Positions 1 through 64,000 of a DNA stretch of 64,000 nucleotides are shown here, one piece after another. Numbering within the stretch: position 1 is the first letter of the stretch; every line of letters starts with the position of its first letter. Location: positions 372,001 to 436,000 of the forward strand of contig OZ025661.1 in NCBI GenBank assembly GCA_964019335.1, in the 5' to 3' direction. Both the position numbers and the translations under genes were made by a program. Below the pieces are notes generated by a model. It was not told where the DNA came from. It saw only the letters and a list, made by a program, of their open reading frames with translations, and ran no database searches. The stretch comes from Diplonema japonicum (lineage: Eukaryota; Protista; Euglenozoa: Diplonemea).

Positions 1-122
1 TTTACTTGGTTCGTGCTTCTCCCGTATCTTCCGCCGTCTTGTGCCGTGCTCCATCTCCTCTGTTTTCCAATCCCTCTCGCAAGCCCGGTGGGGACCAACA
101 GTATATTTCGCACAATATTCAT
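1..122 (-). CDS. 5' part of a protein-coding gene running off the window (MNIVRNILLVPTGLARGIGKQRRWSTAQ...), possible mitochondrial presequence
   Basis: Own translation: ATG at 122 preceded by A-tract + CACAG, open to the window edge; basic, acid-free N-terminus ending RRWST. Confidence 0.55.
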   Translation of the reverse strand, partial: MNIVRNILLVPTGLARGIGKQRRWSTAQDGGRYGRSTNQV

Positions 123-540
123 AACTGTGATTTTTTTTTTTTTTTTTTTTTTTTTAGAGGAACAATAAAATAATATAATATTACTCAAAACGACAGAGCG
201 AGGGGGGGGGGGGGGGGGGGAGCAAGCTGGAGTTACCCTTTTTTTTTCCTCTTTCCTTTTTTGTTTGATACGACTTTCTTTAAAAAAAGAAATCAAACAA
301 AAGGAGGAAGAAAACAAAAGAGGGAGAGGGGGGGGAACAAAAAAAAAACCCCCCCGCAACTGATTTCTTTTTCTTCTTCTTTTTTTTGCTCTCCCCTGAT
401 TTTTCCTTGTAAAAAAAAAAAAAAGAATGAGAGGGGGGAAAAAATTAACTGCGAAAAAAAAGGGGCTAAAAAAAAAAAAAAAAAGGGGGGCTTTGATTGC
501 AACACTAAGTGGCGTTAAGCGTGCAACGAAGCATGAACCA

Positions 541-626
541 TCTACTTGATTACAGGGGGCGCACCTCGGTCAACACGCGAACACCATCTGATGTACTTCT
601 TATATTTTCATGTTATCCTCACCACC
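541..626 (-). mobile_element. Internally deleted copy of the HDV-ribozyme SINE-like element (5' end joined to 3' stem-loop; ribozyme core lost)
   Basis: Shares tctacttgattacagggggcgcacc and ggtcaaca...atctgatgt..ttcttatattttcatgttatcc.caccacc with 2531-2841 but lacks the middle. Confidence 0.75.
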
Positions 627-668
627 CAAAGAAAAAAAAAAAGAAGAAAAAAAAATATGCAGGGAAAA

Positions 669-702
<34 letters not shown>

Positions 703-705
703 TAT

Positions 706-2510
706 GGGTCGATTTCAAACCCCCCCCCAAAAAAATGAGGCCAATTGACACTTTCGTTGCATCTTTGGGCATGCCGCCCCCTTTAAAACTCAAATTAACA
801 TGCAAACTCCCAGAGCAAAAGCCGCATGCCCTAAAAGGGAGGGGGTATGGTCAGTACTAGGTATCTCTGCGACTCCTCCAACTGCTGATCTCTTCAGGCA
901 AGAAGCACCCTTCATTGGCTCCCACTAGCGTCCCAGCAGGTTTGGAGAGTACTTTTCCCGACCACGGTCTCCGCATTCGCTCTGTGGACAAGGCTATGGA
1001 GAGCCAGGTCCTTAGTGGCTCCTGCGCGGTTAAAAAAAATTCTCCATATTTCCCGGCCCATATTAGGAAAGAACCCGGGTCAGAAATTGCTCAAGAGTGC
1101 TATTTTGACCTATGAAAAATTCAGTTTTAGGGTCAAAATCGGGTTTTAGTGGTTTTGGTAAAGTCAGAGAGTATGCTTTCAATAGCAAGAAATAGCGGAA
1201 CTCACTACTAGAAGGTGGCTGAAATGATGTTGGAAGTGGAAACCTTCATTTCCTAGTCTTCTGCGGCTGAGATGTGCTGCTGCTGAGTGGGCGACCTCGT
1301 TTCTTTTTCATACTATTAGGCCTTCTTTCGCATTTTGGGGGGGTTTTAAGAGGCTCATTCGTAGGTGTACTTGGTGCTTTGGGCTTGTCATGGGGTGTCA
1401 AGTATTTTTGTAATTTGGTCACTATTCTTTCTCGTTTTTAAAGTCCGGGAAGGCTATCAGGAACGTCCTCATACTCATCACAAGATACATAGACTGGGGG
1501 CCTTTTCTCTGCCCTGTCTGCATCGAGTTCTTTGATGATGTACTTTAGTTCCTTCTAGCTCGTGGATGCGAGCAAATACACCCTCCGTGTGCTCCTGAGC
1601 TCATATGCACCTGTAAAATCCGGAAACTCAAGAATCTTCTTTTTGTACGGGCCAAAGACATCAGTAACTACATGCACGGCGCACCGTATCGTATTGGTGA
1701 TGTTAGCTATTTGTTCCACAGTTTTAATTGTTGTGGAACGAGGCACCCAAAGCCAAACACGAGAGAGCACACCAAAGTGGCTGTCCCTGCTGTTTTTGCC
1801 GTGTTTCTCCCCCAGAAACCACAGGGAAAACGTCCGATCAGGATAAACAAAACGAAGACCAAAAGAACAAGTAGCAAAATTCCTTTGCACGAAAGTGACG
1901 CCCACCGTCAGTCCAGAGTATCCACTCCATTTTTTTCTTTACTACTGTGGAACACGTTTTTTCCAACAGTAAGGCCAGCTGCCCTTATTTCGTCATGTGT
2001 GATGTGGTCAAGCCTCATGCCTCTGACCAATTGGCGCCGTGTGGTGTCTTGTTGGCTACTAAACCAACCAGAAAATGATAGCAGAAGTGCCTCTAGAAGT
2101 TCCCCTTTACACACTACGTCACAAACTAGTGCAGCACAGTCGTTGCCACTGAGCTTCTCAAGAACCTCTTGGCGGGTGTCCTGATCGCCGTGGTGTTCCC
2201 ATTTACCCTTTCTCGGTCCGAATACCATTTTTGTTTACCCCTAGCTTCTCAACAGCAAGTTTAAAAGCATCCGTTTTTGTCACCCCCTCTTTACTGAATT
2301 TGTGCAAAGTGAAAAAACCCATTTTTGCCCCTAGGACTGAATTTTCTGGGTACCAGTAACACTCACTTTCCCATTTTCTGGGGTGTTTTCTTTCCAAACC
2401 TGGGCCGGGAAAGTTGTAGAATTTTTTTTCTTTGGGAAAAAGTACTTAGAGAAATATTGAAAGTGTCAATTGGCCTCATTTTTGGGAGGGGGGGGTTTTG
2501 AAACGATGCC
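706..2510 (-). mobile_element. Degenerate Sola2-like DNA transposon with ~50-bp TIRs, inserted in (TA)n
   Basis: TIRs 706-755 and 2459-2510 (core AAAATGAGGCCAATTGACACTTTC), GGG left terminus, ATAT flanks; broken minus-strand ORFs (1555-1905, 1908-2228, 2203-2397) include FLGEKHGKNSRDSHFG, an HGK..D motif of Sola2-type DDD transposases. Confidence 0.7.
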
Positions 2511-2530
2511 ATATATATATATATATATAT

Positions 2531-2840
2531 ATGAGTTAAAGGAGGCCGGTGTTGGCGGCGCCCTGCACAAGAACTGTCTACTTGATTACAGGGGGCGCAC
2601 CGCGGCCGAGTTGTAGCGTTCCGCGTCGTGTCCTTAATGCGTGCGGTGTGCAGATCAACCCCAGCCGGGACGTCCCGGGTAACCAAGATTCTGCGCTCGT
2701 GCAGTTTGCTGCCTGTTCGTCACCCTGAGCATCTGCGTTACGTTCTTCCACTCGGGCGCTACCGGTGATGACCGACGAGGAGGTCAACAGCGAACAACAC
2801 ATCTGATGTTTTTCTTATATTTTCATGTTATCCCCACCAC

Positions 2841-2841
<1 letters not shown>
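2531..2841 (-). mobile_element. Full-length SINE-like retroposon copy A (5' HDV-like ribozyme, 3' stem-loop, (AT)n tail)
   Basis: Near-identical to 5298-5617 (about 2 substitutions and a 9-bp indel); 5'-truncated relatives at 9334 and 54978 fix the minus orientation. Confidence 0.85.
2708..2841 (-). ncRNA. HDV-like self-cleaving ribozyme (copy A)
   Basis: Manual fold of the minus strand: P1 GGUGGUG/CAUCACC, P2 GCUGUUG/CA(G)GCAGC, P3 ACC/GGU, L3 UCCUCGUC, P1.1 GG, P4 CGCCC-GAGUG/UGCUC-A-GGGUG, J4/2 ACGAA (catalytic-C equivalent at 2719), J1/2 hairpin insertion. Confidence 0.8.
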
Positions 2842-2888
<47 letters not shown>

Positions 2889-2933
2889 AGAATACAATTA
2901 TTTTTGAGTTGTGTGTGTGTAAAACTTTCAACG

Positions 2934-2980
<47 letters not shown>

Positions 2981-2981
2981 A

Positions 2982-3938
2982 TCACGTCATTGTAACATTT
3001 TCATGAGGGTGGATAACTGTTTTTTTTACAAGCACGCACCCGTCATAACCACATCCAGTCACCTTGCTGTGGTAGGCCATCGCTTGGTCGCCAGGTAAAC
3101 GGCCAAGGTAAGGATAGCCCCGCGCACGCATTTCGTACTCAAGGTGCGCATACATACACCCGAAAAAGGGGAAGGAGAGGATATAGGCGAGCTCTTCAAG
3201 CTCCGGGAAATTACAACAGAATTCCCCAGGAATTCTACAGATTGCTGATGCAGAGAGGATACAGGAATCCAGACAGGTGTCTTCCAGACCATAGTGTGCT
3301 TGGACCATCCAGCGATGGGCGTGAAGGGCGAAACACGGAAATAAAAACACTTCGAGACACATACAGCAGTCCGCATTCTCTTTTACAAGGGAGCTACATA
3401 GAAGCGTCCCCTTCACACCGCAGAGGCCCTGACAACATTCGTAATTTTGGTCGTTTTTCAACAGAAGTTTTTGTCGTTGCATGCACAGGGCCACGCTTGC
3501 AATGGGGCCCAAGTACCCTGCAAGACAGTGGCCGAATGTGTTGCAGTCCTTCATCCACACGAAGAAGACGTCGCCGTGGTGGCTTGTCGCCCACAGCCCT
3601 GTCCCCTTGGAGTGTTTTGTGGTCTTGTTTTCTCTTGTGGGGAACATTGCGTGTGAGACTTTCCCTTTGCTTGCCATTGGGTACCAGAAGTCCTTTTTGG
3701 TGCCGACCGGCCAGTCCTTGCCTGGTGCATCCCAGGGGCCTGTTGCTCCTTTCCCGGCTTCTTGTAGATACTGGGCTGCGTTTCCGGCTGCGGAGCTCAC
3801 CGCAGCCGTTGCTTTGTCTTTTAAGCCCCCGAGGAAACCCTTCTTGTCTTTTTTGTCGCCGCCTGCGTTGTCCTCTCCCCCTCCGCCCCCCCCTGGCACG
3901 ACATTCGATGTCGAACCAAATTCCACCATTTGGGACAT
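2982..3938 (-). CDS. PLAC8/cornifelin-like cysteine-rich protein (318 aa)
   Basis: ATG after A-tract; Cys-rich C-terminal half with CCMCLEVFLFPCFALHAHRWMVQAHYGLEDTCLD, PLAC8-like pattern. Confidence 0.7.
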   Translation of the reverse strand: MSQMVEFGSTSNVVPGGGGGGEDNAGGDKKDKKGFLGGLKDKATAAVSSAAGNAAQYLQEAGKGATGPWDAPGKDWPVGTKKDFWYPMASKGKVSHAMFPTRENKTTKHSKGTGLWATSHHGDVFFVWMKDCNTFGHCLAGYLGPIASVALCMQRQKLLLKNDQNYECCQGLCGVKGTLLCSSLVKENADCCMCLEVFLFPCFALHAHRWMVQAHYGLEDTCLDSCILSASAICRIPGEFCCNFPELEELAYILSFPFFGCMYAHLEYEMRARGYPYLGRLPGDQAMAYHSKVTGCGYDGCVLVKKTVIHPHENVTMT

Positions 3939-4059
3939 TCTTTTTTTTTTTTTCTTTTTTTTTCTGTGTTCTTGGAAAAGAGTTGTTGGTTGAGTTTAAA
4001 AAAAGAAAAAAAAGAAAAAATAAATTTATTTTGGAAAAAAGGGGGAAAAACAAACAACA

Positions 4060-4341
4060 TCACCATGCGCCGTGCATCATATTGAAGGAAGATCCCGTGG
4101 CAGGGCCGCCTACTGCGCTCCAGTCGACTTTATCGAAGTGTGTGCTTGGAGGGGGTGCGATTGCTACTGCCTTTATGCTGCTCAGGCCGATGTCACCTGC
4201 AGGTGCGGGGGTCGCGAGATGTATGTGTGTAGAAAGAGAAGGTGAGCCGCTGACCTTTATGCTAGAACTCTTTTTATCGGCACCGCCCTTTGTTGCACCT
4301 GCTACGGCGGCCTTCATTGCAGTCTTGGACGCAACGACCAT
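4060..4341 (-). CDS. Small hypothetical protein (93 aa, MVVASKTAMK...MMHGAW)
   Basis: ATG directly after a long A-tract as in neighbouring genes; homopolymer-free, coding-like island between low-complexity spacers. Confidence 0.55.
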   Translation of the reverse strand: MVVASKTAMKAAVAGATKGGADKKSSSIKVSGSPSLSTHIHLATPAPAGDIGLSSIKAVAIAPPPSTHFDKVDWSAVGGPATGSSFNMMHGAW

Positions 4342-4346
4342 GTTGT

Positions 4347-4381
<35 letters not shown>

Positions 4382-5297
4382 TGTAAATCGAAAATGGCTG
4401 GGGTGAGTGGTTTCGACATCTACGGTATCCTAGGAAAAAGAAGAAAGAAGGAAAAAAAGGAAAAAGAAAAAAAAAAAAAAAAAATAGGTGAGAAAAGAGA
4501 GAAACATATCGAACACACACCTCATACACCCTTTGTTTTGTTTTGTTTCGCCGTCCTTTTTTTTTTCTTTTAAAAAAAACAAAGGAGAAGAACAGGGGAT
4601 GGGGTACAAAGAAAGAAAAAAAAATCATAAGAACTTCAAGAAAAAAAGGGGGGGGGGGAACCGCATCCAAGCGAAAAATAGCCAAAACAGGAAACGCACT
4701 TGAAGGAGGTCTCTATCTAGGAACCCCTGCAGGGCAGGTGGCCAGCAGCAAGCAAACCAGGCAGACATGAGACCGTGTGACCCCCATGGTATTCTCATCT
4801 GCCTCAATGTCCTTTGCTGAAGGAAAAACAAAAACAAAAAAGAGACACTTATATACCTTCCTCTCAAACAGAAAGAAAGAAAAGTAAAAGGCAAGCCCTT
4901 CCCTTGTCCCCCCCCCCCCCCCCCCCCCCGCCCATGAATTGCTGAATTGCCAGAAAGGAGGGGGGGAAAAAAAAGAAGAATGAGGGGATAAATAGGAAAG
5001 CTATGTTACAAAGTCAGGACCAAATATAAAAAAAGAAGAGAAAAAAAAAAGAAAACAACACGACACACAAAAAAAAAAGGTTTGTTTCCATTTTTCTTCT
5101 TCTTCTTCTTCTTCTTCTTTTTTTTTTTTTTTTTTTTTCCCGAAAGAAATTGTGGAGGTGGTTTAAAATGCGTCTCACCTTTTTTTTTTTTTTTTTTTTT
5201 TTTTCCCCTTCTCCTTGCGGTCTCTCACACACCCGTCATCCATTATCAAAAGGTTAGAAAGGTAGCATAACGGTGGTAATGAAAAAAAAATATATAT

Positions 5298-5617
5298 ATG
5301 AGTTAAAGGAGGCCGGTGTTGGCGGCGCCCTGCACAAGAACTGTCTACTTGATTACAGGGGGCGCACCGCGGCCGAGTTGTAGCTTCTTCTGCGTTCCGC
5401 GTCGTGTCCTTAATGCGTGCGGTGTGCAGATCAACCCCAGCCGGGGCGTCCCGGGTAACCAAGATTCTGCGCTCGTGCAGTTTGCTGCCTGTTCGTCACC
5501 CTGAGCATCTGCGTTACGTTCTTCCACTCGGGCGCTACCGGTGATGACCGACGAGGAGGTCAACAGCGAACAACACATCTGATGTTTTTCTTATATTTTC
5601 ATGCTATCCCCACCACC
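5298..5617 (-). mobile_element. Full-length SINE-like retroposon copy B, starting 32 nt after the ATG4 stop codon
   Basis: Near-identical to 2531-2841; (AT)n tail at 5291-5299. Confidence 0.85.
5484..5617 (-). ncRNA. HDV-like self-cleaving ribozyme (copy B)
   Basis: Same core as copy A; the only change in the ribozyme is A>G in the J1/2 hairpin (keeps G-U pairing); catalytic-C equivalent at 5495. Confidence 0.8.
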
Positions 5618-5649
5618 TGGAAAAAAAAAAAAAAAAAAAAAAAAAAAAT

Positions 5650-6564
5650 TCAATCCCAGTCCTCCACATCCATGTCCAAGTCCGAATCAAACCCCGCAGC
5701 AGGTTTCCCCTTCGCGAACAAAGGCCACTTCGAATTCCCGAGCCTAGTAGTCACCAGCCTCTCAATGAGGTCGTTCGCCTCGTCTTTTGTCTTGACCAGA
5801 AAAGTAAGCAAACACGAAGTGTCGAGAGACGACACAGATTCTAAACTATTCGATGCGATGCACCCGAGAGATGAGATAGATGTGAAGGCAGGCTGCGTTG
5901 TGTGAGGGTCGAGACAGAGGATAGATGAAGTTGAGTGGCTGTGTCCAATGAGGTAGAGAGCATGGTTTGGCGTTCCACCACAAAGGCCTGTTGAAAATGG
6001 TGCTGCGAGACAGTTGTGAAGAAACGATTCGTTTTCAGGATTTATCCGATCGAGCCCCAACATGAATGGGATAAGCACCAAAACAGGTGTGGGGGAAGAA
6101 TTCTCAAAATGTGAAAGAATCGCCTGGTCGTCTATGATTTGATCCAGCACAACCTCAACCTTCGCTTCTGTGAAAAGATCTCGTACTATAAAAGCTAGGG
6201 TGGATGGGCCCAACCAGGTTCCGAAGGGTTTGCCGTACTTTTCACCAACTTCCGCAATTTGGTGCACAGAGTACTTTGCTTCTCTTCTGTCCATGAAATA
6301 TTCGAGGCATCCTTTGCCTTTTCCTAAAGACTGAAGGACGCGCATTAGGAGCATCTGGCCTGTTCGGTGCATGCAGCCCCAACCCATATCTGTTGTTCCT
6401 CCATTCATCATGCCCTCTAATCCGGTTCTATAGCTGAACCACGTGAAGTTGTTTTCAATAATCCTGGCGGCCACGTTGCTTGCTTCTTGTTGAACTATAC
6501 TGCTCCCCGAGACCACCGTGCCCCCCGCTAGTACTATTTCACCTTTGGCAAGAATTCGTTCCAT
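5650..6564 (-). CDS. ATG4: Autophagy cysteine protease ATG4 (peptidase C54), 304 aa
   Basis: WFSYR, TDMGWGCMHRTGQMLL (catalytic Cys), GGTPNHALYLIG, LDPH (Asp/His), SLDTS. Confidence 0.93.
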   Translation of the reverse strand: MERILAKGEIVLAGGTVVSGSSIVQQEASNVAARIIENNFTWFSYRTGLEGMMNGGTTDMGWGCMHRTGQMLLMRVLQSLGKGKGCLEYFMDRREAKYSVHQIAEVGEKYGKPFGTWLGPSTLAFIVRDLFTEAKVEVVLDQIIDDQAILSHFENSSPTPVLVLIPFMLGLDRINPENESFLHNCLAAPFSTGLCGGTPNHALYLIGHSHSTSSILCLDPHTTQPAFTSISSLGCIASNSLESVSSLDTSCLLTFLVKTKDEANDLIERLVTTRLGNSKWPLFAKGKPAAGFDSDLDMDVEDWD

Positions 6565-7169
6565 TTTAATTTTTTTATTTTTATTTTTTTTTTTAAACCT
6601 CCTCCTCCTCTCCTCTCCCTCTTTTTTTTGGGGGGGGGTTTTTTTGAGACGGGAGAAAAAAAGGGGAGGAAATCAAAAAAAAAAAAGATTTTTTTTTTCT
6701 TTCAGGGGTTGAGCTCGTCTCCCTCGACGTGAAGTCGTCTAGCTGTACATGAGAACACTTTTTTGCAATTTAATCTTCAGATCAAATTGACAAAAAAGAG
6801 TATAAAAAAGAAAAATAATAATAAAAAAAAAAAAAACAGCGGGAGAGAGAATGAAAAAAAAAAAGAAAGAAAAAGGAAAAAAAAAAAAGAGTAGGCATTC
6901 AACCTACTCCAAGGAAATGGAAGGGGGAGAAAAGAAAAAGAGAAAATTTGGTGACACCCCTTCCCTTTGGAGGGGTTAAAAGAACAGTAGTGTGGCGGGA
7001 AGGGGAGGGAAAAAAAAAGGGGGGGTCGGCGATTGTTAGGTGTACAAACCGGTTTGGACCTGCCGAAGGTAAGTGTGGGCAAAAAAAAAAAAAAAAAAAA
7101 AAAGAAATCGCTTTCCCTGCAGCCTTAAGTTTTTCTAGCCAACCCAGATTTTTAGCCAAAAATGACAGT

Positions 7170-7305
7170 TGGGCGTACTTATTCCACGCAAAAAAAAAAA
7201 AAAAAAAGTACATTATTTCACGGACCGGCGTGAAAGATCGTACTTAATTATATATTTTTGACCAAAAAAAAATCTTAAGAGGAAGCAGCTTGGAAGTAAA
7301 TAAAA
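7170..7305 (+). mobile_element. End fragment of the hairpin-terminated (Crypton-like) element family
   Basis: cattatttcacggac matches 25938-25950; aagaggaagcagcttggaagtaaataaaa matches the terminal IR at 35637-35664. Confidence 0.5.
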
Positions 7306-7861
7306 AAGATGTCTTTGAAGGGAACCTGCAGTATGTGACAGGATCGCCTAAAAAAGAAAGAAAAAAAGAAGAAAAACAAAGCAGAATGGGTGGGGGGGAG
7401 AAAAAAATGATACAGGGGGGGGGGCGAAAAAAATAAAAATAATTTCTTGTTCCCTTACCATGGTGACCACAGCCAAGAAGCTGCTGTTTGAGTGCAGGGT
7501 CACCCAGGGTCAGGGAGAGAAGAATAAAAAAAAGAAAAAAAAAAAGAAAAAAAAAAAAGAAGTGCGCGAGCCTTTATTCGTTGGCGCTAGGCAACACCTA
7601 GTTAAAAAGAACCTAGCTGCACTTAAAACCACCTTAGCTGAAGACATCCAAGAGAAGTCCTGTGTAGACTCAGAAACTCTACACAAGACGCTCTGTACAT
7701 TGTACCCAAATGGCTAGCGGGTTCGCGGGTTGGCAGTCTCAGTTTAGAAGTTCGTGTAGTTCTAGCTAAGAAAAAAAAATCATGCGTTACAAAGTGTTTT
7801 ATTGGGGATGGGGTGTGATAGCGGGGGGGGGGGGGGGGTCGAGGGTAGGAAGAGGGGTATG

Positions 7862-7912
7862 AAAAATAAAAATAAAAATAAAAATAAAAATAAAAATAAA
7901 AATAAAAATAAA

Positions 7913-7943
<31 letters not shown>

Positions 7944-7970
7944 TAAAAATAAAAACAAAAATAAAAACAA
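7862..7970. repeat. (TAAAAA)n hexanucleotide microsatellite, ~18 units
   Basis: Direct inspection. Confidence 0.9.
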
Positions 7971-9333
7971 AAACCTGATGACTAGTTGTTTCGCATCTAT
8001 TCTCTTTTTTTTTTTTTTTTTTTTTCCATTTTAAAATGTGGAAGTTGGAAGAGCGAGACAGCTAAATGCTGAAAAATGGGGAGGGGTGGGGGGAGATTTA
8101 AAAGTTAACTTGAAAAAAAAGGAGGGAGGGGGGGGGGGGGGGGAACCCCAGTTAGAGTCAATAAACCCAAAACCATGGTTTTGACATCTTTCGTCTCCGT
8201 CCATCCTTTTCGTCCATTTTAGTAAAATAAAATCCCGTGTATACATAGAATATTTTATTTTTATTTTTATTTTTGACTTCATCCCTAGGCGTTACAAGTT
8301 GGAAATACTGTAAAAAGAAAAGAAACACGGCTGACAAATAAATGCTTGAATTTTTTTTTTTTTTTTTTTTGTCAGCCCTGATAATTTTTTTTTTTCCCCA
8401 CCTAACAGCTTTAGAAAAAAAAAAAAAAATAGTAATAGCATTTTAACAATACTAATAGCATAACCAAACATCAAAAAAACCAACAAAAAAAAAACCATGA
8501 AAGGTGGGGGGAGGGATGTAAAATCTCATTCACACCCACGGTGTCTGTAGGGTACCCATCCTGCCCACCACACAGCTGGGTGGGAGGGTAAAGATGCTGC
8601 TCCTCTTTGTACCCCCTCCCTTTTTTATTTCTTTGTAATTCTTACAAGAAAAAAAAAGGGGGGGGGGGAATTGAGCAATGCTTCCGTTAAAAAAAATAAA
8701 CATATCATCTAATCACGAATCAGTAGCCTTCCGGCCCTCACACACCTGAGGGTGGCTCCTGATTCTATCCGCGTATTAGGTGGCTTTTTACTCCTCCCAA
8801 ACAGCTTACTGATCCGGTCTCCCATAGTCTTCTTCTTCTTCTTCTTCTGAGCCTTCTCCAATGCCCAAGGGTAGTACTCTGCTAGGGCAAGGGTCCCCCG
8901 AGGATTCAACTCGTAAGCACGGTCTGCAGGCATTTTGTATTGTTTTGGTCTTAAATTTTTTTGTGTTTTTTTGGGGGGTAGGTCCTGTTGTGTTCGTTTC
9001 TCCCTCCCCCCCCCTTTCTGCACATTTCTTTAAAAAAAACTTGAGGGAAAAAAAAAGGGGGCGCGTGGTGTGTGTTGGGTTAGCTTTTCTTTTTCTTCTT
9101 CATCTTTTTTTTTTTTTCCTTTTTTTTGTAGGGAGAAGCGCGGTTTCCAAAAGAAACTAATAATGAAAAAAAAAAGTGAGTGGGTGGTTTGTACACACGG
9201 TAGAAATCCTGGGATTAATACTGCATGTTACCACTCTTTTTTTTTTGTTTTGCTCTTGAAAAAAAAAGGGGGGGGGAAAGAACAAAAGGACTGTGCAGTA
9301 CTGTTGAAAGGAAATAAAGAAAGAAAGAAATTT

Positions 9334-9370
9334 ATAAGAGATAAAGGAGGCCAGTGTTGGTGGCACCCTG
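9334..9370 (-). mobile_element. 5'-truncated 3'-end fragment of the SINE-like element
   Basis: ataagagataaaggaggccagtgttggtggcaccctg matches 2531-2565 and 54978-55014. Confidence 0.65.
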
Positions 9371-10169
9371 GGAAAAAAAAAAGAGGGGGGTTCAAGGGTG
9401 ATGCAAAAACCGCTTTTACATCACCCTTACAGAATACCATGGGGGGATCCACGTGACAAGAAATCACCAGAATGAAAGAAAAGTTGAGGACAGCCTCTAA
9501 GGGGAAGAAAAAAAAACAAAAGTTTCACATTACTGCTGGGGGGGGGGGGGGGGGGGGGAGTTCACTGCGAATGAGTGGGCGGTACCACCCCCCGAGCCCA
9601 GTATTTAAAAAGAAGAAAAAAAAAATGCAGTTTGAAGCTTCTGCAGTCTCGTAGACAGTAACAGTGGAGAGGAACTTAGCTTTGAGGGAAAGGGGCAACA
9701 GAAGCAATTCAACACCAGCCTGAAGAGTATGTCGTGAGCCATGCTTTTTCACCGGCTCAAGGCCGCGGAGAGGCCACCAGCCAGAACTGGTGAAACCACC
9801 TCCTTGTTCGATGTAATGGGATAAGAGACTCTCCGTTGAGGGCGATGCTATCTGGCGCCACGTGTAGCTCTCCATCCCCACGTGGGCGTACGGCTTAAGA
9901 ACAAGAGTTTCCCCCATCCACTACTTTTTTTTTTCTCCTTTTTTTTTTCTTTTTTTCTTCTCGCTTTTAAACCACAATCACCCCTCCCATAAAAAAAAAA
10001 ACACTCACAAAAAAAAAATGATTCTGTTAATCAAATTTTTCCCCAATAAAAAAAAAAAATATAAATATAGCACATTTATAAGAAAACAAAAAAGTTCTCC
10101 TTCAAAATCTCATTTGTTCATTTTTTTTCTTCTTCTTCTTCCCCCCCCCCCCCCCCCCCCCCCCCCTTG

Positions 10170-13100
10170 TCAGTGTCCTTTCAATACCCACCATGCCGCA
10201 AATGAAGAAAACAACATCCCGAGGACGGAACAGCACAACACACAAAACTGCGCAGCCACGATGACACCTAGCGAGCTGCCCGCATAGTACGCATGCGAGG
10301 AGCCGATTTCGTCCAGAATAGTTTTTAGCGAGGCTGTAGCAGGGGAGGGATCACAAGCGGTGTCCTGAGCACAGACCAATGCTTGGTTAAAAGCGTAGGC
10401 GATAGCGGTAAAATCACCCACAAGACGATGAGTAGCGAAGTAGGTGGTCACGAGCTGGTAAAAGAAATACAGCGGCACCAACAAAACAGCGTGCTGGGGC
10501 GAGACATTCTCGGGCAGGGAAAACCCTTGCTCTTCCTCAACATCATCTACAACATCTTCCTTCTCCTCAGACCCGGTGCTTACCGGTGAATACTCACCGC
10601 CTTCGTCTTGCACTCTTCTACCGTACTCCTTCGCAAGAGTCGCAAACCCGGCGTAACACGTCTTCAGCTCGCTCATCCCCGTTGACTCGATCTTCCCCTT
10701 CAACATGGTGCTCTTGATGAAGTGTATGTGCCCGTCAACTTTAATGGAACATTTTGTGTCATCACCATTTTGCCCAGATAGTGTCACCACCACTTCAACT
10801 CTGAATGTGTCGCCATATGTTATTTCAGGTGTTTGCGAAGCAATGTGGATGTGGACATGGTTCTTGCCGTCTTCCGTAGATGTTGCGTAACGTTGAAACT
10901 CGTCGTACCTGGTGTGCTTTGCCCATGGTGCCTGGACAACGGTTGTGCACGTGAAATGCCGTGTTGAATGTTCATCCCAATCAGGTATTTTAATCGGTTT
11001 TTGCTGCGTCTTCAAACCGGTGTACGCGCCGCGTTTTTTGTGGTATGTTTCAAGAAAACCCTTTTCGTTGAACATCATCTCGAAGCAGGCCCCGACACCG
11101 ATGCCGTCGATGGTCTGCTCGGCGAGGATTTGTTTCGACTTACCAATAAGCTCTGCAAGCGGTGTGAACTTAGCATGGTTGGCATGGTCTTTGAACATCT
11201 CACCGCTTTGCGCCTGCAGCGTGTCCTGCGAGAACACAAGCGGTTTTCTTTTACCAGCGGTGCATGCGGTTTTCTTCCGTTGTTGTTGTTTCAACGATTT
11301 CGGTGCTTTACCGCCGGTCTTGATGCTCCACAATTTGAATATCAAGTCGAACGCAGTGTCCCGTTGCAGGAAAGCCGTGAACGTGAACTCCGCATCTGCC
11401 GTCGTTATGCTAATCGCCTTCAACAAAAGAAGGTCCGCTTTCTTGTTGATCTCGCATATGGAGTCGAGAGCGATGTCCAATGGCTTACCCGACATATGTG
11501 ATGTGAAGACTAAGCGTCGGTCCGTCGCCCATAGCTTTCCCACGTGATTCTTTGCTTTGTACGACGCGGAGAAGCTGTGGACAACCTGCTCATCAGGTGC
11601 AAGAGATGGAAACTGTTTTCGAAGGTCTGAAGACTTGTCGAGCGTGGCATCAGCCATGGAGGTATTCTTCACAAGCATCGATGTGTGCGCGATGTACCCC
11701 TCGGGGCTCTTAATCTTCACCACTCCAGTGTCCAAGACTTCCACCACATCCAAAACGGTTCCCGGCGGAAGATTCTCCACAACCTTCGACCCCGCTGTTT
11801 CCTTATCCACGAAAACCGGGCATGTTGTCTTCGCCCTACCGCCGCCGCCGACCGAGTAAAAACCCAAATCCAACGATTTTTGTAGAGGGCTTTTGATAGG
11901 CGATCGTGGTGAGATCAACCCAACGCTTTGTTGCAAGTCATCCACGTCTTGTACAGGGGATGCAGACGAAACTGAGCCTGACAAGGATGGGATGTTGGGT
12001 GACGATGATCTTTGAACCTTTTGTGTCCCGCCTTTAATGTTGAAAAGCCTTTCGAGAAGCTGGTACGCAGGCTCCACGTTAAAGAACCCCGAGAAGGGGT
12101 GCGACTCTCCCGGAGTGTGCACCGTGATCGAATTAAACAACGTTCCGAGTTTCTTTTCGACACGCAACACATTGTCAAAGGGGATCATGAGGGGGTCCGC
12201 AGTAGACATTCGAGATGTGAAGCAAACATAGTTGTGAGTAATGTACATACGGCCTAGCTTGTGTATGGTAGTCTTGGTGTAGGTGCATTGGAAATCGTCG
12301 ACAAGACGTTCCGAGGCAGGGAGGTTTGGGAACAGTTTGTGCGGTCCCTCTGAAACAGGTTTTGCTGAATTCTTCGTGAAGAGAAGAGTAAGGTAAGAAC
12401 CTTCTTCAGCGAGGACCTCCGGAGGTGTTGATACGGGTTGCCCGTTCATCGCGGTGAGTTTCTGTCCAATGTAGCAGCTTGCTCCTGATCGATCGGCTGC
12501 GGATGACGGTTCGACCTCCGTCAACACCATGGAGTCGCTGAGGACCAACCCTAGCTTTCCCTTCACATCCTCGATTTTTAACAGCATGGACTGCGGGGAT
12601 TGTGTGCTGGCTTGCATCCTCGATTTTTAACAGCATGGACTGCGGGGATTGTGTGCTGGCTTGTTTTTGTTCATATGTTCTGACCCATTTTCGCTTTCGA
12701 ACGCAATCTGATTTTTTCTGGCTGTCGTGGAAGGACCACCACCAATCGCCGGCGTACTCCCAGCCTTCTTTATCACCGCTGGAACGGTCGATCGCCCATT
12801 GTGTAACCCACACAGCGGTTTTTGGTAATTGGATTTGCTCCCTCATTAAGGGTCGTTTGTCTACTGACCATTCGGGGATATCCGTTGGGAGACGATTTTT
12901 ACCCCATCCTACCAATGGGAACCAGCGCTGTGTTTCGTAGGTGTGGGCCTCTTTGCGGGTTATTGTGGGGGCGCGGTCCTTCATGATTTTTCGAACGGTG
13001 TCTGGGTCGCTGATGAGCGCGAGCATCTCGGTGTCGTCCATCTTCTGAAGCATGTCAAATGTAACACCCTTTGCCTCGAATGTTTTGTACGACCCGCCAG

Positions 13101-13350
13101 CGTTGTATTCTTCTAGAAATTCTTTCAGGATTGAATCGTATTCAAGTGGGGGTGGTGTTGGGGTTACCGGTTCATCCGGTTCCAAAGGGTTTTTGACAGG
13201 AGTCTTGCATTCTTCGTCTGGTTGTTCAGCAAGTTGTTCTTCTTTTTCATCATTCGGGACCTCCGTGGGGGCTGTATCATCCACTTTTTCTTCTTCCTCT
13301 TCTTTTTTACTCGGCGACCTATCTCCCTTTGGGACCTCTTCCATTTTCAT
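10170..13350 (-). CDS. SAM-like + DysF (Pex24/Pex30-type) + PDZ + GRAM + SH3-like + GRAM + VASt + TM lipid-transfer protein (LAM/GRAMD1-like); frameshifted in this assembly
   Basis: ORFs 12406-13350 and 10170-12617 join into one 1043-aa ORF if one copy of the 49-bp duplication is removed; YETQRWFPLVGW..EGWEYA..VRKRKWVR (DysF); GRMYITHNYVCFTS and GKLWATDRRLVFTS (GRAM); TPEITYGDTFRVE..KSTMLKGKIES (VASt). Confidence 0.8.
12566..12663. repeat. Exact 49-bp tandem duplication inside the CDS causing a frameshift
   Basis: catcctcgatttttaacagcatggactgcggggattgtgtgctggcttg at 12566-12614 and 12615-12663. Confidence 0.95.
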
Positions 13351-14148
13351 TTAGGGTTCCTTTTTTTTTTTTTTTTCTTGTACGGAAGAAAAAAATAAAA
13401 ACGGGGGGGAGGAGAGAGCAAGACCAATAAAAAGAGAGGGAGATACTAGTGGGATGCCTTTTTTTTTTTTTTTTTTTTTTTTGTTTCCTGTATTACTGGC
13501 TGCATAAAACATAAAAGAAAAATAGGAAATGGAATTCCAATAGCTAGTTTTTTCTTTTTCTTCGTGGCTCTTCAATTCTGACACCCGAAAAAGGCTTAAA
13601 TAGAAAAAAGAGGGAGAGCACAAAAATTTTAAACAAATAATAAAATAACAAAAGACTTACGGTAGACGAATGGGAATGGAGATTGATAAAACTGGTTTTT
13701 TTTTTTTTCTTCTTCTTCCTTCCTCTCTTTCTTTCTTGTTGTATATTGACAACAAAATCATCGTTAGGGCCCTTTGCACATCTCTCAGTTTTTATCTTCT
13801 TCATTCCTTTTTTTTTTTTAAAATATATCTCCACCTCCTTCTGTTACTTCCGTTTCATTGCTTTCTTTCTTCGTTTTGTTTTCTTTTTCTTCTTTTTTTA
13901 TATCGCTTTCCCTTTTTTTCCTCTTTTTTTCCTTCTTTTTTTTTGCACAAAGGCACAGTGGCCAGGGGATCCCTGGGGACCCCTCTTTTGAAAAAAAAAA
14001 AAAAAAAATAAAGAAAAGGAAAAGGCGTGTAGGAAAAAAAAAAAAAAAAAAAGAGGCAAGACAAAAAAAATATTTCACAACCTCTCGGCAAGGGAGAGTT
14101 TTTTCCCCCCTTTTTTTTTTCCCTCCTTTTTTTTCTTATACCAACTGT

Positions 14149-15024
14149 TCATCGAAAAAGCATTATAGCAGCAGTCGCAAGTAAAACAGAGGCGCAAACA
14201 AATTTTCTGGTATCTTCTTCCACGCCAGACAAGAGACTGGGGCCTAAAAACGCACCGACACAAGTACCCAAAACAAGATAAGGGATCAAAGGAGTGCATA
14301 TATTACCCATAGAATGGTGCGCGGTAGCAGAGGCCAAAGAGGTGGGAATCATAGATATCAAAGAACTGGTAGTTATAGTCTGCCAAGGGTCGACATCCGC
14401 AAGGGACATCAAAGGCACGAGAACAGACCCTCCTGCAATTCCGAGGAGCCCCGAGGCGGTACCGGCAACTGCAGCAAGGCACACATAGTACATTACATAC
14501 CCTTCTGGTGTCGCTACTAAGGATTTGACCCATTTTTTAAACCCGGAAGGGTTATGTTGGTCACCGTCCTTCTTGCTGAAAATCCTGTAGAAAATGATGC
14601 TGCTTGTACAGAGCAAGAAGCAAGCGAACAGGGACTTCAGGGAAGCATTGCTCACATGACGGCTCAAACGTGATGAGGCGAAACCAAAGACAGGAGCGAC
14701 GCATGCTAGGATGATGATAGGTGGCATCGAGATGGCAGCTGTAGAGTTAACGTAAGTGGTGCAGCCCCCTATGGTCAGGGTAGTGAGGGCACACACCAGT
14801 GAGGTCCCTACGCACTGCTTGTGGTCTAGTTTTAGCACTCCTGCGAGCAGCGGCACGCAGAACGGGCCGCCGCCCAGCCCCGCCATCGACCCCAGCAAGC
14901 CTGTCCCAAACCCCACGCAGCCGCCCCGTGTGCCGGGCGTCATCTTCACATATTTCTTCCGCAGCCCCGCAAGGTCCCACCCTCGCTTCAGCGACCTTCG
15001 GGCCGTGTGTTGTGTGAAACACAT
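14149..15024 (-). CDS. Sulfite exporter TauE/SafE family membrane protein
   Basis: Two repeats with GLGGGPFCVPLL / GIAGGSVLVPLM, VGTSL, ~8 hydrophobic helices; first ATG at 15024. Confidence 0.85.
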   Translation of the reverse strand: MCFTQHTARRSLKRGWDLAGLRKKYVKMTPGTRGGCVGFGTGLLGSMAGLGGGPFCVPLLAGVLKLDHKQCVGTSLVCALTTLTIGGCTTYVNSTAAISMPPIIILACVAPVFGFASSRLSRHVSNASLKSLFACFLLCTSSIIFYRIFSKKDGDQHNPSGFKKWVKSLVATPEGYVMYYVCLAAVAGTASGLLGIAGGSVLVPLMSLADVDPWQTITTSSLISMIPTSLASATAHHSMGNICTPLIPYLVLGTCVGAFLGPSLLSGVEEDTRKFVCASVLLATAAIMLFR

Positions 15025-15246
15025 AAACAAAAAAACCTGTGTTTTTTTTTTAAAGAAATCGTTGTAGAAAAGAAAAAAGAAAAAAGGAAAAAAAAGAGGA
15101 ACAAAAATATAGGACAGCGAAGAAAGAAAAAAAAAAAAAAAAAACGAGTGCTACAATAATACTACAAAGAAAAGAGGGGTGGAGGGGAGACGGGGCGGTG
15201 TTCGCCACCGATAGTTATATATTTTGCTTAAGAGAAAGAGAAGGTT

Positions 15247-18200
15247 CTAGTACCTTCTGACGGGAGATCTCTCACGCACCACGGTGCTGATGGCTCTTGG
15301 ACGAACCCCAGGGGCAGTGATGCGGACTTCCATAGGACTTTGCGCTGCTGAAGGGCGCCGTTGCTGTTGATGCTGGTGCTGTTGCCTTTGAGGTACTTGA
15401 GTGGAGGGCGGTGTGCGAGTGTACCCTTGAGCAACCTGAGTAGGAGGTGGGGTGCGAGATGGCACCGCCCGAGCTGTATGAGTGTAGGCAGAGTTAGAAG
15501 TAAAGGCAAGGTCGGGGACGTAAGGATGCGCAGCTGGGGTGTGCAACGGCTCATCATACGGCGCTGCACCAGCTGGAGGGGTGAAGGGATGAGTGGGAGG
15601 GGTTGCAGGCGACCTTGGTGTGCTTGATGGGCTCTTATACGGCGCGATACGCGTGAGCCCGGGGGGGGTGAAGGACTTCTTCTTCGACACGCTGTGCACA
15701 GTCGCCGCACTTCGCTCCTCCGGAGGAGGAGGAGGCGGTGCATGGTATGGGGTAAGCAGCGGTGGTTGCTGTGGAACACTTCCACGAGGCACGGCCCGCC
15801 TTGGCGGCGAAGGCCAATCGGGAAGGGACCCACCGTTGTTGTCATAGGGCGCATCGCCATCGCCATAGGAAGAGGTGTCGTGGAAAGCTTCTTCTAAGAT
15901 GTCGTGACGGGTCATGTTTTGCCGTTTTGCTCGAGTGCCGCCTCCAAGGTGCTGCGGGTCGGCCAATACAGGGCTGAGCTGCGATGCTGTCACTTGTCCG
16001 TCCCCTCCGCGCCCCCTGCCTCCTGCCATGTTTAGAAGAACATCCGACAGCACTTTCTCCGCAGGCTGTATCAGCTCCTTCGCAGCACCCGGTGCCCATG
16101 CTTCCCATGCACTCTCCATTCCATATATCTTGACGTACTCGGCCAGCTTCTGAGAGTACCTCCCCGATGCCGCACGCACTTCATTTGGAACGGCGTGCAG
16201 CCTGGCAGGGTCCTTCTTCACAAGCAGCTTGTTTAAGAGGTCTCTAAAGGCCTCCTCTGTTCTGCACGATCGCACGATCTTCTCAACGCTTTGTATCTTT
16301 TGCAACATTGTTGGTGCCGTTGTTTGCTTGCCTGCGCTGGTTGAGGGCCTGCTTCGGAAGGGAGATGTCTTGATGCCTAGTCGCTTCTTCTCGAAGTACG
16401 TGTCGAGGTACTTGAAAAGAGACGCCTCGTCGCCCTTCCAACCGTCAAGCATCACGTCCACCTTGTCTATCTTGGAGGGGTCGCGTGAACGGAGGTAGGC
16501 GATCAGTTTCTTACGGTGCTGCTGGCGTTCTGTCTGCTGCAGAGAATGCATAGGCAGCGAGTCTAGGTTGGTCCTGTTCACAGGAGGTTTAAGGGAAACC
16601 ACATAATCGTTCATAGTGCTTTCCATGGTGCTCGCTGCACTCTCGACCGTGTCGGATCGTGGCCGCCGCCTCCTGCTCTGCTTGGACACAAAGGACTGCA
16701 GCTGGCCGGGTGTTTCGAAGTCGTGCAGCCTGTCATCCTCCTCTGCGTCGGAGTCAGAGTCGGACAATGCAATGTTGTTATCCTTGAGGCTCTGCTCTGC
16801 AATCCTTTTGATATCAGTGCTCACCTCCCCTGTGCTGCTCTTCACGTAGTACTGCGCCCCGGACTTCGTATCTGTCTTCTGGTGCCATTCTCCGCTTGAA
16901 ACCAGCCTTGCCGCTTCCTCTTCGACCATCCCTGCGCTGTCCCATGCTTTGATGATTTTCGCCTGAGCCGGTTTGCTTGATAACGACTGCACGGACACCT
17001 CGCCTGTTGCAGAAGCTGGTTGCTCTTCGTTGCCAAGGAGCTTCAACCTGTCGTCAAGGTTTGTCCCAGAGCGCATCTTTGCTTTCGCCCTCTTCCGTGC
17101 AATCTTCGCCCGTTCCTGTTCCCCTATCGAATCCCCGACTTCCTTCTCTAGCTCTGCCAGTTCGTCACGAATCATTTCTGTAAAGGGCAGTCGCTTCACC
17201 CTCTCGGGTATGGGCATCGAGCTGTGGCTGGCCACGCTGGCGTCGTCGTGTGATGTTTTAAAGGACGTTCTGTGTTGCCGTTTGGGTGTTTCCTTCCCTG
17301 CTTTCGAGGCGAGGGACTGTTTTGCTATGTGCTTCAGGTCGACGGCAGTGCCGTTGACATCAATGTAGATCTTTTTCCCGTTGTGGTCGATCTTCGACTC
17401 GTAGCTGCCGGACAGCAGCAGCTTGTCGATCTCGGAGGCGATAGACGAGGACCGCGAGTTGACCTCGTAGTCCACATCGTCGAAACCGATGCCGTCGTCT
17501 GAGTCCAGCAGCCTGTGGTCGTGCGGCGCAGCCGGTGACTGGATCACCTCCCATGCAAGCCTGAGCTCTAACTGCTTCAATCTGGTCAGTTCTTGCATAA
17601 TGGCAGTCACTTTCTGCGCGCTGTCCTGCTCTTCTGGGTTCACCATGTGCTCCTTCAGAACCTGCATCGCCCATGCCTCAGCGTCGTTGCGCTGCAGCAT
17701 TGCATTGTCGATGACCGTTTGCAACTCTTTCGCGGTGCTTTCGGACCCGTCCTTCCTGAGGTGCTTCAAGATTGCGGTCGCCTTTTGCGCTTTGAGCTCC
17801 ATGGGGATATTGTCCTCCACCTTGTGCATCTTGAAGCTTTCCACCGCGTTCTGTATCAAGGCACGGCGCCTTCTGCGAAGCGTGGCGTACGCTGTTTGAA
17901 TGGCGGCTGCCCGTTTGACATCACCGCTGCGTTTTAAGGTTTCGACCTCGTTGCGTATGTCTCTCGAGTGCTCGAGGAAGTTCTGGTCCGTGACACCGTA
18001 GGGCTGCAGCGTCTGAAGACACTCCATGATACGTTTTGAGAGGAAAATCTTTGTGGCGCTAACAGCACGGCGCAGGTCGCCCTGTTCGTTGAACAGCCTC
18101 TCCTGCCCGAGGCGTTCGATTTCAAAATCTAGGACGTTCTGCTTGAGGTCCACTTCGTACCACTTCACGCCCAGCTTCTCGAGGATAGTCTCAGCGTCTT

Positions 18201-19498
18201 CTTCCTCACCCTCGCCATCGGGGAGGAAGGACTGCAGGATTTTCAATGCGGTGGCCATGTCAGTAGCCTCCTTCCGCATGCCTTGTTTTTGGAGGAGTTC
18301 GATGTGGTCAGAGACATCTTTGGCGCGAGCGTGTATGTTGCTACGAGAGATCCCCATGAACCCCAGCTGGCGCTCCGCCCAGATGAGGTCCGCTTCAGGC
18401 CCTGCGGTGATCTTCTCACCGATGGTCGTCTGGTTCATTGTGTTGTCGATGATGGTGCTGGCTGTTGAGGACAGCGCCTCGGGCTCGAAATGTACTTTCT
18501 GCACGTCAACAGTCTCCACGATGTGCGGCTGGCTTCTGTTCCGCAAGTGTTCCAACAGCTCTTCATACTCATCGTCATCGCTGTCCAAGGGTAGGCCCAT
18601 CGCCCTCCTTAGCCGCCGCAGCTCGTGATTCAACTGCTTTATCCTGTCCTTGTCCACAGTTTTCCTGTTGTCGTACTCTTCTGTCACTTCTCGCAACAGT
18701 CTCGTGAGCTTCTCCTTCTCGGCCATCAGGTACTTCGGGTCGGATATCTCCCATTCACTGTCGCCTATCTTGATTGAGACCCCTGAGTCTTCAGACTCGC
18801 TTCTCTGCAGGGTCTCCCCGTCGCTGGACTCGCCGTCTTGGTAGAAGAGCTTGGCCGTCCTGTTGTTCATCTGCAGATGTTCTTGAAGCTTCATTTTGAT
18901 CCAGGTGCTGTCGTTCACCCTTGGCTGGTTGTGGTCGGGGCATGACACGATGCGGTCCCGAAGCGTGCGGGACACCGCGCGCTCCAAGTGCTGCTTTGTC
19001 TTGTCCATGCCTTGGTCCCAGCCTTCGTCGTCGCTGTCCTCTGCTACGTGCGTGGTGTCGTGTTCCTTGTCGTCTAGCTTGTAGACCCCTAAGAGACGCT
19101 CCTTGAGTGCCAAAGGCGGAGGTGGCGGCGGTGGTTCAGGAGGTGGGATGACGAATTCCTTCCAGTCCACACCAGTCACATCTGCTTTGTTGAAGAAGGT
19201 ACCATGTGCGTCCTCTGTTTGTGTAGCTGTGGGTGGGAGCGAGACCTTTATAAGATCCTCAGGACGGGCACCTGCACCTGCACCTGCACCCCCTGATGGA
19301 AATTTAACTGAGTTAAGCTGTGTTTGCCGAACACCTTTCTTAATAGCGCGTCGTGGCCATCGTTTGTCTGTTTCTGCAGCGAACACTGTCACCGACTCCC
19401 CGTCCCGTACCAGCTGCGTGCTCAGCCCGTTGAACGAGGCTAGCGTTGCCTTCCCCGGACCTAGGTACTGCACGTTGGCACGGTCTTCCCTCTCTCTT

Positions 19499-19530
<32 letters not shown>

Positions 19531-19641
19531 ATTTTTCGAGTCGAATATATCAAACCCAACCCTGCTGCTGGTGAGGGGCGAGTCAACCTTGCTGGTGAGC
19601 GGCGTTTCCACCGGGTCGCTTTGGATACCACGGGTGGTCAT
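15247..19641 (-). CDS. Large hypothetical coiled-coil protein (1464 aa) with WW-like motifs and Pro-rich tail
   Basis: 4.4-kb open frame; GEWHQKTDTKSGAQYYVKSSTGEV resembles a WW domain. Confidence 0.8.
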
Positions 19642-19813
19642 GTGCCCTTCTAGTTGATTATAAAATGACGTTTGCTACAGCCGAAATAAAGGTACTGAAA
19701 CAGGGGTGGACGAAGGAGACACACTTAAGGCAGAATAGGACAAAGGAGGGGGTTTGGAAAGAGGGAAAAGAAAAAAGAAAAAAAAATCGCGGAAAAAAAA
19801 GGGGGGGGGAGAA

Positions 19814-20782
19814 TTAGCTTTGTGTGTCGTTCGGGTTGGGCCTGTCATCAACAACAATGCAAGTAACCGGTTTGTGGTGGCCGTTGAATGTGACAGCGTC
19901 GGTACCCTTGGCGATGTCCCAGAGCTTGCCGGTGCTGTCGGAGGAAGCGGTGACGAGGAAGTTGCCATCGCCGGAGAAGGCACAGTCCCAGACCCATCGG
20001 AGGTGCGATTGCAAAGACCGGTAACATGACCACGGGCTAATAGCCGGGTCATCGTTAACACTGGTGAACCACAGCCCTACTGTGTAGTCCGCTGAACAGG
20101 TGGCTAGAAGCTTGGAGTCTGGGGACAAAGCACATTTTAAAATATATTTATTATGAGCCTTGAAAGTGTGTGTAAGTGAGAGTCGCGGGAGGCCTTGATC
20201 GTCCTTTGCAAGGGACAGCACAAATACTTCGCCGGAGTTGTTGGCAGCGCACGCAAGGTCTTCCTTTACCTGAGAGACGGCGATGGACCGTATACCTACG
20301 TCGCCTTCTGGGACGAGTTCTTGCACGCACTCGTCTTTCTTCATCATCCACACAGAGAGGCGTCCGCTTTGGTCTCCGCAAAGAACCGTTGTTTGGTCGG
20401 GGTGTAGGGCTAAGGTGTTCACAGGGGCCTTCACCACAAATTTTCTTTTGCACACCATCGTCCTTGTGTCCCACACTTTGATCAACCCGTCCTCGGAGGC
20501 GGACATTAGATACTTCCCATCTGTGAAGTACACCAGGGCTGTCACGTTGGAGGTGTGTGCTTCTATAGCGCTTGCTGGGACTTGGCTGGAGGCGCTTATG
20601 TCATAGAGTCTTATGTGTTTGTGGCCCGCGGCCGCCAGAAACGCTTTATCAGGGCTCGTGCACAAACAGTTCACTTGACTGTCTTGAAAGTTCAACGTTC
20701 TGATGCAAATCCCGCTCGGGGCCTCCCAGAACCTTATCGTGCGGTCATACGACGCGGTGGCCAGTAGAACAGGCGGCGGCAT
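19814..20782 (-). CDS. LST8: TOR complex subunit LST8 (WD40)
   Basis: LATASYDRTIRFWEAPSG, DSQVNCL, AHNKYILKCALSPD, HLRWVWDCAFS, GHHKPV. Confidence 0.95.
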   Translation of the reverse strand: MPPPVLLATASYDRTIRFWEAPSGICIRTLNFQDSQVNCLCTSPDKAFLAAAGHKHIRLYDISASSQVPASAIEAHTSNVTALVYFTDGKYLMSASEDGLIKVWDTRTMVCKRKFVVKAPVNTLALHPDQTTVLCGDQSGRLSVWMMKKDECVQELVPEGDVGIRSIAVSQVKEDLACAANNSGEVFVLSLAKDDQGLPRLSLTHTFKAHNKYILKCALSPDSKLLATCSADYTVGLWFTSVNDDPAISPWSCYRSLQSHLRWVWDCAFSGDGNFLVTASSDSTGKLWDIAKGTDAVTFNGHHKPVTCIVVDDRPNPNDTQS

Positions 20783-21024
20783 TGTGTGTGTTTTTTTTTT
20801 TCTTCTTCTTTTTTTTGGTTTTACCCTCCCTCTCGCTTCTCAGTTTTTTTTTTTTTTTCCCCCTTTTTTTTTGTCTTCTTCCTCCCCCCCCACCACCCTC
20901 ACCTTTTTTTTTTATTTTTTTTTTTAAAGGGGTAATTCGCGATGGGTATCTATTCGGGGGGGGAAATATATATAAAAAAAAAAAAAAATTGTTCCTCAAG
21001 CAATCAAGCTGAAGGTATAACATT

Positions 21025-21588
21025 TCAACTCTCCATAACCCTATACTCAGGCCGCACCACAAAGCGTCCGTTGGGCTCACATGCATCCAGGAAGGTCACG
21101 AAGCAGGACGTCACAGTGCATGTGAAGATAAAGACGATGGCGTAGACAAAGGCATGATAAGATACCCGTATCACAGGGGGAGCAAGGGCTGGTGGCGCTG
21201 GTGTCACCACAGATGGTGTAAAGCCAACCCTGCATGCCCTGTCCACCGACCGAGTAGGGGAGAGGTGCCTGCTTTGCCCCTCATACAATGTAACAGAAAA
21301 TGTGATGTCATGGGCCCAGCCACCACGCCCATCCGCATATGACCATTCTTCAGAACAGTCCGGAGGCCTGCCCTCATGTACTTCGCTCACAATGAACCCC
21401 TCTCCCTCACGTATCCCTTTCAGCATGTCATTTATCACCCACCTGCACCCACCCCCGCTGTAAATCCACCTGTTTCCATTGCTTTTCTTCCATACAGGGT
21501 ACCCGCCCACTTCCATATCCGTTTTTTCATACACCCCATCACAGCTATGTTTATCAGTAGAGATCCATAGGTACGCCCTGTCTATCAT
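21025..21588 (-). CDS. Hypothetical protein (187 aa), Trp/Gly-rich beta domain plus C-terminal TM helix
   Basis: Coding-like island; GVY..GYPVWKK..RWIYSG..RWVI pattern; hydrophobic YHAFVYAIVFIFTCTVTSCFVTFL. Confidence 0.65.
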   Translation of the reverse strand: MIDRAYLWISTDKHSCDGVYEKTDMEVGGYPVWKKSNGNRWIYSGGGCRWVINDMLKGIREGEGFIVSEVHEGRPPDCSEEWSYADGRGGWAHDITFSVTLYEGQSRHLSPTRSVDRACRVGFTPSVVTPAPPALAPPVIRVSYHAFVYAIVFIFTCTVTSCFVTFLDACEPNGRFVVRPEYRVMES

Positions 21589-23135
21589 GGCATGTGTTCA
21601 CTTCCTTTGATAAGGATTCTTTTTTTGTGGGAAGGGGGGGGGGGAAATAAAATAAAAATTGAATATAAAAAAAGAAGTTTTTTTTTTAAAAAAAAAAAGA
21701 ATAAAATAAAAAAAATTTTAAGAATAAATGAAAAGAAAAAGAAAAAGAAAATAAAGGGGGGGGAGGGGATGGTGGAAGGAATAAAATGAAATAAAAAAAA
21801 TAGGGTTTTTGGTTGTTTTTTTTTTTTTTTTTTTCCTCTTCTCTCTCTCTCCTTCCTCATTTGAAGTTAGCAGAACACAAAAAAAAGATGGAGAGAGGAG
21901 AGAGGAGGAGGAGCAGGGGGATGAGAGCAGATTGGCTCAAGTTTGCATTATCCTAAATTCTTATCAGTGGAGTATTCTTTTTATTTTTATTCAGTCTTCT
22001 GGAAGCGCGGCCCTAGTGGTGAACTTCAAGAAATTTGACTAGGAAGGGCGCAGTAGTGGGGGGAGGGGTGATAGGGAGAATAACTAGAACGGAAATAAAA
22101 AAAAATGAAAAAAAAAAAGGCGATGTTTAAGGGCAAATCCCACTCGAGGACCACCCTTAAAAAAAAAAAAAACCTCATCACTCATTATCTTACCCTCCCC
22201 ATTTTTTTTTTTCCCGGCAGCCGCAGGCTTCTGAGATGCCATAAAGAAACTGGGGGGAGAAGGGTTGATAAAGAACAACCCTTATACTTTATAATAATAT
22301 TATTATGGAGAAGAGAAAAAAAAAGAAATTGGACTTTGGTTGCAACGCTATTTGGTGTTAAGTGTCCTCACACCTGATGTGCCCAGGTATGTTAACCTGG
22401 ATTGTGTACATAACCTTGCCAAATATTTTTCTGCTGAATCAAAAAAGAAGAACCGGCCGTTGTTTGTGCGTGTTGGTCTGTTCAAAAAAAAAAAAATAAT
22501 AATAATAATGATAGTTTTTGTGACTTATGCCTTTGTAGTTCGCACGAGTAGGAAAAAAACTTAGAAGAAAAGCTGCTTTTTTAAAAAAAAGAACTTTTTG
22601 CTCGGCAGCACAAGTTCATCATAATAAAATCATTTTTTTTTAAAAAGAAAAAAAAAAAAAAAGAAAAAGGCAAGTTATACTTCGTAACATGATACCGCCT
22701 GTCTCCAAATATTCTTTTTTGTTTCTCTTTCTTTTCTTTTTAAATAACTACAATAACAAGTGTTTTTGTTCATCATATAACTGGTGGTGGGTGAAACTGC
22801 AATAGAATTGGTTTGTCGCAACAAAAGGAGGAAAAAAAAAACATTTAGAAAAAGAAAGAAAGAAAAAACTGCACCTGGTGAAGAAGAATCAGTACAACGG
22901 TACAAAAAAAAAAACTTGGCTGCAACTTAAAACATAGTGCTATAAGTGCACTCTCCCTCCACAGGCATAGTGAAGCGAAATTTTCCAACACGAATTCATT
23001 TCCGCATAAAGCAGAAGAAAATCTTTTTTTCCTTTTCGCACCACACAACTCGAAAAAAAAGTGAATCATTTTTTTTTCTTTCTTTTGCGAAGGTTTTGGA
23101 TCAGCGAAAAAGAAAACATTTCGTTTCACATCAGT

Positions 23136-23329
23136 ATGCCTGGGGGGGTCAAATTAGCCCAAAAAGTGACGCAAAGTCGGTTTAAAAAAACAGCTTCTCC
23201 AGAAAGTGGGGGGGGGGGGGGGGGGGGGGGGGGGAATACTATGGTCCGGAACACATAGAAACCGTTTTTTTTTTTTTTTCTTGGAAAACTGAAAAACCGT
23301 CTTTAGTCGGACTTTTGACCCCCCGTCAT
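23136..23329. mobile_element. Possible ~200-bp MITE relic
   Basis: Imperfect inverted ends atgcctgggggggtcaaa / tttgaccccccgtcat; no clear TSD. Confidence 0.35.
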
Positions 23330-24454
23330 GTCTCTCAGACTGATCTGGCTCAGAGGTAGGACCCCCTCTTTTTTTTTTTCTCCTCGATTTTACGTCTCAC
23401 TGCAAGCGGCGCCGGCGGCACACGCGAATAGAGATTACGTACAGGTAGTTCTTCTTTTTTTCATTTTTGTTTTGGAGCTGGAAAAAAAAAAAAAAAAAAA
23501 GGAGGGGACAAAGTTGGATAGTAATATGTGATGATTAAGAGAATGGGGGGGGGGGGGGGGGGGGAGGAGGAGGGAAAAGGGTCAAACTGCACATTTTTAG
23601 TAACCACTTCACGGTGAAAAATATTTTTTTTTTAAATTCTGGTTCCTTTTTTATTTTTATTGTGCCACGACTAAAGAGGAGGGAAAGAATGAAAGGGGAG
23701 AGAAAAAAAAAAAGAAGAAAAAAAAAAGAAGAGTGAAAGGGAAAAAAAAAGAGAAAAAGAGAGCGGGGAAAAAAAAAAAGAACAATTTTTTTAATGATGT
23801 GAAACGTAAAAATTTGAGGGGGAGGGGGAAAAAAAAGGGGGGCAAGAGACACACAACCCATTGGAGTGTCTTCAAGTAGCGGTTCAAAGAAAATGGACTG
23901 TCATTTCCCCCCACTTTTTTTTCTTTTTTTCGCCCCAACCCCACCTGATTTCTAAAATTCGTATCTGTGAGTTAAAATAATTAGGTTTTTCTTTTACTCC
24001 CAGCGTATTTCAGTTCATCACAAACTGTTTCGTTCTTTTTTTTTTTTTCTTTTTTTTTTTCTCTTTTTTTTTCTTTTTTTTAAACTGCAACTAAAGTGTC
24101 GTTCGCCCGACATGAGGTGTCTGAGGCCAACACTGCGAACTAGCAAATCTACATCTATTTTCACCTTCTTCTTTTTTTTTTTTTTTTTCTTCTTCTTTCC
24201 CTCCCCATTTTCTCCTACTAGCAGGCCTTTTGGTTTACTCCATTTTTTTTTTTTTTTTTAAATGCACTGTTCTCAAAAAAAAGAAAAAGAAAGATCCTTA
24301 AATAAGGAAGAAGGAAGAGTGAAGAGGTGGCTTTAAGCACAACCCTCCCACCCCCCCCAAAAAAAGGAAATGAATAGAAAAAAAGAGGGAAAACAAGAAT
24401 AATAATAATAATAATAATAAAAAACAACAACAATAACAATGCAACACATCGATT

Positions 24455-24498
<44 letters not shown>

Positions 24499-25312
24499 TT
24501 TTGCTGTTATTTTTTTTGTCTCGCATATTTGGCAGGAGGGGAGGAGAGGTTAAGGTAATTGCTAGTTAGCTTCAAGGGGAATAGAAGCAACCACCAAATT
24601 CCCGCCTTCCCCCGTATCCTGGGGGAAAAAAAAGAAAGTTTAGAAACAAAAAATTTCGGATTAAAAAAAAAGGGGGATGGGAATCAGAACAAGACTCCGG
24701 TTGGGGGGGGATTAGCTGTGAGGGGCTGGGCATATTCATTGCTGAGCCGCGCGAAAAAAGAAAAAAAAAATCGGGGTTAAGAGAAAAAAAAGAAGAAAGA
24801 AGAAGAACAGACATTTTTCCAGATGAGAGGGGGGGTTTCCCCCCCTTTTTTTTTCCTCTTAACCCCGAGAAGAAAGAAAAAGTTTGTAGGAAGAATGGGG
24901 TAGTGGTTTTGATAAACAGATCACCTATTTTTTTTTTTTTTCTTTAAAAAAAAAAGAAATAGAAAAAAGAGAAAAAAAAAAAGGGTGGAAATCTCTCTGT
25001 TTTGTAGGTGGGGGGATCATTGTTGATATTACTTAATTAATTAACCTCAAAAGGACAGAGTTGACTCTGGCTATCAGTCTTATGAATTTTAAAGAAAAGA
25101 ACATGGAAAGGCTTTTTTGGCCACTCTAGCCCCCAGCATACCCTTGTGGGCAGCGGGCGTGATTTTTTGCATGTCGAAGAAAAAAGATTTTTTTTGGCCT
25201 ATTTTTCCCGTCCTTTTGAGGATTCGAATTTTTTTTTTTTGTTCTTTATTTTTCCTTTCTTCTTTTTTATTTACTCTTTTCATTTCCCTAAGCACAATGT
25301 GCGCTGTAATGG

Positions 25313-25346
<34 letters not shown>

Positions 25347-25418
25347 AGAGAGAAAAAAAAAAGTGGGGGTGGGAGGTGGCAGAGTGAAATAAGAGATGTA
25401 CAACATCCATCTGTACCC

Positions 25419-25475
<57 letters not shown>

Positions 25476-25566
25476 CATCTTAGCAATTGTGTAGTTGGTC
25501 GCACTGCAGCAAATTCTTACAGCTGGAGGGAAAGAAAATAATAATAATAATAATAATAATAATAAT

Positions 25567-26007
25567 TAGCTATTTATTAATTGAAAATCAGATAGCCTGA
25601 TTTCATTCGTGGGGTCCCCTTTTTTAACTCGTTTTTTTTTTTTTTTTTCTCTTTTTTCTTTTTTTACTTCACTCGCTTCGCTCGTGAAGTAAAATCACTC
25701 GTCAAAAAAGGGGGCCCCACGCGTGAGATCACACCCCGATTTTTATTCAATACTACATTTATTTTACTTAATAACGAGCATCTCTCGCAAAGAATTTGGG
25801 TGCTGGATGTGGCTTCGCTGCTGGTCTTTACTGAACGCGGTACTGGGCACCGGGGTTCCATCACTCCTTGGAGCCTACTGTAGCTTGTGCTTACAATAGC
25901 TGGTGAAATAAAGTGCAGGAAAAAAAATCGGATACTTTATTTCACGGACGGACCTGGGTGTCGTCTAGCCTAAATTCTTTAAGAGAGCTGCTCAGAATTA
26001 AATAAAT
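25567..26007 (+). mobile_element. Hairpin-terminated Crypton-like non-autonomous element, copy 1
   Basis: TAGCTATTTA terminus, ~180-bp imperfect hairpin with TTCACTCGCTTCGCTCGTGAA apex, then IR pair 25757-25787 / 25983-26007. Confidence 0.65.
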
Positions 26008-26302
26008 AATAATAATAAAAAAAAAAGCGACAAACTGCACTGAGATGACATAAAAACACTATTACCCCCCCTTTTTTTTTCTTTTCCTTCTTTCTTTATA
26101 CACCGCAAAATCCTTTTAAAATTGTCCCCCAGGTTTGCTTTTCGCCTACCATGCGCTGTAATATAGCCAATAGAAAAAAAAAAAAAAAAAGAAAAAAAAA
26201 AAAAAGAGACACTGCGGTGTGTGGCAGGACGCCTCAAAAAAAAAGATCGGCTGAAAATGGCACTGGCTGTTATTTTTGGTTCTTTTTTTTTTTTTTTTTT
26301 TT

Positions 26303-26854
26303 TTTATTTCACTCTTCGTCATTTTCTTCACTCACTAGGGGCCTCATTATTTAACGCGAAATGGCCATTATTTAACGCGAAATCGCCATTATTTAACTAG
26401 TTAAATAATGAGATTTTGCAGTTAAATAATGGCCCTTCAGAGTGAAAAAATGGGTCTTGTCGTGGAAAAAAATGCACCCAACCCCTTGAAAAATTTTTTT
26501 GGGGTGGGGGTATTTTGACTATTTTTGGCCATCTGAGGCCATTCCAGCCCTTAAAAGTGGGAATAAGTGCCTTACTTCCCCTTTAAATGCCACGGCGAAA
26601 TAGCTACCCTGTATTACCTTAGGAAAATCCCCAAAAAGCTGACCTGCGTGAAAAAAAACAGCAGTGAAAGCAGTGAAGAGTGAGTGACTCAAATGACGAA
26701 GAGTGAAATAAAACGACTTACTTGCCGCCAAATGAGCCATTATTTAACACTCGTTACCCGTTTTTTTGCACGAGGGCCCTGCGGGCCCTCGTGCAAAAAA
26801 TTCGGGAACTCGAGTTAAATAATGACTCATTATTTGTTGGCAATAAATAGTTAT
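26303..26854 (-). mobile_element. Hairpin-terminated Crypton-like element, copy 2
   Basis: IR tatttcactcttcgtcattt / aaatgacgaagagtgaaata, repeated CATTATTTAAC motifs, long hairpin centred at 26780-26782, ATAACTATTTA terminus on the minus strand. Confidence 0.7.
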
Positions 26855-26970
26855 TTTTTTCTTGCTTGAAAACTTCGTCATTTTCTTCACTCATTTTTGC
26901 ACCGGGAAAAAAAAAAAAAAAAAATAGGCTTAGAAACAGAAGGGATTCATTATTGGGTGTTGGTATAATA

Positions 26971-27640
26971 ATAGCTATTTATTAAGTGAAAATAAGATAG
27001 CATTATTTCACGCGTGGTGGCAGGGGGTTTAACGAGTAGGGATCTTCACGAGTGAAGTAAAAAAGCTACGAGTTAAACCTGCCACCACAAGTGGAATAAT
27101 GCTCTTATTTTCACTAATACGTTGTTTTATTTAACAAGAGCCGGGTTACAACAAGTGAAAAGTGGGATTTGGGTTACAGGGTGGGAGACACAACGTCGCT
27201 AAATTTCAGTTTGTGCAACTCTTTGTCCTCATCCCGCTTGCAAACATGCAAGCTGCATATGCCAGACGCACTGTGTTGTAGGGGTCGCTGAATTTCATTG
27301 CCAGATACTCTTTCATTTGTTCCTGACTATTCACTGAAGCTTTTTTCACCTCATGGCCTTCTTCAAAAGAAGTGCAACCCTGGGAAAGCTCTGCATTTTT
27401 TTACCCAAGTTTCGTTGGATGATGGCGTTGATCTTGCTGTTACTTGCCCCAAACCTAGGTGGAATAGGTGAAATTAGGCCCAGGAGTGAAATAATGTTAC
27501 ATTATTTCACGCTCGAACATTATCTCACTCCTGGGCCTAATTTCAAGGTCAACTGGGAGTGAAAATAAAGCTGGGAGTGACATAATGTAAAATCTTATTT
27601 TCACTCCCACCCTTGAAAACCCGGCTCGAGTTATATAAAC
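26971..27640 (+). mobile_element. Hairpin-terminated Crypton-like element, copy 3
   Basis: ATAGCTATTTA terminus, hairpin 26980-27120, IR ..gagccgggtt / aacccggctc.., internal CATTATTTCAC palindrome 27470-27544. Confidence 0.65.
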
Positions 27641-27770
27641 CCTATTTCTAAGAGTGAAAAAAAAAGGAGAAAAAAAAAAAAAGGTGAAACTTGCTGACTT
27701 GGAGTTGTCTAATTTACACCTATCGCATAAGTCGGGAAAGATCAGAAAACAAAAAAAGAAGAAAAAAAAA

Positions 27771-27807
27771 GACATTTAAGGGCACCTGCGGTATGCAGCA
27801 GGACGCC
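27771..27807 (+). repeat. Short dispersed repeat GACATTTAAGGG(C/T)ACCTGCGGT..G..GCAGGACGCC (also 30654-30690, 26212-26233; partial inverse 45356-45365)
   Basis: Direct sequence matches, flanked by A-tracts. Confidence 0.6.
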
Positions 27808-28587
27808 AAAAAAAAGGGGGGGGGGAGGAAAGAAGGAGACTCATCACTGACTGATAAAGTCCTCCAGTTCCAACGAGGGTTTGTTCTTTAAAAAAAAAAA
27901 GAAACACACAAAAATCGCCCTGTTTTTTCCATTGAAGATCATTAAAATAATAATAATAATTACAATAAGATTCACAATAAACAAAATAGTTTAGAAGAAA
28001 AAAAAAAGAAGAAGAAAAAGAAGATCGATAATTAATAAAATTCAATAGTTTCATTTTTTTTGGGGGGGGGAGGTGGAGTGAGATAGAAAGAAAAAAAAGG
28101 ACGAAGCGGAAACCTATTTTCCACTATAAAAAAACTTTTTGAAGGGAGCAAAAAAAAAAAAAGGAGGGGAGAGAGGGAGAGGGAGAAAGGGCTTATTTTG
28201 TATAAAAAAGATTTTTTTAAATAGAACTAAATGGATGGGGGTAGCTTTTTCTTTTTCTTTTTTTTTTCTTTTTTTCGTTGTCTTCATTTACATCCTCCTA
28301 ATTAAAGAAAGTCAATAGGAGGTGGAGAGGGGGGTGGGGGCAATGATCCCTCTCCCTCTTTTTTTTTTTCTTTCCTTTTTTTTTCTTTTGCTTATTCCCT
28401 ACTCCATTGTTGCCACTTCATCGGGTGGGGGGGGGGGGAAATAATTTTTATTTATTGTTGGTTGGCTCTCGATTTCCTTTCCTTTTGAAGGGGTTTCCAC
28501 TATTATTATTGAAGACCCGAAAGAAGAAAGAAAAAAAAAATAATAGAAGGGGAGCAATCGGCAAATCAGTAATGATTTTTGGCTATT

Positions 28588-28624
<37 letters not shown>

Positions 28625-29400
28625 CATTTCTTTTATTTTCTCTCTTTTTTTTGTCCTTCCCTCCCTTTTTTTTTTATTCCCACTCTGTTACTTTCCATGC
28701 ATTTGGCGAAAGAACTCTCGACCACTATGCTTTGACAACAAACAGAAAACAGGAAAAACAAAAAAGGGGGGGGAGTGTGGTGAAAGGAGAAAGAGAGTTA
28801 AAAAAAAAAGGGAGGGGAAAAATTCCAGTTTAAAAAAAAAAAAAAACCGTTCGATGACCTTCTTGTTACACGACGCATAATGGGGGAGTAGCAAAAAAAA
28901 AAAAGATTTTTTTTTCTTTTTTACCTAGTAAAAGAGAGTATTTTTTTTTTTTTGCTAACCCTGCATGCTGTGCCTGCGCCATATGTTTAGTTTTTCGTCT
29001 TCTCTCTGGTTCTTACCAATAGAAAACGAATTTTTTTTTAAACTGGAAGAAAAAGAAAAAAAGGGGGGGAGTACCAATCCCTTATTCTAAAGTTCGAAAA
29101 ATGTTGAGGGAATGTGGTAATAGCCTGTAACACAATTAGAGGCTTCAAAAGGTGCACCCTGACCGATTCAGATGGCAGCCCTGTGAGACTCCCCTCATCA
29201 AAAAAAAGTGCTAAGCTAATCCCGTCGAAATGTTAAAAAACAAGTTATTCTGAGCCTTTTGAATATGGAAGGGGGGGGGGGGCAATATAAAAAAAAGAAA
29301 AAGGTTTTTTTTCCCCCCTGAATAGTTCCCCCCCAAAAAAAAGTTCAAACTGTTTATCTTACACGAAACACTAATGCCCATTCTACATTGTTCTGGTGTC

Positions 29401-29433
<33 letters not shown>

Positions 29434-29808
29434 TTTAAATTGGGTGAGGTGGCCATGATAAACAATAAACTCCCTGTTGGTGCCCATTCATGAAAGTACG
29501 TCTCCACGAAAAAAAAAAAGAGAAAAAAAAAATGCCGGGATCGTACGCAGAGTGGCACAGCAATATATGGGCATTCGCAGATAGGGGGGGTATGGGTGGG
29601 GCAGGACGGGGAAAATACCTTCTACTGTTTCTTTTGTAAATTTTCTGTGCCCTGACCCAAAGTTAATAATAATTAGCTCTGTTCAACGAAAAAAAAGCGG
29701 CCAAACGGTGCCAGACCTGGTTTGGCTTGGTGGAGCCATTCCAGGACAGGCCCTAGGAACCCGAAGCACTCGACAGGACCTCCACACTTTCGTTGTACAT
29801 TGAGATAA

Positions 29809-29862
<54 letters not shown>

Positions 29863-30532
29863 GTGCCTTGAGGCAGGTAGCGCCCAAAGGTCAACAATAA
29901 CAAAAAAAAAAAAAAGAACTATTCGTGGAAAGAGGGGGGGAAAGAAAAAAAAATTGTGATGGGAAGAAAAAGAAAATAGTTTTTTTTTTAAAAAAAAGAG
30001 AGAGAAAAGGGGGGGAATAAAAAAGACCAGATAAAAGTAACCTAAACTAAAGAATGGAAAATATAGAAAGAAGTTGTTTTTTTTTTCTCCTTTTTTTTTT
30101 GGTTGCGGGAAAGTATTACGAGAGGATAAAAAAAAAAAAAAAAAAAAAAAACGTGTTGGAAACCTGGTGGGTCAAACAGGCCCACAAGTAAACAACAAAA
30201 CAAAGAGGGAGGAAAGGAGGAAGTTTTTTTTTTTTTTATTAATTAGCTTTGGATGTATCAGGGGAGGGGGGGTGGGAAAAGTTGCTTTCAACAAAGTGTT
30301 GTATTTTTCTTCTTCTTTTTTTCTTTCTTGCTTGTTCATTTTGGGGATCAATAGGGGGGGGGACAAAAAGTGGGTTTTTTAATTTTGCTGCTGGAGATTT
30401 CGCACAAGAGGGAAGGGAAACAAAAATGGGAGGGGGGGGGGGGGGGGGACGACGATTTGAGTAAAGGTTGAAACCAAAAGTTCGTTAGTTGACTGAAATG
30501 AACAAATGGGAGTTGGGGTAAGGATGCAGGAA

Positions 30533-30571
<39 letters not shown>

Positions 30572-30614
30572 ATGGGTTTCAGAGTAAACCACGGTTCGGG
30601 GGGAAAGGGAGAGA

Positions 30615-30655
<41 letters not shown>

Positions 30656-30992
30656 CATTTAAGGGTACCTGCGGTGTGTGGCAGGACGCCATAAATAAAA
30701 TAAAAAGGTGGGGGGGAATAGGGGAGAGCTTAACATGTAAGGTATTTTTTTTTCTTCTTTCTAATTAGGCTTTCTTCTCTCTTTCTCTTCTGTTTCTTCT
30801 TGTTATATTCGTCCCTTTCAATTATTTGTTCTACAAAAGAATCTTTTTTTTTTATTATACATCTGGGGAATAAGGACGGGGGAGCTGAACAATACAAAAT
30901 TTGCGAAAAGTGTTTTCACGAGTATTTTTTGTTCTGCCCCTTCGTTGGTTTTTTTCTTCTTCTTCTTCTTCTTTTTTTTCTTTTTTTTTTTC

Positions 30993-31615
30993 TGGATAAT
31001 ATCAAATTTTCTCACTTCACTTCTCAATAAAAAGGGCGGGGGGAGCTTAAAAATGTGACCTGTATAAAATGCAGTCCTGCATCTTTTTTTCTCTTTTTTT
31101 TTTCCTTCTTTTTATTTATTAATTCTAGACAAGGCAGTAAAAAAGAAAAAAACAAAAAAAAAAAAAAACATAGAGCTAATATATCTTTTTTTTTTTTTTT
31201 TCTTATTGTATTTTTTTGCTTTTGTTTTTTTGTTTTATTTATACCTACCTTCGTCGATTTATATAGATAGGACTATAAAAACTAAATAATGGGAGAGGTT
31301 TTCTTCTTTTTTTTTCTTTTTTTTTTTTCAACAGGATTGAGGATATCAAATTCCCTTCACTTCTCAATAAAAAGGGCGGGGGAGGCAGTAAAGATTTTAA
31401 AAAGTGTGACCTATAGGCCTACATCTTTTTTGCGCCTATTTTTTTTTTGATCAAGAAACAGTTTTTTTTTCTCTTTTTTATGAAGCAAGGCAGTAAAAAA
31501 AAAAAAAAAAAAATAGAATTTGTATGTATTTTTAATTTAATTTTGTAAAGTTACATGAGGAAATTCCTAAAGAGCCATTTTTTTTTTTAGACCTACCGTT
31601 GCCTCATCGATATAG
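30993..31615. repeat. Diverged tandem duplication, ~340-bp period
   Basis: cttcacttctcaataaaaagggcggggg, gtgacct, caaggcagtaaaaaa and cctacc recur in the same order in ~30993-31268 and ~31341-31615. Confidence 0.7.
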
Positions 31616-31778
31616 AAAAATAAAAAAAACGGGGGGGTTTTTTCTTTCCCTTCCCCCTTTTTTATTTTTTTTTATTTTCTTCAATTTTATAAGCAATAGA
31701 TAGTTAATTTATGTGTGGTCAATTATACGGGTTTGTCATAATGAATTTATTGTTAAGCCTGCCCTTGTTAAAACAAGG

Positions 31779-31814
<36 letters not shown>

Positions 31815-32440
31815 GGGAGGTGAAATATATACCTCGGGACGTTGTTTTCTAGTTGTGTCCCTTAGCTACATGTTCCATGTTAAATTCCTGAAACAGCGAT
31901 TTCTTTTTCTTTTTTCTTTCTTTTTTTTTTTTTTTTTCCTTGGCAAATACCGTATAACTGACCAATTTATATGTTTCGATGCGCGTGAAGAACTCGGCAA
32001 TACCTATTCGCGAGAGAGATTTCTAGGATCTCCCCCACTTTTGTGTATCACTACTATCACACGCAAAAAAGCGCCACAAAAAAGGGGAGGGGGGGGGGAA
32101 TGAAAAAAAGATAGTTATAGTAATTTAGTTGTGATCCAAGGACCTCGTGGCCAGCGTTCCCCTTTTGTTTAGACAAGTCAAAACGACTCGTTCTTGCAAG
32201 AAAAAAAAGAAGAAGAAAAAGGGGGTCAACAGGCCACCATAACCTTCATAAATTTCTTCGGCTGAGCACCTACATGGGGGGAGGGGGGGGGTTGGGAAAC
32301 ACTAAATCGTGCTTAGGAACTTTGTTTACATGTACACAGAGCACTGAAGGCACTTTTTTTTTTTTTAAAAAAAAAGGGGGATAAGAAAGGGGAAAGAACT
32401 TGTTTTTCATTTTTCTACTTTTGTCCATGTCCCTCCCCAC

Positions 32441-32472
<32 letters not shown>

Positions 32473-33131
32473 CCCCGCGTGTATTCTAAGCTCTCGGAGA
32501 AGGAAGGTAAAGAGGAGCGGTTTAAAAAAAAAAAAAAAAAAGAGATGAGATAAAGGAGGTTCCTGTTTTGGAACGTCCCCCTTGTCTCTACTTATCTACC
32601 CTTTCTCCCTTCTGGGGCCTCGGCCTTTCTTTCTTTTTTGGCTGTGTCGCCTTTCTCAAGCCTGCGTTATTTTTTTTTCTTTCCATGATTATATTATATA
32701 TATAAATCTTTTTGCGGGGGAGTAAATTGTTTTTTTTTTTCTCTCTTTTTCTTTTACACCCATTGGAACACAGAACGTATGAAAGTCTGTGTAAGAAAAG
32801 AGGGAACTGGCCGTTGTTTTGTACGCGCTGGGTAGAAAGAAACCTGTAGAGGTTTATAAAAAAAGAACCCGTAACACTACCATCGTTCGCCCTTTTTTTT
32901 GAACTTAAAGTGCTTATCAAAATCTTCAGATGAATAAAATAAGATTTGCAAAAGCTACTCTGTTTTCGATTAACTATCACGACCTTGAATATTCTTTCCA
33001 TCCGTTTCCCCCCCCGTTTACCCGAATATCTTAGCAGGCACCAGTAGTTCTGGAACACGTCCTTTGGGCAGCCCGAGATGATAAGCAAAATTCGTATAAA
33101 ATAAATAAAGATAAAAAGTCTGGCTATATAT

Positions 33132-34155
33132 GAGCTCGTCCGGAAAAGAATGTCAACAAATGACCCTCCTTTGCGGCAGAAAACCCCCGTTAAATTTCTA
33201 AGTCAAAAAGTAGTCCGACACCACTTTGTGTGCAGAATTGCAGTCTAAGCTTGAACACCATATAGGTCAAAATGCTCGCCGTTTGTTTTATTTTTAAAAC
33301 GCACGTGCAAAAACATGTTTTTTTAGAATGGTTTTTGGCAAACGAAGTTACAAATAAGACCAGACTCCATTTTTTATTTTCGTTTTTCCGTGAAAAGCGA
33401 CAGGAGGAATGGACGCAGATTGAAAATCTGTGAAACCTTTGGGGTCATTTTGGGTGGGCTGGACTCTAAATCACTATTAAAATGGGGTGGGGAGAACTTA
33501 CCCTTAAAGTGCCATTTTGGCCTATTTAAGGCTAAAATCCCTTTAAAACCCCTTAAAAAAGCAGAAATTTCACTTTCAAAGTATTATGAGTGCAAAAGAA
33601 AAGGAAAAGCCTCATCAGATGGGTAGAGAATGAAAGTTTGACCCCAAAGATACCAATGTCGAAGCTCTGCATGAGCAGGCAGGTGTTAAGAATTGGTTTT
33701 TCTGAAAAAGGCCAAAATCCCTTAGGACAACCCCTTGAAAAAGCCAAAAAATAGGGTGTAAAAAACCGGATTTTCGGGGGCTATGCGGTGCCATATATTT
33801 TTCGCTAAGTACTTTTAACAGTAACCCGACCCTGGGTTGTACCCAGGGGTCACAAGTGCGCTTGAACACCAATTTTATGCACCCTAGATGCTGCATTTTA
33901 AGCAACAAAATTGCATTTTAAACATTTTCCGCCGTTTTTTTTGACCTCTATTTTTCGCTTCCCGGGGGCAGCTGGTTGCGAAGCCTGCCACCCTCATGGC
34001 AAAACAAGCATCGCAATTGAAAGAACGGCGTCATGTACACCATGTATGTCATCTTCCTATGGTTGCATGCTGCCCTTTTTTTTGCTCAAATAATCAAAAC
34101 AAGAAATTTTCGGAGGTGCCCAAAAAAGTGTGGACATTTTCGTCCGGACGAGCTC
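33132..34155. mobile_element. Non-autonomous Sola2-type TIR element (1024 bp) with ATAT target-site duplication
   Basis: TIR GAGCTCGTCCGGA....AATGTC.ACA at both ends; GAG...CTC termini; ATAT at 33128-33131 and 34156-34159; no long ORF. Confidence 0.8.
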
Positions 34156-35286
34156 ATATATACATTTCTTTTTTTTTCTTGCCGACTGAGGTGAGATTAT
34201 TTTCTTAATAGGCTGTTTGAAACCAAACAAAATTTTCGATTTTTGTTTTCTTTCTCTCCCTCTCCTTTATAAAAATAAAAAAAAGCACCCTTTTTTTTTT
34301 TGGTTGGTTTGCTATTTATTTAAGCAAACCTCATTGGAGTTGTTGCTCCCCCTTGAGTTGAAAAAAAAAGGGGGGAGGGGAGAGAGAGAAAGAGGGGCAA
34401 CAACACAATAGATGAACCGAATGTAATTTTGTAATTTGATTTCTTTTGAGATCGATTCCTTTTTTTTTCTTCTTTTTTTTGTTGGGGGGGTTTTTTTTTC
34501 CTTTTTTTTTTTTCCATTTTGAGTTTTTGTTCCAAGTTCGGAAGGGGTGGGGGTATCCCCTCCTTCCGCCTCCCTGTCCTATCTAAAGGCGACCTGAGTA
34601 AAAAAGAAAAAAAAAAAATAAAAAAAAAACTTTAAAAAATGAGTGAAACCATCATTGCCTATACAATTAGTATCCTCCTCTTTGACGAAAAATCTTAAGC
34701 GCCAAGAGGGTTCTTGTTCTTACCTATTGTAATGGATAAAAGCATTGCATTTTAACGTTTGGTTGTACACAGTATACATCCTGGGATAAATATTGCGCTC
34801 CGCTTTTTTTTTCCCCCCCCTCTACTGCGAGACATGAAGTAGGAAGTTTCACTCAGTAAAATAAAGAGGTCACCAGGGAGTTCATGGCCACTGTATAAGT
34901 TGCAAAATTAAAGAGAGAGAAAACAAAAAAAAAGAGGAAAAACAAAAAAAAAAAAATGAGAAACCGCTATAAAGGGGGAGTGTTAGCAAAGACCCACTAG
35001 TAGGGGTGTGCCCACCTGATGCTGCCCTTCAGGATGACGAAGCCCAAAGAAATATATAGAAATGCGAAATACTGTAAACTCTCTTACTCCCAGGGGAAAA
35101 AGCAAGTAAAGCAACCCCTCCCCCCCCCCTTTTTTTTAATCACGGTTTTTCTTGCGTGTTGTTGTCGCCCTGCATCTTCCTTCAAAAAGAAATCAAGAGG
35201 TATACAGTAGTTCTCTAAAAATAAAAAATTCACTATGATAGGAACGAAGTGGTTAGCAACGGCCCGCTCTAAAAAATAAAAAAAAT

Positions 35287-35656
35287 CGTGGGGGTCACTT
35301 TTTTTTTTTTTTTTAACTCGTTAAAAAAAGTGTCCCCACAAAGTGAAATCTGTCTGTCTGATTTTTCATAAATACATCTCTTTATTTACTGGCAAGCTGC
35401 TTTCCAATGAAAAGCTTACACAATTGTTACATTTTTGATTGTGCCAAGTCAATCTTGAACCCGAGGCCAACTTTTGGAGAGTGAAATCGTCCGAGTCCTC
35501 AAATCCCTTCAATTCTGCTCCGCAAAACTCGGCTCCGAAAGATGGCAGCAAAGCAAGACGGCTTCAAGGGCCTCTTGCTCGTAAGCGCTTGCGCTGGATC
35601 GCTTTCCAACGGACTTATATTTTAATCCAAAATTTCAAGAGAAAGCAGCTTGGAAG

Positions 35657-35664
<8 letters not shown>
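35287..35664 (+). mobile_element. Hairpin-terminated Crypton-like element, copy 4 (hairpin end truncated)
   Basis: cgtggggg..ttttaactcg..aaaaaag.g.ccccac matches copy 1; IR caagctgctttc / gaaagcagcttg. Confidence 0.6.
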
Positions 35665-35691
<27 letters not shown>

Positions 35692-37374
35692 CAAACAAAA
35701 GAGATACTGTTTTTTTTTTTTTTTTTTTTCTTTTTTTTTTTCTCTCTTTTTCCCCCCCCTCTTTTCCATTCCCCTCATGGATTAAGTATCTCGACCTCCA
35801 AGAAGAAGAAAAAAAAGGGGGGTTGGAAGTCAAAATTTGTCCCTTACCCAATATTGAGGATTATATAAAACGAAAACCTCGATTTTTTTTTTTTTTTGCT
35901 TCACCCCTCTCTCTTTAAAAAAAAAAAAAAAAAAAAAAAGAGAGTGGGAAAAGAAAAAAAGACGGGAAGGGAAAGCGGTGGCTATTCAGAGAATGGGGGG
36001 GGGGGAAAGGGGGGGTGGCGAACAAACTTTTGTCTTTCCCTTTGAAATCCCCTCCATAGGGGGCACATGGGGAGGAAACATATTTGTACACAGTTCCCCT
36101 TAGTTTTTTTTTTTTCTTCTTTTTTTTTTTGTTTTTTTTTTTTTTCAAGAAGAGAACGGACGATACCATAAAAAGAAGGTGGCTGTTTGCCATCAGCACT
36201 TCACAATGGAAATTTTCAAGCTCTCGTAGCGAATAATGTGATTGGTAGTGGCCGCCCTTTTCTTCATTTTTTTTTTCGTTCTCTTTTTATGGCTTGTTTT
36301 CCGTACTTCTTCTTTTTTTTTTTTTCCCTCTTCCTTGGTCAAGAGAAAACAACTTGAAATATTTGCACTTCCAAGGCACCATTTTTTTAATGTCAGGCAT
36401 TTTCGAAAATAGCCACAAAAAAAAAAAAAACAAGTGACACAGCAAATGTTTCCCAAAAACAAAATGAAAAAAAAAAAAAAGAAAAAAAGAAAAAAAAAAA
36501 CTCCCTTCCCTTTAAAAAGCCATGAGAGAGAGAGAGAGACAGATAAAAAAAATAAAAAAAAAATAAAAAAAGAAAACACAGGAGAAACAGAGGAGAAAAA
36601 AAAAACAAAATGAAATGAGATGAAGGAGAAAAAAAAAAGAAGAAAAAAAAAAAGAAAAGATCTGAGGCGTCCCTTCTTGAAGGCAGCAGGTCTGCTAACC
36701 TGAAATGGAGGAGAAAAAATGGGGGGGATGAAATAAATAGAGGAGGAGAAGAAGAAACACACAAGATTTCTTTTTTTTTTTTAATACAAAGACAGTAAAA
36801 AGAAGGGAGGGGGGAGAAGAAGAAAAAACATGGACCTGCTGAATCAAATCAGCAGGTTTTTTTTTTATATATATATAATATGGTCCTCGTTTACTTTCCT
36901 CTCTCCCTCCCTCCCCCCAAAAAAAAAGCGAAATGAAAAGCTTAAATGCATAAAAAGAAGAAAATCTGTACTTATGAGATTATAAACAAAAAGAGCCAAG
37001 AAAATAAACCCTACCTTTGAGGATGGCCTCTTTATGGGTGTTATAAAGATAAAATAAAAAAGAATAGGGCAAGTTCTTAGACAGTCGCGTTACAACAAGA
37101 GTTGTGTTCATCATAAAGAAAAAAAGGGGGGGGGGGAAGCGGGGAGAGAGAGTTTTTTGTTTATTTTTTTTTGTTTGATTGAATTATCGTGTGCTATTAT
37201 TTCTTTCTTTTTCTTTTTTTTTCTTTCTTTTTTTTTTTCTCCTTTTTCTTTTTCTTTTTTTTTTTAAAGAAAAGATAAAAGGAAAGGGGAGGAATATTTG
37301 GGGAAAACGCAGCAAAAAAAAAAAAAACCCACTTTTTTTTTTTTTAATATTTTTTTTTTCTTCAAAATCTTATT

Positions 37375-37851
37375 TCACTTCAGCAGTGAAAGCAACACAT
37401 CCTCGAACTCTTCCTTGCTCACATAGCACGACCAGCTAAGGTCAATCAGAAATGCACGCTCTATCCTGTGGAGCTCTTCAGAGCACACACCACCTAATCG
37501 AGTATAAGCAGACATAGCAGTGGGCTGATCAACCTGCCATTTGGCTGCAACAAGCAGCGATGCAAGCAGTACTCTGTGAACATTGTGGCGAGTAAGCTTG
37601 TTACCCGCTGTGAGCCACCTCTGGACGTACACAAAACTCACGGGCAACAAGGCAGGGCACCAAGATCTCCACCTTTTTACGTAGTCTGCAATACTCACCC
37701 CCGGAACTTCAGCAGCGTCATAGACTGAAACCACCAAGCTGGGGTCCTTCTCCCCCACCATCTCTTCAATATACTTCACGTAGCCGCACAGCTCACGGGG
37801 GTACCTTGCGGGCACGGGTGCCTTAACATTCTGAATTTGTGCGATACACAT
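37375..37851 (-). CDS. PHO80/cyclin-U-type cyclin (158 aa)
   Basis: PGVSIADYVKR, NVHRVLLASLLVAAKW, LGGVCSEELHRIERAFL; ATG at 37851 after A-tract. Confidence 0.88.
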   Translation of the reverse strand: MCIAQIQNVKAPVPARYPRELCGYVKYIEEMVGEKDPSLVVSVYDAAEVPGVSIADYVKRWRSWCPALLPVSFVYVQRWLTAGNKLTRHNVHRVLLASLLVAAKWQVDQPTAMSAYTRLGGVCSEELHRIERAFLIDLSWSCYVSKEEFEDVLLSLLK

Positions 37852-38252
37852 TTTTTTTTTCTTTTTTTTTTTTTTTATATAACGTTGCTTGCTTTTTTTT
37901 TTTTTTTTTTTTTTCCCCGGGGGAGTGACTAACAAAAAAAACAAGATACCATTTAGGTGGAAGAAAAAAAATATGGGGGGGGAGTGATGATCAACTGATA
38001 TATACTACGAAAGAACTTGAAGGGACTTTCTTTTTTTTTTTTCCAAGGGGGAAAGGGGAGTTGTAAATAAAAAAAAAATAAAAAATCTTTGATGTGACAC
38101 TTTTTTTTTTCCTTTTTTTTTTTCCGAAAGCAGAGGGTGATAGTGAGAAAAAAAAAAAAGAAAGAGAAAAAAAAAGAAAAAAAACGGGTGAAAAAAAAAG
38201 AAAAAAAAGAAAAAAAAAATAACCCTCTTTTTTTTTTTTCCAATCCCTCCTC

Positions 38253-38314
38253 TTATTCATAAGTGAAGAGACTATCCAGCAATGGGTTCAACGAAACTGA
38301 AGGCGCTTGAAGCT

Positions 38315-38356
<42 letters not shown>

Positions 38357-40457
38357 CCCCAGCACATACCGAGTGGGTCGCCCCTTCGTAAAACGCGCTC
38401 AATGATTTGCAAGACAATAAAGGGTCGGTGAAACAAGGTTTCGCACCACCGTTTATTCTCCCCTCCCCGCTCCCCCTCACCTGCCCGGCCGACAAACTAA
38501 ACAACGACGAAACCCCAGACGCCTTTTCCTCCACAACTTCAACAATTTCACCAACCCCATCAGCCTCCATCGACGGGAAAAGCCTACCGGACTCAGCAGC
38601 AGACAAATATTTCAAAGTACCAGCCTGGTCCACAAAAGCAACAAGGGTAGGGAGACAGAGCAGCGCGGTTGGTTGCGAAGGGAGATCCAATGCACAACAA
38701 GGAGTCGGCGTAGAACTATCAAACCGCATTATCGTAGATTCTGTGACAGCAAGATACCCAGCATCACATGGCGACAATGTGAAGATACGAATTTCGATGG
38801 AAAAGATCAAACCCCGGCTTGCAAGATCCCATCCGAAAAGGTGTGTGTTACAATGCGCCACAACAGCCTGTCGCTCGGCGAAAGCAGGGAAAACAACTTG
38901 TTGGATGCTGGACCCTGTTAAATGCTGCGTCAAAACACCCAAATCTTGGAACCCCGGGCATGTCACACACGACACACAACTATCGGTCCCGACTGCGAGA
39001 ACAGTACCGTCGTCTGACAGCTCGTTGCAAAGAGCTTCATCACAGTTCAGTTTTAAAGTGGCAGAGTGTGTCCAATGTCCTGCAGTGAACTTCCATTGCT
39101 TCTGTGTACCGTCTTTCGACGTCGAGACCACGATATTTCTCGTCCTGTGCATGGCGAGGCTGGTGACTATGTTCTCCTCATGCGGGTTGTCGATAAATGT
39201 ATTAACTTTCCACTCCAACCCATCTCCTGACAGGTTCCAAAACCGCATAGTGCTCATGTACACACCGTTCAACGAGACATCTGACTGTTCCAACGTCACC
39301 AAGTGCTGTCCTGAACGCGACGCTACCAAGTGCTTAACAGTAATCTTCGGAAGGGGCGTGTTGTTCACCTTTGATGTAACGTTGGACGGCGCCACCTTAA
39401 TGGTTCGCAGGTACTGTCTTTTGGAAGGATCGAACACCCTCACCATGTTGTCCATTCCTTCAAGAGCAAGCACCACACCGGTTGGGACGTACATCGGTTT
39501 TATCCCAGTGCACGGTTGGCCTAACAGTAAATTCTCACCGTGGACCACGCACGATGGTTTTCTTTCCGCAACGTTGATGATCAAAAGTGTTCCCGGTGCA
39601 CAACCAACCACCACATCCGCGTCATCCGGAAACCACTGTGCTGTCAGGATAGGTCCCGGAAGACGGGCTATCTTGTTTGACGTCCACGACCGTGTGTTCC
39701 ACAATAACAATACAGATTCCTCTCCTCCTGAAATCAACGTTGTCCCGTCGGAGTTGTACTGTAAAACGGATACAGAATGCGCGTGCCAATGTGCTTCTTT
39801 CATAGTGTGTTCGTGGGAGATGGACCATGTTCGGATACGGCCTGTAGAGTCACCAATAGACACGATGGAGGAGAAGGGGTGTACCGCGAGCGATGTTGTT
39901 CTAAAGGTGGATGGGAGCTGTACTGTTGGGACGGTTGTTGTCAAATCGATGACGTGGACCGAGGCAGTTTGCGGTGTTGCGAATGCGATTGTGTTGGGTT
40001 CTGGTGACGAAACTGACATGTGTGTAGCAGCCGATTCCACCTCCGCGAGTTGTATTATTTGCTTCGTTCTGAGAATTAGCATTTTGATGACGGAGTTGCT
40101 GCGGTGTGCTTTTGCGTAGATAATTACGGTGTCGCCTACGCGTACGGATTGGCCACCTCTGTTTTGGATGCCAGTGACGGATCTGCGGCCTACTAGTCTA
40201 ACTTCCATCATTGTTAGGCCTTCTTCCATTGGGATTGTTTCGATTTGTTTTTCTCCTTCGTATATAGTGAGGGCGCCCTTTTCGTTCCACACCCCAACCT
40301 TCTTCGACCCCGTGATTTGTACGCATCCCAGCCCACCCTTGTCTGCTGTGTCCACAATATATTGTTCAGCGAGCGTTTTTTTGTTTCGATAACATATCCT
40401 ATTCTCGTCGCCGATCGCGATGTTGTCACCGCTCCAAAACACTCGCGCAAAATCCAT
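38253..40457 (-). CDS. WDR75: WDR75/UTP17 (NAN1) t-UTP WD40 protein; one predicted intron 38313-38369
   Basis: HWHAHSVSVLQYNSDGTTLISGGEESVLLLW..IARLPGPI signature; the poly-K stretch is explained by an in-frame GT-AG intron. Confidence 0.8.
38313..38369 (-). other. 57-nt GT-AG intron (GTATGT...poly-A...ACAG)
   Basis: Removal deletes VCAGEKF(K)11Q and keeps frame. Confidence 0.75.
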
Positions 40458-41203
40458 ATTTTTTTTTCTTTTTTTTTTTTGTGTGTGTGTCCTTTTGAAC
40501 GGGTTTTTTTTGAAGGGGGAGGGGGGGGGAAATGGGGAAGGATGGAAAGAGAAGTAGAAGAGAAATAAAAAAAAAAAAGTACGTTTAATGAAAAACTGAA
40601 CCGGAAATAAAAAAAAGGGAACCGATCAAGGTCGAGTCCCCCACTTGAGACCTCGGAAAGAAAGAATAAAAAAAAAAAAAAGAAGAACGAAAAAAAAAAA
40701 AGAGAAAATCTTTTTTTTTTTCTCTTTTTTTTTTTCCCCACTTACCCTTCCTCTCATATACTACCACAGTTTTGCTTCACACACAAGTTTAACACGTTCG
40801 AAAAAGCGGGGTTTCCCCCCCCTTTCTTGGTCAGGCCCAAAGTCAGTTACATGCTTCATGGATAGATTCCAAAAAAAAAAAAAAAAAAGACTTTTGAAGC
40901 CCCCTTCGTCATTTAAATCACAAAAGTACGTAGAGAATTTAAATAGGGTTGGGTGTCAAGGCGCAAGTTGTGGCACAAAGCTAATGGGTGAAGCTGGGAC
41001 AGGATGCAGCTGACTTCGGCGGGGCTTATCATAAGGAACCAGCTTCTTTGACTGCTGATGTAATCTCGGAAACTAAACTAAAATGGTCTTAAATACAGGT
41101 AAAAGTTATCGCATTTATGTGTTTTTTTTTTTTTTTTTTTTCCTTTTTTTTTGCTAAACAAGTATGTGTGAAGAAAAATGACGAAGGGTATAATAATAAT
41201 TTG

Positions 41204-41245
<42 letters not shown>

Positions 41246-41714
41246 CGCACACGTTTTCCTTACCTTCACTCCCATTTTTTTTATTCTTTTGTGGGGAAGT
41301 GGGATGTGTACATAAAGAATGAAGAAACCATAATAAAAAGCGGGTAGGGAGGGGATGGGGTTGTAAAACGAATAATTGTAAAGCGCTCTCGTCTTTTCTT
41401 TTTATTTTTCACCCTCTAATTCTTTTTTTTCCCCTGGAGAGAGAAGAAGAAAAAGAGGGGAAAAAAATAAAATTCTAAAGTAATAATGAAACAAAACCCC
41501 TCCCATTCCCTCCTAATTATTTCCTTTCAGCGTCCTCTTGAGCTCGGTTGACCAAATCCTTGAGAGATGGCTCGGGGTCGGGGTGGTTTTCTGTTTTTTT
41601 TTTTTTTTTTTTTTTTTTTTATACCCCAAGTGGGGACTACACTAAAAATGAAGAAAGCCACGAGGCCAATTATAATTTGGTACCCTCCTCTCTTGACTGA
41701 GAGGAAGAACATGC

Positions 41715-42209
41715 TTATTTGACGAACTGACAACAAGGAGCGCATGGATTAAGCGCATTGGTGAACAAGACTACCCGACGTAACAAACTTCCCAAAGCTC
41801 GCCCCCCCTCCAAAAAGAAACTTTAAAAAAAAAAACACACAGACCCTTCAACTCATTGTACAATTCGTTTGTTTTTCGCAACAAGTAGTTCAACGGGATT
41901 TGCTGGGACATGTCATTGATGAACTTCAGAATCTCATCAAAGGTCATCCTCCGTGTCTGGATCACCTCGGATGCCATCCTGTTACGTTATTTACGTATTT
42001 AAAAAAAAAAAAGTTTTTTTTTACTATACCTGAGCAAGCAAGACGCTAAAAGCAGCTGATAATCGCAGTCAAACGGGCAGGTCCATATGACGTCCCAGAG
42101 CTTGATCACATCTTGAAACGAAAACTCCCGCTTGAAGTTCACGACGATCCATCGGAAGCAGAAGTAAAAGTTCAAAGCGTCGATGCTTTCCAGATATTTT
42201 ATAAGCTGC

Positions 42210-42255
<46 letters not shown>

Positions 42256-44285
42256 CAAACCTCTGGATCGCTAAGTACAGTGAGCTCCCCTATGAAACGC
42301 AGGTTTGCTGCAATACGCGACTGGTCTCGCTGGAAGCAAACTTCCATTCTGTCACGCATCAGGTGCTTGAAACCCGTAAAGGTTTCAACTTTGTTCCTGA
42401 AAACGTGATAAATAGTAGCCACAACATCACTCATCCCCTGACAATACCCTAGGTCGAAGTTGTAGAAAGAATACGTAACGAGAATGTCGTGCAGGACAGT
42501 CATGCCCTCACCATCATCTTCGGCGAATAAATCAATAGTGCGGTCGGTTCGCACTACGTCCTTCTCCACCCTCGCCAATCTGTCACGAAACTCTGCGAAC
42601 TGCGCTCTTTGTTCCTCTGTAATCGATGTCCATTGTCTATTGTAAGTTGCGTATTCCTTCTCTTGCTTTTCGAACGAGGCCTCTCGTTCCACTGAAGTCG
42701 ATCCTACCTCGTAAACTCTTAAAATGTAAAGCCACACTTCTTTCCGGATCTCCGGGGCGATGCCGCCTTTGAACGCTTTCTTTTTTGCCTCCCTCCAGCA
42801 TCCTTCTGAGAGCCTGCCTTCCGAATCGAAGTACGATTTCCATTCATAGCTTTTCAAAGATTCCCCCCGCGATGTTAAATCGTTGAACTCATCAGCTTCA
42901 AGGAAAAGTGTTGACGGGTTCAGATCTGCGTAATCCTCTCCTTCATCGCGTATTCCAGGTGAAGGAGGGTTCGACGTTGATTGTTGTTGTTGTTGTTGTT
43001 CTTGTTTCTCGCCCTTGGAGTCCTTCCTGTTGTCGAGGAAGGCGGTCACCCATGTTTTTTTCTTCCCGGTGGTGGATGTTGATGCTGTGCTTGTACCGGT
43101 CGTGTCAAGCCCGTTGAACGAATCATTATTCAACGGCGACCCGGCATCACCGTCTCCGAACCCTGCCAACGCCCATAACCTGTCATCGTGCGTTTGCTGA
43201 ATCGGTAAGAATTTTCCGATTTCTGTTAGAAATCTTGTCAAACCACGTGATCTGAAGTAAAAAGGTCCGTGTGTGTGCCGGAGCCCGCGGTTGTCCTGTT
43301 CAGGTGCAGATGTTAAAGTAATCGACTTGTCGCCGAACATTTTCGTGTCCTTTTTGAGCGACAGAAATTTACAGTCCGGAACGACACACGCTTGCTTCCA
43401 CTCGTTTCGAAAGGGTCCTTCATACACCACTTCTGACTCATCGTCAGGGAGAATAGGAAGAGCATCCAACGAACCCATGTTGCTCTTTGCCTTGTAAGAT
43501 AAAAGCTCCGGGTTCACAGCCATCAACAAACAGTACGGTGCCCATATAATGTACGCGTAGATCTTGCTGTACCTCGGAGCTACAATGAGGAGCGTCCCTT
43601 TGACGGAACAGCACGTGACATCCTCTTGCTTGTAGATCATGACCGAGTCCTTCAAAGACCTCTCCGAGATTAGATGATACAGTTTTCTATGAGATTCTGC
43701 CGAATCGACCCCAACAAGGTATGTGCCTTCCTCTAGCTTTGTGAGCGAGTTTCTCTGCGATGTGCTTGGTTCCGGTGCGGGTGTCTGTGGTTCGTCAAGT
43801 TTCAAAGCAGATACTCTGATCACTTCCGACCATTGCCCCCGTCCTTCTGGGAGGTGGTATAGAGGCGCACCTGCTTTATGGATGTCAGCCCATGTTATAT
43901 TGTCAGATTCTAATCCTTGTAAGACCCAGTCGACTGGGTCTGCTCCAGGTTGGGACTCTGATGTTTGAATCATGTAAGCGGTGACAGGTGATGGTGTTCT
44001 AAGCCTTATTTCAATGGGGAATTGTGTGGTGGAGCCTGGGGTTGCCAGGACCTCTTCTCCTTCTAGTACTTCGCTGTCGTTGATTACTTTTAGGCTCATG
44101 ACCCGTGAGGTGATCATCCTTGGGTTGCGCTGTTTTAGTGATCGAAGTCGCACGCCGTGGACCATCAGTCCTTGGTTGTCTGGGTCTTGACTTCGGCTAC
44201 CCGCTCTATGCAGGCCTGGTACATCTCCACCACCACTGCCCCCTCCGTTGTTGCTGTTCCCCAGACCTCTGACTGAGAACTTCAT
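41715..44285 (-). CDS. TBC1D15: TBC1D15/17 (GYP7)-like Rab GAP with N-terminal discoidin-like domain; exons 44285-42261, 42205-42030, 41978-41845, 41770-41715
   Basis: GGIAPEIRKEVWLYIL, EKDVVRTDR, DLGYCQGMSD, YFCFRWIVVNFKREF; introns 42206-42260, 41979-42029 and 41771-41844 are GT-AG and restore one frame (the last intron is least certain). Confidence 0.85.
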
Positions 44286-44663
44286 ATGGGGGGGATTTTT
44301 TTTTTTTTGTACTCTTTTTTTTTTCTTTTTTTTTTTTCCTCCTTCCTCCCCCCCCTCCTCCCCCCCTTTTTTTTTATGTGTTGTTGCGCCCGAGCGGCAT
44401 TTTGTCTCATAAAAAAAAATAAATAACTCATTGCGCTGTCATTAAACTAGTTTTTTTTTTAATATTATTATTAGTCTCGACAATACTTTTTGTTAAAACA
44501 AAAAAAAGGGGGGGGTGGAGGGGAAAAGGGGGGGAGCATGTTTTGCGTGGAATGCTATTGTTTTTTTTTAAAAAAATTTTGCGAAAGAGAAAAAAAAAGA
44601 GGGAGGGGGAAGGTAAAAAAGAATACTCTGATCGCCTTCACCCTCTTTATCCTTTTTTTTTTT

Positions 44664-45345
44664 TTTATTTCACTCTTCAGAATTACTTCACGCACTGGGG
44701 GGCCCATTACTTCACGCTAAATCTCATTACTTCACGGTGAAATAATGGCCTGTTTTCCGTGAAGTAATAGGGGGTTTCCGTTAAATAATATGCCTCGGTA
44801 GGCCAATTTTTGCCTCGGTTCGGTTCCCAGTGGGGCTACTTTTTCCTCTCAGTTTGCTATTTCCCCCCCAGGTTCAGCTCAATTGGCCAACTTTTGCCTC
44901 GGCTCAGTTCCAAGTTGGACTACTTTTTCCTCCCAATTTGCCCACTTTTGGCTAGGCCTTGTTCCCAGTTTCTGTGGGTAACTCTTCTGTGGGTAAGGGT
45001 AACTTAGTCAGCTTACCCAAGCTCCCCAAAAGACTTCAAAATACCGAAGCAGCAGAAAAAAAGGAGCCAGCGGCCGCGCCAGGTATGGGAAGGCCTGATT
45101 AGAGATGGTGACAGTGGCAATGCCAGCGACAGCGGCAGCTCTTAGTCAACAAAAGGAGGAAAAACAACTTGTATTGTAACCTTTGTAACCCCTCTCTTGT
45201 TGTACCCCTTGTCACCCTGTTGTGCCCCTCGTGGTGAAGTAATTTCAGAGTGTCGTGAAATAAAACCACTTACCTACCGCCAAGTAATGCTTTACCGACC
45301 TCGAGGTAACGGTAAAGTCATTACTTGTTGGCAGTAAATAGCTAT
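44664..45345 (-). mobile_element. Hairpin-terminated Crypton-like element, copy 5
   Basis: tatttcactcttc end, CATTACTTCAC repeats, subterminal gtgaaataaaaccacttac as in copy 2, hairpin 45262-45345 ending taaatagctat. Confidence 0.7.
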
Positions 45346-45451
45346 TTTTCTCTCAGGCGTCCTGCAAAAACGAAAGAGAAAAAAGAGAGGGAAAAAAAAC
45401 GAATCCGAAGAGAGGCGACAGCAAGGTAGCTTCATGGTTAGGACAGGTTTC

Positions 45452-45496
<45 letters not shown>

Positions 45497-45592
45497 TTGT
45501 TAACCTCATTTCACAACCCAGATGAAATTTTTATTTCACTTCAGTGACATAAAAAGAAAAAATGGATCAAGTTTGTGAATAAAAGTAAAACT

Positions 45593-47593
45593 TCACTTTT
45601 TCGTAGGAATCTGCTGTGGCGGCCACAGCGGCTCTGGCTGCGAAAGATGGTCTTGGTTATGCTGGTGGTGGTGGTGGTATTGCTGATGCTGTGGCGGCCA
45701 TATCGATGGCTGCGAAAGATGGTCTTGGTTATGCTGGTGGTGGTGGTGGTGGTGGTATTGCTGATGCTGTGGCGGCCATATCGATGGCTGCGAAAGATGG
45801 TCTTGGTTATGCTGGTGATGCGGGATCTGGTGGTATTGCTGATGCTGTGGCTGGTGTGGATAATGGTGATGGTGATGGTAGTGCTGCTGCATCTCCTGTG
45901 CCTTCTTGCATGCTGCGAAAATGCCTTCCTTGATATCGACAATGATGCCTTTGTGCCCTGCGATGCAGGAGGCGTACCTTGGCGGAGCATCACCAACAAA
46001 CGGCTGCAGCGGTGTGATGACGGACTGCGGGCTGGGGTCGTAGAATGTGGCAATGGAGTACCGGTCGCCGTCGTGCTTGTTGATCACACGGTGCATGGTC
46101 GCTGGGAGTACTCCGTTCGTCAGCTTCTCCAACACAAACCCGGTGTTCAGCACGAACGACCCGGGCACCACGGGGATCGCCACCCACTCCCCATCACGCA
46201 TCACCTCCAACCCCTCATTGTCCTGTGTGATAAGCGTGAGTGCACCGTAGTCAACATGGCTGCCTGCACCGATCTCGTTTTTTCCCGGAGTTGCTTCCTT
46301 CTGAGGGGAGTATCTCAACACCCTGTTTATGACGAGAGGCTTGTCGAAGCAGTCCAACAGTGTATTGTCTTCCAACCCAAGCCCTTTGCTGATCTCTTCC
46401 AGCACACTTTCTGCTAACTTCCTCACCTGGTAAAGATACTCTTCGCATGACACGCGGAGCCCAGGGTATATATCCTCTGGGGGCCATCTGTTGAGTCCTA
46501 ACTGTGCTTCGTGTGTTGAGAGGCTGTGCGCTCCGTAGTCGAACGACTCCTTCAGGTCGCCGCCCATGAAGGGGTTCAGGTTCTCCATTCGCATTGGGGT
46601 GTATCCTCTGGCGCACTTCATAATCGGCTGGTGGTGTTCCATCCGCGGCCTCGCCATGACGGCAGCCTTGTAGTGTGCCTGAGTGCTGAAGAAGTTCTTC
46701 GCAAGTGACATCGTTTCCTGAATCTGGCTGCGCTTCACACCGTGGTTCGTGATGTACACGAACCCGTCGCTTTTCAATGCAGCGATCAGTTCGGCAGCAC
46801 GGCCTTCGTTTTTGCTCCAGTCGATGGTGTGCAGAGAGAGGCCCTTCGCACCTGCAGAGGAAGTGGCAGGCTTCGTGATCATGTCGCCTGACCCGCCCTG
46901 GTCCAGCCAGTGCGAGTGTGACGGCAGCACAGTGATGCTACTAGTGTTCATCGGTGAGCATGCGATGATCGATGTCGTTTCAGCTCTTTTGGAGGTGTTG
47001 ACCATGTATTTGAAGTTCTTCACAGCGGTGTTCTTAAGAGTCACTTCGACGTCTGCCTGCGTCCCCTGCGATGGGGTGGACACAGGCAGCTGCGATCTTT
47101 GTACGATTTCCCATGGTGAAGAGGTCACTTTCATGTCCGGCTTTCCTGGCAGCTTGAAGGTGACCGACTGGATGAAGTCCTTTTCGGGTACCACAAACAG
47201 CGTCCAAATGACATCGTCGTCTGCTTTGAATGCAGTGTTCCCGATTGTTATCCACACTTCGTCCTTCCCTTTGGGGAGGTACTGGACGGCGGTGAAGTTA
47301 GGATCTATCAGGAACTGCGCAAAGACCTCGAGGGGGATCCCGTCCGCAAGCGCTTTCAGGTGTTCGAGTTTTGCAAGCTTTGGACCCTTAAGTTTGAATT
47401 CTGTCCAGCCAGCGTTTACTAGAGTACCGCAGAAGAGGTGGGCCTCGTCAGCGGTGACCGTGGTACGCTCACCGACTACCTTAAGCCACGCGTGTTCGAA
47501 GGCGTCTAGACATGTGGAATCAGGTGTTCCCGCAGTCGAGAATTGGCCGAGTATGACCCTCGCCTTCTTCATGCATTCAGTAAAGCAGGTCAT
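45593..47593 (-). CDS. 2OG-Fe(II) oxygenase (IPNS/DIOX family) with YEATS-like N-terminal domain and His/Gln-rich tail (666 aa)
   Basis: GFVYITNHGV, RGY, DLKESFD, HVDYGALTL (HxD), ATMHRV, RYSIATF; ATG at 47593. Confidence 0.85.
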   Translation of the reverse strand: MTCFTECMKKARVILGQFSTAGTPDSTCLDAFEHAWLKVVGERTTVTADEAHLFCGTLVNAGWTEFKLKGPKLAKLEHLKALADGIPLEVFAQFLIDPNFTAVQYLPKGKDEVWITIGNTAFKADDDVIWTLFVVPEKDFIQSVTFKLPGKPDMKVTSSPWEIVQRSQLPVSTPSQGTQADVEVTLKNTAVKNFKYMVNTSKRAETTSIIACSPMNTSSITVLPSHSHWLDQGGSGDMITKPATSSAGAKGLSLHTIDWSKNEGRAAELIAALKSDGFVYITNHGVKRSQIQETMSLAKNFFSTQAHYKAAVMARPRMEHHQPIMKCARGYTPMRMENLNPFMGGDLKESFDYGAHSLSTHEAQLGLNRWPPEDIYPGLRVSCEEYLYQVRKLAESVLEEISKGLGLEDNTLLDCFDKPLVINRVLRYSPQKEATPGKNEIGAGSHVDYGALTLITQDNEGLEVMRDGEWVAIPVVPGSFVLNTGFVLEKLTNGVLPATMHRVINKHDGDRYSIATFYDPSPQSVITPLQPFVGDAPPRYASCIAGHKGIIVDIKEGIFAACKKAQEMQQHYHHHHHYPHQPQHQQYHQIPHHQHNQDHLSQPSIWPPQHQQYHHHHHHQHNQDHLSQPSIWPPQHQQYHHHHQHNQDHLSQPEPLWPPQQIPTKK
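45610..45890 (-). repeat. Coding tandem repeat (HNQDHLSQPSIWPPQHQQYHn) x3
   Basis: Direct inspection of DNA and translation. Confidence 0.9.
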
Positions 47594-48222
47594 TTTCTTG
47601 TTTTCCCCCTGAGGGTTGTTATTTTTTTTCTTTTTTTTTTTTTTTTGCAAAGATTGGGGGTAAAGAATAAATATATAAAAAGAAAAGATGAAAGGCCGTC
47701 GGCATAGAGTGCCGAAGCAGGCCACAAAGCATCTACTAGAGAACAGCGGCCCACGAAGGCCATCGAAGTATCCATGAGATGCTCCGAAATAAATGGGGGG
47801 GGGGGAAATAAAGGGAACAATAATGAAATGCACCCCTTCCCTCTCATCTCCAGCCTCGTCACACTTCGCGAAATATCGGCTCGTTGCGGGAGGGGATCGA
47901 AAGGGGGAGGGTCACGTCAAAATATAAAGAACGGGAGAGAGAAAAAAAAGGGGGGGGGATAAAGGGAGGTAGAACCAGGAGACAGAGACTGATAGAGAGG
48001 AGGAAAAGACAGTACGTGCAATCTACAGCACATGAAGTGCCCACACCGTATGTATTCCTCCGTCCTCCCCTTATCTTTCTCTCTCTCGCTTTAAAATAGG
48101 TTTTAAAAAAAAAAAAAGAAATAAAGAGAGGAAAAGAACGCATGCAAAAAAACTGATAGCGAGTTAGCAGCACGGTTCTTTCTACTTTTATATATATAAA
48201 GTCGTGTATCAACCTCCCTCCA

Positions 48223-51200
48223 CTACAAGGAAGGGATTTTGCTGCCATATTCACTGCGAAGCTCGTTGCGGAGGAAGGTCTCGATCTTCCCCTTCACAGC
48301 GCTGAAGGAGGGGTTCACGTTGAAGTTGAAATTTATGTTGTTCTTGACGATCTCGAGGCTGGCGCTGAACCCCACTGCAGCGGAAGAGCTGGAGAGCCCC
48401 GCAGTAAAGGACAAAGAGTGGACTTTCAGCACCTTGTTGAGAGACCCGCCCACTGCGTCAACAATGTCGCTGAAGGTGTCTGTCACTACTGATGCGGCGT
48501 CCATTGCGCCTTGTGCGGTGTTGACGGCGCCCTGGGCTGTGTTCACAGTTTCCTGTGCCGCGTTGATGGATTTCTGCGTGGTCTTGATCAGCCCTGACAG
48601 CACAGCATCAGCCGCCTCCTTTGCCGCTTTGATGGCGCCGTACTCCGTCCAGCAAGTTGCCACAGAGCCGCACTTCCACGGCTTCTTCTTGCATTTCTTC
48701 TCCTTGCTCTTGCAGCTGCTCTTCTTGCTGTCCAGCTTGTTGCGCAAGCTGTTTACATCGTCTTGTGCGTCTTTCAGGTCTCTCGTCGCCTTGTCTTTTG
48801 CGCTCTGCAGGTCTCTGTTCGCCTTGTCTAGATCCGCCTTCGCGTCGTCAAGGTCTTTCTTCGCCGCTGCTGCTGCGCTGTCCGCTGCGCTGCTAAGGCC
48901 GTCGAGGAAAGCCGTCGCTTGGTCAACCACTGCGGTGATGAACTCGCCTTCCATCGTGGCCGTCACCTGGTTGTGGAAGTTCGCCTTTCCGGGGGTCCCA
49001 GTTGCCTCGAGCTCCACCGTTACGCTGAAGCCGCTGCCCAGCCCGTACATGAAGTTCCCGTAGATCCCGTCGTCCGACAGAGACAGGTACATCACGACGT
49101 ACTTCCCAAGGACCTGTGCCCTCCCGTCAATGGCGAGGCTCTGCTTGCTGGTAGTGAGCTGCAAGTCGAATGAGGGGCCTGAGCTCCCGTCCGCAGACGT
49201 GATCTGGATGGGGCCCCAGTTCACCTTCTCCACCACAAGTGTTGCTTGGATGCCGGTCGCTTTCACCCTGAATTGGGCATGCGCCACCTTGATTGTGTTC
49301 CACAGGTTCAAATCCACAATCTCGAGGTTTGTGCCAGCGGGTATCGTGGAGGAGACCCCTGCCACTGTGATCACTACAGCGCTCACCGGGTCGGGGTTGA
49401 AGCTCCCGTCGAAGCTCTTGATAGAAGCGGTGGTCAGGGTGTTCCCTACCTTGCCCAGGCATGATTCGCAGCCGGCGATGGTCGTCACGATCCTTCTCAA
49501 GTCGAAGTTGTCCACCTGCGCCCTGAAGGCTGTCTTTGCAAAGTCTGCAACGTCTACGCTGATGGTGACCTGCCCCGAAGTCCCACCCACCTCCATCCCT
49601 CCGATGAGCGAGAAGCTGGTGGGGAGCAAGGCAGGTGACACAGTCATCCCGAGGGCGAGAGGGAACAGCACCGTGACACCAGGGACCCCGAAAGGGTGAA
49701 CCCACGGGGTTGCACTGTTTAAGGACAGCTCCATGCTCAACCCGCCGGCAGACAGTCCGATGAAACCGACCGCAGTGAAGTCCTGAGCCCCAGCGCCCCC
49801 TCCCAACGTGAAGTCCATCTCGACGTTGAAACCCATTTCGGGAGACCCCGAGGCCTTGATGGAGAAAGCGAGGGCAACGGCACGAAGGGTCACTTTGTTC
49901 CCGAGCGGGATGTCCCCTGCAAGCTGCACGAAGACGTTGAGCTCAGACGCGGAGACAATGTCAGCAACAACTAGGAGGCCACCTGATACCCCTGCGGACT
50001 GTATCTGGCTCTTCAGGCCTCCTGGGGCCACCGCAAGCACATCCGATATGGTCCCACCACTGACTGGGAGAGACGCAGCAAGGGAGAGACCCTTCCTCAA
50101 AGAAACGCCCCCGATCGTCATTTTGTCCTTGGCCACGGAGAACCTGATGTAGTCGGGACCCATCGAGGTCAACACCTTTTTCACCGGTGAAGGAAGCCCG
50201 CTGGCACCAGAGAAGTTCTCAGCTGTAAAAGCAAACCCATAGAGCCACGCGCTTTGCTTCGAGGCTGCGACAAGGATGGAAAAGTCGATCCCAAACACGG
50301 TGCCGGCAGCCACAAGCGAGATGCTCTTCTTCGTGAATGACACCTCGAGCTCCACATTGTTCAGAGGGAGGTTCTTCATGGAGTCGAGCATACCCCCGGA
50401 ATTCCCAAGGGACGGGGAGAACTGACTCGAACCGGAAAACTCGCTGGAGAAGCTTTCTGCGGACGCGCTTCCGCCGCTCCTCACGCTGCCCCTCAGCACA
50501 ACGTCGACAGGGCCAGCACCGACGGTGAATCCAAGCCCCAAGGTGAAGCTGGACAGGTAGGCCCCACTCACGGACACAGTTTTGGTCCCATCCTCAGCCT
50601 GCAAAAGGCCCACCATGACGGAGGGCAGGGAGATCACCTTTGAATGAAAGGGGATCGAGAGCCCATTGAAAGTACCGGTGATGGCCCACGCGTTGGTCGG
50701 CACGCCACACGACTTAGAAAAGGCGACCTGAGTCTCGATGGCAGGGATGTTGTCCAAGTTCCTCAAGATGAGGGTCCCAGAGCCAGTGCAGTCTGTCCCC
50801 ACCGCAACGCTTACCTTCACGTTCGTGTCCTCGTAGGTGATGGTGGCCGTCACAGACGAGGCGCTTGTGGAGCTGTCGAAGTCGAGGGAGAAGTCCAGCC
50901 CCACAGACGTCTTTGCGGTCACGGTCCCCGTCCAAGAGCGTGCTGCGAGGGTTGCTGAGGCGTCACCGTTGTTGCTGCCGGATGTCAGTTCGATGCTAAC
51001 CCCGGTCAAAGAAGTGGCGCTGGGACCGTCCCAGTTGTCGACGGCACCCGCGATTGTCATGACGCCGGAGCAGCTCTCGTAGGTCACGGCACCCATGAAG
51101 ACTAGGTCACTGGCGCCATCTAGCCTCAGCCTCGCTTCCCTGATGGTGCCAACGACAGGTGTGCACCCTGAGCTGTAAGTGAAGGCTACGGTGGAACTGA

Positions 51201-53271
51201 AGATGAGATTGTCGGTGGTGAAGGATGTCACGACGCCAACGGATTGGAAGGCACCGTTCGTGAACACAACCGTGGCAGAGGAGCTGGCACCGAACAGGTT
51301 GGCGGTGGCCTGCAGAGTCCCGCTCCACGAGAGGGCACGGGTGGCTACGTCGCTCACGTTTGCGTTAAGCACGAAGCTAACAGCCGTCAGCGTCAGCCCG
51401 TCCATCATCAGGTCCCCGTCGTAAGTGGCCTCGAAGCGAAGCCTGTTGGCGTTCAGGGATGTCGCGCAATCGTTGAACAGCATCGCTGCATCGAACACTT
51501 GCCCACTGCCGAGTGTGAGCGCACCTGTCCCTGTGATCGGGGAGCAGCTCTGGTCCCTGTCGGGGCTAATTTCAATCGAACCCACAAATGTAGCACCGTT
51601 CCCGTTCACAGTGATATCTCCCGCAAGCGATGTGAGTGCATTGTCCTCAAGCATCGTTGTGACACTGATCTCTGTTCCGTCCACTGAAACTGTTCCGCTG
51701 GCGGTGCCCGACCAGGTGACAGGCCCGCCAGCCACAGTGCCTTGCAGGTCGATATTCACATTGGTGAGGTCTACCCCGAAAACAGTCCATGTGTCGACAA
51801 GCTGTCCCTTGATGGACCACAGCGGCAGGTGTGCGTTATCGGAATTGTAGTTGAAAACATGCGACACAGCGGCAGCGAACTGTGGGACAGCAGCGTTGCT
51901 GGGGGCGACCGCGATCATCGCCGTGCCCGTGGCTACACCGTCCGCGACGGAGAGGTCTACCGTTCCAGAGACGATGCCCTGCTCGATGGCCCCAGTCACA
52001 GTGAAGGCAGTAACGCCGGTGACACTATTGAGGGTGACGCTCGCATCTGCTGTGCCCGACCCGATGTTGACGGTGCCCGAAGCGCCGCCCGCCCACATGG
52101 TGCCCGAAGCGCCTTCCGACGATATCATGTGGACCAACATGTTCGACACCGCCACCTGGGCTACGGTGGCGCTGGGCACGCTGGCAGCTACCTCCCACAG
52201 CGCTGTCGTGGTATCTGTGACGCAACCCGTCTGCGCAATAGTGCCCGCAGCTGTGAAGCCGGCGTTGGGGATGCTGAGCGTCGCCGACCCAGCATTCTCG
52301 GTGCTGCAGTTCCCTGCATACGACACGGACCCCTGCATGGAGAACCCTCCGTACGTGGCGTCGAAAGCAGCAGTCACCGAGAGCAGTTCCGCTTCGCCGA
52401 AGGTACCCGCAACGGTCGCCTCACCCCCGAACAGCTCAGTCGTGGCAGACAAGGAGCCCGCCCAATTGATTCCGTACTCCTCCTGGGAATCCAGGGTGGC
52501 GGACACCGCCGCCTCCAGCGAGGGCAGCTTCATCCCGTACAGGTCGTACTCCGTGTCGAGGGTCGCTGCCAGGACAATAATCGGGTTCGCAGCCGACGAA
52601 GCCATGAAAGCACAGGGGTCGAAAGACACACCAGACACGTCAAGTGCAGCGTCGACGCCAGGGATGGAGAGGTCCGGCTTGCCCGAGAGGAGGCTCAACG
52701 GACACGAGTCCGACACAAGGCTGCCGTCGAAGAACGGCGTGCTGGGGAAGTCAAGCGTGACCCTAGAGGGGAGGGACAACTCCATGTCGGTATCAGGGAT
52801 GTCGATGTGCATCAGGGTCTGCACGGAGGTTGTGCTCTGGATGACCTCATAGCTCGCTGTAAGGTTCCCTGAAGACGCGATGAGCCCATGCAAGAGGGTC
52901 CCCGTCCACTTGAGGGTGTTGCTCTCGATGGTGATGGTAATCTCGGTGCCTGCTGTCAGATCCACGAGGCTGGTGTTTGACAGCTCGGCAAGTCCGGAGA
53001 ACTCGATGGTAGCGACCTGCTCTTCGCATGTCAGGTTCGACAATGCACTGCGTATGGCAGCGAAGGTTGTGCCTGAGTACTTCGCTGTCCCCGCGATGGA
53101 GTGCGGGGCATCATCGGCGGTGTACCCGTCCTGTGTGTTGCAGTCTCTCACTACAGTCTCCAGTTCCGCGGCGAGTGTGATGCAGAGCTCGATGTTCCCT
53201 TTTGTCCCGCACACATCCAACCCGGCCGCTGCCATGCTGCACAGCAGCAGCACCGCTAGTCTTGTATTCAT
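48223..53271 (-). CDS. Large secreted beta-rich protein (1682 aa) with C-terminal coiled coil and Cys motif
   Basis: Signal peptide MNTRLAVLLLCSMAAAG; repeated W-x-G-x beta motifs; helical segment containing SCKSKEKKCKKKPWKCGSVATC. Confidence 0.85.
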   Translation of the reverse strand: MNTRLAVLLLCSMAAAGLDVCGTKGNIELCITLAAELETVVRDCNTQDGYTADDAPHSIAGTAKYSGTTFAAIRSALSNLTCEEQVATIEFSGLAELSNTSLVDLTAGTEITITIESNTLKWTGTLLHGLIASSGNLTASYEVIQSTTSVQTLMHIDIPDTDMELSLPSRVTLDFPSTPFFDGSLVSDSCPLSLLSGKPDLSIPGVDAALDVSGVSFDPCAFMASSAANPIIVLAATLDTEYDLYGMKLPSLEAAVSATLDSQEEYGINWAGSLSATTELFGGEATVAGTFGEAELLSVTAAFDATYGGFSMQGSVSYAGNCSTENAGSATLSIPNAGFTAAGTIAQTGCVTDTTTALWEVAASVPSATVAQVAVSNMLVHMISSEGASGTMWAGGASGTVNIGSGTADASVTLNSVTGVTAFTVTGAIEQGIVSGTVDLSVADGVATGTAMIAVAPSNAAVPQFAAAVSHVFNYNSDNAHLPLWSIKGQLVDTWTVFGVDLTNVNIDLQGTVAGGPVTWSGTASGTVSVDGTEISVTTMLEDNALTSLAGDITVNGNGATFVGSIEISPDRDQSCSPITGTGALTLGSGQVFDAAMLFNDCATSLNANRLRFEATYDGDLMMDGLTLTAVSFVLNANVSDVATRALSWSGTLQATANLFGASSSATVVFTNGAFQSVGVVTSFTTDNLIFSSTVAFTYSSGCTPVVGTIREARLRLDGASDLVFMGAVTYESCSGVMTIAGAVDNWDGPSATSLTGVSIELTSGSNNGDASATLAARSWTGTVTAKTSVGLDFSLDFDSSTSASSVTATITYEDTNVKVSVAVGTDCTGSGTLILRNLDNIPAIETQVAFSKSCGVPTNAWAITGTFNGLSIPFHSKVISLPSVMVGLLQAEDGTKTVSVSGAYLSSFTLGLGFTVGAGPVDVVLRGSVRSGGSASAESFSSEFSGSSQFSPSLGNSGGMLDSMKNLPLNNVELEVSFTKKSISLVAAGTVFGIDFSILVAASKQSAWLYGFAFTAENFSGASGLPSPVKKVLTSMGPDYIRFSVAKDKMTIGGVSLRKGLSLAASLPVSGGTISDVLAVAPGGLKSQIQSAGVSGGLLVVADIVSASELNVFVQLAGDIPLGNKVTLRAVALAFSIKASGSPEMGFNVEMDFTLGGGAGAQDFTAVGFIGLSAGGLSMELSLNSATPWVHPFGVPGVTVLFPLALGMTVSPALLPTSFSLIGGMEVGGTSGQVTISVDVADFAKTAFRAQVDNFDLRRIVTTIAGCESCLGKVGNTLTTASIKSFDGSFNPDPVSAVVITVAGVSSTIPAGTNLEIVDLNLWNTIKVAHAQFRVKATGIQATLVVEKVNWGPIQITSADGSSGPSFDLQLTTSKQSLAIDGRAQVLGKYVVMYLSLSDDGIYGNFMYGLGSGFSVTVELEATGTPGKANFHNQVTATMEGEFITAVVDQATAFLDGLSSAADSAAAAAKKDLDDAKADLDKANRDLQSAKDKATRDLKDAQDDVNSLRNKLDSKKSSCKSKEKKCKKKPWKCGSVATCWTEYGAIKAAKEAADAVLSGLIKTTQKSINAAQETVNTAQGAVNTAQGAMDAASVVTDTFSDIVDAVGGSLNKVLKVHSLSFTAGLSSSSAAVGFSASLEIVKNNINFNFNVNPSFSAVKGKIETFLRNELRSEYGSKIPSL

Positions 53272-53871
53272 GTGGAAGGTTGTAAAACTGTAGTATGGGT
53301 CACCGTGGACACTAAGGAAAAAATAGTAAGAGGTGCAAAAAAACTATAGAAAAAGAAAGAATAACCAACTTCGTCTGGGCTTTTTGCACTCAGCGTAGAA
53401 AATGAAATAGGAAAACGGAGGGGAATGAAAAAAAAGAGAGAGGAAGGAATTGTATTTAGGGTGTTCAGGTAATTTCGAATTGTTCACGGTTTATTTTCGA
53501 GGGTGAGGAGGGGGGGGGAATGAAAACAATAAAATAGAGAGAAGGATAGATCGTGTTAAAAGAAAAGGGCAGCTTTGCATGGCGACATGAGAGACAATTT
53601 GTCGCAGCTACAAAAACACCCTTTTTTTTTCATATAGTTTTTTATTTTTATTTTTATTTTCAGTTTTCTTTTTTGCTGGAACAGGTAGACAAACTTTGAA
53701 ATATGAATTGTTGTTGCAAAAAAAAAAAAAAAAAGAGAGTAGAGGCAGCTTGTCCTCGTCATCAAACGACTGATTCTCTTTGTTATATTATTTTTTTTTC
53801 TTCTTTCTTTCTTTCTTTCTTTCTTTCTTCTAGCGTGCTCTTTTTTGTGGTGTTTTAGGAAATATCATCAT

Positions 53872-54885
53872 CTAAAACAACAGAACAAGGGCCACCAGGA
53901 GGGTGACAAGGAGGGCGGTGGCAGGGTGGGCTGCAGGGGAAGACGCGTTCACGGTCTTCTTGTACTGCTTGTTGAACTCCTCCCAGGTGAGGTAGCCGTC
54001 GACACTCTTGTTGGCGTTCAGCTGCACGTACTGGCAGTGGATGTCGAGGGTGAGGGGTGCAACGAGGTCCGCCTGCAGTGAGAGGGTGGCGCCATTCGAG
54101 GTACCTGTGGCGCACGACCCGAGGTTCCTCACAAGCCTCGAGGCGGGGGTCTTGTTGTCCTGAACGATGCACTTCGCGTCGCTGAAGTCGCTCTCCACGA
54201 GGGAAGCCACCCAGCCGCCGCCCGCCACCTTGTTGCACGCTGCCTGTGAGCTCGTATAGCTGGGGCTCGTGACCACCTTGCACTTCGCGTCGTACGACTG
54301 GCAGCACCCATCGCACTCTGGCTCCGCCCCGCATGCCTTCTGGCTCAGGGACTCTGTCGTGCTCGCCTTCTCCTTCCCCGAGCACTTGTTCCCCGTCCAG
54401 CTGCGGGTCTTCACCCCGCCCTTCTTCATCGCAAGCAGGTAGTTCGTCACAATGCATTGTTCTGCCACCGTCAGCGACGACGGGTTGAACTTCGCTGACC
54501 CGAGGGCCGTCACCACACACGTGTCCGCTTTCAGCGTCTTGACCTCCGCCGTCCCCTCGCACGTCTTCGAGGCCTTCCAGTACGACAGCTGCAGGGCCTC
54601 CGCCCCCTTCGCGGGGCACGCCGTGTCGTCGATCTTCAGCATCACAGAGTACGCCACAGTGCTGTCCGTCAGGCACGCGTCGATCGTGTGCCCGCTCAGC
54701 TCTGCCCCCGCCGTCGCGAACGGCTTCACCGCGACCGTGTCCTGAGCGGCGTAGCTCCACAGCGCCGCCTTCGGGTCCGCAACCCCGGTGCAGTCCGCGC
54801 TGGTGTAGAACACGGGGTTCGTGAAAGGGCTCCCAGCAGCAGCAGCAAGGGACACACCCATCGCAAGAATAAGGGTTGACTGCAT
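53872..54885 (-). CDS. Cys-rich surface protein, probably GPI-anchored (337 aa)
   Basis: N-terminal signal peptide; C-terminal ASS + hydrophobic tail ending at the stop; EF-hand-like DGYLTWEEF. Confidence 0.8.
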   Translation of the reverse strand: MQSTLILAMGVSLAAAAGSPFTNPVFYTSADCTGVADPKAALWSYAAQDTVAVKPFATAGAELSGHTIDACLTDSTVAYSVMLKIDDTACPAKGAEALQLSYWKASKTCEGTAEVKTLKADTCVVTALGSAKFNPSSLTVAEQCIVTNYLLAMKKGGVKTRSWTGNKCSGKEKASTTESLSQKACGAEPECDGCCQSYDAKCKVVTSPSYTSSQAACNKVAGGGWVASLVESDFSDAKCIVQDNKTPASRLVRNLGSCATGTSNGATLSLQADLVAPLTLDIHCQYVQLNANKSVDGYLTWEEFNKQYKKTVNASSPAAHPATALLVTLLVALVLLF

Positions 54886-54977
54886 TTTTGTTCCTTTTTT
54901 TTCTTCTTTCTTTTGCTTTTAGAATGTGTTGGAACTATCAAGAACAGCTTTAAAATAAAATAATATTAAAAAAAAAT

Positions 54978-55066
54978 ATAAGAGATAAAGGAAACCAGTG
55001 TTGGTGGCACCCTGCACAAGCACAGTTTGCTTGATTACAGGGGGGCGCACCCCAGCCGAGCTGTGG
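54978..55066 (-). mobile_element. 5'-truncated SINE-like copy (3' stem-loop only), ~100 nt after the phosphatase stop
   Basis: Matches 2531-2617 with substitutions. Confidence 0.75.
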
Positions 55067-55165
55067 AAGGGGAAAAAAAAGGAAAAAAAAGAAAGTTATC
55101 AACTCTTCGTGAACAAACAACCAAAGGCTCAAATTAACAATTAAAACCTCACCCCCCCCTCTCCT

Positions 55166-56494
55166 TTAGAACTCAGTAACATATGTGAACAGCACCTCCG
55201 ACCCCCCATGAACGTATGTTAGGACATGTGTGGTGTTTGCACAGTGCCGCATCCAGCCAAATTGTCTAGGCTTGGAGTGCCAGATCATTTCGGGTATCTG
55301 ACGAGCGGGATGGAACCGGAAGGTTCCACCTGAAGCCCCTGAAACGAAGTACGTGGTGGTGGGTGTTAAAGGAGATCTAACGATTTGAAGAGAGTGGTCA
55401 TCACCAGAGAGGTACATGTGAACGGAGTGCTCCAGGAGGAAGGGAATAAGAATTTTTTGAATCCGTTTTGTCTTTGCTTTCCAGTGTTTTTTCCCGGTTT
55501 CGCTGCCGTGCACCGCCCCACCGCTGAAAACGGGGTTGTGGCCAACAACGATCTTCAACACGCAGTTTCTTTCGCGAAACTCCGCTCCGATACTAAAGAG
55601 TTGGTTTGTCTTCAAATCACTTTCGCTGTTCGTGTCAACGAAACCGAAACACATCACAACACCGTTTAGAAGGTGTTTTTCTAAAAAGTACGAGGAAGCG
55701 GGCATGTTCCATCTCCTGCTAACATTAGTGTACTCAATTTGCGAGGCGCGGGAGGATTTCACTTTAACATCGTGGTTCCCCAGCACGGCGTACCACGGGA
55801 CAAGATTGAGCACGCTACCTGAATATTGCCGCTCGAAGGTGTTTAAAAGTTGCGGGTCCGATATGTTCTTCACCCCTGATGGATAGAAGTTATCTCCCGC
55901 TGATATGACCCCCCAGAGCGGGTGCTTTAAGGCAATCTTGGATATTGCCAAGGCAATGGTCTTTCCGGGGCGTAGCGGAGCACCCCAGTCGCCGAGGTGC
56001 GCGAAGCAAAATTGAGTCGAGTCGTTTGTATGTGCTTTAACGGTGAAGTTTAGCGGTTCGGTTCGAATGCCCGTGTTTTTGTAGTAGAACACGGCTTCTT
56101 CCGGTAAAGGTGTGCATTGTTGTTGTGTGCCGGTGCTTTTCAACGTGATCTTGTTTTTGTCGGTAGAGGTTATTTTGTAGTGGTCGCGGGTTGTTCCTTG
56201 AAGCGTGATGTGTTGGGGCGTGGTGCTGTGGATGGATATGGTGCTGCCCTCGCAGTGCGTCCTGCAGAGCAACCCGCCGCTGTGTCGCAGCATACAAAAG
56301 CTGCTTTCGACTTGAAAAAGTCCGTCTTCGTGCGATTTTGTGGTGGTGGTGGTGGTGCCCTCGTGCATGTTGTAAAAAGTGTGCGGGTTCTCCGGTTTCC
56401 TTGACTTTCTCCGTACGTATTGCGCATAATTCCCCCACAGCGCGACCAAGCCTGTTATTAGTACGCATATGCTGGCTGTGGTGCTACAACGCAT
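55166..56494 (-). CDS. Purple/tartrate-resistant acid phosphatase-like metallophosphoesterase with N-terminal anchor
   Basis: GDWG, GDNFY, LGNHD, VGHNP, SGDDH motifs; first ATG at 56494. Confidence 0.88.
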   Translation of the reverse strand: MRCSTTASICVLITGLVALWGNYAQYVRRKSRKPENPHTFYNMHEGTTTTTTKSHEDGLFQVESSFCMLRHSGGLLCRTHCEGSTISIHSTTPQHITLQGTTRDHYKITSTDKNKITLKSTGTQQQCTPLPEEAVFYYKNTGIRTEPLNFTVKAHTNDSTQFCFAHLGDWGAPLRPGKTIALAISKIALKHPLWGVISAGDNFYPSGVKNISDPQLLNTFERQYSGSVLNLVPWYAVLGNHDVKVKSSRASQIEYTNVSRRWNMPASSYFLEKHLLNGVVMCFGFVDTNSESDLKTNQLFSIGAEFRERNCVLKIVVGHNPVFSGGAVHGSETGKKHWKAKTKRIQKILIPFLLEHSVHMYLSGDDHSLQIVRSPLTPTTTYFVSGASGGTFRFHPARQIPEMIWHSKPRQFGWMRHCANTTHVLTYVHGGSEVLFTYVTEF

Positions 56495-56959
56495 TTTCTT
56501 TTTACCCAACGGACCTGTTTTTTTTATTATTATTATCTCTTTTTTTTTTCTTTCTTTCTCTTTCCGTTGATGGGGTTAGAATATAAAAAAAAAAAAAAAA
56601 AAAAAAAATTATAAAAAAAAATACTGATGAAAAAAAAATGGAGGGGCGGAGGGGTAAAAAAACGAGAGAAAAAGTAAAAAAAAAAAAATAAGAAGGGAGT
56701 ATAATGGGGCGGAATGACGAAAGGGGGGGGGGGGGGAGAATGGGTTTTTCAAAAAAAAAAACTCAAACTCAAAGTAAAACACAATCCCACAATAACAATA
56801 AAAAAACTCTCTCCTCTCCCCCCCTACTTTTTTTTTCTCTCTTTCCCCCTCCCCCTTTTTCAAAGTGATAAATAAAAATAAGAAAAAAAAAAGTAAAAAG
56901 TGATAAAGTCCTCCCCTCCTCCTTTTTTTTGGGAAAAAAAAAAAAAAAAAAAAAAAAGC

Positions 56960-58981
56960 CTATTTCTTCTTCTTTACCAGCTTTACTTTTTTTACAGGCG
57001 CGGCAGCAGTGGCAGCGGGGGCAGCAACTTGAGAAGCGGCTTTGAGAGCCTCCCAGGCTGAGATTGGGGCAGCAGCAGCGGGGGCTTTTCTCTTACGTTT
57101 GCTGGCGGGCTTCACTTCTTTGACTTCGTCATCATCAGAAGCCTGGCTGTTTGTTTCTTCGTCAGTTTCTGCGGCATCAGGGTTGACCGGGGCATCGCCT
57201 TCATCAGCAGATGACATGGCTGAGTCGTCATCGTCTTCGTCAGCAACAATACCCTCTTCTTCCTGCTGCTTTTTGGATTTCAGCTCTTGGTTGATGATAT
57301 TGAAAGTAGAGTAGTTCTGGATTTTTTTCAGCAGCACCGTCTCGTCTTCAAGCTGTTGGTCCCTGAACTGCTGGTTGCTGTCGAAAGGCGGGGCGTTGAA
57401 CCAAGGGAGCCTGCCTCTCACCCAATCGTGAAGAACCATTCTTGAAGAACTGTCAGTGTCGGGCACCCCACCCCTCAGCAATTTACCCCTGTTCACTGCA
57501 ATTTGTGTTAAGAATTCGTCCGCGCCTTCCCAGTCTTCTTTCAACTCGTACGTCTTTGTAAGATCTTCCTTCTTGATGATCTGCAAGATTGTTTCAATAA
57601 CTTCCGTCTTGTCCTCGGCACCCATCCTCTCCACCCTCACAATTCCCTTGAGCACAGCCTCAATATCATTGTTCTTGTGGTCGGAGTCGTGGATAACACC
57701 AGGACAGTCGATCATGAAGATCGACTTGCTGAGGTTCACGTATTGCCACACCTTTGAAAAAGAAGAAAAGGTTTTTTTTTTTAATTTTATTTGTAGCACA
57801 TTTTTATAAAAAAAATATATATACCTTGGTTTCACCAGGGATCGGTGCAACTTTGCAAACTTTCTTCGCTCTGATCGTGTTGATGATGGATGACTTGCCA
57901 ACGTTGGGGTATCCGATCTTTTTTAATTTTTTTTTTTAATTTATTTTTTTTTTCTTTTTATTGTATAACGTACCAGCCCAACCGATATGGTTTTCTTCCC
58001 GCCCTTCTTTCCCTTCACCGCGCCGTGGAGGCGAGAGAATTGCCTCAGCAGATTGATGAGGTTGCCCTTGCCGAAGGGGTTGGTCAGCGAACCGTGGAAA
58101 GCGACAGTGGGGCGGTCTTTGGAAAGGATTTGAAGCCAACGGGCCGTGACCCAAGTGGGGACGAGATCGACCTTGTTGAGGACAAAAATGAGATGCTTGA
58201 ACTTCTTCTCTTTTTGGAGATAGTTTTCAATGTATCTGGACCGGGTGCCCAACGGATCTCTGGCATCAAGGACCTGGAGGATCACATCACTGGAATCGAT
58301 GACTTTCCAAAGCTGGCCCCAAATTCTCCCAGATTGACCTTTCGCGAAACCTGCTCTGTCTGCCTGCATGTCCCTCGCGACGGTAGCAGTCATTGTTAAA
58401 GGATCGGATTCTCTGGTTACATTGGCAAGCAACTGGCGATCCTTCGCGTCGCTGTAAGAAGTGGACAGTTCGTCCGCTTTCTTTGTGAGTTCTGTAAGAT
58501 TAGCGAAGGGGGTTGCCACACGCTTCCTCTTGGCTTGTTTCCCAAAGGTTCCCTTGAAATTGAACTGTTTCTGTTCCAAAAGGTTGTCCTTCACCTTGGG
58601 CTCCTCCAACAAGGACAATGGAAGTTTGGCCGGCTTGATGAGAATTGAGTAAGGGTCCTTCAGCTTCTTCGCCATCTCTTCTCTGAATTTTTGCATTGCT
58701 GCTTGTCCGATAACCTTGGGTGCGCCGAACCACTTCCTGTCGGGCATGATGCGCGCCATCTTTCCTTTTTCGATCTTGTCGCTCGGGTCGAGAACGCTTC
58801 CCTTTACGATTTCCCCTGTATTTGTGTCTCTCTTCAATTTTGTCCGGCGCATGTTCACCAAGTTCGTCACTCGATTGGTACGGAGATGCCCCTGTTTTTT
58901 GTCATCGAAGACTCGATGTTTTGTAGGTGGGATCGTGACCCCCGTCTTCTTCTTCAGCGCATTCGATGCTTTCTTCCCCAT
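56960..58981 (-). CDS. NOG2: Nucleolar GTP-binding protein 2 (630 aa); exons 58981-57974, 57917-57825, 57751-56960
   Basis: [36 protein letters not shown]; splicing restores [37 protein letters not shown]; introns 57918-57973 and 57752-57824. Confidence 0.95.
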
Positions 58982-59590
58982 TTTTTTTTTTTTTTTTTTT
59001 TTTTGATGCAGGTGTGGAGGTGTCTTTTTTTTTTTTTTTTTTTTTTTTTGCGATTTTTTTTTTTCGATCGAACTTTTTTTTGTTCCAACAATAAACTGGT
59101 AGGGAAGTAAAGAGAGAGAGAGAGAGTAAGAAAAGAGGGGGAATTAAAAAAAAAAAAAAAGAGTAATGCCTCTTTTTTTTTTTTGTTTTGTTCTCTCTTT
59201 TTTTTTGAGAGGGAGTGAAGAGAAAAATAAAATAAAGGGTGAGAATGAGAGAGAATCCTTTTTTTTTTTTTTTTTTTTTTTCATTGGAGGTGATAAAAAC
59301 AACATATAGAATTGAATACATAGGCTACTATGACTCAAAGTGTGTGACCCAAGGACCTGTGTTTGACCCTAACCATTTTGGAGGGGAGGATTGCGAGATT
59401 TTTTTTTTTTTTACTTAGTCGTTCCATTTTTTACCGCCTCTCTTTCTCTCTCTTGTGCGTTACCCTCCATTCTCTACAAGGAACGAACTTTTTTTTATCT
59501 TCTTTTTTTTTTGTTTTGTTTCGGAGGACAATTAGGGGAGGGGGAGTGGATACGAAAAGAAAAAAAAAATAAGAAGAGGAAGAAAGAGAA

Positions 59591-59621
<31 letters not shown>

Positions 59622-59854
59622 CATATTTTATGGAAAGTGGTAATGGTATACTTAACGAAACAGCCTAAGGAGGGGAAAAAAAAAAGGGGTGTGTAGGGGG
59701 GAAACACAGGTAAACAAACAAACAATTCCGGGCCATATTCTTAAAAATTATCTTTCCTTTCTTTTTTTTTTTCTTCATTCGCCTTAAAGTAAGTGCGTCC
59801 CTCCCGCATAACACAAAAAAAAAAATCTACTGCAAACAAACCCCCCCCCCCCCC

Positions 59855-61381
59855 CTACCTAGCCAGCAAATAACTACACCGTTCACCAGATTTTCGTTTT
59901 GGAGTTCTTGTTGTAAGTGATCGTTCCTTGCTGGTTTTTGCCAACGATCTCGAAGGTGGACCTGAAGCAAGGAGGCGTATTGCTTTTTGTTGAATCTCCT
60001 GCAAATCGGGCTCCTTCTCCGGCGGGCGGGGCTGGGGGGGCGGGGTCGGGGCCGGGGTGGGGGTGTTCCACAGCGCTTTGCACAAAACCTTGCATTTCTG
60101 CAAAGCAGGCAGCTCTTTCTTCTTAATCTCCGCAATGATAAATCGAATACACGCGTCCCTATCCCCCTGCGGGCAGACCGCAAGCGTCGTCGCGGCCGTC
60201 TCTGTCTCCTTGTTGAAAGGAAAACACAAATCAAAATCGCCTTCTGCGGAATCGTGAAATGGCAACGATGATTTTCGACAAGCTTGAACCTCCCTCACAG
60301 CTCTATGCCTGGTGCACGTGCTTTTCTTTCGGCATGTTGCGGAAGGGGAGGGAGCAGGGCTTGCAGGATGTTCCTGAACCTTCAGGGTTTGCATCATATC
60401 GCGTACCAAAGGACCTTTTACCTTCTCATCCACCTCACCATCCACCTGCAGAGCGGGGGAAAAGTTCACCTCCAACAACCAAGGTTTCAAGCTTTGATCG
60501 ATTATCATATCAAAACCATACAGCTCAAAGCACGCTTCATGCCGAGGGACCGAGGTGGAGATAGACAACAATGTTATATTAACAACAGTTTCGATCCGTG
60601 TCCATAAGACATCCATGGGAACGCCGGTGTGTCTCAGCCATTCTGTGAACCTGTCGGCATCCCATTTGCAGCCCTCGCCTATGCCTTCCTTCTCCGCTGT
60701 GCAGTTAGGAGCGTTCTTGTTGAGCGACGTGTTCGTGAGGTGGGAGTGCAGGTTTTTCAAATCGCGGAGGTCGTATTTTTCCGTTCCGAATCGGACCAGA
60801 AAATTCCTGTAGACGTAAACCCGTAATGGTGAGAAGGAAGTCACTAATACGTAAAGACGCAGGTCGAACTTGTACCCTGACAGCAGCAACGGTCTGTCTA
60901 TGTATGTCTGCACCACGCTTGGGCAGTCGTATGATAGGTCACCGATGTCGCGGAAAACGTATATTTTTCGTCCGCGTGACAGTTCTGAGGGTTTGCATAT
61001 CCATGTGGGGGGTGTTCTCGCCCGTTCCCTGACCGCTGCGAAGTGTTGGCAGAACTTCACGTATTCTCCGGGCAGGATGAAGCTCACCGGGAGGATCTCG
61101 CAGACTTGTCCGTGCACTACGCGCATCCGGCGCAGGTTTCTTAGTAGTGTGTCCTTCTTCGTGATTTCCCCGCTTTTCGGAAAATGGTTTAACCGCTGGT
61201 ATGGATATTTCGCACCTTCGAGTTGTGATACTGTGAATCGAGCACTCTTCCACCACAAATTGTACGGTGGTTGTTCATCCTCCCCTTTCTCCTCGTCGTA
61301 TTCATCCCAACCGTCGCTCGCTAGGTACGTTCGCAGGATGGGCGGGACCTTCTCTGCATCGTACCTGAGGACGAACGGCAT
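59855..61381 (-). CDS. TTLL2: Tubulin-tyrosine ligase-like polyglutamylase, TTLL2-like
   Basis: NHFP, WICKPSELSRGR, KFDLRLYVLVTS, SHLTN, FELYGFD, WLLEVNFSP; subfamily call rests on WICKP.ELSRGR. Confidence 0.85.
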   Translation of the reverse strand: MPFVLRYDAEKVPPILRTYLASDGWDEYDEEKGEDEQPPYNLWWKSARFTVSQLEGAKYPYQRLNHFPKSGEITKKDTLLRNLRRMRVVHGQVCEILPVSFILPGEYVKFCQHFAAVRERARTPPTWICKPSELSRGRKIYVFRDIGDLSYDCPSVVQTYIDRPLLLSGYKFDLRLYVLVTSFSPLRVYVYRNFLVRFGTEKYDLRDLKNLHSHLTNTSLNKNAPNCTAEKEGIGEGCKWDADRFTEWLRHTGVPMDVLWTRIETVVNITLLSISTSVPRHEACFELYGFDMIIDQSLKPWLLEVNFSPALQVDGEVDEKVKGPLVRDMMQTLKVQEHPASPAPSPSATCRKKSTCTRHRAVREVQACRKSSLPFHDSAEGDFDLCFPFNKETETAATTLAVCPQGDRDACIRFIIAEIKKKELPALQKCKVLCKALWNTPTPAPTPPPQPRPPEKEPDLQEIQQKAIRLLASGPPSRSLAKTSKERSLTTRTPKRKSGERCSYLLAR

Positions 61382-61449
61382 GGGCACCTGTGTGTGTCTG
61401 TGTTAAGAGGGAAAGGGAGAAAGAAAAGAAAAAAAAGAAGAATAAAAAC

Positions 61450-63000
61450 TTACTCCGCCAAAAAATCATTCTCCGAACAAAAGCGGTTGCGCACCCCGCC
61501 CGTCATCACGGCCTCCACAGCGCAGGCCTCGTCGGAAAAGAACGCCGCACTGGTGTTCGTCACCTTCCCTGGACCGTCCAATGTCATGACAACAGGTCGG
61601 TGCGAGGCAACATGCGACTGGTACGCCTCCTCAGTAGGCGGGTCGGGGGGTGCGGATTGAATTCTAGCCTGCAGCTTGCCCCCCACTAGGACGGTTCCGT
61701 TGTGGATTGCCTGCCACCGGAGGGTTGATGACGAGGGGTCGTACTGTGCTTCGGGCTTCGCCTGTTGCTTTGCAGGGGACGCGGTGTTCGTGCTGCACCC
61801 GATACTAAAAACAAGGTTGGTAATAGTGACGTAGGGGTTCACAGCCCACTGCACCGTGACCTGGTCCAGATACTGCCCCTCCTGCGACTGCATCGTGTTC
61901 CACGTCAGTTTTGCCTTCAAAGGGATCAACACAGTGGGGTTCGTCACCTTTCGGTACTTCAAAATACATGCAGGGGTGCGTGCGTTGTCAGTCCCCTCTA
62001 CCTGCTTCACCACCACTTTGTATATACCTTCCGAGACCTCTTGGCAGAATGCAGGGTTGGCCCGGACCTCCTCTCGGGTCAGATTTTCAAGTTTCAGGTA
62101 TATTTCTTCAATGGGAGCGTTTTTAGCTTCGTCGGAAGTGGCTTCTACAACGCGGCCTTTACCCAAGACGAGGATGCCGCCCGTGACGGTTGTGGGCCCT
62201 TCGGTGCCGTTCGTGAAGCAAGATGAAATCGTCTCTTGGACCAATGCGGAGAGAGCGTAGGTTTTCCTTGCAGCGTTGGGGAGAGGTGGGGGTGGTGTTG
62301 TTCGGAGCAGCATTGCTTCCAGCTCTGTGGGCTGTTGCGGTTTCACATCCACAGGGACGGGGACGGGGGAAGCATTTTGCGAACGAGACTCGGAGAACGA
62401 AACCAAATCCTGTTTACCCAATATCGGCGACATCGCAAGCCGCAAAGGTGTGGCCGGTGGTTTCTCTAGACCGGGCTCCATCTCCTCATATGTCGCCATA
62501 ATCGATGTTAGCTTGCTTCTAATGGAAATCATGCTGTCCGTGGCGGTTGTGGCATCGAGGTATCTCCTGTTGACCTGATAAGTCGGAGGAGATGATTTAT
62601 GTTGCTTCATGTTCCCTACAGGTTCGCCATGGGGTGCGTGGAGGGTCTCTTCCATGAACAGAAACACTTCACCATATTTTTTTTTAAGCCCGGCCACCGT
62701 TGCCTGAAGCTTTCTTGTTTTTAACTCCGATACTACCAGGCCTATCCTCTCAAAGGCTTCTTGTGGGTGTACTCCAACCTCGGCTGCACACACAATGTAC
62801 ATGTCTTGGACCAGTCGGTAGGCACAGCTATAACTGTTTAGTATATCCAAGACGCCTTCGTTCGCTGTTTTAGCTGCCATTCCAAAAGCTTGGGAAACAG
62901 CGCTCCCTACGTAAGCGTTCATTTCAGCTTTGCGATGCAGTGAGAGGTTTGCTTTTGTCTTCGCATCTTGTATGAATAGGGCCTGGATCCCTTCATGCAT
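61450..63000 (-). CDS. TSET/TPLATE medium subunit TCUP/TML-like (longin + muniscin-type mu-homology domain), 516 aa
   Basis: YRLVQDMYIV..LKKKYGEVFLFMEETL resembles the TML N-domain; VQETISSCF..VTGGI, ILKY, QAKPEAQYD..LRW, GKLQARI, RNRF..FLA resemble the FCHo/SGIP1 MHD. Confidence 0.7.
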   Translation of the reverse strand: MHEGIQALFIQDAKTKANLSLHRKAEMNAYVGSAVSQAFGMAAKTANEGVLDILNSYSCAYRLVQDMYIVCAAEVGVHPQEAFERIGLVVSELKTRKLQATVAGLKKKYGEVFLFMEETLHAPHGEPVGNMKQHKSSPPTYQVNRRYLDATTATDSMISIRSKLTSIMATYEEMEPGLEKPPATPLRLAMSPILGKQDLVSFSESRSQNASPVPVPVDVKPQQPTELEAMLLRTTPPPPLPNAARKTYALSALVQETISSCFTNGTEGPTTVTGGILVLGKGRVVEATSDEAKNAPIEEIYLKLENLTREEVRANPAFCQEVSEGIYKVVVKQVEGTDNARTPACILKYRKVTNPTVLIPLKAKLTWNTMQSQEGQYLDQVTVQWAVNPYVTITNLVFSIGCSTNTASPAKQQAKPEAQYDPSSSTLRWQAIHNGTVLVGGKLQARIQSAPPDPPTEEAYQSHVASHRPVVMTLDGPGKVTNTSAAFFSDEACAVEAVMTGGVRNRFCSENDFLAE

Positions 63001-63475
63001 TTCCCCTCCCCTTTCCCCCCCCCTTTTTTTTAATTTTGGTGTATTGGTGCAAAACATTTCTTTTTGGATTAAAAAAAAGGGGGGGAGGGGAGAGGGGGAA
63101 AAGCAGAACAAAAAAATTGCTTTTTTTTTCCTCGATCGGTTTTTTTTTCCCCCTATTTTTTCCCACGTCCTTCTTCTTAGGGGGAATCTTCGGGCTTAAC
63201 ACATCCCTCCGTTTTTTTTTTTTTTTTTTTCTTCCTTTTCCCCCCTCTTTTTCTTCTTCTTCTTCTTCTTCTTCTCCCTCCCCAAAGGTACACTTTTTTT
63301 TTAATAAAAAAAAGATCTCCCCTTCTACTTTGCTTATACACTTTTTTTTTTTGGGTTTTGTGTTTTTTGGGTTCATTTTTTTAAACCTTTTATTAAATTT
63401 CACTGTGTTATTTCTCTTTTTCCCTGTGTGTGTTGGGGGTTTTCCTTCCCCTATAAATTCATACCAATTTTTCTT

Positions 63476-64000
63476 TTAGTACCTATCCCTATCATCTCTC
63501 TTCTCCCTCCTATCGTAAGATCTGTCCTCTCTGCTGTCCCTCCTGTAATCACGTTCCCTTCTGTCGTCTCTCCTGTCTCTGTCATCTCTTCTTCTGTCGG
63601 TGTCCCTTTCATCCCTTCTCCTGTCCATGCCCCTTTCATCCCTTCTCCTGTCGGTGTCCCTTTCATCCCTTCTTCTATCCATGTCTCTTTCATCCCTTCT
63701 CCTGCCCATGTCTCTTTCATCCCTTCTGTCTCTTCCCCTGCTGTCTCTCCTCCTGCTAGATGTTGACGGGTATGGTGCGTAGTCAGATCTGAGTGGGTGT
63801 TTTCATCAAAATTATTATTTTTTATGGTACCCTCTGTTCTGTCTCCTGTATTCCCTGTCCCTGCTGTCTCTTCTTTCGGTCCTGTCTCGACTGCTTCTCC
63901 TCCTTGGTGCGTGTCCTGATCTCGGTTCCACCGTGACTTGTCGGTCCCCCAGATACTTCCCGTCGAGTACCTCAATGGCGCCCTTTGCGCAGTTTTCGTC
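63476..64000 (-). CDS. 3' part of an RRM + Arg/Asp-rich (SR-like) RNA-binding protein; intron 63789-63830
   Basis: Own translation: AKGAIEVLDGKYLGDRQVTVE (RRM end); a 42-nt GT-AG intron joins it to 9-aa RRRDERD(M/T)D repeats ending RDRY*. Confidence 0.8.

What the first reader, a model, noticed from the sequence alone, without database searches (positions are those of the whole stretch)
2708..2841. Complete HDV-like ribozyme at the 5' end of a ~310-bp SINE-like element
Seen: on the minus strand every helix of the nested double pseudoknot can be drawn in the canonical order: P1 GGUGGUG(2841-2835)/CAUCACC, P2 GCUGUUG/CA(G)GCAGC, P3 ACC/GGU around L3 UCCUCGUC (HDV genomic: UCCUCGCU), GG for P1.1, P4, then ACGAA with the catalytic C (2719). 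J1/2 carries an extra hairpin (GGAUAACA/UGUUGUUC). G1 coincides exactly with the element boundary. An identical core occurs at 5484-5617. Established: HDV-like ribozymes cap the 5' ends of R2, RTE and trypanosomatid L1Tc/ingi/SIDER elements. Inference: this is a ribozyme-bearing short retroposon family; I do not recognise the ingi/SIDER 79-bp signature in it, so it may be a separate, undescribed family.
Basis: partly seen in the sequence, partly recalled or inferred. Interest (0 to 1): 0.9.

Follow-up and report, generated by a model that had tools for sequence, protein, structure and literature searches.

The report
Ribozyme-headed short retroposon in a diplonemid
A roughly 330-base non-coding jumping element, present in hundreds of copies in this marine protist genome, begins with a sequence that folds like the hepatitis-delta-virus self-cutting RNA; this is a known trick of such elements, seen here in a group where I found no report of it.

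Summary
Observation confirmed. On the minus strand, 2841->2708 draws as a complete HDV-like nested double pseudoknot. G2841 is the first base of a non-coding retroposon of about 330 bp (2841->2511). A second copy lies at 5617->5291 and a deleted relative at 626->485.

The genome holds 486 exact copies of the 23-nt core. A strict descriptor hit 45 times in 0.65 Mb of fetched DNA, every listed hit at an element's first base, against once in 40 Mb of random sequence.

Five LINE families of this genome begin with the same architecture built from different P1, P2, P3 and P4 sequences. Across three of them, 97.5% of pairs hold and 9 pairs change on both sides. One family was checked and encodes an endonuclease plus reverse transcriptase. 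Two share the short element's 3' stem-loop and tail.

Copies sit behind T-tracts and face the same way as host genes (22 of 23). A variable 0-7 nt precedes G1, as in R2 elements that self-cleave at their 5' end.

Not shown: cleavage itself.

The host is a diplonemid. The mechanism is a known kind (R2, RTE, L1Tc/NARTc); I found no description of this family. The scan had already flagged the same system on other pieces of this genome.

The parts
2511..2841 (-). Full copy of the short retroposon ('SINE-1'): ribozyme head, about 140-nt body (this copy lacks 9 nt, GCAGAAGAA, present in most copies), 3' stem-loop, tail ...CUCAU(AU)n
   Evidence: Alignment of 30 genomic copies gives a sharp 5' boundary at G2841 and a 3' end at the (TA)n run
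2708..2841 (-). HDV-like ribozyme fold (134 nt), predicted cleavage 5' of G2841
2835..2841 (-). P1 5' strand GGUGGUG (G1 = 2841)
   Evidence: Pairs with 2764-2770, 7 bp
2792..2834 (-). J1/2 insert, 43 nt, own hairpin (GGAUAACAU/AUGUGUUGUUC region)
   Evidence: RNAfold of the piece gives a 9-bp stem, -4.7 kcal/mol. The only head differences between SINE-1 and SINE-2 outside the P4 loop lie in its loop
2785..2791 (-). P2 5' strand GCUGUUG
   Evidence: Pairs with 2708-2715 leaving one bulged G
2771..2784 (-). P3 (ACC/GGU) around L3 UCCUCGUC; the CC of L3 is proposed to pair with GG 2762-2763 (P1.1)
   Evidence: UCC and GG are invariant in all six ribozyme types
2764..2770 (-). P1 3' strand CAUCACC
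2762..2763 (-). J1/4 GG (P1.1 partner)
2720..2761 (-). P4 hairpin CGCCCGAG ... CUC(A)GGGUG
   Evidence: RNAfold of the piece, -11.0 kcal/mol
2716..2719 (-). J4/2 CGAA; candidate catalytic C at 2719
   Evidence: A C stands at the same place in all six types: CGAA, CAAA, CAGA
2708..2715 (-). P2 3' strand CA(G)GCAGC
2531..2564 (-). 3' recognition module: stem-loop AGGG-C-GCCG-CCAACAC-CGGC-C-UCCU followed by UUAACUCAU
   Evidence: Same architecture and the same terminal CCUUUAACUCAUAUA as the 3' ends of LINE-A and LINE-B. The inner stem covaries: GCCG/CGGC, GUCU/AGAC, GUUCC/GGAAC
2842..2889 (-). Upstream flank: long T-run then AAA; not part of the element
   Evidence: T-run of 6 or more within 8 nt upstream in 48 of 63 element starts; variable 0-7 nt before G1; base -1 is A in 51 of 63
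5291..5617 (-). Second full SINE-1 copy; ribozyme 5484-5617; G1 lies 32 nt after the stop codon (5650-5652) of a Peptidase_C54 (ATG4-like) ORF
485..626 (-). Internally deleted derivative of the sister family SINE-2: first 59 nt of the head joined to the SINE-2 tail; the ribozyme core is missing
   Evidence: Only two such copies were found in the genome

Best explanation
The element is a non-autonomous, promoter-less non-LTR retroposon of a diplonemid genome. It sits behind T-tracts in the same direction as the host's long gene arrays, so it is transcribed as part of host read-through RNA (inferred). Its first 134 nt fold into an HDV-like double pseudoknot that cuts the RNA just 5' of G1. That would free an RNA whose 5' end is exactly the element's first base (inferred from the fold, the sharp boundary and the variable junction bases; not assayed). 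Its 3' stem-loop plus UCCUUUAACUCAUAUA tail is the one carried by two LINE families, one of which was checked and encodes an AP-endonuclease and a reverse transcriptase. Those LINEs presumably copy the element into new T-tracts by target-primed reverse transcription (inferred from the shared tail). At least five LINE families here use the same device with their own helix sequences.
For: All helices are present at the stated coordinates. A descriptor hit 45 times in 0.65 Mb of real DNA against 1 in 40 Mb of random sequence, and every hit listed lies at an element's first base. The boundary at G1 is sharp in 30 copies, and 486 exact cores exist against 0 in the reversed control. LINE-A to LINE-E heads start right after a T-run plus 0-7 nt and fold the same way with different P1, P2, P3 and P4. 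On LINE-A/B/C, 97.5% of cells pair against 40-62% when partners are slid; 9 pairs change on both sides, 3 of them in P2, which was not in the model that made the alignment. LINE-A encodes Exo_endo_phos plus RVT_1, and a 100%-identical protein stands in a transcriptome. The 3' module is shared. The element faces the same way as the flanking open frames in 22 of 23 loci, and its strands cluster by contig. Spliced-leader-capped copies, and one LINE-B copy carrying spliced leader plus about 105 nt of foreign leader, show that read-through host-type RNAs are templates. Variable junction bases match what R2 shows when cleavage is at the element's 5' end, and P1-P1' spacings of 23 to over 700 nt are on record (PMC3774820).
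Against: No Rfam HDV-type model reaches its threshold: none in the window, and only drz-agam-1 at 18 bits against a gathering score of 37 on LINE-D. Covariance models built from the LINE heads score the SINE head at only 5-8.5 bits, E 0.17-0.9. The SINE head therefore rests on architecture, not on detectable homology. The SINE has G1-C rather than the G1.U wobble that the LINEs have, a bulge in P2 and one in P4, and an 8-nt L3; activity is not guaranteed. P1.1, L3 and the catalytic C never vary, so covariation says nothing about them. No RNA-end data could be obtained.
Confidence: 0.8

Rival explanations
1. The fold is real and conserved, but the element's exact 5' end is set by something else: an internal promoter starting at G1 (as Pr77 does in L1Tc), or trans-splicing at the poly-pyrimidine + A|G that precedes G1. 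The ribozyme would then serve another role, for example translation start or removal of the capped leader.
For: Base -1 is A in 51 of 63 starts, behind a T-run, so A(-1)G(+1) looks like a splice acceptor. Seven SINE copies and several LINE copies carry the spliced leader joined at G1/G2. The LINE start codon lies inside J1/2.
Against: Only 7 leader-capped copies stand against 486 exact cores. If trans-splicing made the template, most copies would carry the 39-nt leader. The six heads share no sequence in their first 50 nt that could be a common promoter, yet all keep the ribozyme architecture. The bases before G1 are not inherited.
Confidence: 0.1
2. The SINE head is a decayed relic of a ribozyme. 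It folds on paper but no longer cleaves, and SINE copies arise from RNAs whose ends are made otherwise.
For: G1-C instead of G1.U, bulges in P2 and P4, an 8-nt L3, and no significant covariance-model or Rfam score.
Against: The SINE-1 and SINE-2 consensus sequences differ at 4 head positions, all in hairpin loops, against 8 in the body plus a replaced tail. That fits selection on the head in the source copies. There are 486 exact cores and the boundary is sharp.
Confidence: 0.07
3. Chance resemblance: the helices can be drawn but mean nothing.
For: About 3 descriptor hits would be expected by chance somewhere in a 62.5-Mb genome (1 per 40 Mb).
Against: The hit sits exactly on the first base of the element. 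The same holds for five unrelated LINE heads with compensating helices.
Confidence: 0.03

Closest known systems
R2 retrotransposon 5' HDV-like ribozyme (Drosophila type) and R2-derived non-autonomous SIDEs
   Same: The ribozyme is encoded wholly inside the element. Cleavage is at the element's first base from a host co-transcript. The 5' junctions carry variable non-inherited bases. Long P1-P1' spacers are tolerated. Short non-coding derivatives keep the ribozyme and the 3' protein-binding end (PMC3774820; PMC3414825, abstract).
   Different: R2 has a restriction-like endonuclease and one rDNA target. These LINEs have an AP-type endonuclease, land behind T-tracts all over the genome, and are co-transcribed with protein-gene arrays. 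The short element's ribozyme is not a copy of any LINE head found here.
L1Tc/NARTc, ingi/RIME and SIDER of trypanosomatids (L1TcRz within Pr77)
   Same: The host phylum is the same (Euglenozoa). An AP-endonuclease LINE is paired with short partners, all headed by an HDV-like ribozyme, often in 3' UTRs (PMC3185411, PMC4035085).
   Different: Pr77 ribozymes are about 77-96 nt, start with C1, differ in P1 and P1.1 make-up, and double as an internal promoter. Here the heads start with G, carry UCC...GG and C(G/A)AA as in HDV and R2, and have 41-47-nt J1/2 inserts. The elements have no poly(A) tail. Similarity to Pr77 was not tested by alignment.
drz-Agam-1 / drz-Agam-2 HDV-like ribozymes of Anopheles (Rfam RF01787, RF01788)
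   Same: The core consensus ACCUCCuCGuGGU of RF01787 is nearly that of the SINE (ACCUCCUCGUCGGU). The model aligns LINE-D in the same register as my assignment. From my own knowledge, drz-Agam-2 members sit at 5' ends of RTE-type elements and carry J1/2 inserts.
   Different: The score is far below the gathering score (18 against 37 bits). There is no hit on the SINE itself.
Genomic HDV ribozyme
   Same: From my own knowledge: same helix order, 7-bp P1, 3-bp P3, L3 UCCUCGCU (here UCCUCGUC), GG for P1.1, C-G-A-A before the P2 3' strand.
   Different: J1/2 is 43 nt, against 2 nt in HDV by my recollection. G1-C replaces G1.U in the SINE. The setting is a retroposon, not a circular RNA replicon.
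'Stringent' LINE/SINE pairs that share a 3' stem-loop (for example eel UnaL2/UnaSINE1; my own knowledge)
   Same: The short element carries the partner LINE's terminal stem-loop plus a short repeat tail instead of poly(A).
   Different: The head is a ribozyme, not a Pol III (tRNA/5S/7SL) promoter.

Membership tests
HDV-like self-cleaving ribozymes | Nested double pseudoknot in the order P1-(J1/2)-P2-P3-L3-P3'-P1'-(J1/4)-P4-(J4/2)-P2' | tested here: met
   All strands are present in that order at 2841-2708 and in five LINE heads
HDV-like self-cleaving ribozymes | Helices supported by compensatory change among relatives | tested here: met
   LINE-A/B/C: 97.5% paired, 9 pairs changed on both sides, slid controls 40-62%. 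P3 is ACC/GGU in five types against GCC/GGC in LINE-E. P1, P2 and P4 of the SINE are all different yet complementary
HDV-like self-cleaving ribozymes | P1.1: two C of L3 pair with GG after P1' | tested here: inconclusive
   UCC and GG are present and invariant in all six types. With no variation there is no covariation test
HDV-like self-cleaving ribozymes | Catalytic cytosine in J4/2 just before the P2 3' strand | tested here: met
   C2719 in A-CGAA; C is at the same place in all types: GCAAA, GCGAA, GCAGA. Its catalytic role is not testable here
HDV-like self-cleaving ribozymes | Cleavage immediately 5' of the first P1 nucleotide | not testable with these tools
   Indirect only: G1 is the first shared base of 30 copies, preceded by non-inherited bases.
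HDV-like self-cleaving ribozymes | Match to a curated covariance model (Rfam HDV, CPEB3, drz-Agam and others) | tested here: not met
   No hit at gathering score or at E <= 10 on the SINE. drz-agam-1 scores 18 bits against 37 on LINE-D. The long J1/2 and the pseudoknot are a likely reason
Pr77 / L1TcRz family of trypanosomatid L1Tc/ingi-clade elements | Conserved 77-79-nt Pr77 signature at the 5' end, ribozyme starting at C1 | not tested
   I held no Pr77 sequence to align. By PMC4035085 those ribozymes start with C1 and differ from HDV and R2 in P1 and P1.1. Here the first base is G and the core is HDV/R2-like
SINE in the strict sense | Head derived from tRNA, 5S or 7SL RNA with an internal Pol III promoter | tested here: not met
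   ARAGORN finds nothing in 2300-3000. No Rfam family is hit
Non-autonomous partner of a LINE (shared 3' end) | The 3' terminal structure and sequence are those of an autonomous element in the same genome | tested here: met
   SINE-1, LINE-A and LINE-B all end in a stem-loop plus CCUUUAACUCAUAUA. LINE-C has the same module with a covarying inner stem

The most novel reading that the evidence does not exclude
Ribozyme and trans-splicing are coupled. The T-run + A|G in front of G1 acts as a spliced-leader acceptor. The leader's last G restores G1, so the ribozyme can cut the capped leader off again. It can equally cut a host mRNA 30-140 nt after its stop codon, as at 5617 and 2841. The elements would then act as self-cleaving switches of host mRNA 3' ends or cap status in a polycistronic genome, not only as parasites.
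Probability: 0.15. Interest if true: 0.8.

Novelty: new member of a known kind. Interest (0 to 1): 0.55.

Why it matters
HDV-like ribozymes are the known way for promoter-less non-LTR elements to free themselves from host transcripts. This finding extends that device to diplonemids, among the most abundant marine protists. It appears there as a whole clade: at least five LINE families plus two high-copy short partners. That gives a natural set of six sequence-distinct ribozymes with long J1/2 inserts for biochemical work. Because the elements sit in sense orientation inside polycistronic gene arrays, sometimes a few dozen bases behind a stop codon, they may also shape host mRNA ends.

Tried and rejected
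1. Rfam at gathering score on the whole window, and at E <= 10 on 2400-3000 and on six heads, gave no usable HDV hit.

2. I considered the opposite orientation, a plus-strand SINE ending ...CCACC + poly(A). I rejected it for three reasons. The partner LINE ORFs run in the ribozyme direction with the same flanks. The SINE tail matches the LINE 3' ends in that direction. Spliced leaders sit upstream in that direction.

3. My first descriptor was too loose and missed the bulged P2; I rewrote it.

4. The MAFFT alignment of SINE and LINE heads was off by one in the core, and the LINE-B start was off by one. I fixed the latter by adding 3 flank bases.

5. Covariance models built from the LINE heads do not find the SINE head significantly. 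No joint model-based alignment was therefore made, and the SINE-versus-LINE comparison is by hand and script.

6. Two poly(A)-tailed two-ORF LINE families (L061, L062) and one leader-capped family (L088/L089) show no relation to the SINE.

9. I did not identify the LINE that owns the SINE-2 tail, nor a LINE with the SINE-type head.

Full report
**What is at the site.** Read on the minus strand, window 2841->2708 is GGUGGUG-(43 nt)-GCUGUUG-ACC-UCCUCGUC-GGU-CAUCACC-GG-(42-nt hairpin region)-CGAA-CAGGCAGC.
- This gives P1 (7 bp), P2 (7 bp with one bulged G), P3 (3 bp), an 8-nt L3 starting UCC, GG for P1.1, a P4 hairpin, and a C at 2719 in J4/2.
- The J1/2 insert and P4 each fold alone into hairpins.
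- The copy at 5617->5484 differs by one base, in J1/2.

**It is the head of a retroposon family.**
- A genome search with the element found about 1600 first-look candidates. All 40 scored were 93-100% identical to the query.
- Thirty aligned copies become alike exactly at G1 and stop being alike at ...CCUCCUUUAACUCAU(AU)n.
- The 23-nt core ACCTCCTCGTCGGTCATCACCGG occurs 486 times exactly, and 0 times when read backwards.
- A sister family, SINE-2 (about 970 first-look candidates), has the same head and body but a different last 50-60 nt.
- The third window copy (626->485) is a rare internal-deletion derivative of SINE-2 that lacks the ribozyme core.
- No tRNA or other Pol III-type head is present. 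The element is SINE-like, not a SINE in the strict sense.

**Orientation.** On the plus strand the copies end ...CCACC + A-run, which could be read as a poly(A) SINE. I reject that reading for the reasons given under the partner LINEs: the LINE ORFs, the shared 3' tails and the spliced-leader-capped copies all point in the ribozyme direction.

**Partner LINEs and independent support for the fold.**
- The genome has at least 625 RVT_1 candidates in several LINE families.
- One family, LINE-A, has a single ORF of about 2035 aa with Exo_endo_phos at residues 633-869 and RVT_1 at 1231-1443. It ends in ...GUCUCACAAAGACUUCCUUUAACUCAUAUA + T-run. This is the same terminal CCUUUAACUCAUAUA and the same two-tier stem-loop as SINE-1.
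- LINE-B ends identically. LINE-C has the same module with a covarying inner stem.
- LINE-A starts, right after a T-run plus a few A, with GGGGCU...CUGGGGA-ACC-UCCACGU-GGU-GGCCCU-GGG-hairpin-GCAAAC-UCCCCAG. This is the same architecture built from different helices, with a G1.U wobble.
- Covariance models built from these heads then found LINE-C, LINE-D and LINE-E in the genome.
- The helix sequences of the six types are set out below.

| Type | P1 | P2 | P3 | P4 |
|---|---|---|---|---|
| SINE | GGUGGUG/CAUCACC | GCUGUUG/CA(G)GCAGC | ACC/GGU | CGCCCGAG/CUC(A)GGGUG |
| LINE-A | GGGGCU/GGCCCU | CUGGGGA/UCCCCAG | ACC/GGU | UCCCCUCC/GGGGGGGA |
| LINE-B | GGGGCU/GGCCCU | CUGGGG/CCCCAG | ACC/GGU | UCUUCUCC/GGAGGAGA |
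| LINE-C | GGGGGC/GCCCCU | CCCGGCGC/GCGCCGGG | ACC/GGU | ACCGAGC/GCUCGGU |
| LINE-D | GGGGGC/GCCUCU | CCCGGCCC/GGGCCGGG | ACC/GGU | GCCGA/UCGGC |
| LINE-E | GGGGGUU/AGCCCCU | CGGUGGG/CCCACCG | GCC/GGC | UGUCA/UGGCA |

- UCC in L3, GG after P1', and a C in J4/2 are invariant across the six types.
- On the model-made alignment of LINE-A/B/C, 97.5% of cells pair, against 40-62% when partners are slid. Nine pairs change on both sides, three of them in P2, which was not part of the model.

**Chance.**
- I used a descriptor requiring a 3-bp P3, L3 of UCC plus 4-5 nt, a 6-7-bp P1 starting with G, GG, a P4 hairpin, C[AG]AA, and a P2 of at least 6 bp.
- It hit 45 times in 0.65 Mb (both strands) of the window and fetched loci, and once in 40 Mb of Markov-1 random sequence. 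Every hit listed in the first run lies at the first base of an element.
- About 3 chance hits per genome are expected. A hit on the first base of six different element heads is not.

**Setting and likely mechanism.**
- A T-run of at least 6 lies within 8 nt upstream of 48 of 63 element starts. Between the T-run and G1 stand 0-7 variable bases, mostly (C)A(n), that are not inherited.
- R2 elements that self-cleave exactly at their 5' end show the same variable, non-propagated junctions. P1-P1' spacers of 23 to over 700 nt are known in R2 (PMC3774820).
- In 22 of 23 loci the SINE points the same way as the longest flanking open frame.
- In the window all long ORFs and all three copies are on the minus strand.
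- Along contigs, SINE strands form blocks: 9 switches in 76 neighbouring pairs, always minus then plus (my count on the first 100 hits).
- Seven SINE copies, and some LINE copies, carry the euglenozoan spliced leader fused at G1/G2. One LINE-B copy carries the leader plus about 105 nt of foreign sequence before G1.
- Read-through, trans-spliced host-type RNAs are therefore templates when cleavage fails.
- Together this fits co-transcription with host genes, self-cleavage at G1, and reverse transcription by LINE-A/B through the shared 3' module. The first and third steps are inferred. The second is predicted from structure and is not assayed.

**What speaks against.**
- No Rfam model reaches threshold. 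The best is drz-agam-1 at 18 bits against a gathering score of 37 on LINE-D, though it aligns in my register.
- LINE-derived models score the SINE head at only 5-8.5 bits.
- The SINE has G1-C and two bulges.
- No RNA-end evidence was obtainable. 

**Host and literature.**
- A protein 100% identical to LINE-A over the searched region stands in a EukProt transcriptome. The nearest named relative (47% identity) is from Diplonema papillatum.
- The spliced leader, the one-strand gene arrays and the marine metatranscriptome hits fit a diplonemid.
- A 62.30-Mb assembly of Diplonema japonicum has been published (PMC13598402). Its size fits this 62.5-Mb genome, but identity is not verified.
- That note and the D. 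papillatum genome paper do not mention ribozymes.
- No paper in the library joins 'HDV-like ribozyme' with diplonemids.
- Known relatives in kind are R2 and its SIDEs, RTE-type elements, and L1Tc/NARTc/SIDER of trypanosomatids.

**Earlier notes of this scan.** Notes on other pieces of the same genome had already described ribozyme-headed LINEs and SINEs in T-tracts. I used them as leads and re-tested the claims here.

**Verdict.** This is a new family of a known kind, and cleavage remains to be shown at the bench.

Noticed in passing
G000 contigs C1-C24 (places listed): SINE copies form strand blocks along contigs. Each contig with both strands switches once, always from minus (low coordinates) to plus. 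This suggests one divergent strand-switch per chromosome, with transcription running outward.
   Followed up: partly
L082, L083, L100, L064 (about 755-881), L088 (about 750-787): Retrocopies carry the 39-nt-type spliced leader ...CCAACGATTCTAAAGCTACAGTTTCTGTACTTTATTG fused to the element's first G. L064 has the leader plus about 105 nt of foreign sequence before an uncleaved LINE-B head.
   Followed up: partly
window 5617-5652 and 2841-2984: Both full copies lie in sense orientation just behind stop codons: 32 nt after a Peptidase_C54/ATG4-like ORF and 140 nt after an unnamed ORF. Cleavage there would sever the host 3' UTR.
   Followed up: no
L081, L074, L087: Elements often sit directly behind another element's tail and its T-run: a LINE-A/B-type tail then SINE-2; a SINE-2-like tail then a LINE-A-type head (an internally diverged copy); SINE-2 then SINE-1. 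They form head-to-tail stacks.
   Followed up: no
L061 (1700-7350), L062 (1800-7620), L088/L089: Other LINE families have two ORFs or one long ORF, A-rich or poly(A) tails, and A-run or spliced-leader-like 5' ends. They show no relation to the ribozyme-headed clade.
   Followed up: partly
L066, L074, L097, L101: LINE-A/B heads are joined to other sequence after P1', or earlier. These are internally deleted derivatives that have lost P4, J4/2 and P2', and presumably cleavage.
   Followed up: no
window 26163-26241, 27737-27815, 30620-30698; also L003, L024, L026, L065: A short repeat of about 40 nt (GGCGTCCTGYCACATACCGCAGGTACCCTTAAATGTC and its complement) recurs next to T/A-runs, several times just upstream of SINE copies.
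   Followed up: no
window 45648-45881 and 63547-63754: Tandem repeats with 78-nt and 27-nt periods lie within or near long minus-strand ORFs.
   Followed up: no
I left it out of all later calls.
   Followed up: no
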